Of a stretch of DNA of 34,428 nt, positions 1 through 34,428 are shown one piece after another. The stretch is from a virus. Lineage: Duplodnaviria; Heunggongvirae; Uroviricota; Caudoviricetes. The DNA lies in the IMG/VR virus record IMGVR_UViG_3300035501_000580, one strand, 5' to 3'. A program made the position numbers and the translations under genes. Within the stretch, counting starts at the first letter, position 1; each line of letters starts with the position of its first letter. The notes beneath the pieces were generated by a model. The model ran no database searches and was not told where the DNA came from. It saw only the letters and a list, made by a program, of their open reading frames with translations.

Positions 1-429
1 AGTTACATCCTTTACTCTACCTGTTGACACATTATAATATAGGGCATTGATGGTAAAGTCACGTCTAAATGCATCTGTTTTTAGGGAAGCATACTTAGTG
101 ACAGGGTTTCGACTACCTTTACTGTATTTCTCAGCACGAGTCATCACACATTCAATTTCCTCATCCGGATACTTATAGAACTTAAACATTGCGGTCCCAT
201 AGGTTTCATAGATGACTACAGTATGTGTTAGATTGTTGTCCTTACAATACTGAGCGAATTTAGTTCCTCCTTGTGGGAGATTGATAACTAAATCTATATC
301 TTTTATATCCTTACCCATCACATAATCTCTCACTGAACCACCTACTGCAAATACATGGTTCTCAAACTCTGTACCTTTAATGATTTCAGAGATGTAAGAT
401 GTGATTTCTTTAAATTTTTCTATTTTCAT
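1..429 (-). CDS. cca: tRNA nucleotidyltransferase (CCA-adding enzyme / poly(A) polymerase family), truncated by the window edge
   Basis: Not in ORF track; translated manually from ATG at 429: MKIEKFKEITS...VFAVGGSVRDYVMGKDIKDIDLV...RRDFTINALYYN. GGxVRD, DxD and RRDFTINAL are hallmark class II nucleotidyltransferase motifs. Confidence 0.9.
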   Translation of the reverse strand, partial: MKIEKFKEITSYISEIIKGTEFENHVFAVGGSVRDYVMGKDIKDIDLVINLPQGGTKFAQYCKDNNLTHTVVIYETYGTAMFKFYKYPDEEIECVMTRAEKYSKGSRNPVTKYASLKTDAFRRDFTINALYYNVSTGRVKDVT

Positions 430-443
430 AACAGCAAAAACTA

Positions 444-911
444 TTATTTAAGGAAGTCTTCTTTTTTATAGTCTAATTTTTCAACAGATATTCCAGCTCG
501 TTCCAGAATATCAAGACCATCAGTTATACGGTATTCTTCACAATATACCACACGTTTAATACCTGCTTGGATAATTAGTTTTGAACATTCTATACAAGGA
601 CTGGTGGTAACATATAGAGTAGCACCAACTGATGATTGTGATGACTTAGCCAACTTAGTTATTGCATTGGCCTCTGCATGGAGTACATATGGTTTTGTTA
701 CTCCATTTTCATCTTCACAACAATTTTCAAACCCGGAAGGTGTACCATTATAACCATCACTGATAATCATTTTATCTTTGACAATCAGGGCACCTACCTT
801 ACGACGTTTGGCATATGAATTTTCTGACCAAACATAAGCCATAGTCATGTATTTTTGGTCAAGGAGTTCTTCTTTTTTAGTTTTTTGTCTTATGGTGAAT
901 TCTTGTTTCAT
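444..911 (-). CDS. cd: dCMP deaminase
   Basis: HAE and SPCxxC zinc motifs, GYNG motif; 155 aa. Confidence 0.93.
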   Translation of the reverse strand: MKQEFTIRQKTKKEELLDQKYMTMAYVWSENSYAKRRKVGALIVKDKMIISDGYNGTPSGFENCCEDENGVTKPYVLHAEANAITKLAKSSQSSVGATLYVTTSPCIECSKLIIQAGIKRVVYCEEYRITDGLDILERAGISVEKLDYKKEDFLK

Positions 912-926
912 TTATTTATTTTTTAA

Positions 927-967
927 TTACAATACAAAGTTACAAGATTTTTTTGAAACTACCAAAT
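927..967 (-). promoter_or_regulatory. Bacteroidota sigma-A-type promoter, 41-bp repeat copy 1
   Basis: TTTG-N20-TAACTTTG, upstream of the dCMP deaminase. Confidence 0.8.
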
Positions 968-1010
968 TTTTTTGTTCATTTTTTAAGTATGTTCAAAAAT
1001 AATGAACATT

Positions 1011-1044
1011 AAAGGATCATTGAACATAAATCCAATGATCCTTT
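1011..1044 (-). terminator. intrinsic terminator hairpin
   Basis: AAAGGATCATTG / CAATGATCCTTT, 12-bp stem. Confidence 0.7.
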
Positions 1045-1050
1045 TCACTA

Positions 1051-1335
1051 TTATTCTTCGATTTTTAGTAGTCCTCGTTTCACTAAGCTTCTTTCAAAAC
1101 TCTCCCATAGGTCATCAAATTTATCAACAGGAATTTCGATACCTTGGTCAAGTAATGTCACATAAAGAACACCTTTTGGAGTTAAGTCATATATTGTTTC
1201 CTCATACTCAGGACAATCATGTTCCGCAGTTTCAAGTTCACTACCATATAGGTTAATGTTATATAACTTACCTGATGTTAGACCACACTTTGCACCATCA
1301 TAGTGGTTACAAGTGAAACAAACTGATTTATTCAT
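1051..1335 (-). CDS. hypothetical Cys-rich protein (start revised to MNKSVCFTC, 94 aa)
   Basis: 8-nt overlap with ligase stop; CFTC..C..C motif; ends TAA TAG TGA. Confidence 0.65.
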   Translation of the reverse strand: MNKSVCFTCNHYDGAKCGLTSGKLYNINLYGSELETAEHDCPEYEETIYDLTPKGVLYVTLLDQGIEIPVDKFDDLWESFERSLVKRGLLKIEE

Positions 1336-2716
1336 TGTTTTGTTCTCCTTCATAGTTGGTTTCAGTAATTTCAATGTCAACTTCACCAGCGTCAATTTGT
1401 TTAGCTTCCGCAAATTTGAACGCATCACATTTCAGTTTCCAAGCTTCCTTTATGGGATCCTTGTATTTTCTGATTACGAAACCTTCTCGTGGAACTTTAT
1501 TATTACATAGTTCCTCATTTTCCTCCATGTGGAATCTCTTTTCGGTTTTTAGAGCTTCCAGAACATTTTCATGCCAATGTTCATCAATAGGAATTTCAGG
1601 ATAGAGGTCATACAAAGTTCCATGATACATCAACGGGAAATCAATAAGTTCATCACCAAGAGTTTGTTTCAGTAATCGACCAAAGGCAATTACATCTTCA
1701 ATTTCAAGTTCAGCATCACAGAAGGTCACACGATAAATCATAAGTTTAGACTGACCTTGAACACAACCATAGTCATAACCTTTTTGAATAGATGAACCTT
1801 TGGGTGTAAAACCTACGATTTCACCATAGATACAGTAGTTATCAGGAATAAGGGTTTCAAGTTTCTTAGCCCAGTAACCCCAAATATCATCAGAATAGTA
1901 ACCAAGACCTTGATTCTTATTGATGTACTGGTTTTTAATTACCGTACGAGACGAATAAACCAGATTGTACTTTTGGTCATATTCAGATTCAGCATGGGTA
2001 ATATAACGACGCCACAAACGTTTGAAGATATTTGTTGGTACATTAGTCAAAATTCTACCCGCACAGATACTTGTTCCATGAATCTTAGTTGAAATATCCA
2101 CAACATCATCAGGATTAAATTCTCCAATGTGTTTGTTTAACTGACCTGTGTCATAGTGGAAACGGAAACTACCCTCAATCAACATTTTGAATCTTTTGAG
2201 TTTGTCATTTCGTTTTTCGTTTCGTGACCGACCATCATTTCTAACAGCTTTTGTGGGTGGGATATACACTTTCACAAATCTCTCACCATTAATTTCATCA
2301 AAGTCCTCACCAATATGTTTGTTAAGGAACTCTTTGATTTCTTCAACAGGTTCATTCAAGAAAGTGGCAAAGTTCTGAGGTGAAAGAATGATACCATAAG
2401 AAGGTACACCACCAAGTCTGATACAACGGATACGACCATAGTGATTGATGTAACCTCTGTGAAGTTTGTCGGCATTTAGTTCTCGTTCATCATACATTGA
2501 ATTTAGATGAAGGAAAAGTTCATGAAGGACAGTTTCATTAGCACAGTAAACGGCCACATCACCAGTCTTAAATTCATCTTTACCAATCACAATAGAAAGA
2601 CCATTAACCAAAGTTTGAACAATACGGTCTTTTCCGGGAATAGGGGAAGTTTCTCCAATCTGTACAATGGTAGCACAGTATTCTTCCTTAAAATTTTTCG
2701 ACTTTGAAATATTCAT
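1328..2716 (-). CDS. RNA ligase, DRB0094/Rnl2-like with N-terminal OB-like domain
   Basis: Nucleotidyltransferase motifs KIHGTS (I), YGEIVG (III), EGFVIR (IV), KLK (V); N-terminal ATIVQI...PIPGKDRI. Confidence 0.85.
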   Translation of the reverse strand: MNISKSKNFKEEYCATIVQIGETSPIPGKDRIVQTLVNGLSIVIGKDEFKTGDVAVYCANETVLHELFLHLNSMYDERELNADKLHRGYINHYGRIRCIRLGGVPSYGIILSPQNFATFLNEPVEEIKEFLNKHIGEDFDEINGERFVKVYIPPTKAVRNDGRSRNEKRNDKLKRFKMLIEGSFRFHYDTGQLNKHIGEFNPDDVVDISTKIHGTSICAGRILTNVPTNIFKRLWRRYITHAESEYDQKYNLVYSSRTVIKNQYINKNQGLGYYSDDIWGYWAKKLETLIPDNYCIYGEIVGFTPKGSSIQKGYDYGCVQGQSKLMIYRVTFCDAELEIEDVIAFGRLLKQTLGDELIDFPLMYHGTLYDLYPEIPIDEHWHENVLEALKTEKRFHMEENEELCNNKVPREGFVIRKYKDPIKEAWKLKCDAFKFAEAKQIDAGEVDIEITETNYEGEQNNE

Positions 2717-2756
2717 CTCTATATATCTTTAATTAATTTCTAACTATTTACTACCT

Positions 2757-2769
2757 TAAAGATAACAAA
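2757..2769 (-). promoter_or_regulatory. middle-class motif TTTGTTATCTTTA (RNA ligase)
   Basis: Recurrent 13-mer upstream of ATG. Confidence 0.7.
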
Positions 2770-2949
2770 TTATTTCTTCGATTTCCTCAAAAAATTGTAA
2801 ATAATATCAAATAGTAAGCCAACAAAAGCTAATGGGATAAAATAATACAATGGGAGGAAAATCAACCACCATGACCAAGTAATGATTTCGAGTAGATACA
2901 AACTTACAAAAATCATTACTAAGAGGATAGATATATTACTAAATAGCAT
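2770..2949 (-). CDS. small membrane protein, TWSWW family (start revised to MLFSN)
   Basis: Hydrophobic helices; ITWSWWLIFLPL motif shared with 10482..10721; ORF-track extension overlaps 2987..3145. Confidence 0.6.
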   Translation of the reverse strand: MLFSNISILLVMIFVSLYLLEIITWSWWLIFLPLYYFIPLAFVGLLFDIIYNFLRKSKK

Positions 2950-2986
2950 ACCCAGTCCAAAAATTCCACAAAAGAAAGGGAATTTT

Positions 2987-3145
2987 TTACTTAATTGATA
3001 TTCTTTCAGATTCTTCATCATTTTCAATATCTACATTTATATAATTAACTGACCTGACTATTTGACAATAAACATCAACCTTATTACCATTTACAGTAAT
3101 CATAAAATTATCAGGTCTTATTTCAACTCTATCAGAATCATTCAT
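2987..3145 (-). CDS. hypothetical protein, 52 aa (MNDSDRVEIRPDNF...)
   Basis: Manual translation; ATGA overlap with upstream gene; fills the gap. Confidence 0.55.
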   Translation of the reverse strand: MNDSDRVEIRPDNFMITVNGNKVDVYCQIVRSVNYINVDIENDEESERISIK

Positions 3146-3255
3146 TTCTTCTTTACATAAAATGGACAGTCACCAAAGTTATCCGGGTCATCATAACATT
3201 TCCAAGTATATTTACAACTAGATGCTAACTTACAGGTAAAACAATTATTTTTCAT
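3142..3255 (-). CDS. small Cys-rich protein, 37 aa (MKNNCFTCKLASSCKYTWKCYDDPDNFGDCPFYVKKK)
   Basis: Manual translation; overlaps both neighbours; 5 Cys. Confidence 0.55.
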   Translation of the reverse strand: MKNNCFTCKLASSCKYTWKCYDDPDNFGDCPFYVKKK

Positions 3256-3532
3256 CTTTTTCAAAAAAATCCACTATTTTCTTGAATGTGTGGTAGTTGT
3301 CCTCATCAATAATAATTTCATCAAAATCACCATATCGACATTTCCAACCAAAGATATATTTCAAACCAATTTTTAGTCTTTCAAAAAAACCACCAGTTTG
3401 AAGATGTGGTTCGATATATACATTTTTACCCCAGTTCTCATCACCTTCATCATATCTTACAATATATAAATGGTCAGCTGAGTTACATGAACATAGTATC
3501 AAATCCGGTTTAATTTCATCTTTCATTTTCAT
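3245..3532 (-). CDS. hypothetical protein (start uncertain: 3526, 3532 or 3550)
   Basis: ORF track; tight operon packing. Confidence 0.65.
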   Translation of the reverse strand: MKMKDEIKPDLILCSCNSADHLYIVRYDEGDENWGKNVYIEPHLQTGGFFERLKIGLKYIFGWKCRYGDFDEIIIDEDNYHTFKKIVDFFEKDEK

Positions 3533-4145
3533 CTCCTTTTTGTTTTTCACTAAATATGTTCATCAGTTCACGATAAGAAATAGGTTTATATCCATTTTGG
3601 TCAACACCTACATCATATTGTGTACTTCTAATTTTTTGGTTTAGTTCACAATCAAGACCATGACAAAGACCATCAGATAATGTGTGAATATGACCGAACA
3701 CTTGATAATTGGAGGGATAAGATAACATAGGATAATGACAAGCCATAATTGAGTTATCTTCAACATCAATCTCCATTATATCCATTACAGACATTAGTTT
3801 TGGTGTCTGTATTATATCACCTAACTTAGCAAAATAACCCACAGGTTTTGATGTTAGTTCAATTCTATCATGGTTTCCACGTAGTAGATATATTTTACCG
3901 TTAAGTTTAGACATATACTTCATGTATTCGGTTGTTCCATAATGACTCGGTAACATGAAATCACCACAGTGAATAACAATACCATCAGAAGGAACCACAC
4001 TATTCCAGTTCTCAATCAAACTTTTATCCATGTTTGACCGAGAAGTAAAAGGTCTATTACAATACTTACTAATATTGAAATGACCAAAATGTGTATCTGA
4101 CGTAAAAAATAGTTTGTCAGGTTCTGTGATTTCTAACTTAAACAT
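3516..4145 (-). CDS. calcineurin-like metallophosphoesterase
   Basis: SDTHFGH, GDF, GNHD, HYP, GHIH motifs. Confidence 0.9.
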   Translation of the reverse strand: MFKLEITEPDKLFFTSDTHFGHFNISKYCNRPFTSRSNMDKSLIENWNSVVPSDGIVIHCGDFMLPSHYGTTEYMKYMSKLNGKIYLLRGNHDRIELTSKPVGYFAKLGDIIQTPKLMSVMDIMEIDVEDNSIMACHYPMLSYPSNYQVFGHIHTLSDGLCHGLDCELNQKIRSTQYDVGVDQNGYKPISYRELMNIFSEKQKGDENER

Positions 4146-4147
4146 AT

Positions 4148-4615
4148 TTACATATATAAAACAGTGTGAACATTTTCGTTCTCAAATTTATGTTTTAGAC
4201 TTTCTTTATATAGTCCATATTGAATTTGAATGACATCATAAGGAACATCAGAACGATTAACATTATTCTTTATGTCATTACGAATTCTTTCGTATGAAAC
4301 TTTTACATCAGCAGGTAAAACAACATATGTAATTTCAACATCTTTATTTCCTTTGAATTTATCTACAAATGACTTTCTGTATTTTGTGTTTACATTTGTA
4401 GCATCATAAAAGAAATCAACATTGTTTTTTACACAATCTTCTACACGTTGATTTACAATTTCAAATACTTCTTTATTTTTACTTTGATTAGATATGTCAT
4501 TTGTTAATTCATATCTAATTAGGTCAGGTGAGATTATAGTCATGTTACTATATTCATCTTTGTACAATTTTGATTTACCTGAACCTGAAATTCCTATGGG
4601 AACAATTATTTTCAT
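4148..4615 (-). CDS. P-loop kinase, polynucleotide-kinase-like (AAA_33 type; start revised to MKIIVPIG)
   Basis: GISGSGKS Walker A, ISPDLIR, DATN, R..R lid (RIRND..NR). Confidence 0.8.
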   Translation of the reverse strand: MKIIVPIGISGSGKSKLYKDEYSNMTIISPDLIRYELTNDISNQSKNKEVFEIVNQRVEDCVKNNVDFFYDATNVNTKYRKSFVDKFKGNKDVEITYVVLPADVKVSYERIRNDIKNNVNRSDVPYDVIQIQYGLYKESLKHKFENENVHTVLYM

Positions 4616-4656
4616 TTTAATTTCACATATATAATTATAGAGAGTATCCTCTTTTA

Positions 4657-4669
4657 TAAATGTAACAAA
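4657..4669 (-). promoter_or_regulatory. middle-class motif TTTGTTACATTTA (kinase operon)
   Basis: Recurrent 13-mer. Confidence 0.65.
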
Positions 4670-4676
4670 AAAATTC

Positions 4677-4684
4677 CATAAATA
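4677..4684 (+). promoter_or_regulatory. late promoter CATAAATA
   Basis: One mismatch from T4 late TATAAATA; 30 nt before 4715. Confidence 0.7.
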
Positions 4685-4714
4685 TACTATAATCAATAAA
4701 AACTTAGATTAAAG

Positions 4715-5977
4715 ATGATTAAAAAATTCTCAGAGTTTATTAATGAAGCTCAATCACCAATCGTTTCCACTGAATCCGGTCTATATGGAGACATTTTGTT
4801 TGAATCAATTTCAAAAGATGTAGTTGATTCATTGACAGAAAGTATCAATGAAGGTCGTATTACTCTGGAAGATAATTTACTTAATGAAGGTTTTTTGACT
4901 AACTTATTCAAAATTGGTGCAGGTAAGGCTAAGGAAGCAGAAGATGTGGCCAAAGAAAATAAAGAACAATTCAAGAATCTATCAAGTGTCGCTCAATCTG
5001 CTGGTGACTTGATTAAACTTGGTCTTTCAATTAAGAAGGAAGAAGTTGAAGAAGATGTTTGGAAACTCATCAGTGACCTTTGTGATTCCGCCGCTAAGAT
5101 GTGTGAAAAAATCAATGAAAAAGAAGATGAATTGAACCAAGCTATTACTAAGAAATTCAATGATTCTAAACAAGCTATTGCAGAGTTCGCTGGAAAGGCA
5201 AAAGATACCTTTGTAAAAATCGCTGAAAAATCTAAAAACGCGGTTAAAGATACTCTCAATGCTATGGCCATTCTTCTTAGTAAAATCGCCTCTATTTCAG
5301 TAGAAGCCTTAAAGAAAGCTGGTAAGTTCTCCATTATCACAATTTCACTTCCTATCGTTTTGACAATGGCTGTTTACCGTTCAGCTAAGAAAGTTGTTAC
5401 CAAACTATGTGAAAAAGTTAAAGACATTTGGGAAGATGTTCAAACCACTCTTGAATTGACCGCTAAGTATCTACAAGAATGGATTAAGACACAAATCAAT
5501 GCAATCAAAGACAAACTTAAAGAATGGAATGACAAAGCCAAGGAAGAAGGTGAAAAAGCTGTTAAGGCTGTCGCAAAGGCTTATCTCTATGTTGTTAATG
5601 TTTGTGGTCTCGCCATTGATAAAGTAAAAGGAGATGTAAAGGATGCCTATGTTGCATTTGTTGACAGTGCCAAGGAATATGGTACACAAGTAAAGGATTA
5701 TATTTCAGACAGAGCTAACAAAATCACAACATGGACAAAAGAAAAGTCTGGTGAATTTGCAGATGCTGTTAAAGATGTATGGAATACTTTCAAGGATAAA
5801 GTAACCGCCGCAGTTCAGTCAACAGAAGATTTCGCCGTTAGAATGAAAGACTACGCTGGTGAAAAAGTTGATGATGTAGAAAAATGGGGAGACTCAAAGA
5901 AAAAGAGTTTCGCTAAAACCATCGTCGCTTGGGCTGTTAAGAACTGGGGTGAAGATGAAATTAAGAGTTGGGTGTAA
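4715..5977 (+). CDS. putative internal virion protein, long amphipathic alpha-helical, with capsid-targeting-like N-terminus
   Basis: MIKKFSEFINE resembles T4 internal-protein CTS (MKTYQEFIAE); late motif upstream; Lys/Ala/Glu-rich helical body. Confidence 0.6.
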   Translation: MIKKFSEFINEAQSPIVSTESGLYGDILFESISKDVVDSLTESINEGRITLEDNLLNEGFLTNLFKIGAGKAKEAEDVAKENKEQFKNLSSVAQSAGDLIKLGLSIKKEEVEEDVWKLISDLCDSAAKMCEKINEKEDELNQAITKKFNDSKQAIAEFAGKAKDTFVKIAEKSKNAVKDTLNAMAILLSKIASISVEALKKAGKFSIITISLPIVLTMAVYRSAKKVVTKLCEKVKDIWEDVQTTLELTAKYLQEWIKTQINAIKDKLKEWNDKAKEEGEKAVKAVAKAYLYVVNVCGLAIDKVKGDVKDAYVAFVDSAKEYGTQVKDYISDRANKITTWTKEKSGEFADAVKDVWNTFKDKVTAAVQSTEDFAVRMKDYAGEKVDDVEKWGDSKKKSFAKTIVAWAVKNWGEDEIKSWV

Positions 5978-6002
5978 AAACCAACCATTTATTCATATCT
6001 TC

Positions 6003-6029
6003 AAAGGGAGGGTCATAAACCCTCCCTTT
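6003..6029. terminator. bidirectional terminator
   Basis: AAAGGGAGGG / CCCTCCCTTT between convergent genes. Confidence 0.8.
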
Positions 6030-6031
6030 CT

Positions 6032-6241
6032 TTATTTGTTTTTACTTTCTTGGATTTTTTTCAGGTTCTCTTTGTATGAATCTTTCCACATCTTCCAACC
6101 AACAACCGGAAGTGAGAGGAAAAGACCGATTTTTTTGAAAAGAACACATACATCTACATATGTATTATAGATGATGTTTGTAACTGTTGAACCGAAGATT
6201 TGATTCAGATAGTTGAAAATTTGAATTTCTTTCTGTGTCAT
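6032..6241 (-). CDS. hypothetical early protein, 69 aa
   Basis: Between a host-type promoter repeat (6270-6310) and a terminator (6003-6029). Confidence 0.65.
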   Translation of the reverse strand: MTQKEIQIFNYLNQIFGSTVTNIIYNTYVDVCVLFKKIGLFLSLPVVGWKMWKDSYKENLKKIQESKNK

Positions 6242-6269
6242 AATTTTTTGTATTTAGTTTGTTTTTTAT

Positions 6270-6310
6270 TTACACTACAAAGATACAGGATTTTTTTGAA
6301 ACTACCAAAT
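6270..6310 (-). promoter_or_regulatory. Bacteroidota sigma-A-type promoter, copy 2
   Basis: TTTG-N20-TATCTTTG, upstream of 6241. Confidence 0.8.
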
Positions 6311-6315
6311 TTTTC

Positions 6316-6323
6316 CATAAATA
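6316..6323 (+). promoter_or_regulatory. late promoter CATAAATA
   Basis: 22 nt before 6346. Confidence 0.7.
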
Positions 6324-6345
6324 TTTCTATATAAAAGTATTAAAA

Positions 6346-7134
6346 ATGGCAAAAAAGATTTGGACATGGATAATTAACCATAGGGATATTGTTTATATCG
6401 GACTTATTGTCATAGGTTTTTTGTTTTTCCTCAATCAATGTAATAGTAGTAGTAACTTGAATAGTGAGGTAAATCGACTACAAAACAACATCTCCGCTCT
6501 TACTGACACATTAACACAATACAAAGATGAGAATGGTAAAATTATCGCTGAGAAACATGCCTATCAATTAACTCAACAGGAATTGAGAGATAGTGTTGAC
6601 CTTTTGAAAACTAAAAATAGAGAATACTTGACTTATATAAATGCAACAGTAGGTATTAGAGACACACTTGAAATACCAACATACATTGAAAGAATTGTAG
6701 ATAACACAACAACATATACAGACGCTGGAACAATCAAATTAAACCAGTCTGATACTTTTGGTAAATCAAGTAGAAATCTTTCATTAGAGATACCTTACAC
6801 ATTCGACACACAACTTAATACAGGTAATGCGAATGTTAATTTATCTCAGAATATATATGTTGAGAGTATGATAGAAAGAGATACTAAAACAGGTGAAACA
6901 TATGTAAGATTAACTTCCGACTATCCCAACATGACATTTAATTCAGGGATGGGAGTTGTGGTTACTAATGCCAATGCTTATGATAAATCACTTAGAAAGA
7001 CAAAAGGTATTGGTATTGGTATTGGTCCGAGTGTTGGTGTGTCATATGATATTATAAATCAAAAAATAGTTCCTACGGTGGGTGTTAGTGTTACACTTGG
7101 TTTCACATACACACCAAAATGGGCACAATGGTAA
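6346..7134 (+). CDS. membrane-anchored coiled-coil protein with C-terminal Gly-rich beta segment; spanin-like candidate (start revised to MAKK)
   Basis: N-terminal TM (IVYIGLIVIGFLFFL), coiled coil, C-terminal GIGIGIGPSVGVSY...VGVSVTLGFTY; late motif upstream. Confidence 0.55.
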   Translation: MAKKIWTWIINHRDIVYIGLIVIGFLFFLNQCNSSSNLNSEVNRLQNNISALTDTLTQYKDENGKIIAEKHAYQLTQQELRDSVDLLKTKNREYLTYINATVGIRDTLEIPTYIERIVDNTTTYTDAGTIKLNQSDTFGKSSRNLSLEIPYTFDTQLNTGNANVNLSQNIYVESMIERDTKTGETYVRLTSDYPNMTFNSGMGVVVTNANAYDKSLRKTKGIGIGIGPSVGVSYDIINQKIVPTVGVSVTLGFTYTPKWAQW

Positions 7135-7140
7135 AAAGAT

Positions 7141-7169
7141 AAAGGTTGAGGAAAAAATCCCCAACCTTT
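7141..7169. terminator. bidirectional terminator (AAGGTTG family)
   Basis: AAAGGTTG...CAACCTTT, flanked by A/T tracts. Confidence 0.75.
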
Positions 7170-7170
7170 T

Positions 7171-7335
7171 TTAATTTATTTTCTTATTGTCAAACAGTCC
7201 AAAAACAATAGGTAACAACCAGAACACACCAAAGAAAAACACTCCCACAAGGTGCCAATATGAAATCTGATGTCGTTGAATTACCTTCAAACCGACAATA
7301 AGTAAAACAATACTCGATAAAATTTCTAAAATCAT
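7171..7335 (-). CDS. small two-TM membrane protein, 54 aa (MILEILSSIVLLIVG...)
   Basis: Manual translation; ATGA overlap with clpP stop; ends at terminator. Confidence 0.6.
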   Translation of the reverse strand: MILEILSSIVLLIVGLKVIQRHQISYWHLVGVFFFGVFWLLPIVFGLFDNKKIN

Positions 7336-7994
7336 TTCTTCGTTTTAATCACTTCATCAATCAAACCATATTCTTTGGCTTCTTTTGCAATCATCCAGTT
7401 ATCACGTTCACAATCTTGGAGGACTTTTTCAAGAGGTTGTCCGGAATTATCAGCCAAGATACCACATAGTTCCTCTTTCAAAATCATAATTTGTTTATAC
7501 TCGATTTCAATATCAGTAGCCTGACCACTTGCTCCACCAAGAGGTTGATGTATCATTACTCGTGAGTGTGGTAGAGCAAATCGTTTTCCCTTTTCTCCAC
7601 ATGAAAGAATAACAGCTCCCATAGACGCGGCCATACCCACACAAGTAGTTGTAATTTCAGATGAGATATAATTCATAGTGTCAATGATAGCCAATCCATC
7701 ATAACAAACACCTCCGGGTGAATTTACAAGGATAGTAATATCATCATTGGATACACTATCAAGATAAAGTAACTGGGCATTTATAATATTAGCAACATCT
7801 GAATCAATACCTGTACCAAGGAAAATCTGTCGTTCCATCATCAATCGACTAAATACATCCATTGAAGTCACATCTAAATCTCGTTCTTCCAACACATAAG
7901 GATTTAGATAACCACGAGCATACCTTTGATAACCATTAAGTTTTGAACTTGAAATGTTCATTTTGCACTGAGCAAACTTTTCAAAATCTGTCAT
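7332..7994 (-). CDS. clpP: ATP-dependent Clp protease proteolytic subunit
   Basis: DVFSRL, NSPGG, AASMG (Ser), HQPLGG (His), ERDNWM (Asp): catalytic triad intact. Confidence 0.96.
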   Translation of the reverse strand: MTDFEKFAQCKMNISSSKLNGYQRYARGYLNPYVLEERDLDVTSMDVFSRLMMERQIFLGTGIDSDVANIINAQLLYLDSVSNDDITILVNSPGGVCYDGLAIIDTMNYISSEITTTCVGMAASMGAVILSCGEKGKRFALPHSRVMIHQPLGGASGQATDIEIEYKQIMILKEELCGILADNSGQPLEKVLQDCERDNWMIAKEAKEYGLIDEVIKTKK

Positions 7995-8023
7995 AGTGTT
8001 ATATATATTAAAAAATTACATTA

Positions 8024-8036
8024 TAAAGATAACAAA
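8024..8036 (-). promoter_or_regulatory. middle-class motif TTTGTTATCTTTA (clpP)
   Basis: Recurrent 13-mer. Confidence 0.7.
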
Positions 8037-8038
8037 AA

Positions 8039-8063
8039 GGAGAACGAAAAGGTATCGTTCTCC
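8039..8063 (-). terminator. intrinsic terminator
   Basis: GGAGAACGA / TCGTTCTCC, U-tract on minus strand. Confidence 0.75.
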
Positions 8064-8070
8064 AATTATT

Positions 8071-8790
8071 TTAGATATTTAACGTCAGGTAATTACTTTT
8101 TCCACCTGTGTCAATCAGCCACAGTTTATTTCCATTTGGTAATCTCAATGACTTGATTTCATCATCACTTGTTCTTGTATGGGCGACAATTTGATTGTAA
8201 CCATCTATTGCATTGTTATATAATGAACTTGGTCTAATCCATGTACATCCCTGTAGAGGATGTTCACCACAATGTGAGAAGTCAAAGTCATCAAAACTAA
8301 CAACATTAGTTAATTCTGTTTCAGTCCAACCAGTGTAGTTATTTAGGATACGTTCATCAAAACGCGGTTCACCATCATCAACATACATTCTGTGTATTTT
8401 TTCCATCCATTGGGTACTAACACCAGCATGACTGAATAGATAATTATCAATCTTATAACATAGGTAAGAATCTTTAAGGTTAGGAAGTATCACTTCTCTA
8501 ATTTTTTCACCATCTCTTAGTGAAGTTCGATTTGTTTCATCGGTTCTAATAATATAGTAAGCTAAGTCGTGGTTTCCTAAAAGAGAAACAATTCTATTAT
8601 CTTCCTTTGATATTTGAATAAATTTATTGTATCTATCAAGGAGGTCTTCAATTTTTATATTATCATAAGGATCAAAGTGGTCTCCAAATACAATAATTTT
8701 TTCACAATCGTTATTATTTTTTAGAATGTCTTCATAACATTCAAGGAACTTATTTGTTCCATGTATATCACCAATACAACAAACTTTCAT
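8071..8790 (-). CDS. metallophosphoesterase (calcineurin-like)
   Basis: GDIHG, GDHFD, GNHD, FSHAG, AHT motifs. Confidence 0.88.
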   Translation of the reverse strand: MKVCCIGDIHGTNKFLECYEDILKNNNDCEKIIVFGDHFDPYDNIKIEDLLDRYNKFIQISKEDNRIVSLLGNHDLAYYIIRTDETNRTSLRDGEKIREVILPNLKDSYLCYKIDNYLFSHAGVSTQWMEKIHRMYVDDGEPRFDERILNNYTGWTETELTNVVSFDDFDFSHCGEHPLQGCTWIRPSSLYNNAIDGYNQIVAHTRTSDDEIKSLRLPNGNKLWLIDTGGKSNYLTLNI

Positions 8791-9614
8791 TAATGACGAT
8801 ATTTTAATTCAGATACAAGACACAATTTTACAATACCATTCTTGACAACAGTTTTCTTAGGACATACAAATACATAATGATTATATGTCAATGCTTGGAG
8901 AGTGTCGAGTAAATCATCATATTTAATTTCAACATCATGGAAACTGTCAATGATAATTTCATGTCCATTTCTCCACAAGAGGTTTTTATCATAAGCTAAG
9001 ATACGACCATTATATCCAACAACCACACGAGGGGTATTAACACAAATTACATCGGGATATTCATAGAAGTCTTTAAGAACAGCTTCAACATACTTATCAG
9101 GAAGGGGTAAATCTTTTCTAATAGATGTTGAAGATGATTCTACATTATCTTCTTTAACTTCTTCATGAGTTTCTTCTACAACAGGTTCAACGGCTTCTTC
9201 TGTTTTTTCTGAAACTTCTTCTGTAATAGGTTCTTCGGTTTCAACTGTTTCTTCAACTACTTCAGGAGTTTCTTCTACAACAGGTTCAGTTTCTTCTACA
9301 ACTTCTTCAACAGGATTAGCTTCCTCAGTTGTCGTATTTTGGTTGAACTTTACAATGAATGAAGAATTATCATCACTTACACAAATTTCAGTAAGTTCAT
9401 AAACCAATTTTTCATCCACTCCATTTGTTGTAAATTGAACACCATCATAAGACTTCCACACAGATTTGTCAGTCAAGTCTTCAACAGTGAAATTTTTATT
9501 AGTAGTGAACTTACCCATATAAAAAGAAGATACCTCAAATGATACTTCAGAAGCACCATTCAAAACACTGGTAAATACATCTTTTTTAATAGTTAACTTT
9601 AATACGTTTTCCAT
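8790..9614 (-). CDS. degenerate ASCH/PUA-like N-domain + acidic EPVVEET linker + C-terminal domain
   Basis: LKLTIKKDVF..LNG and YDGVQF..IVKF align by eye with the ASCH-like gene at 33116; Glu/Val/Thr/Pro-rich centre. Confidence 0.55.
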   Translation of the reverse strand: MENVLKLTIKKDVFTSVLNGASEVSFEVSSFYMGKFTTNKNFTVEDLTDKSVWKSYDGVQFTTNGVDEKLVYELTEICVSDDNSSFIVKFNQNTTTEEANPVEEVVEETEPVVEETPEVVEETVETEEPITEEVSEKTEEAVEPVVEETHEEVKEDNVESSSTSIRKDLPLPDKYVEAVLKDFYEYPDVICVNTPRVVVGYNGRILAYDKNLLWRNGHEIIIDSFHDVEIKYDDLLDTLQALTYNHYVFVCPKKTVVKNGIVKLCLVSELKYRH

Positions 9615-9691
9615 TATTAATCTTCGTTAGTTTTTTTCTTTGTATTTTTCTTTTTTGTAGATTTCTTCTCAGTTTCTTCTACAACAGGTTC
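9169..9691. repeat. three copies of the 20-mer GTTTCTTCTACAACAGGTTC (encodes EPVVEET) across two adjacent genes
   Basis: Copies at ~9169, ~9268 and ~9672, plus a partial copy at ~9289. Confidence 0.75.
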
Positions 9692-9904
9692 TTCTGAAAC
9701 AATCTCTTCCTCTAAATCGGTTGTTTCACCATTTAATTTTGAAAGAAGTTCATCCTTAGCAGAGATGACCTTTTTCAATTCTTGTATTTCGCACGAAAGT
9801 GATTCAATTTGAGAAAGGTATCCATTTTCTTTTTCTTTTTGAGTTAGATACATTTTTCTTAGATTTTCATATCTTTCGAGCACAATATCAATGTTACTGC
9901 TCAT
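9617..9904 (-). CDS. coiled-coil protein with acidic then basic tail
   Basis: Heptad pattern; EPVVEET followed by KKSTKKKNTKKK. Confidence 0.65.
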   Translation of the reverse strand: MSSNIDIVLERYENLRKMYLTQKEKENGYLSQIESLSCEIQELKKVISAKDELLSKLNGETTDLEEEIVSEEPVVEETEKKSTKKKNTKKKTNED

Positions 9905-9916
9905 ATATGATTAAGT

Positions 9917-10510
9917 TTATTTATCTCCATTTTTCCAAGTTATCTTATCATCAAACCATTCACTAAAATCATCAGCATCAGGAGCAAACTCAGGTTCATT
10001 TTCCTTCAACCACTCACATTGTTCTATGAATGATTTTTTGATTTCAGATAAGTCAACATCAGGGGAGTATTTGTGTATATGTTTCAATACATCTAAAATA
10101 TCATGTCCCCAAACTGAAATATCGGTGTTGTTATAATCAGGCCATTTAGATACGGTTTCTATACCATCAATATTAAACACCGGATAATACTTTTCGATTT
10201 TATCACCATATGAAATACGTAGTTGACTGTCTTTCATAAAGTGATTTTCTTTTACCCATGTGTAGAGTAAATCAGTCACACCTTTAGTATTCACGAGGTT
10301 TCTATGACAGTAATATCTCTGCACATCACAATATGTTTCAGGAAGGTCATTTTTTGTCATTTTCGTGTTATACCATCGACCATTCCTGAGTGCTTTCAAA
10401 TTTGTATATTCATAATCAAGTTTCAATTTATCTTCATATCCGATAACTTTAACTTCATATTCATATACATTTGACAATTTTTTAGACAATGAGTTCATAA
10501 AGCCAAACAA
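9917..10510 (-). CDS. hypothetical protein, 197 aa
   Basis: ORF track, operon packing. Confidence 0.75.
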   Translation of the reverse strand: MFGFMNSLSKKLSNVYEYEVKVIGYEDKLKLDYEYTNLKALRNGRWYNTKMTKNDLPETYCDVQRYYCHRNLVNTKGVTDLLYTWVKENHFMKDSQLRISYGDKIEKYYPVFNIDGIETVSKWPDYNNTDISVWGHDILDVLKHIHKYSPDVDLSEIKKSFIEQCEWLKENEPEFAPDADDFSEWFDDKITWKNGDK

Positions 10511-10721
10511 AAAAATACCAAATTAATATACAAATTGTTCCTACTAAACCGACCACTACCAAGAAAGCAAATAGAGCTAACAATAGAGGTATCCAAATCC
10601 AAAGGGGTAGAGTTACAATCCACCAAGACCAAGTGATAACACCTGCCAATTTTAATATCAACATTATTAAGAAAATGGTGAATGAAGTGCCACCACCAAG
10701 GTTCAATGTAATTTTTCCCAT
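10482..10721 (-). CDS. small membrane protein, LKLxGVITWSWW family
   Basis: LILKLAGVITWSWWIVTLPLW is a recurrent phage membrane-protein motif. Confidence 0.75.
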   Translation of the reverse strand: MGKITLNLGGGTSFTIFLIMLILKLAGVITWSWWIVTLPLWIWIPLLLALFAFLVVVGLVGTICILIWYFFVWLYELIV

Positions 10722-10733
10722 CTTATTTTCTTT

Positions 10734-10805
10734 TTAATTATTTTCATCTCCGAGTGACCAAATAATAACTAAGAAGATAATCAATAAAACTAATAACTTC
10801 AACAT
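10734..10805 (-). CDS. single-TM micropeptide, 23 aa (MLKLLVLLIIFLVIIWSLGDENN)
   Basis: Manual translation; TGATG coupling to upstream stop. Confidence 0.45.
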   Translation of the reverse strand: MLKLLVLLIIFLVIIWSLGDENN

Positions 10806-11317
10806 CAGCTCCACCAATTTTCGTGCTCAGTTCTAATGGTTTCAAAAAACTCTTTTATATCTTTTTCCTTTTCCAATTCTGCATCTTGACAGGCTTTGAT
10901 GAACATATCTTTTAATTCATCATTAGGAAAACCAAACTCAAAGATACCTCTTGTTTCCATAAATTTTTCAAGTTTTTCTGGATAGTGGGTGTAATCATCT
11001 TTAAGTATTCGTTCACCAATTTCAATTACTTTGTCAAGACCAGCAAGACAATCACGTTCTTCATAATCTTCATCACCGGGTTTTGTTCCTCCCTTTACTG
11101 GTTGGTGTCGAAGGTCTACAAAGTCAGCATCAACAACATCTAATTGATATCTCATGTCCTTTAACTTCATCACCATCATCTCAAACAAGAAGTAATAATC
11201 CCAGTCATAGTTATTCCACATTCGGATAAACCATTTTGAACTATTACGTAAACGTTCAATGGTGTGTCTTACCCAACGAACAGGTGCAAGTTTTTTAATT
11301 TTCTTCAATAGTTTCAT
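10805..11317 (-). CDS. hypothetical protein, 170 aa
   Basis: ORF track, overlap-coupled. Confidence 0.75.
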   Translation of the reverse strand: MKLLKKIKKLAPVRWVRHTIERLRNSSKWFIRMWNNYDWDYYFLFEMMVMKLKDMRYQLDVVDADFVDLRHQPVKGGTKPGDEDYEERDCLAGLDKVIEIGERILKDDYTHYPEKLEKFMETRGIFEFGFPNDELKDMFIKACQDAELEKEKDIKEFFETIRTEHENWWS

Positions 11318-11807
11318 TTATTTCTTTCTTAAACAAATAATCTGAATTATCTTCGTCAAATCCCATGTGTGACCAAAATGAAGTTGCACTGGAATCGAAG
11401 GGATCCAATTTAATATCTTTGTAGAATGACTTTGCTGACTTTTCAATATTTCTCAATAAGATTTTACCCCATTCCATACCTCGACAATCACAAGCAATTT
11501 CAAAGACTGAGATAATAAGAGTATCCTGTTGAGAATATAAACTCATCGTACATATAATATTATCACCTGATTTAATCATATACCAATGATTTTTTGAATA
11601 CCTTTTATCATTTAAGAATTTACTTGTATCCAAATCAGATGTCCATTCACTATCCTGAGTTTCTTCAAAACAAATCATAGGAAAGTTGTACGAATAGTCA
11701 TCTAAGAAAATGTTTTTAACTTCTTCCTGAGTGAGTATTTCAACTTCACAATATTCAGAGTTTTCAATACCTTCAATCAGGGTTTCTTCAAAGTCATCAA
11801 ATTTCAT
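11295..11807 (-). CDS. GNAT-family acetyltransferase
   Basis: ISVFEIACDCRGMEWGKILL (acetyl-CoA motif A), ATSFWSHMGF (motif B). Confidence 0.75.
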   Translation of the reverse strand: MKFDDFEETLIEGIENSEYCEVEILTQEEVKNIFLDDYSYNFPMICFEETQDSEWTSDLDTSKFLNDKRYSKNHWYMIKSGDNIICTMSLYSQQDTLIISVFEIACDCRGMEWGKILLRNIEKSAKSFYKDIKLDPFDSSATSFWSHMGFDEDNSDYLFKKEINETIEEN

Positions 11808-12178
11808 TACAGTTTGTCTTTAATCTGGTTCCACAAAAGGTCAGTAATCAATTCCAAGTTAGGTTCGAGTTGTTGATACACGTCGATTTTCCTTTCACGA
11901 GGGTCATCACCACTTGGCCAATCACTAACTATGAACTCCCACTCACATTTATATCGGTAAAGATAAATGAAATGTGAACGAATAAACTCCATCAAATCTT
12001 TTTTAGTCTTAATGGGTTTAGGTTTTAATGTGGATTTGTCATAGATATGGAAATTCTTCTTAGAGATGGAACCATTTGAATTGAAAATAGAACCATACAA
12101 AGAAGGCATAACATCATAACTATCAACTTCTCCATTTGCCCAGTTCTTATACAGGACATTAAATTTGAACCTCTTCAT
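11807..12178 (-). CDS. hypothetical protein, 123 aa
   Basis: ORF track; first gene after motif at 12211. Confidence 0.75.
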   Translation of the reverse strand: MKRFKFNVLYKNWANGEVDSYDVMPSLYGSIFNSNGSISKKNFHIYDKSTLKPKPIKTKKDLMEFIRSHFIYLYRYKCEWEFIVSDWPSGDDPRERKIDVYQQLEPNLELITDLLWNQIKDKL

Positions 12179-12208
12179 ATCTACGAAATTTTATATATTT
12201 ATCTTTAC

Positions 12209-12216
12209 CATAAATA
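12209..12216 (+). promoter_or_regulatory. orphan late promoter CATAAATA
   Basis: Exact motif with no downstream CDS. Confidence 0.5.
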
Positions 12217-12223
12217 TAACAAA
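12211..12223 (-). promoter_or_regulatory. middle-class motif TTTGTTATATTTA (GNAT operon)
   Basis: Recurrent 13-mer. Confidence 0.7.
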
Positions 12224-12308
12224 TAAAATTGCTGATATGTGATAGTTGCCATTTTTTAACATCCGTCAGCAGAATGAGGTGGGGTTTATATCTCACCTCA
12301 TTTAATTT
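12222..12308 (+). ncRNA. candidate late small RNA (ends approximate)
   Basis: Orphan late promoter, internal stem (TGCTGA/TCAGCA plus ATGT/ACAT), plus-strand-oriented terminator. Confidence 0.35.
12273..12302 (+). terminator. intrinsic terminator, better formed on the plus strand
   Basis: 12-bp stem using G-U pairs on plus strand, followed by T-rich run. Confidence 0.65.
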
Positions 12309-12758
12309 TTAGATAAAGTCAAATGTGGTTGCGATAACCTTATTACCCCGGATTAAAAGAAATCTAAAATCATCATACTTATCAAATATCTCCTGAATTG
12401 GTCTCTCATGTCGTTCTAAATCACCACCTTCAGTATATCCTAACTCCTGTAAATATTTCAAAGTATCTTTTGTAAATAGTTTGACCTCATCAGTTTTATT
12501 ATTCAAAGATATTAAACAAATAGGGTCATTCACATCATAAGTTTCTTTTTTACCATTACAGCCGAATTCACATTTTTTAGGATTAAAGTAAAAAAGACAA
12601 TCTTCATTTACTGGTTCTGTACTACAACTTATAATGATTTCACTTTCTGTGTCATAAAAATACCAGTCAAAAATAAGAGTATATCCTAATAGATGATTTG
12701 CTTTAAATTCGATGTCTTCTCTCATCTCTTTAATGAAATAAAAAAAATCTTTAACCAT
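12309..12758 (-). CDS. hypothetical protein, 149 aa
   Basis: ORF track. Confidence 0.7.
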   Translation of the reverse strand: MVKDFFYFIKEMREDIEFKANHLLGYTLIFDWYFYDTESEIIISCSTEPVNEDCLFYFNPKKCEFGCNGKKETYDVNDPICLISLNNKTDEVKLFTKDTLKYLQELGYTEGGDLERHERPIQEIFDKYDDFRFLLIRGNKVIATTFDFI

Positions 12759-12765
12759 AATAAAC

Positions 12766-13104
12766 TTATTTCATAATATCAACAAATTCACTCTCATTAA
12801 TCTTACCTGAAAGCAATAGTTCGAGATTTAACTTACCCTCATCAACACGTTCAATGTCATGTAGTAAATCTCTTAATACATCAACTGTACTTTCTTCAAA
12901 ATTATAAACCGCATCAAAGTTATTACATGAATAATCAGGTGTGGTCAATTTTTTATTACTGAATTTGTAAGTACCCATTCTTCTTTCATTAACACAACCA
13001 AAGATACAAGCACCATCCAAATAAGATTTACAATTTTTACAAGCTGGTTTATCTGTATTTGATTTTTCGATGATAAGTTTTAGTTTATCTTTCAAATCTT
13101 CCAT
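12766..13104 (-). CDS. Cys-rich hypothetical protein (CxxC..C..C)
   Basis: CKNCKSY..C..C..C; late motif at 13129. Confidence 0.7.
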   Translation of the reverse strand: MEDLKDKLKLIIEKSNTDKPACKNCKSYLDGACIFGCVNERRMGTYKFSNKKLTTPDYSCNNFDAVYNFEESTVDVLRDLLHDIERVDEGKLNLELLLSGKINESEFVDIMK

Positions 13105-13128
13105 GTCTTTAATATAATTGATATAAGA

Positions 13129-13136
13129 TATTTATG
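13129..13136 (-). promoter_or_regulatory. late promoter CATAAATA
   Basis: 24 nt before 13104. Confidence 0.65.
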
Positions 13137-13149
13137 GTTTTGAAATACA

Positions 13150-13157
13150 CATAAATA
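13150..13157 (+). promoter_or_regulatory. late promoter CATAAATA
   Basis: 25 nt before 13183. Confidence 0.7.
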
Positions 13158-13182
13158 CTTAAAATGATAATATTTTCTGAAA

Positions 13183-13719
13183 ATGATACAAATACCTACA
13201 TTTCAAAGTTTCATCAATGAAGGAATTCTAACGAATTATAGAACTGAAAAAGAAGGTAAAAAATTAACATATACTCAGCTCTCAGGCACATTTGATGAAC
13301 TTATAAAAAAATTACTTGAAGAAAAAATTCCATTCTATTTTGACTGTACATATAAAGAGTTCACAAAGATTGGTTATCTAATGAATGAAACTATCAATAA
13401 TGTTCATTTCAATGGGTATATCTTAGATAACGAAAAAACTTCAGATGCACTCTATAAAGAATTTAGTGAAAAAATACTTAAAGATGTCATTATAGAAAAA
13501 CCCGGTAAACTTCATATTGGTAGAAGTAATTTCACTGACTTAACCAAAGCTAATGATCTTGAAACTATCACTGTAGTAGTAAAAGCCTTTAAGACATATG
13601 CTAAGGATAAAGGACTTTCTTCTAGAGAAATAACAGGTAATAAGTATGAAGTAAATATAAATATTGATTTTCTAAGTGAAAAAACTAGGATCAATGATTT
13701 AATTGATTATGTATTTTAA
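13183..13719 (+). CDS. putative internal head protein
   Basis: N-terminus MIQIPTFQSFINE/G resembles a CTS; late motif upstream. Confidence 0.55.
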   Translation: MIQIPTFQSFINEGILTNYRTEKEGKKLTYTQLSGTFDELIKKLLEEKIPFYFDCTYKEFTKIGYLMNETINNVHFNGYILDNEKTSDALYKEFSEKILKDVIIEKPGKLHIGRSNFTDLTKANDLETITVVVKAFKTYAKDKGLSSREITGNKYEVNINIDFLSEKTRINDLIDYVF

Positions 13720-13775
13720 GTATTATTTATATGATATAACAAACGGTCTACTTTATATAAAAAAATCTGGTGAGG

Positions 13776-14579
13776 TTATTCGCCAGATTTTAATTTTTTA
13801 AGTATGTCTAACTGGTCATTAGTCAAAGACTTAGGCATCTTAATGATATAATTCATCTTGATTGAACCATACCCCTCACTTTTGAATTTGGGGAATCCTT
13901 GACCACTGACTATACTATATCCTCCATTTTGTGTGAACTTAGGAACTTTGAATTTTACTTCCTTGTCAAATATCTCAATAGTTTTCTCAGCACCTAAAAT
14001 TGCATCTAACCAATCAATGGCATACATTATTTCCAATGTTCCATTATCATCTACCATCATTCTTTGGTTAGGTATAATTTCAACAGTAACTAATAAATCA
14101 CCAAAAGATTCACGACCATGAGCATCAATACCTTTCATACCCATTCCTTCAACTCTTAGGGTTTGGTGATTTCTTACACCTTTAGGAATGTCAATATTTA
14201 GGGTTTTTGTTCCAGTCCTAACTTGTCTTTTAGTTCCAAAATAAGCTTCCTCTAATGAAAGAGTTAGTTGGACATTTATATTAGAAGGTGTCCTCATACC
14301 AAAACCACCACCAAAGGGATTGAAACCACCACCAAAAGGATTGAAACCAAAACCACCGGAGTTAAATCCCATCTGTGGATTGTCATATTCTTGTCGTTTC
14401 TTTTCATCACCAAGAGTAGAATAAGCTTCATTTACCTCTTTGAACTTTTCCTCAGCGGATTTGTCACCTTTATTTTTATCTGGGTGATATTTTTTACTTA
14501 GGTTGCGGTAAGCCTTCTTAATTTCATCTTGGGTGGCATTTTTTGAAACACCCAATATATCATAAAAATTCTTAGCCAT
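13776..14579 (-). CDS. dnaJ: DnaJ-class B / CbpA-like co-chaperone
   Basis: J-domain with HPD, G/F-rich linker, no Cys zinc finger, DnaJ C-terminal domain. Confidence 0.92.
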
Positions 14580-14605
14580 TTTTATATTCTTACATTTTTA
14601 CAACC

Positions 14606-14618
14606 TAAACATAACAAA
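14606..14618 (-). promoter_or_regulatory. middle-class motif TTTGTTATGTTTA (dnaJ)
   Basis: Recurrent 13-mer. Confidence 0.7.
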
Positions 14619-14625
14619 AATCTGA

Positions 14626-14633
14626 CATAAATA
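14626..14633 (+). promoter_or_regulatory. late promoter CATAAATA
   Basis: 25 nt before 14659. Confidence 0.7.
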
Positions 14634-14658
14634 TCTTATCAAACAATATTTTAATCTA

Positions 14659-14853
14659 ATGGAGGATAATAAAGAAGATTTCATTCTTAAAAAAATTAGA
14701 CACTTTCAGGGAACAATAGAGGATTATAAAACATATTGGGAAAGGAAGATTGCTGAAGGTGTATCTGAAGAGTCATCTGAAACTAAATCATTAAAACAGA
14801 GAAATGATGACTTAAACCATGCATTTGACATATATCCAGTAGAAAAAGATTAA
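14659..14853 (+). CDS. small late hypothetical protein, 64 aa
   Basis: Flanked by CATAAATA and a terminator. Confidence 0.6.
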   Translation: MEDNKEDFILKKIRHFQGTIEDYKTYWERKIAEGVSEESSETKSLKQRNDDLNHAFDIYPVEKD

Positions 14854-14880
14854 AGGTTGAGGTTAAAATCCCCAACCTTT
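14852..14880. terminator. bidirectional terminator (near-identical to 7141-7169)
   Basis: AAAGGTTGAGG..AAAATCCCCAACCTTT. Confidence 0.75.
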
Positions 14881-14888
14881 TTATTTTG

Positions 14889-16448
14889 TTAATAATCATA
14901 ATCTAATAAACTAACAGGAACTTGTGAAATTGAACAAGCGATTTTTCGTGATTCAATAAATGAAGTTATATTTTGTGTAGTTGTTTCAATTTTTAGACCT
15001 GTTGAACCAGAACCACTACCAGAACCACCACTTGAATTTGTGATATTAATAACCTCATTCGTTCCATCAATATCGACATCGGTTCTACGATTATAAACTT
15101 TTACTATATCAGGTGTTTCTGACATATATATTCTATTCATTCGTTTACCATATCGTGAAGGATTGTCATAAGTTAATGTTGCTGTTTTTACTATGGTTGT
15201 ATTATCATCAGTATTAAGTATTTTTAACGTATCTCTAATTGTAAACTTGAAACATTTACTACCATATATACAAACAGGTCTATAATACATTAGATTATCC
15301 AACCCATCTTCATTAATCACTTCTTCATTATCACCACTTTCACTATCAACAGAAATTGCATTGACAATATACTGTTCTCGATGTGTGACCTTTGATGTAA
15401 CCTCATTATTGTATCCCAAATAATGTTCAGTTAGTGTCAATTCATGTAATACTATATATGTACTAAGGTCTTCATCAAGGTTTCTCATATAGTCTGAAAA
15501 TGAACCACCACTATTACATTTAACACCTAATGTAAAATACTCACCATCATCGGCCTCCTTTATGTCAACATATATATCATCATATATATCTTGATTTGGA
15601 ACTGAAATTGTGTTAATACGTTCAGTCACGTAGTATTCATCGTTATTTCGTGTTAGGTCATATCTAATACCATATACTGAAAAGAATACAGGAGTATTAT
15701 CTAACAATACATTTTTTTTATTATTATCAAGTAAGTGATATACTAAATCTTTACGATCATAATCTTCTTGTAGAGTTTCATCAGTATAATAATTTAATAA
15801 GTCAGATGTACTTAATATTTTAACATCGACATAACGTGTATATACTTTTTGGTTTATTAAGAGTGGCCTGCTACTTATTTTGACATCTGTGTTTGATTTA
15901 GGTAATATAAAAGACATCAGACCTACTTTTTCCTTAGATTTTTTGTAAATATATGACTGGAAAATAAGACCATTATAACCATCCATATAATCCTTACCAG
16001 TGAAATATATCCTAATTTTATCAAACTTTATATCATATACATCTTCACCACTTACATTTGCATTTTCGCCGTGATATGTGGTTTCTGTTTTGTCGGAGTC
16101 AGAAAGTATGGTATCAGTATGTTCTCCCTTAAATGTATCAATACTTATTTTTTGATTAGTTGCACCTTTAAATTCATTATTTTTATCAAATGGTTTAACA
16201 AAATAACTCTGTGAACTATTGGTGGGTATTACAAAATTAGCACTATATAGATTAATATCACTAACATTATTTTGAACAAGAAAATAATTCATAATGGGAG
16301 TGACACCAGATATAACTCTCGCGTTTATATCACCATTATATTTGATATTTTCATCTTTATATGTATCTGTTTCAATGTTGTAATTATACTCAATTAAAAT
16401 CTCCGGTGTTAGTTGATAATATCTTGTTGAATATGTAATTTCAGCCAT
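14889..16448 (-). CDS. probable virion structural protein, 519 aa
   Basis: Late motif upstream; Asn/Asp/Tyr-rich with Gly/Ser linker; neighbours baseplate genes. Confidence 0.55.
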   Translation of the reverse strand: MAEITYSTRYYQLTPEILIEYNYNIETDTYKDENIKYNGDINARVISGVTPIMNYFLVQNNVSDINLYSANFVIPTNSSQSYFVKPFDKNNEFKGATNQKISIDTFKGEHTDTILSDSDKTETTYHGENANVSGEDVYDIKFDKIRIYFTGKDYMDGYNGLIFQSYIYKKSKEKVGLMSFILPKSNTDVKISSRPLLINQKVYTRYVDVKILSTSDLLNYYTDETLQEDYDRKDLVYHLLDNNKKNVLLDNTPVFFSVYGIRYDLTRNNDEYYVTERINTISVPNQDIYDDIYVDIKEADDGEYFTLGVKCNSGGSFSDYMRNLDEDLSTYIVLHELTLTEHYLGYNNEVTSKVTHREQYIVNAISVDSESGDNEEVINEDGLDNLMYYRPVCIYGSKCFKFTIRDTLKILNTDDNTTIVKTATLTYDNPSRYGKRMNRIYMSETPDIVKVYNRRTDVDIDGTNEVINITNSSGGSGSGSGSTGLKIETTTQNITSFIESRKIACSISQVPVSLLDYDY

Positions 16449-16473
16449 CTTTTGTAAAATATCTTCTTTTAGA

Positions 16474-16481
16474 TATTTATG
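16474..16481 (-). promoter_or_regulatory. late promoter CATAAATA
   Basis: 25 nt before 16448. Confidence 0.7.
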
Positions 16482-16489
16482 TTTTCTCT

Positions 16490-16497
16490 CATAAATA
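16490..16497 (+). promoter_or_regulatory. late promoter CATAAATA
   Basis: 22 nt before 16520. Confidence 0.7.
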
Positions 16498-16519
16498 ACT
16501 ATATAAATTATTTGTGTTC

Positions 16520-18304
16520 ATGGCTACTAATTCTTTTTATAATGAAGCTTGTGAACTTGATTCAAAGAACACACCTTGGCCATTTAAGGTGACAACGGTT
16601 AATATTGATGGTAAAGATGATGTTAAAAATCAAGTTGGTCTAAATTGGCACGAAGCTTCAAATGGTCAAAAGATGTATGGTCCCCAGTCTATCATGAATG
16701 AAAATGTGGCTATCAATTATAGAACCATTTCAAATTCATATGCTGTTCAGAATGGGGATAAGAGTTTCACTGACTATAATGATTATCTAAAATGTACAAC
16801 AAGTGAGAGTGTATATAAAGCATTTCAACATGATAAAAGAAACCCAACATATCAAAATATCTTAAAGTATTACAATAATGATAATTTTGATCAAGAAGGA
16901 CTTGCTCGATATAAGATACAAGATTTCCTATATCTAAAATATTTCAATCAGATACCTAACAACTATATGATTACTCTAAGAAGATATACTCGACCTTGTG
17001 AGGATCATATGTTTGGTTTGGATATGTCGGCGGCTCAAGTTGCTGATATGCATGGATATAGTTCATCTTATTTCGCCATAGCTACCGCAGTTACATATTT
17101 TGGAGAAAGAACGGGTAATAAATTATCTGACATTCTTAAATTTACATATGGTGCTAATTGGGAGAATAAGACAGCTGAGGTTCAATCATTACAGGCTTCT
17201 GATGGTGGACTCGCGGCTCAGATGAGAGAACGTGCTGGTGTAAATTCTAATATATTGAATGGAACTGCGAGTACATCAGAATTATTTTCATCATCAGGAG
17301 TTAAAAGTATGTTCGCTCTTTCTGCTATGTCACAAGGAAAAGGAGTTGATGTAAGTCAAGCCATTTCAAGTCAACATAGATATGAAGGTAATGAGTTTAG
17401 TGCTCGATATGGTGATGAATTTTATGGTGATATTAATGTTGTTCAAGATGTTCAGATGAGAAGTAGAGGTTTAACTTTCACTAACAACTTTACATTAAAT
17501 TTTGAATATTCACTTAAATCACTAAAATGTGTAAACCCAAGAGTTGCGATGATAGATATACTTTGTAATTTTTTAATTCTTACAGGTAACTATGGTACAT
17601 TCTGGGGTGGTGCGACAATATTTTATGGTAATAGAAACATAGCTCCTCAATTTGGAGATCCTTCACTTTTGAGAGAGGGTAAATATGGTGAATATGCCAA
17701 GTCACTTTGGAATGATGTGAAAGATGGATTAAATAAACTGAACGCCGCCGCTGGTAATGATGAATCTGCTGGTGTATTGGAAAAGTTATTAGGTATAGGT
17801 AAACAGGTTTTGAAAGGTGGATTAACGGCTTTAATAGGTAATATATTTGGTGGAACTGCTGGTGTTGTTGGTGAATCACTAGTTCCAAAGGCTCTATTAT
17901 CTGGTGCCCCTTCGGGTTATTGGCATTTAACAGTAGGTAATCCTCTTGATCCTATTGCGATGATGGGAAATATGGCTGTAAAAAGTACCACAGTTACATT
18001 TAGTGATGTATTAGGATATGATGACTTCCCAACTGAAATCAAATTCTCAGTTGAAATGGAACACTGTAAACCAAGAGATAATGCTGGTATTGAAACTATG
18101 TTTAATGGTGGTAAGGGTAGATTTTATGCCTTTACAAATAAATCTCTTGAAAACTCATACCATTCTGTTGATATCACTCAAAACTTTAAGAGTGGTGGTA
18201 ATGCTTCTCAAGAGGCTAATGGTAACGGTGTAACGACAACTACAAATCACTCAGTAACAAGTAATGAAAGAATGAAGATTATAGGAGGTAACTTGAATTT
18301 CTAA
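16520..18304 (+). CDS. putative baseplate/tail-tube-related virion protein
   Basis: Late motif; C-terminal YWHLTVGNPLDPIAMMGN...FPTEIKFSVEM resembles tube-fold hub proteins; ATG at 16520 preferred over GTG 16514. Confidence 0.5.
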   Translation: MATNSFYNEACELDSKNTPWPFKVTTVNIDGKDDVKNQVGLNWHEASNGQKMYGPQSIMNENVAINYRTISNSYAVQNGDKSFTDYNDYLKCTTSESVYKAFQHDKRNPTYQNILKYYNNDNFDQEGLARYKIQDFLYLKYFNQIPNNYMITLRRYTRPCEDHMFGLDMSAAQVADMHGYSSSYFAIATAVTYFGERTGNKLSDILKFTYGANWENKTAEVQSLQASDGGLAAQMRERAGVNSNILNGTASTSELFSSSGVKSMFALSAMSQGKGVDVSQAISSQHRYEGNEFSARYGDEFYGDINVVQDVQMRSRGLTFTNNFTLNFEYSLKSLKCVNPRVAMIDILCNFLILTGNYGTFWGGATIFYGNRNIAPQFGDPSLLREGKYGEYAKSLWNDVKDGLNKLNAAAGNDESAGVLEKLLGIGKQVLKGGLTALIGNIFGGTAGVVGESLVPKALLSGAPSGYWHLTVGNPLDPIAMMGNMAVKSTTVTFSDVLGYDDFPTEIKFSVEMEHCKPRDNAGIETMFNGGKGRFYAFTNKSLENSYHSVDITQNFKSGGNASQEANGNGVTTTTNHSVTSNERMKIIGGNLNF

Positions 18305-18714
18305 TGAAAGACTTATTTTTGAATAAACGAACATACATTAATGGTGATGGGGAAGAAATGATTAATATGTGTATTCCCTCACTTAACATGGATAGATTAA
18401 CTGCAAATACGGTGGCTAAGTTAAATCAGTCACATAATGGTAGAATAGATAATTTTGTGTATCAATCAGTATCTAGGGATATTGATGAAGGAATTGATGC
18501 TACCTTATATTGTAATCATATATTTAATCCATTTGCAGTTCAGGAGGATGATTTTGTTTATACTCCTGTTCAAGTAAAAAATCTATATCAAAAACGTAGT
18601 GAACCTGAACTACCTGATGGAACATTACATTCAAGTAGTAATAAAGAAACAGAGAAAATGTCATACGCCAAAACAGTCGAATACTTAGCTCGATTAGGTT
18701 TAGGTGTAGTCTAA
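18304..18714 (+). CDS. baseplate wedge gp53-like / LysM-like protein
   Basis: RIDNFVY...LYCNHIFNPF..QEDD.VYTP pattern typical of gp53-like proteins; TAATG coupling. Confidence 0.55.
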   Translation: MKDLFLNKRTYINGDGEEMINMCIPSLNMDRLTANTVAKLNQSHNGRIDNFVYQSVSRDIDEGIDATLYCNHIFNPFAVQEDDFVYTPVQVKNLYQKRSEPELPDGTLHSSSNKETEKMSYAKTVEYLARLGLGVV

Positions 18715-18719
18715 AAAAA

Positions 18720-18781
18720 ATTTATACCTTATCTGGTATAAATGTAACGAAAATCATAAAAACTATACCTTAATGGGTATA
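18720..18781. repeat. two TATACC-N6-GGTATA palindromes 41 bp apart
   Basis: 18720-18743 ATTTATACC-TTATCT-GGTATAAAT; 18764-18781 TATACC-TTAATG-GGTATA. Confidence 0.7.
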
Positions 18782-18784
18782 AAA

Positions 18785-18812
18785 AAAGGAGAGGAATTTT
18801 AACCTCTCCTTT
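18785..18812. terminator. bidirectional terminator
   Basis: AAAGGAGAGG / CCTCTCCTTT. Confidence 0.8.
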
Positions 18813-18813
18813 C

Positions 18814-19515
18814 TTATTCATAATATACTAAGTTTGAAAAATCTCCCATTTGTATTTTTTCGATAGGTGGATCTGTTGTTATTCCACCATTTGTAGTAGC
18901 CATGTGGTGATGGTTGTTGAAAATCTCCATCAATCGACTACCTAATATTAATTTTTCAGAAGCATCATTTCCAAGTTTAATTTCTCTGCTATCTTTAATA
19001 TTAATAACTCCTGTTGTTGAAATGTTTATATCATTGTTATTCTTCAATTCAATAACACTTCCTTCTTTTGATTCAATTTTTAACCCATCATACTTAGTCA
19101 ATGTGATTTTATGTCCATTACAAGTTATATTTAGACCTTCTTCTGGCAAATAATAGATTTTCATGTAATCAGATTCACCATCATTGTAATCCTCACTAAA
19201 TGCGATTACTTTCATTTCTTCACATTGTTCAGCATTGTCTAACATTAACTGTTTAACGGAAGCCTTAGTTTCTACTTGACCATAATAATTCCACTTATAT
19301 CCACTACCATCTACATATACTCTGGCACCTACTTGTGGAACTGAATATGTTCCTGTGTTACCACCAGTAGAAGGAGCAGGTGAAAACCAAGGTAAGTCAT
19401 CATCCAAAATTAGATATTGTCCATTAACCTTTTCAGTATGAACTCCAAAAACTCTTGCTTGTATCCTATTCTTGAACATAGGATCAAAATTTGAAACACA
19501 AATCGCTGTTCTCAT
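18814..19515 (-). CDS. baseplate central spike (gp5/gpV-like OB-fold + beta-helix, no lysozyme domain)
   Basis: DP..KNRIQARVFGVH, LPW, VPQVGARVYV; C-terminal NHHH metal-binding tip. Confidence 0.75.
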   Translation of the reverse strand: MRTAICVSNFDPMFKNRIQARVFGVHTEKVNGQYLILDDDLPWFSPAPSTGGNTGTYSVPQVGARVYVDGSGYKWNYYGQVETKASVKQLMLDNAEQCEEMKVIAFSEDYNDGESDYMKIYYLPEEGLNITCNGHKITLTKYDGLKIESKEGSVIELKNNNDINISTTGVINIKDSREIKLGNDASEKLILGSRLMEIFNNHHHMATTNGGITTDPPIEKIQMGDFSNLVYYE

Positions 19516-19525
19516 ATCTTCTATT

Positions 19526-20383
19526 TTACGTGGTCAAGATATACCAGCTTGCTGACATATCTTTTAATTCTTGTATTATATTTTCTTTCTCTGTTGAACC
19601 CTCATTTGCGATGGCTTCTACATTAATCGAAATTCCACCGGGTAGAGAATAGTTAAATGTCCCTAATACTCTACCTAAATTGGCCTTACAGTCAGCCATT
19701 ACATATCTACGAAATAAATCGTCATTATATAAATCACAATCAGGTACTCTAACTAAAATATCTAACACAACATCACTCTTAGGTAATTCTCCTAAAAATC
19801 TTAAATTATTGGTCAAACGATTATAGTTAAATGAAATCATGTTCTGGAATAACTGTCTTGACATATCCAAAAATGATTCAGTACATATATAATACATAGT
19901 GTTATCTGCGGATACTGCGACATTACGGTCATATACGGATTGATATAACATTCTGTGTAATGATATATCTCCACTCGTCTTTCCTAATAATCCTGAATTC
20001 CAACCAGCTTCTCCTGAAAATCCTCCAATCTCATATACACCTACAACAGATATAACACCTTCTGGTAATTTATATGTACCTCTACGGTCTTTCAAAACTA
20101 CCTTATCACCTTCTTCTGTCATCTTATCTATTCCCTTAGTGAACTTATTACTTAAAATTTCTTCTTTGGGTAATACTATGAACATTTCTTCGGTGGCATC
20201 TTCATAGGACTTATAAAACATTGTTCGAGCATTCTTAGTCAACTGAGCGATAGTTTCAACAGGAATGGTAAATGGAATTGAACCGTTTACACTCATTTCT
20301 TGTTGAATACTCTCTGTGAAATCATTAAGACATTCAACGGCTTCCGCATCTGTACAATCAACTAAACTACTAACTTTAGACAT
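19526..20383 (-). CDS. neck protein, T4 gp13-like
   Basis: LYNDDLFRRYVMADCKANLGRVLGTFNYSLPGGISIN is typical of the gp13-like C-terminus. Confidence 0.75.
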   Translation of the reverse strand: MSKVSSLVDCTDAEAVECLNDFTESIQQEMSVNGSIPFTIPVETIAQLTKNARTMFYKSYEDATEEMFIVLPKEEILSNKFTKGIDKMTEEGDKVVLKDRRGTYKLPEGVISVVGVYEIGGFSGEAGWNSGLLGKTSGDISLHRMLYQSVYDRNVAVSADNTMYYICTESFLDMSRQLFQNMISFNYNRLTNNLRFLGELPKSDVVLDILVRVPDCDLYNDDLFRRYVMADCKANLGRVLGTFNYSLPGGISINVEAIANEGSTEKENIIQELKDMSASWYILTT

Positions 20384-20386
20384 AGT

Positions 20387-21529
20387 TTACATCTCATTTA
20401 TATAGTTATTTATGGTTTCTATACATATATTTAAGTCATCAGAGAATATTTCAAGATAGTTTAATTTATTTTGTGAAGCTATATTTCTTTTGGTTACATC
20501 TCTCATTGTCCAAGTTTTAATAGCTTCTTGATAAAATTTACTATCTTTCAATTTCCATGACTCAACTATTATATTGTCATTTTCATCATCTTCATTATAA
20601 GGGTGTCCTCCATGTGTCCAATGTCCCTGAATTTCAATATACAAATCATAATCAGTTAAATAAAAGTCACAACTAAATGGATAAACATCAGATTTATATT
20701 GTGTTCTAAAATTAATCCTATTATCTGTTAACCAATTACTTAAATCAACTTCTATTTTTGAACTGTTAAATGTATGGTTTTTCTTCTTTGTATTGTAAAC
20801 TTTCATTTTACATTCATCAGTTTGAACATAATATCCACCATATTTCATTAACTGAGTATTTTCGATACGTGACTTAAATTCATCAGTTTTAGAATAATGT
20901 TCAACTCCATATTTTGAGATGTTACTTTGAATGTACTTTTCATGATTGCGGTATGAAATGTCACCATATTTTTCCAACATGGTTTCAAGGTATTTGTCCA
21001 TCACTGGTTTAGACTCAAAACCAATTCCACCATATTTATTTATCATGGTTTCTTGTTGTTTTAACTTATTGTTGTAGTTTTTATCACCATGTATAAGTAA
21101 ATTGGTTTGTTTCTGTTTCTTAATCTTATCGAGTTTTACGTCATCACTTTTGTTATTAAATGTCTGGGCTGATTTTATTGACCTTATTGAACAGTAATTT
21201 TCACCATATCTGTCAATATTGGTTTGTTTGTTTTTCTCTTTTACAACATCATCTTTACCAGCACATTTACAACTACAATAAGTTAAATAACCAATATTAA
21301 GATTTCTATATTTACATTGGCATCCACATATTTTACATTTTCCCAGTGACCATTTTTCAATATCATCATTAAGGTAGTGATATAATTTCTGACTGAATGT
21401 TATTATAGTATTAGGATAAGTTATTTCAGAAATTAATAGATATGTTTGTGAAAATTTCTTCTTAAATATATTTTCACAGATATATCTTTTATGGTTTAAC
21501 AAGAAATCTTTTATCTCTGATTTTGTCAT
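20387..21529 (-). mobile_element. free-standing putative homing endonuclease (Zn-finger + KYG repeats + Vsr/EDxHD-like PD-(D/E)XK domain)
   Basis: CKICG..CSCKC; ~6 T.x.KYG repeats; CDFYL...YIEIQGHWTHG; sits between terminase and neck gene. Confidence 0.7.
20407..20414 (-). promoter_or_regulatory. late promoter CATAAATA inside the endonuclease 3' end
   Basis: 23 nt before neck gene start 20383. Confidence 0.65.
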
Positions 21530-23391
21530 GAATAAAGTCCAGTCTTTCCGAAGAAACCCTCATAAGACCTTTCATTTCGGTAGTCTATTTCTTGGTCACT
21601 TAGAGTTGTATAGTTGTCATAGAGATTTCCATATTGTTCATCCATCTCATCTTCATATTTTTGTTGTAGTTTCTCACTCATGATTTCTTCCATCATCACT
21701 TCAAAATAAGAATGGTCAAAAACCGCAGTTAAATCCACCACAGACATTGCTAAGTCATCATGGTTACGACTGGCCTTCCAACTATTTCCCACCTTACTAA
21801 ACACCTCAAATTCGCTTACTGTATCATCATCTGTCACTACTATACTATCATCAGCAATTAGTCCTTTAAGATTGATACACATTACAGGTTTATTATCAGA
21901 CCTTACTTTCAGACCATATTTAGGTTTCTGTGCATCCATTGAGTGTTTGAATTTAAGGATTGTTGCCATGTCATATACATTCTTATCATCAAACACACAT
22001 TGTAATAATCTCATAAATTCACCACCAAAGGCATTATATTCACATACTATTCTAATATTGTCCGGTCCGATTACGTCAGTTACAAGTATATAAACTAACT
22101 TGGCTAATAATTCAAGACAAATGGTATTACTTCTAAATCTACCTACTTGACATAATTGAAAATAGTCAGTTTTTTTCTTTTCTCTTTCACTATTTAACAT
22201 CTCATCAATTATCTCATCAGGTTTCTCTTGTAGTCTAAATATGTTTAATACAGAATAGTCACCACCTCCACCTTCTGCCAAGTCAACAGACATAATCCAT
22301 CGTTTAGATTCATCCTTAAATTCATCTATATCAAAATCAGGGTGGAATAACAAGTTCATAAATTCATCATCCCAATTTTTTTCAAGGGCAATTATCTCTT
22401 TATGTTTATATCTAATTCTATGTTTTTGTAACTTAGCTAATGAATCAGGTGACAACAATGTATTACCAGTTGACAAGAATGAATTACCAAACTGTCTCAT
22501 GAACTCATCTTCACCACCACAGTCACCAATCATTTTCTCTCTCCATTTCTCATCTCTACCCGGAACTTGCCACCAATCCACTCTAATGGGATGATATGAA
22601 TTTGTTCCATCAACTGCACCCTGATATATGTCAAAGAATTTATTATAACCATTTGGAGTTGAGGTTATTATAATTTTTGAATCTTCCATTGAGGACACAG
22701 TTGGCATAATGTTCTCATAAAATTCATTGAGTACATTAGGTTCAACATGGGCAAACTCATCAAGATAAAGGGTTGATAATGAATAACCGATGAATGATTT
22801 CTTTGTTGTTGCTTGAGCTATAATTCTACAACCATTGTTAAACACCATCATGGATTGATTATTTACCTTTACACCGGGTTTCATGAAGAAAGGTAGGTAA
22901 CTCATCATTTCCTTTATCTTATCCATGATTTCAACGGCCGTAGTGAACTTATTGGCCGCGATACCTATATTCTTATCATAGTTAAAGATGGCATTGTGTA
23001 GTAAGAAAACACCGGCGATTACAGTCTTACCAATTTGACGACTTGATAGAGTAATATTAAATCTGTTGTTTTGATAAGCTTCCAACATTTCCTCTTGATA
23101 ATCTCTAAGAGTAAGTGGTTGGTATCCTCTACTACCATGTAAACAGTAACAATAATTATTAGCGAAGTAAACTATATCTTTGGCACATCTTGTTAATTCT
23201 GTTATTTCTTCATTGGTATAATCAAAGACAATACTGGGGTTTCTCACACCAATAATACCATCCAACCAAGGAGAGTCTTTATGTGAAACACCCTCTGAAT
23301 AATCTTTCATCCAATCATCAACACGTTTAGAAGTCCATACGATATTTTTCGTAGTTCTTTTACTTGTGTCTGTTGTTTTTTTAACGGCCAT
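21526..23391 (-). CDS. terL: terminase large subunit (T4 gp17-like)
   Basis: LRDYQ, SSRQIGKT Walker A, LYLDEFAH Walker B, ITSTPNG, VDLAEGGGGDYS and HDDLAMS nuclease motifs; 621 aa. Confidence 0.95.
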   Translation of the reverse strand: MAVKKTTDTSKRTTKNIVWTSKRVDDWMKDYSEGVSHKDSPWLDGIIGVRNPSIVFDYTNEEITELTRCAKDIVYFANNYCYCLHGSRGYQPLTLRDYQEEMLEAYQNNRFNITLSSRQIGKTVIAGVFLLHNAIFNYDKNIGIAANKFTTAVEIMDKIKEMMSYLPFFMKPGVKVNNQSMMVFNNGCRIIAQATTKKSFIGYSLSTLYLDEFAHVEPNVLNEFYENIMPTVSSMEDSKIIITSTPNGYNKFFDIYQGAVDGTNSYHPIRVDWWQVPGRDEKWREKMIGDCGGEDEFMRQFGNSFLSTGNTLLSPDSLAKLQKHRIRYKHKEIIALEKNWDDEFMNLLFHPDFDIDEFKDESKRWIMSVDLAEGGGGDYSVLNIFRLQEKPDEIIDEMLNSEREKKKTDYFQLCQVGRFRSNTICLELLAKLVYILVTDVIGPDNIRIVCEYNAFGGEFMRLLQCVFDDKNVYDMATILKFKHSMDAQKPKYGLKVRSDNKPVMCINLKGLIADDSIVVTDDDTVSEFEVFSKVGNSWKASRNHDDLAMSVVDLTAVFDHSYFEVMMEEIMSEKLQQKYEDEMDEQYGNLYDNYTTLSDQEIDYRNERSYEGFFGKTGLYS

Positions 23392-23412
23392 GTAATAAAC
23401 ATCTTATATAGA

Positions 23413-23420
23413 TATTTATG
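23413..23420 (-). promoter_or_regulatory. late promoter CATAAATA (terL)
   Basis: 21 nt before 23391. Confidence 0.7.
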
Positions 23421-23434
23421 ACATCGTACAAAAA

Positions 23435-23460
23435 AAGACCGATCATCACTGACCAGTCTT
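23435..23460 (-). terminator. intrinsic terminator upstream of the terL promoter
   Basis: Minus strand AAGACTGGTCA-GTGA-TGATCGGTCTT followed by TTTT. Confidence 0.7.
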
Positions 23461-23508
23461 AAAACAAAAAATTTATTAACAAATTTAAATTTTATATGAA
23501 AAAGAAAT

Positions 23509-23949
23509 TTAATCTTCTTTAGAATCTGAAATAGAAGCATTCCCCCACATGATAATGATGAATGTAGATTCTGTGGGGATACTGAAGTCTTTGTTGTCTC
23601 CAGTGATTTTATTTGTGATGACAGTATCTTTGTCAAGCACAACAAGGGTGTAACCGAGTTTGTTTTGGAAACGTTCGATAATTTCAGGGATAAATTCTTT
23701 GATGTCCTTATCCACCTCAATCATGCAACAGTAAGAACCATCCATTGACTTAGCTGAGATTAAGTTATTGACATCTGTGAAGAACTTTTTTAACAGTTCG
23801 ATTTGGGTGGTATCTTGACCATATTTAGACCGCATATAAGCAGACTTAGCGGTGATACCTTTTGAACTGTTAATCATCATTTGTGGATTCTGGTCTTTTT
23901 GTTTAATACCCAGAATTTCTTTGAATTTTTCGACCATTGTTTTGAACAT
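23509..23949 (-). CDS. hypothetical early protein, 146 aa
   Basis: Between a host-type promoter repeat and a terminator. Confidence 0.72.
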   Translation of the reverse strand: MFKTMVEKFKEILGIKQKDQNPQMMINSSKGITAKSAYMRSKYGQDTTQIELLKKFFTDVNNLISAKSMDGSYCCMIEVDKDIKEFIPEIIERFQNKLGYTLVVLDKDTVITNKITGDNKDFSIPTESTFIIIMWGNASISDSKED

Positions 23950-23960
23950 TTAGTTTTTAA

Positions 23961-24001
23961 TTACAATACAAAGTTACAAGAAAAATTTGAAACTACCAAA
24001 T
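23961..24001 (-). promoter_or_regulatory. Bacteroidota sigma-A-type promoter, copy 3
   Basis: TTTG-N20-TAACTTTG, upstream of 23949. Confidence 0.8.
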
Positions 24002-24013
24002 GTTTAACAGAAT

Positions 24014-25663
24014 TTAACCATTAGAAATATCCAACCTCGAAAATCCATCAGGTTTAGAGGTTTTGTATATCTTGTCAAATACTATACCTTCCAACTGAGC
24101 ATGGTGAATCAAGAATATATTGAGGTTCATTTCTTCACATAGACCTTTCAACAGTTCAATCATATCCGATACACCTGAAATGTCAATGTTAGAAAATAGT
24201 TCATCAATAAAAAGGAGATTTAATTCACCCAACTGCATCTTCAAAAACTTAATAATGGAGATGATACAAGCGAAGTCAATTCTTTTCTTTTCACCTGTAC
24301 TTAGTGTGGAATAATTAACTCGATAACCTCCGGTGGTAATTGTACTATTGAAATTGTCATCAAACTCGATAGAATAGTTTAGTTCCATATAGTTAATGAC
24401 ATCTGATATGATTTTATTAATGATGGGTGTGTATTGAGAAGTGATATATTTTTTAATACCATCTTCACCAAATAAAACCAACATTGTATCAAGTACCTTT
24501 TTTTCTTTTATAAGGTTATCATGTTCATCATTAAGTTTAGTCAAGTTCTCATCCATCTCAGATTTCAACTTTTTAAGAGGTTCTACATTGCTATCTTTGA
24601 TTGATGATTTGTATTTAAGATTTGATTTAAGTTCAACCAAATTAGATGTTGACATTTCATTTTTCGTCTTTCGTTCACGTTTGTCAAGAGCATCTAACTT
24701 TTTCTTCACATCTAACAAAATCTTCTTAATTCCTTCTTGTCCACTCACACATTCTTCTCGTTCAGTAAGTAGATTTACCCTTTCTTGTTTGAAGTCATCA
24801 GTTTCAAGAGAAGAACCACAAGTAGGACATTTACCAGAATCAATCAGTGCAATTTTTTTGTCAATGTCTTTTATTCGGTGAGCATATTCTTGATACTCAC
24901 TTGATTTTTCATAAGTTGATGTTTGTAAATCATTTTTAAGTGATTGAATTTTCTGGATGATTTCATTGTTTTTTTCATTCACAGTTTCAATCTCTTTAAT
25001 CTTCTGTTTTAATTCATCTAACTCATTTTGGGATACTTCATTTTCACTTATCTCATTAATTTGTCTGACATAATTCGCGATGTAATTAGTAGATGTTTGT
25101 ATAGAACCTTCATTACTACTAATATCTGTTGTCAAATCCTTTAAGTCCTCTTTGATACATTTGGTCAATTTATTATACAAAGTGAAACCAAATATCTTGT
25201 CAATAATGTTACGTTTATCAACAGCGGACAAATCAACCAGAGACCTAAAATCATCAATAGATAAGACCAATGAATTAATGAACACACTATAAGGAATTTT
25301 GAAATAAATATCTTCCAACATGGCTTGAACATTATTCTTACCCGCAGTGTCAACAGATTCACCATCTATTTTGACAGCAAAGATAGCAGGAGCAAGACCA
25401 CGTTCAATTATTACTTCATGTCCATCACAGTCAACAGTAATTTTGGAGTAGAAATTCTTGTTTATTCGATTTGGAATTTCTGAGTTTTTAAAGTTTTCTA
25501 TTTTACCATATAAGGAATAAGTGATGACCTCTGAAATTGAAGTCTTACCTGTTCCATTATTTCCCAACACTAAATTGAGAGAAGAATTATCATCAAAGTT
25601 TATTTCTGTAGGTATATTTGAAAACGACTTAAAATTTCTCCAAACAATATTTTTTAACTTCAT
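24014..25663 (-). CDS. sbcC: SbcC/Rad50/gp46-like recombination ATPase
   Basis: GNNGTGKT, CPTCG zinc hook, LSTGEKKR signature, LFIDELFSN Walker B/D-loop. Confidence 0.93.
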   Translation of the reverse strand: MKLKNIVWRNFKSFSNIPTEINFDDNSSLNLVLGNNGTGKTSISEVITYSLYGKIENFKNSEIPNRINKNFYSKITVDCDGHEVIIERGLAPAIFAVKIDGESVDTAGKNNVQAMLEDIYFKIPYSVFINSLVLSIDDFRSLVDLSAVDKRNIIDKIFGFTLYNKLTKCIKEDLKDLTTDISSNEGSIQTSTNYIANYVRQINEISENEVSQNELDELKQKIKEIETVNEKNNEIIQKIQSLKNDLQTSTYEKSSEYQEYAHRIKDIDKKIALIDSGKCPTCGSSLETDDFKQERVNLLTEREECVSGQEGIKKILLDVKKKLDALDKRERKTKNEMSTSNLVELKSNLKYKSSIKDSNVEPLKKLKSEMDENLTKLNDEHDNLIKEKKVLDTMLVLFGEDGIKKYITSQYTPIINKIISDVINYMELNYSIEFDDNFNSTITTGGYRVNYSTLSTGEKKRIDFACIISIIKFLKMQLGELNLLFIDELFSNIDISGVSDMIELLKGLCEEMNLNIFLIHHAQLEGIVFDKIYKTSKPDGFSRLDISNG

Positions 25664-25665
25664 AA

Positions 25666-26073
25666 TTAAAATCTAATAATCACATCGTCTACATTATCAA
25701 AAATTTCAATCTTTTGTGGATATAATTCTTGATATGATTTGACTTGTTTAGTAATGTAATCAGGCATTTTATCAGAGAGAAAAACTACAAAATCAAGGTT
25801 CTGTAAAGCCGACAGTATGATTTGTTCTTGTAATTCTGTATATCCGGTTGTGTCGAATAACATTAAACCATCAAATACACTTCCATTAAACAAAACATTG
25901 TCTTCCTTAAACCAACGGAAGGTTTCAGATGCATAGTCAACAACTAAAAAACCTTCGTTTCTTAGGTCAGTCTTTACTTCTTTTACTGGAATATTGTTTT
26001 CACTACAATAATCTTCAGTCCTTTGAACAAGAGTTTTTACATCTTCTGGATTGCCACATAAAGCTATTCTCAT
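25666..26073 (-). CDS. hypothetical protein, possibly a degenerate nucleotide-kinase fold
   Basis: MRIALCGNPEDVKT resembles a decayed P-loop start. Confidence 0.55.
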   Translation of the reverse strand: MRIALCGNPEDVKTLVQRTEDYCSENNIPVKEVKTDLRNEGFLVVDYASETFRWFKEDNVLFNGSVFDGLMLFDTTGYTELQEQIILSALQNLDFVVFLSDKMPDYITKQVKSYQELYPQKIEIFDNVDDVIIRF

Positions 26074-26099
26074 AACAATATAAATTTTCTATTATATAT

Positions 26100-26112
26100 T
26101 AAAAATAACAAA
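26100..26112 (-). promoter_or_regulatory. middle-class motif TTTGTTATTTTTA (sbcC operon)
   Basis: Recurrent 13-mer. Confidence 0.7.
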
Positions 26113-26138
26113 TGTCCAGTGGGAATCACCAGACATTT
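26110..26138 (-). terminator. intrinsic terminator overlapping a middle motif
   Basis: Minus strand AAATGTCTGGTG-ATTCC-CACTGGACATTT. Confidence 0.65.
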
Positions 26139-26165
26139 GTCAAAAAAGTTGTAAAAAATATGATA

Positions 26166-26573
26166 TTAATCTTGTTTCGTTTCTTTTAACTTTTTCTTTA
26201 TTGAATTGAGTTGTTTCTTAAAGTCTTCAAATGGGATAGCTTTCCACTTTTTGAGAACCTTCTTGGAACCATCCCAGATAAAGTCTGTATAATTTTTGGT
26301 CAATTCAATAACGATGTAATTATACTTGGTTCTGTAATAATCATAACCTGAACGATTACCTTTATTATCTTCTATAACAAATCCATCATAGTCTACAGTA
26401 TGAATAAAAGTTTCGCTGTGCCAACTTTGATCCATTGCTTCACATAAAGATGAGAAAAAGTATTTATAATCATAAGAATCTGGATTCAGTTTAGTAAGTA
26501 CCTTTTCTACCTTTTCAAAATTACTATAATTAAATTCAAAGTAGAATTTAATTTTTTCGTCTGTTGTTTTCAT
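26166..26573 (-). CDS. hypothetical protein, 135 aa
   Basis: ORF track. Confidence 0.7.
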   Translation of the reverse strand: MKTTDEKIKFYFEFNYSNFEKVEKVLTKLNPDSYDYKYFFSSLCEAMDQSWHSETFIHTVDYDGFVIEDNKGNRSGYDYYRTKYNYIVIELTKNYTDFIWDGSKKVLKKWKAIPFEDFKKQLNSIKKKLKETKQD

Positions 26574-26614
26574 ATTACAATTTGATTAATGTTAGAAGTT
26601 GTTTAATGACAAGA

Positions 26615-28585
26615 TTACTTTAGAATAATCTTGTCATTTTTGATATATGCTTTGAGTGTCTTTTTATTAGATTTGAGTATTTTATTATCCTCAATAATCA
26701 TAGTAGACAACTCTTCTTCTATGTTTTGTTGAAGGTGACGAATAATAGGTCTTGCACCATTTTCTTCTGTTTCAACCTTATCCAAAATCCATGTTTCAAC
26801 TTCCTCAGTGAGTTCAACAGATTTACCACAAATGGTCTTGATATTCTCATTCATGTCTTTAATCTCTTTGTGGAGGATAGATTTGAGTGTATCCCTGTCA
26901 AGATTATTAAAGTAACAAATATTATCCAGACGATTGAGGAATTCAGGTGAGAAACGCTTATTCAGAGCCTTTCTAATGATGTCCTCACGATGTTTGTTCT
27001 TCACACTATCCATATCATTTGAATATCCAATAGGTGATGAGAATTGTTTTGCTGAGCGAACACCTACATTTGAAGTGAAGATGATAAGACTTTTGGTTGC
27101 ATCCACTTTGTTACCATCACTACCTGTAATAAATCCTTCATCGAGTAGTTGGAGTAATACATCATAAATCTTGGGGTGTGCTTTCTCAATTTCATCAAAC
27201 AAAACAACACTTTCAGGATACTTGGCCAATCGTTTAACCAATAGACCTGATTCTTTATAACCAACATAACCCGGAGCTGAACCAAGAAGTTTACTTACAT
27301 CAATCTCACTTTGGTATTCAGACATATCAAAACGGAGTAGATTATCCTCACTACCATATAGATAACGTGCGATTTGTTTAGCCAAGTGAGTTTTACCTAC
27401 ACCTGTTGAACCTATAAAAATAAAGTTACCCATAGAGTGAGCTGATTTTCTAAGACCAAGTTTATTACGTGTGATATTCTTACAAATCTTATCAATCACT
27501 TCATCTTGACCAATAACACTTTTCTTAATTTCAACAGGCATATTTTGGAGGAATGACACTTTGTTTTTATCCAGTCGTGACATTTTAACTCCTACAATAT
27601 CACCAATAGCTTCAAGAATGTCGATTTCAATCACCTCAGTTGGTTGTTGTTTCTCCTTCAATTTTAGAAGTCGTTTGGTGAGGTTTTCAATTTTGTCATT
27701 CAATTCTTTACATTCCTCATAAGTACCTTTACTGGTCAATTTCTCACCAATTTCATTTCGTAGGTCAAGTAGTTCCTTACTTATTTTAATCAATTTAGGA
27801 TCCACTCCACGTTTCAATGACAATTTTGAACAAACTTCATCCAACAACCACTCAGCTTTTTCAGGGAAAGGTCTGTCTTTTACATATTTCTCTGCATTGT
27901 CACAAATCAAATTAGAGATGTTGTCAGGAAGTCTAAGATTGAAATTTTCCTCATAGTTATCATAAATGGTATCAATGATGTCAACCGTTTGTTCCTTGGT
28001 CAACTCAGTAACTTTGATAACAGTGAAGTAATCAAGAATATAAGGAAACTCATCACGAATATCATTATACTCATCAGTAGTCGCAGTGGCAATTACTCTC
28101 ATGTCAAGGTCTCTAATTGCATTTACGACACGATTGACGAAAGTAAAACCACCTGTTCCATACACATTTCTATCAAGAATGTGTCCTAATCCACTTAAAT
28201 GAATGATGATGTTGTTATCCTCAGCACAAGCGACAGAAACAATAGTGTCAATCATTGTAGAAAACTCACCCGGTGAATTTACAATGTCACAAATTCTGTC
28301 ATAATCAATGGTAGCGACTGTATCTTGTTTGTATTCTTTAACCATTTTAGAAATATACCCCTCAATGATAGAAGTCTTACCACATCCTTTATCACCCACC
28401 AAAAGAACTGAACGATTTGAGGATTTATTTAAGATACTGTCAAGACGAGCAATCTCATCATCTCTATGTAAAATATTATCTCTCTCAGCATAGGTAGTTG
28501 TAACACTAAAAAATGTATTGAACGCTTCTTTTGTGATGTCCACTTCTTCATTTTCAGTGTTTACATCTTCATAAATTTTACCCAT
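26615..28585 (-). CDS. clpC: ClpA/ClpC-type AAA+ unfoldase lacking the N-domain, with degenerate NBD1
   Basis: NBD1 GDKGCGKT; short coiled-coil M-domain; NBD2 GSTGVGKT, GYVG, LFDEIEKAH, IGY loop, GARP. Confidence 0.85.
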   Translation of the reverse strand: MGKIYEDVNTENEEVDITKEAFNTFFSVTTTYAERDNILHRDDEIARLDSILNKSSNRSVLLVGDKGCGKTSIIEGYISKMVKEYKQDTVATIDYDRICDIVNSPGEFSTMIDTIVSVACAEDNNIIIHLSGLGHILDRNVYGTGGFTFVNRVVNAIRDLDMRVIATATTDEYNDIRDEFPYILDYFTVIKVTELTKEQTVDIIDTIYDNYEENFNLRLPDNISNLICDNAEKYVKDRPFPEKAEWLLDEVCSKLSLKRGVDPKLIKISKELLDLRNEIGEKLTSKGTYEECKELNDKIENLTKRLLKLKEKQQPTEVIEIDILEAIGDIVGVKMSRLDKNKVSFLQNMPVEIKKSVIGQDEVIDKICKNITRNKLGLRKSAHSMGNFIFIGSTGVGKTHLAKQIARYLYGSEDNLLRFDMSEYQSEIDVSKLLGSAPGYVGYKESGLLVKRLAKYPESVVLFDEIEKAHPKIYDVLLQLLDEGFITGSDGNKVDATKSLIIFTSNVGVRSAKQFSSPIGYSNDMDSVKNKHREDIIRKALNKRFSPEFLNRLDNICYFNNLDRDTLKSILHKEIKDMNENIKTICGKSVELTEEVETWILDKVETEENGARPIIRHLQQNIEEELSTMIIEDNKILKSNKKTLKAYIKNDKIILK

Positions 28586-28626
28586 TTAATTCGGTTTTTA
28601 TATTATTAAAAATTAAATTTACATAT

Positions 28627-28639
28627 TAAACATAACAAA
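28627..28639 (-). promoter_or_regulatory. middle-class motif TTTGTTATGTTTA (clpC)
   Basis: Recurrent 13-mer. Confidence 0.7.
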
Positions 28640-28671
28640 TATGATACAGTAGTTATGTTAATCTATTAAAA

Positions 28672-28694
28672 AAGGTTGGATTTTAACCAACCTT
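28672..28694 (-). terminator. intrinsic terminator (AAGGTTG family)
   Basis: AAGGTTGG / CCAACCTT followed by U-tract on minus strand. Confidence 0.7.
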
Positions 28695-28697
28695 AAT

Positions 28698-29672
28698 TTA
28701 CTCATTATCTTTTTGTAATAGTCCTTGTAGTTCATAAATGTGTGCTAACAAAACAACTACAGGATCAATACAGTTTTTCAAATTACTCTGATACTTGGCA
28801 TTTGTGATAGCGATTGTAGGTAACATTTTAACCATTGGTGACTTAGATTTTAACAGATAAGTCATAAATGGATTACCAAGTGATTGTATGACTTCAGGAA
28901 CAGAATTTGAGTAGTTCTTCATCACAAACTCATAATTCTTAACCGGGTCATTATCATTAAGTATCATTTCATAAAGTTCCTCATATTCACACTCGATACT
29001 CTTAATGTCATTCTCTGTGAGGTTTGTCTTTCCTTCGAGTTTGAACCTTTGTAGATGATTCACCATTGAACGACAGTCAGGAAAATAAGTCTGAACCATT
29101 TTAACACCAGCATGTGAATCAATGGTCATTCCTTCCTTCTTACATATCTCAACAATACGTTTATACTGTCCCATTCTAATCTCACCCACTTCCTCACTTG
29201 TGAAATTGAAATCAATCATCTGGAAACGTGATTGAATAGGTTCAGGTATCTTCTGAATGAAATTACAAGTTCCTATAAATCTGGTATTGGTGGCACACTT
29301 TTCCATTGTCGCACGAAGAGCTGCAAAGGCTTGTGATGATAATCCGTCTAACTCATCCATAATGACTACCTTAATTGGATTGTCATAGTGGAGAATTGAT
29401 TGGTTCATCGCAAAGTCCATAATGGTATCTCGAATCGTATCAACACCATTAGTGTCAGAACAGTTCAAATACAATACATTATGACCAAATTCCTTACAGA
29501 GTGCCTTGGCGGCGGATGTTTTACCAATACCTGCGGTACCATAAAACAACATTGACTGGACTACACCATTTTCAAAGATAGTCCTAATTCGTTTTGGAAT
29601 GATTAGTTCCTTGAGGTTCTGAGGTCTATATTTCTCAGTCCACAAAATATTATCCAGATTATTTATTGACAT
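28698..29672 (-). CDS. sliding-clamp loader small subunit (gp44/RFC-like)
   Basis: WTEKYRP, GTAGIGKT, IMDELD, QSRF. Confidence 0.92.
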   Translation of the reverse strand: MSINNLDNILWTEKYRPQNLKELIIPKRIRTIFENGVVQSMLFYGTAGIGKTSAAKALCKEFGHNVLYLNCSDTNGVDTIRDTIMDFAMNQSILHYDNPIKVVIMDELDGLSSQAFAALRATMEKCATNTRFIGTCNFIQKIPEPIQSRFQMIDFNFTSEEVGEIRMGQYKRIVEICKKEGMTIDSHAGVKMVQTYFPDCRSMVNHLQRFKLEGKTNLTENDIKSIECEYEELYEMILNDNDPVKNYEFVMKNYSNSVPEVIQSLGNPFMTYLLKSKSPMVKMLPTIAITNAKYQSNLKNCIDPVVVLLAHIYELQGLLQKDNE

Positions 29673-29708
29673 ATGTTTATGTAATTAAATTTCAAAATAT
29701 TTTCACTA

Positions 29709-29721
29709 TAAAGATAACAAA
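29709..29721 (-). promoter_or_regulatory. middle-class motif TTTGTTATCTTTA (clamp loader)
   Basis: Recurrent 13-mer. Confidence 0.7.
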
Positions 29722-29738
29722 AGCTCCGTAAATATACT

Positions 29739-30641
29739 ATGAAATCATTATTAGAATACGGTTTTCCAACATCATTTTCACCCAAAAGTAAATCTGATGT
29801 TTTGAAATTTTATCAATGTTACAATAAGTTAGATAGAACTGGTCATCTAAAAAGAGAAAACGGTTTCAAAAAATTATTTCCTGAATTATATCAAGATTTT
29901 CAAAATTTTAACTTTTTCGGTGATGTATCCGGACTAAAATTCTATGAAAAACTATATCATTTTTTAATGGATGACTCTTCACTTAAATTAGGTCATTGTA
30001 ACATTTGTGGTTGTAAATGTAAGTTTCATCTACATGGTGAATTTGGATATAGAAATTGTTGTAGTAACTGTAATAATAAATCACAGGAGAAGATAAATCA
30101 ACAACTTAAAACTTGGTCACTAAAAACATCTGATGAAATGACAGACATGGTGGAAAAAATGAAATCAACCAAATTAGAAAGATATGGTTTTTCTGGTTAC
30201 AACAACATAAAACAGATACAAAAAACCAAACATAAGAATGATACTTATGGTAAATCACTAATCGAGAAGAAATTGATACAATACTTTATTGATAATAACT
30301 ATAAATTTAAATATCAGTATAACAGACCAGAGTATCCTTTTAATTGTGATTTTTACCTTCCAGATTTTGACCTAAGAATTGAGATACAAGGCTATTTTAC
30401 ACATGGTTTCCATCCATTCGATAAAGATAATCAAGAAGATATTAATTTAGTAGAGAAGTGGAAAAAATTATCATTAACCAAACCTCAATATGGAGTGGCC
30501 GTTAAAACATGGACAGTCATTGATCCATTAAAAAGAGAAATAGTCAAAGAAAATAATCTTAACTTTTTAGAAATATTCAGTTCAGATTTAGATGTTTGTA
30601 TTGAAAAAATCTTAGAAAAAATAAAAAGTGGCCAACATTAA
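29739..30641 (+). mobile_element. free-standing putative homing endonuclease, paralog of 20387..21529
   Basis: KLYHFL..CNICGCKC; CDFYLPDFDLRIEIQGYFTHG; NFLEIFSSDL; opposite strand to both neighbours. Confidence 0.7.
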
Positions 30642-30650
30642 GACCACTTT
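30625..30650. terminator. probable bidirectional terminator
   Basis: AAAGTGG / CCACTTT between convergent endonuclease and dut. Confidence 0.55.
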
Positions 30651-30655
30651 ATTTT

Positions 30656-31096
30656 TTATCGAACTCCAGTGTGACCAAAACCACCATCACCTCGTTCGGT
30701 TTCATCAAGTTTTTCAACAGGTATCCACTCAACGGTTTCATGTTTAGACACTACCATCTGAGCAATTCTATCACCATCATTAATAGTAACAGTTTCGTTG
30801 GATAAGTTGATTAGACACACCATAATTTCACCAGTATAATCACTATCAATCGTTCCGGGTGAATTAACCACTGTGATACCCTGTTTACAAGCAAGTCCAC
30901 TACGAGGTCTAATCTGAGCTTCATATCCTTCAGGTAGTTGAATGAATAGTCCGGTTTTAATCAGACAACGTTCAAGGGGTTTTATTTCTTTTGGTTCACT
31001 CTCATTAGAACGAATATCCATACCAGCAGAGTAAGGAGTTTTATATTCAGGGAGTGACCATTTTGATTTATTAATTATTTTTACTTCGGTTATCAT
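30656..31096 (-). CDS. dut: dUTP pyrophosphatase (trimeric)
   Basis: [34 protein letters not shown]. Confidence 0.97.
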
Positions 31097-31863
31097 TTAT
31101 TATCTATGAGTTTAGTTTTAATTTCATCTGCGATAGCTTTACCCATTTTGTCCATAGTCTTGTTGAATCGTGAACTATAAGGTATAATTCGAGGATTTTT
31201 AATTACCACACTACCATCATCATTATATGTTTTTTCATCCCATTTAACGATACAAATATTAGCACTAAATGTATCAAAGAAAAGGTAATTGTATTTATAA
31301 CCCTTCTCATCATACTTCTTAAAGATAGCATTTGCATTTTTTGCGGGAACTTCTATCTGGTTTGTAGTAAAATTCCAATATTTTGTGTGTAGTGATTTCA
31401 TTTCCAAAGGCATATCTCCATTGACATAAAAGTCACATTCAAGTGTAGCCTTGTGAAAACCTACTTTATCATCATCTGAATTTTTACTAATACGAAAAGT
31501 TGTCGCATACTTCATGATACTTTGTTCAAGAATTTCAGTAAAGACAGCATCACCCAAAATATCCTGAGCACAGTCAAATGGGGTTCGACCTCTCAATCTA
31601 CCAGCGGTCATTTCCTTATGTAATATTGTCCAAGATTCAGGATATTGTTCTTGTAATTCTTGGTCACTTTTTACAGTTAGAATGTCATACACATATGGTT
31701 CAAATCGATCAGGATTATCTTTAATAAACTGAAAAACATCTTGTGTCTTCATTCCATGCCAATTTAGAGTTTTCAATCTTGATGGCCAAATTCTAAGAGG
31801 TGTTTTCTCGTTATCCCAAACTGTAAATTTACTTTGTCCGATTGTATCACTAACGGTTTCCAT
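31093..31863 (-). CDS. hypothetical protein, possible PD-(D/E)XK nuclease
   Basis: [15 protein letters not shown] fits a D-x(8)-E-x-K catalytic spacing. Confidence 0.5.
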
Positions 31864-31880
31864 TTTGATTATTATATAAA

Positions 31881-33074
31881 TTAAACTTTTATCATTTCTT
31901 TATAAAATGCTGACATTACATCTACTACGATAGAATTACCAGCAAGTTTACATAATTTTGTGTTATCCAATCCCATGTCAACTAATTTTTGTACATCATC
32001 AAATTCAACACCAATCAGACGCATTTCCTCAACACCAGTAGTTTCTCTTACTTTATATTGACCATTTTCTTTGACCAAAATTAAGGGAGCATATACTAAT
32101 GTAAATGTAGGTGCCACTCCTTTTGGTGAATAGATACGTGTTGACTGTGGATTTGGGAATGTTGCTCTGTCTGTTCGGATATTACCTATTTGAAGTATCT
32201 TATTATACATATCAACTTCAACTTCATCAGGTTTTTCACCAAATATGTTTTCTTCAAATTCCTCATCAAAGTCCTTAACTGTTTGACATACGAAATCTGT
32301 TTGTTTTCCTTTTTTTACAACCTCAGCATATTTACCTGAATCAGTAACTTCCCTTTCTACAAATTCCTCATCATTTGTTTCACCAGCGAATTTTAAGATA
32401 TTTGGATTACTTTTTACATATTCATCAGTACATACCTGACTAACATAACATTTAGGAGGTATCTCACTTGGTTTCTGTAAAAAGTCATTCATACACTTGG
32501 TTTGTTTAATAGGTCTTGGCCATTCAAATTCACCATCAGGATTAAGTACAGACACAACGAACACCCTTTCTCGTGCTTGTGGAATACCAAAGTCGGCTCC
32601 ATTTAACACTTTCCAATAAGAAGTGTATCCAAGTGAATCAAGAAATTCCAACCACTTCTTAAATGTGGGGAAGAATTTATTACCAACCAAATTCTTAACA
32701 TTTTCCAACATCAAATATTTAGGTCGTTTGATTTCGATGGCTTTCTTACATTCCCACAAAAGAGATGATTTTGTACCAGAACCTTCCTCACCACCCAGTT
32801 TTTTACCAGCGATTGAAAAACTCTGACATGGTGAACTATAAGTAAAGAAATCAAAATCAGGTACATTTTCCCAATCTATTTTACAAATGTCACCATAATT
32901 TTTATCTTTGTATTCAGGAAACAATACATTATGTGCATCAATAGCTCGTTTCTCAATTTCACTCCACCCAATTAATTCAAAGGGAATGTGTGCCTTTTTG
33001 AGAGCAAGACATTGACTATCATATCCTGAGAAAGTTGTAAAAACTTTTAGAGGTTTCTCTTTATTATACTTCAT
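31881..33074 (-). CDS. dcm: DNA (cytosine-5) methyltransferase
   Basis: FSG (I), SPCQ (IV), ENV (VI), QARERVF (VIII), GNSIVV (X). Confidence 0.94.
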   Translation of the reverse strand: MKYNKEKPLKVFTTFSGYDSQCLALKKAHIPFELIGWSEIEKRAIDAHNVLFPEYKDKNYGDICKIDWENVPDFDFFTYSSPCQSFSIAGKKLGGEEGSGTKSSLLWECKKAIEIKRPKYLMLENVKNLVGNKFFPTFKKWLEFLDSLGYTSYWKVLNGADFGIPQARERVFVVSVLNPDGEFEWPRPIKQTKCMNDFLQKPSEIPPKCYVSQVCTDEYVKSNPNILKFAGETNDEEFVEREVTDSGKYAEVVKKGKQTDFVCQTVKDFDEEFEENIFGEKPDEVEVDMYNKILQIGNIRTDRATFPNPQSTRIYSPKGVAPTFTLVYAPLILVKENGQYKVRETTGVEEMRLIGVEFDDVQKLVDMGLDNTKLCKLAGNSIVVDVMSAFYKEMIKV

Positions 33075-33092
33075 CTAAATTTCTGTTTAACT

Positions 33093-33105
33093 TAAAAATA
33101 ACAAA
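33093..33105 (-). promoter_or_regulatory. middle-class motif TTTGTTATTTTTA (dcm operon)
   Basis: Recurrent 13-mer. Confidence 0.7.
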
Positions 33106-33129
33106 AGGTGGCCAGTTACTCCACCTTTT
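33103..33129 (-). terminator. intrinsic terminator overlapping the ASCH stop and a middle motif
   Basis: AAAAGGTGG / CCACCTTTT. Confidence 0.65.
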
Positions 33130-33376
33130 CGCCAAATTTAATAATATAAACTAATTTGTCGTAATTTTTAAGATGTTGTTTATTTATCCATTCAAATTTA
33201 TATCGAACAGGTTTCACATCCTTCTTAAACCTATGGTAAAATTCTACAATATCATATACTTTATCCTCCAATCTACTTGTCCAATAGGGTTTTACTTCCC
33301 TATAATCACAATTTATTTGACCGGATACAATTAGATTATACCATCCTTCATTAACTGGTAATCTTAATGTCTTCAT
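33116..33376 (-). CDS. ASCH/PUA-like domain protein
   Basis: LRLPVNEGWYNLIVSG...YREVKPYWTSRL..YDIVEF. Confidence 0.72.
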   Translation of the reverse strand: MKTLRLPVNEGWYNLIVSGQINCDYREVKPYWTSRLEDKVYDIVEFYHRFKKDVKPVRYKFEWINKQHLKNYDKLVYIIKFGEKVE

Positions 33377-34095
33377 AGAGAAAATTCATTTAAGAATAAT
33401 TCATGAACCTGATTGTGTTTGTCAAAATATGAACTAAATGATGACTTCTTTAACACTTCAGTAGAATGGTTGTACAAATCCCAAGCATGTAAACCTTCTG
33501 GATGTAAAGTGAGGTTGTCAAATAATTTACTATTGGTTATCTCATTCTTGAAACGATTAATCTCATTTCCATTCATGATACCACCTACACAAATCTTACC
33601 AACAATTTTATATATGTCATTAGTGTCACAATAAATCTCTTTTAAGTTCTCTTTGATTTTGAGATTTTCATCATGTTGTATTTGGTATCTCTCCAAACCA
33701 ATCTTGATGATTTCTTCAACATCTTTGTCGGCATTACCCCTATGGATACGTTTCTCAGCAATATCACCATGAACCATTCCATTAGAACATAACCAAACAA
33801 CAGAACCAACACCCATACCGAATGACATAGAACCATCATATGAGTTTCTAAATCCTATACGGTATCCTAACTCACTATCTTGACTTTCAATATCATACAA
33901 ACCAATGAAACGTTTTCCATTAGTGGACATCGTTAAATCTGATTGTTTTACTGAAAGACCATATTCATTCATTTTATCATGAAGAATATCAAAAATTAAC
34001 TCATTTGGAACAGGTGTATAACTTATTGTCCGTCTGGGTAGAGGAACTGACCGAAGTATTTCCTCAGAAGTTGAAGTTTTTAATCTTGTAGACAT
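33373..34095 (-). CDS. DUF932-like protein
   Basis: YTPVPN, RNSYDGS, WLCSNGM, HRG, AWDLYN. Confidence 0.72.
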   Translation of the reverse strand: MSTRLKTSTSEEILRSVPLPRRTISYTPVPNELIFDILHDKMNEYGLSVKQSDLTMSTNGKRFIGLYDIESQDSELGYRIGFRNSYDGSMSFGMGVGSVVWLCSNGMVHGDIAEKRIHRGNADKDVEEIIKIGLERYQIQHDENLKIKENLKEIYCDTNDIYKIVGKICVGGIMNGNEINRFKNEITNSKLFDNLTLHPEGLHAWDLYNHSTEVLKKSSFSSYFDKHNQVHELFLNEFSL

Positions 34096-34114
34096 ATCTA
34101 TATGTTTTTTATTA

Positions 34115-34127
34115 TAAACATAACAAA
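34115..34127 (-). promoter_or_regulatory. middle-class motif TTTGTTATGTTTA (DUF932)
   Basis: Recurrent 13-mer. Confidence 0.7.
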
Positions 34128-34135
34128 GGACTCAT

Positions 34136-34143
34136 CATAAATA
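34136..34143 (+). promoter_or_regulatory. late promoter CATAAATA
   Basis: 31 nt before 34175. Confidence 0.7.
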
Positions 34144-34174
34144 TAATATAATAGATTAAATTTTGTTAATTTCA

Positions 34175-34428
34175 ATGGACAGAACTGAATATACAAGTTT
34201 TATAAACATAGATAGTCAGGATACAATATCTAATTTAATAAGTAAATTAAATAGTAACTTTGCGAAAATTAAACTGTATCTTAGTGACATAAGCGACAAA
34301 GCAAATAAATCTAATGATGATGTGATTTTAATTAAACCACATCAATCTATACATACTTTTGAATATATTGATAAAGGTAATAGTATATCAGTTAGTGATT
34401 ATAATAAATCCATAAAAGAGGATTTAAT
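34175..34428 (+). CDS. late virion protein N-terminus, truncated (MDRTEYTSFINIDSQDTISNLISKLNSNF...)
   Basis: Manual translation, open to window end; late motif upstream; D..S..KLNxNF pattern common at tail/baseplate protein N-termini. Confidence 0.55.
   Translation, partial: MDRTEYTSFINIDSQDTISNLISKLNSNFAKIKLYLSDISDKANKSNDDVILIKPHQSIHTFEYIDKGNSISVSDYNKSIKEDL

Follow-up and report, generated by a model that had tools for sequence, protein, structure and literature searches.

The 130-bp gap at positions 12179-12308, flanked by two minus-strand genes for proteins of 123 and 149 amino acids (aa), reads first of all as a normal minus-strand terminator/promoter junction. A small plus-strand transcription unit probably overlies this junction, sharing the site with a bona fide minus-strand promoter and an ancestral hairpin. 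The predicted product is a putative late non-coding RNA of approximately 87-90 nt (12222-12310, plus strand), with ends placed by promoter geometry and by a terminator. We give about even chances to a real late RNA of approximately 88 nt that is antisense to the 3′ tail of the upstream operon. The plus-strand RNA is probably the better reading of what the minus-strand junction leaves over.

Results

The window, i.e., the whole stretch of 34,428 nt analysed here, comprises bases 124441-158868 of a 217,491-bp IMG/VR virus record (32% G+C), the completeness of which is estimated at 54%. The coding fraction of the genome is 91%. It encodes genes of the T4 type (a large terminase, a gp44-like clamp loader and a Rad50-like ATPase), together with ClpB-like and DnaJ-like chaperones, a C5 methylase and 22 tRNAs, and Shine-Dalgarno sequences are missing at most start codons. 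The terminase is less than 40% identical to that of any GenBank phage, and the nearest terminases are those of huge uncultured phages, Sphingomonas phage PAU and Tenacibaculum phage PTm1. The source is an uncultivated T4-like giant phage, and its lifestyle is probably virulent. For the late sigma factor (gp55/gp33), no Sigma70_r2 match was found in the 54%-complete record; gp55 is very divergent.

The gap is bounded by the 123-aa gene (11807-12178, minus strand) and the 149-aa gene (12309-12758, minus strand), both taken from the list of open reading frames (ORFs). The 149-aa gene has weak syntenic homologues in all relatives. The 123-aa protein has 15 homologues in metagenomes and no match in Pfam, PHROG or PADLOC; the homologues include 99%-identical strains. 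Its AF2 model (pLDDT 86.8) gave no Foldseek match and no convincing fold match in the PDB, with a top VIA-align Z of 4.4. Among GenBank phages, the region had no DNA match and the 123-aa protein had no tblastn match. On the plus strand, the nearest upstream gene ends at 7134 and is followed by a two-way hairpin at 7141-7169, in agreement with the initial annotation, which had described this gene as distant and as having its own terminator.

In T4-type late promoters, TATAAATA lies at -13 to -6 and is read by gp55/gp33 with the sliding clamp. The late-type motif of the gap, CATAAATA (class 1), is located at 12209-12216 on the plus strand, exactly where it had first been placed, and the coordinates given for the other elements were correct as well. 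By sequence criteria, CATAAATA is a real promoter class. The window contains 11 copies, compared with 4.46 expected from shuffles; the other 10 lie 20-36 nt 5′ of an ORF start, and after the copy at 12209 the next plus-strand ORF comes only after 966 nt. Genome-wide, there are 53 copies, of which 40 are intergenic and 34 lie at most 60 nt before an ORF start. The genes preceded by the motif include virion genes (terminase, neck and baseplate), and copies also occur 5′ of the tRNA-Leu and tRNA-Asn genes, indicating that a coding gene downstream is not obligatory. The description of the 12209 copy as the only late motif without a coding sequence is therefore true of the window but not of the genome, where the tRNA genes provide further cases.

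Class 1 resembles the T4 late promoter in being a lone 8-bp A/T-rich motif approximately 20-36 nt 5′ of virion-gene start codons, in a genome with a T4-type terminase, clamp loader and Rad50-like genes. It differs in that the first base is C, not T, that TATAAATA is not used at genes, and that the copy at 12209 has no gene. This copy shows the 8-bp NATAAATA of a T4-type late promoter in the exact form CATAAATA, which is the form at 30+ genes here, but it does not lie 20-36 nt before a late-gene start codon. The plus-strand start is predicted near 12222 from T4 geometry and from a conserved T-A-(A/T)-A at +11..+14; the start region of the 12209 copy reads C-A-A-A instead of this consensus. Its flank score is 0.3, with a range of -6.5 to 9.6 among the 31 gene-linked copies, and the flank weight matrix for late promoters was uninformative.

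The distribution of the motif inside genes was compared with that in codon-shuffled genes. Antisense to genes, CATAAATA occurred 4 times (18.9 expected, z -4.2), TATAAATA 8 times (27.4 expected) and AATAAATA 10 times (22.5 expected), while the 21 other one-base variants gave values mostly near 1 (0.2 to 2.35), with z never below -2.0. By these counts, stray NATAAATA copies that point antisense to genes are purged. Such specific depletion suggests that the motif probably fires wherever it is located, and a tolerated NATAAATA copy would probably be active wherever it lies.

The minus strand of the same site carries a second motif, class 2, which was discovered through the sequence contexts of class 1. 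Its core is TTGTTA(T/C)NTTTA, and its extended consensus is tTTGTTATnTTTAnnnT(A/G). Of its 46 copies in the genome, 43 are intergenic; nearly all share the strand of the following gene and lie 4-40 nt before its start, and they are often fused to the T-run of a preceding hairpin. In the window, the pattern TTGTTAYNTTTA occurs 10 times (0.41 expected). Copies in the window precede the clamp-loader, ClpB-like, DnaJ, methylase and RNA-repair genes, suggesting that class 2 promoters are of the early/middle type.

The class 2 promoter tTTGTTATATTTAtggTA (12206-12223, minus strand) is predicted to drive the 123-aa gene. Its core copy, TTGTTATATTTA at 12211-12222, lies 32 nt before the ATG and matches all conserved positions of the extended consensus, namely T at -1, T at +15 and A/G at +16. 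The conserved T(A/G) at +15/+16 places the predicted minus-strand start at 12206, and nine class 2 sites have their ATG exactly at this position. At class 2 position +12, 7 of the 46 sites have G. The promoter is orthologous in relatives.

The late-type motif and this promoter are interlocked. CATAAATA at 12209 is the reverse complement of the class 2 copy, with A at the N position and with TG following. The initial annotation had regarded the motif as a free-standing orphan; it is instead bound up with the minus-strand promoter TTGTTATATTTA and is possibly a by-product of it. Among the 46 class 2 sites, 0.65 overlaps with class 1 are expected by chance (from base frequencies at the other 45 sites) and one was seen, so CATAAATA needs no plus-strand function to exist. 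The predicted plus- and minus-strand starts are approximately 16 bp apart and divergent; therefore, two polymerase complexes cannot occupy the site together. The overlap count and the perfect fit of the 12211-12222 copy to a promoter class that is beyond doubt both favor an ordinary minus-strand junction as the whole explanation. In such a junction, the hairpin next to the 149-aa gene (hairpin 1) ends the operon, TTGTTATATTTA starts the 123-aa gene, CATAAATA is accidental, and any plus-strand RNA is harmless noise stopped by a two-way terminator. We regard this alternative as a serious possibility, and the evidence from hairpins and relatives bears on it from both sides.

Two hairpins follow the motif on the plus strand. 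Hairpin 2 (12230-12271) is long and imperfect; its outer stem has 7 bp and encloses inner stems and a loop of 8 nt, CCAUUUUU. The pairing originally noticed in it, TGCTGA-T-ATGT (12230-12240) with ACAT-CCG-TCAGCA (12259-12271), was confirmed. It folds with -10.8 kcal/mol on the plus strand (z -3.0) and -7.8 kcal/mol on the minus strand (z -1.6), a strand asymmetry that is not significant for the window hairpin alone (p 0.195, 1000 shuffles).

Hairpin 1 and its T-rich tail occupy 12272-12310. The 12-bp hairpin first reported at 12273-12302 is present and extends to a 14-bp stem-loop (12272-12303), followed by AATTTTT. With 14 pairs, five of them G-C, a loop of 4 and a z of -6.9, the stem is that of an intrinsic terminator, and a consensus scan found it terminator-like on the plus strand only. 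Its folding energy is -19.8 kcal/mol on the plus strand and -12.1 kcal/mol on the minus strand (p = 0.008 against a composition-matched null). The U-tract, AATTTTTAGA after a stem ending in UUU, agrees with the scan rule of at least 5 T in 8; in the window it is interrupted by AA, and its termination efficiency is uncertain. The tail contains 6/10 T on the plus strand and 2/10 on the minus strand. Apart from hairpin 1, no strong hairpin in the minus/minus junctions of the genome has its T-rich tail confined to the plus strand, and none has as large a plus-strand advantage.

The 96-nt plus-strand stretch as a whole has a fold z of -6.2, compared with -3.05 on the minus strand. The structure model of the window element comprises 29 pairs on the plus strand, including 5 G·U and 0 A·C. 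For the whole RNA from the window, the strand asymmetry had a p of 0.018; the null consisted of 1000 composition-matched shuffles, with both strands of each shuffle compared. The candidate region is single-copy in the genome, also by the covariance model described below, which ruled out a repeated or mobile element.

Scans of IMG/VR with the 149-, 123- and 178-aa proteins, and alignments, retrieved just three relatives (G001, G002 and G003) and the distant G004 and G005. The terminases of the three relatives are 67-69% identical to that of the window phage, and their synteny covers a GNAT-like gene, the 149-aa homologue, a 112-aa homologue and a divergent 178-aa gene. Their junction begins with the stop codon, followed by one perfect hairpin, a T-run, the class 2 promoter and the GNAT-like gene; it lacks the 123-aa gene, a second hairpin and a plus-strand CATAAATA. 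The junction hairpin has a compensatory A-T to G-C change between G001 and G002. Since relatives without the 123-aa gene show just the hairpin, the T-run and the class 2 promoter, the junction is primarily a normal minus-strand one.

By position, hairpin 1 is the orthologue of this minus-strand terminator hairpin, which follows the 149-aa gene. It can be aligned with its counterpart in G001 and G002, AAAATTAA around the stop codon included, indicating that the plus-strand T tail of the window is inherited and is not a purpose-built U-tract. The initial annotation had held that the G-U pairs and the T-tail work only on the plus strand. The strand bias stands, as the energies above show, but the T tail is largely inherited and is common to relatives without the RNA. 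These comparisons again favor an ordinary junction: hairpin, T-run and class 2 promoter are in place in the three relatives in the absence of the plus-strand motif, the T tail is shared stop-codon-region sequence, and two-way AAAGG...CCTTT terminators are frequent in the genome. However, hairpin 1 departs from the two-way intrinsic terminators of which the hairpin in G001 and G002 is an example, in that its minus-strand T-run is lost and it has acquired G·U pairs that form on the plus strand only. An ordinary junction does not explain this loss. Because hairpin 1 in the window has no minus-strand U-tract, the tail of the upstream operon probably reads into the 123-aa gene.

A second metagenome scan yielded a further lineage, L017 (the first scan gave none), and a genome scan yielded a strain of it, L142. 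An exact hairpin pattern found nothing in IMG/VR, and a degenerate promoter-plus-loop pattern gave 118+ chance matches and 0 homologues. L017 has the same gene order as the window, with protein identities of 67% (178 aa), 56% (123 aa) and 38% (149 aa). The 123-aa gene is present in L017 and L142 and absent from G001-G003. The three relatives that have no plus-strand motif thus also have neither the 123-aa gene nor hairpin 2, and the covariance model found no match in them. In this comparison, hairpin 2, the class 2 promoter and the 123-aa gene form a module that is present or absent as a unit. In G005, the region upstream of the 123-aa homologue is sigma-70-like, with no similar element.

L017 and L142 again have TTGTTATATTTA as class 2 promoter, with a plus-strand TATAAATA at an unchanged offset of 13. 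Another 34 nt upstream of TATAAATA, over the 123-aa start codon, is a canonical CATAAATA; G001-G003 have neither motif. The true late genes of L017 use CATAAATA, and TATAAATA is not the form used at genes in this lineage. Downstream, both genomes have a long imperfect hairpin laid out like hairpin 2, and then a 10-bp G+C-rich hairpin with a T7 run. An ordinary junction leaves unexplained the plus-strand T7 run of L017, as well as the presence of two plus-strand NATAAATA copies there in a genome type that purges antisense copies.

The hairpin 2 homologue of L017 follows the same plan, with an outer stem of 7 bp, inner stems and a conserved loop of 8 nt, CAUUUUUU. In the window, the outer stem is UGCUGAU/GUCAGCA; in L017, it is UUGUGCC/GGUACAA. 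A helix-by-helix comparison shows changes in five of the seven pairs, with pairing kept in all. The folding energy of the L017 hairpin is -13.7 kcal/mol (z -2.3) on the plus strand and -8.3 kcal/mol (z 0.04) on the minus strand, and its strand asymmetry is significant in L017 (p 0.008) and L142 (p 0.019). The sole difference between L017 and L142 inside hairpin 2 changes U-A to U·G, a pair that is kept on the plus strand only. In hairpin 1, four pairs are changed on both sides relative to L017. The whole L017 element has a fold z of -4.65 on the plus strand and -3.34 on the minus strand. Hairpin 2 is also a difficulty for an ordinary junction, in which it would lie in a spacer that is untranscribed or unimportant on the minus strand; the minus-strand z in L017 is 0.04, yet the plus-strand fold survives five changed pairs.

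The structure was also compared by a covariance model built on the single window sequence. L017 scored 35.0 bits with structure and 13.5 bits with sequence only. Unrelated terminators reach 17-26 bits in this model via hairpin 1 alone, and part of the score is that of the terminator alone. The initial annotation had proposed covariation across relatives and an Rfam scan as checks of the RNA. In a three-row alignment fitted to the model and representing two independent lineages, 85.5% of cells pair, compared with 73.5% in shuffles (0/500), and 8 pairs are changed on both sides, compared with 2.6 expected (0/500 shuffles). Slid controls gave 40-53% paired cells and 0-2 double changes. In MAFFT-based consensus folding, the hairpin 2 arms fell out of register, so that just hairpin 1 was recovered. 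The Rfam scan gave no match for the window at gathering or relaxed thresholds; the best relaxed scores were 6.6-17 bits, with thresholds of 35-102.

No conserved ORF was found on either strand between the window and L017/L142. Small ORFs were rejected on both strands, as they are not conserved and their frames shift. The initial annotation had stated that relatives with a protein gene at this place and with no compensatory changes would speak against the RNA; L017 and L142 show the opposite on both counts. By sequence measures, the element thus has the properties of a structured non-coding RNA, namely a fold on one strand, compensatory changes and no conserved ORF. What was first proposed as a non-coding plus-strand transcript of approximately 85 nt is supported in so far as the hairpins, the G·U pairs, the T7 run and the motif orientation are kept in L017 and L142, and lacks support with respect to the free-standing orphan motif and the T tail. 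The phage genome contains 12 near matches to the complement of the hairpin 2 loop, none beyond chance as trans-targets. The closest of these at a start codon is at the late gene at window position 6346.

A second alternative is that hairpin 2 serves the minus strand or the DNA itself, either through the A-tract AAAAAATG as an UP-like element or as the real minus-strand terminator, formed by hairpin 2 and AATTTTATTT. On the minus strand, the A-tract spans about -44 to -52 relative to the class 2 start. No other part is as well conserved between the window and L017 as the A-tract/loop, many class 2 promoters are A-rich 30-45 nt upstream, and hairpin 2 is followed by a T-rich stretch on the minus strand. 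However, an UP-like element has no need of the stems, which are kept through changes. As a minus-strand terminator, hairpin 2 is weak, with -7.8 for the window (z -1.6) and -8.3 for L017 (z 0.04), whereas working terminators here have -12 to -20. We consider this alternative highly unlikely.

A relic of a deleted plus-strand gene, as the initial annotation had also suggested, or a tiny plus-strand protein gene has negligible probability: the ATG at 12237 is at the normal spacing of 20 nt past the motif, its homologue in L017 opens a 52-codon frame and the window has a 27-codon TTG frame, but the window reads ATG-TGA-TAG at 12237-12245, just as first reported, the L017 frame crosses the 10-bp G+C-rich terminator hairpin and has no window counterpart, the 27-codon frame is closed in L017, minus-strand micro-frames are in different reading frames in the two lineages, and no relative has a conserved plus-strand gene at the site.

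Discussion

Our analysis revealed two layers of predicted transcription signals in one gap. The minus-strand terminator/promoter arrangement is evident from sequence statistics and orthology: hairpin 1 would follow the stop codon of the 149-aa gene, and TTGTTATATTTA would then start the 123-aa mRNA. The plus-strand RNA would be superimposed on this arrangement. The late-type CATAAATA, back-to-back with and overlapping the class 2 promoter, would launch an RNA of approximately 88 nt. In this RNA, a short A/U-rich 5′ tail would lead into hairpin 2, and hairpin 1 would come last, acting with its U-tract as the intrinsic terminator and placing the RNA end near 12308. The corresponding RNA of L017 would measure approximately 90 or 124 nt. 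Observations that weigh against the RNA include the C-A-A-A start region, the inherited T tail, and the TATAAATA of L017, which is not the preferred form.

The putative RNA would be perfectly complementary to the transcript of the upstream early/middle operon that ends with the 149-aa gene, in its 3′ tail or read-through segment. The late polymerase bound at CATAAATA may block the interlocked class 2 promoter, and the RNA may pair with read-through transcripts that run into the 123-aa gene. Occlusion and antisense pairing together would turn off the 123-aa gene late in infection, by analogy with lambda OOP. This is the simplest mechanism and, in our view, the most likely one for such an RNA. 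The stronger proposal, that a conserved late RNA functions as a temporal switch through occlusion and antisense pairing, like OOP, and constitutes a new RNA family carried in a cassette with the 123-aa gene, seems to us rather unlikely.

Few non-coding RNAs are known from virulent phages and, to judge by Rfam, none from this phage lineage. In lambda, the cis-antisense RNA OOP (77 nt) has a dedicated promoter, pO, and a dedicated terminator (PMC12197685). Like OOP, the candidate would be a short phage non-coding RNA with its own promoter and intrinsic terminator, directed against the 3′ end region of the upstream gene, and it would function through pairing and/or promoter activity. Unlike the candidate, OOP overlaps the coding 3′ end of cII, involves RNase III and belongs to a temperate phage. 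The candidate is complementary to a non-coding tail that reaches no further than the stop codon, its T4-like phage is probably virulent, the late-type promoter is interlocked with the promoter of the target gene, and the two RNAs have no sequence or Rfam relation.

With respect to phage type, the closest comparison is CfrI, an antisense RNA of approximately 225 nt from the T4-like cyanophage S-PM2 (PMC12197685, citing Millard et al. 2010). As far as that account describes it, CfrI is likewise a cis-antisense non-coding RNA of a T4-like lytic phage, but it is longer, overlaps coding sequence (psbA and a homing endonuclease gene), has another layout and shows no sequence relation to the candidate. 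New phage small RNAs are still emerging even in lambda (bioRxiv 10.1101/2024.10.31.621285). The candidate would thus be a new family of a known kind, nearest to OOP in logic and to CfrI in phage type.

If the RNA is real, the locus would be a compact example of two temporal promoter classes that share 14 bp on opposite strands, with an RNA product; if it is not, the locus would be an ordinary terminator/promoter junction. For this phage group, our study also provides two promoter grammars, CATAAATA and tTTGTTATnTTTAnnnT(A/G), and evidence for the purging of late motifs that point antisense, both of which are useful in annotating such genomes.

Promoters at divergent junctions

Divergent genes of this virus carry back-to-back promoter pairs, spaced 6-15 bp apart, in which a late-type (class 1) promoter is combined with either a second late promoter or an early/middle (class 2) promoter. 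Such pairs lie at 13129/13150 and 16474/16490 in the window and at 27157/27176, 29882/29907 and 185534/185552 of the full virus record, and pairs of class 2 and class 1 promoters at 4657/4677, 14606/14626 and 34115/34136 in the window. The junction at 12209-12222 is the sole back-to-back pair in which the two motifs overlap. Class 2 promoters as a class are kept both in the relatives lacking the 123-aa gene (G001-G003) and in L017, a strain of a second lineage that has it.

The class 2 consensus, tTTGTTATnTTTAnnnT(A/G), occurs 46 times genome-wide (43 copies intergenic), and it precedes genes for replication, repair and chaperones. The copies in the window, at 2757, 4657, 8024, 12211, 14606, 26100, 28627, 29709, 33093 and 34115, are all on the minus strand. 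At nine class 2 sites the ATG has its first base precisely at +16, where the conserved T(A/G) step lies, and this suggests that the mRNAs from these sites are leaderless.

The 123-aa protein and related junctions

The 123-aa protein (window 11807-12178, minus strand) belongs to a family with 15 metagenomic homologues, whose invariant residues are C-E-x-E ... W-P ... K-x-D. Its AlphaFold model is confident (pLDDT 86.8); Foldseek gave no match for it in the PDB, and the top VIA-align Z was 4.4. The modelled fold may be undescribed.

A single compensatory change, ATGGGTGATT/AATCACCCAT vs ATGGGTGGTT/AACCACCCAT, separates the G002 terminator hairpin from that of G001 (L010 1460-1490 vs L012 1460-1490). 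In L017, a non-coding spacer of ~95 nt (2520-2613) runs from the strong hairpin to the stop of the homologue of the 149-aa gene; it holds three of the four differences that separate L017 from L142, the other strain of its lineage, in this region.

The tRNA region

Outside the window, ARAGORN identified 22 tRNA genes at 73401-122914 of the full record, and a tmRNA-like call at 116744-117055, which overlaps a tRNA-Met and is doubtful as a true tmRNA. A repeated box, AAAG(A/G)TNC(A/T)NACCGCAA, is located in the tRNA cluster 15-25 nt downstream of class 1 and class 2 promoters (74178, 110167, 114671, 117155, 117237 and 118771, minus strand), and two of the cluster's CATAAATA copies, at 110197 and 114703, lack a nearby gene or tRNA. 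These boxes and gene-less copies may represent more small RNAs or processing signals.

Placement of the late motif

Across the gene cores of the whole genome, copies of NATAAATA that run antisense to coding sequence are specifically depleted: observed/expected ratios were 0.21 for CATAAATA, 0.29 for TATAAATA and 0.44 for AATAAATA, and most remaining one-base variants of the late motif were near 1 (0.2 to 2.35 of expectation). This depletion implies that stray late promoters are selected against. At 20054-20095 and 176697-176746 (minus) of the full record, the predicted start from CATAAATA falls inside or just before the terminator hairpin of the upstream gene. Given these predicted starts, such placement would allow late transcripts past that terminator.
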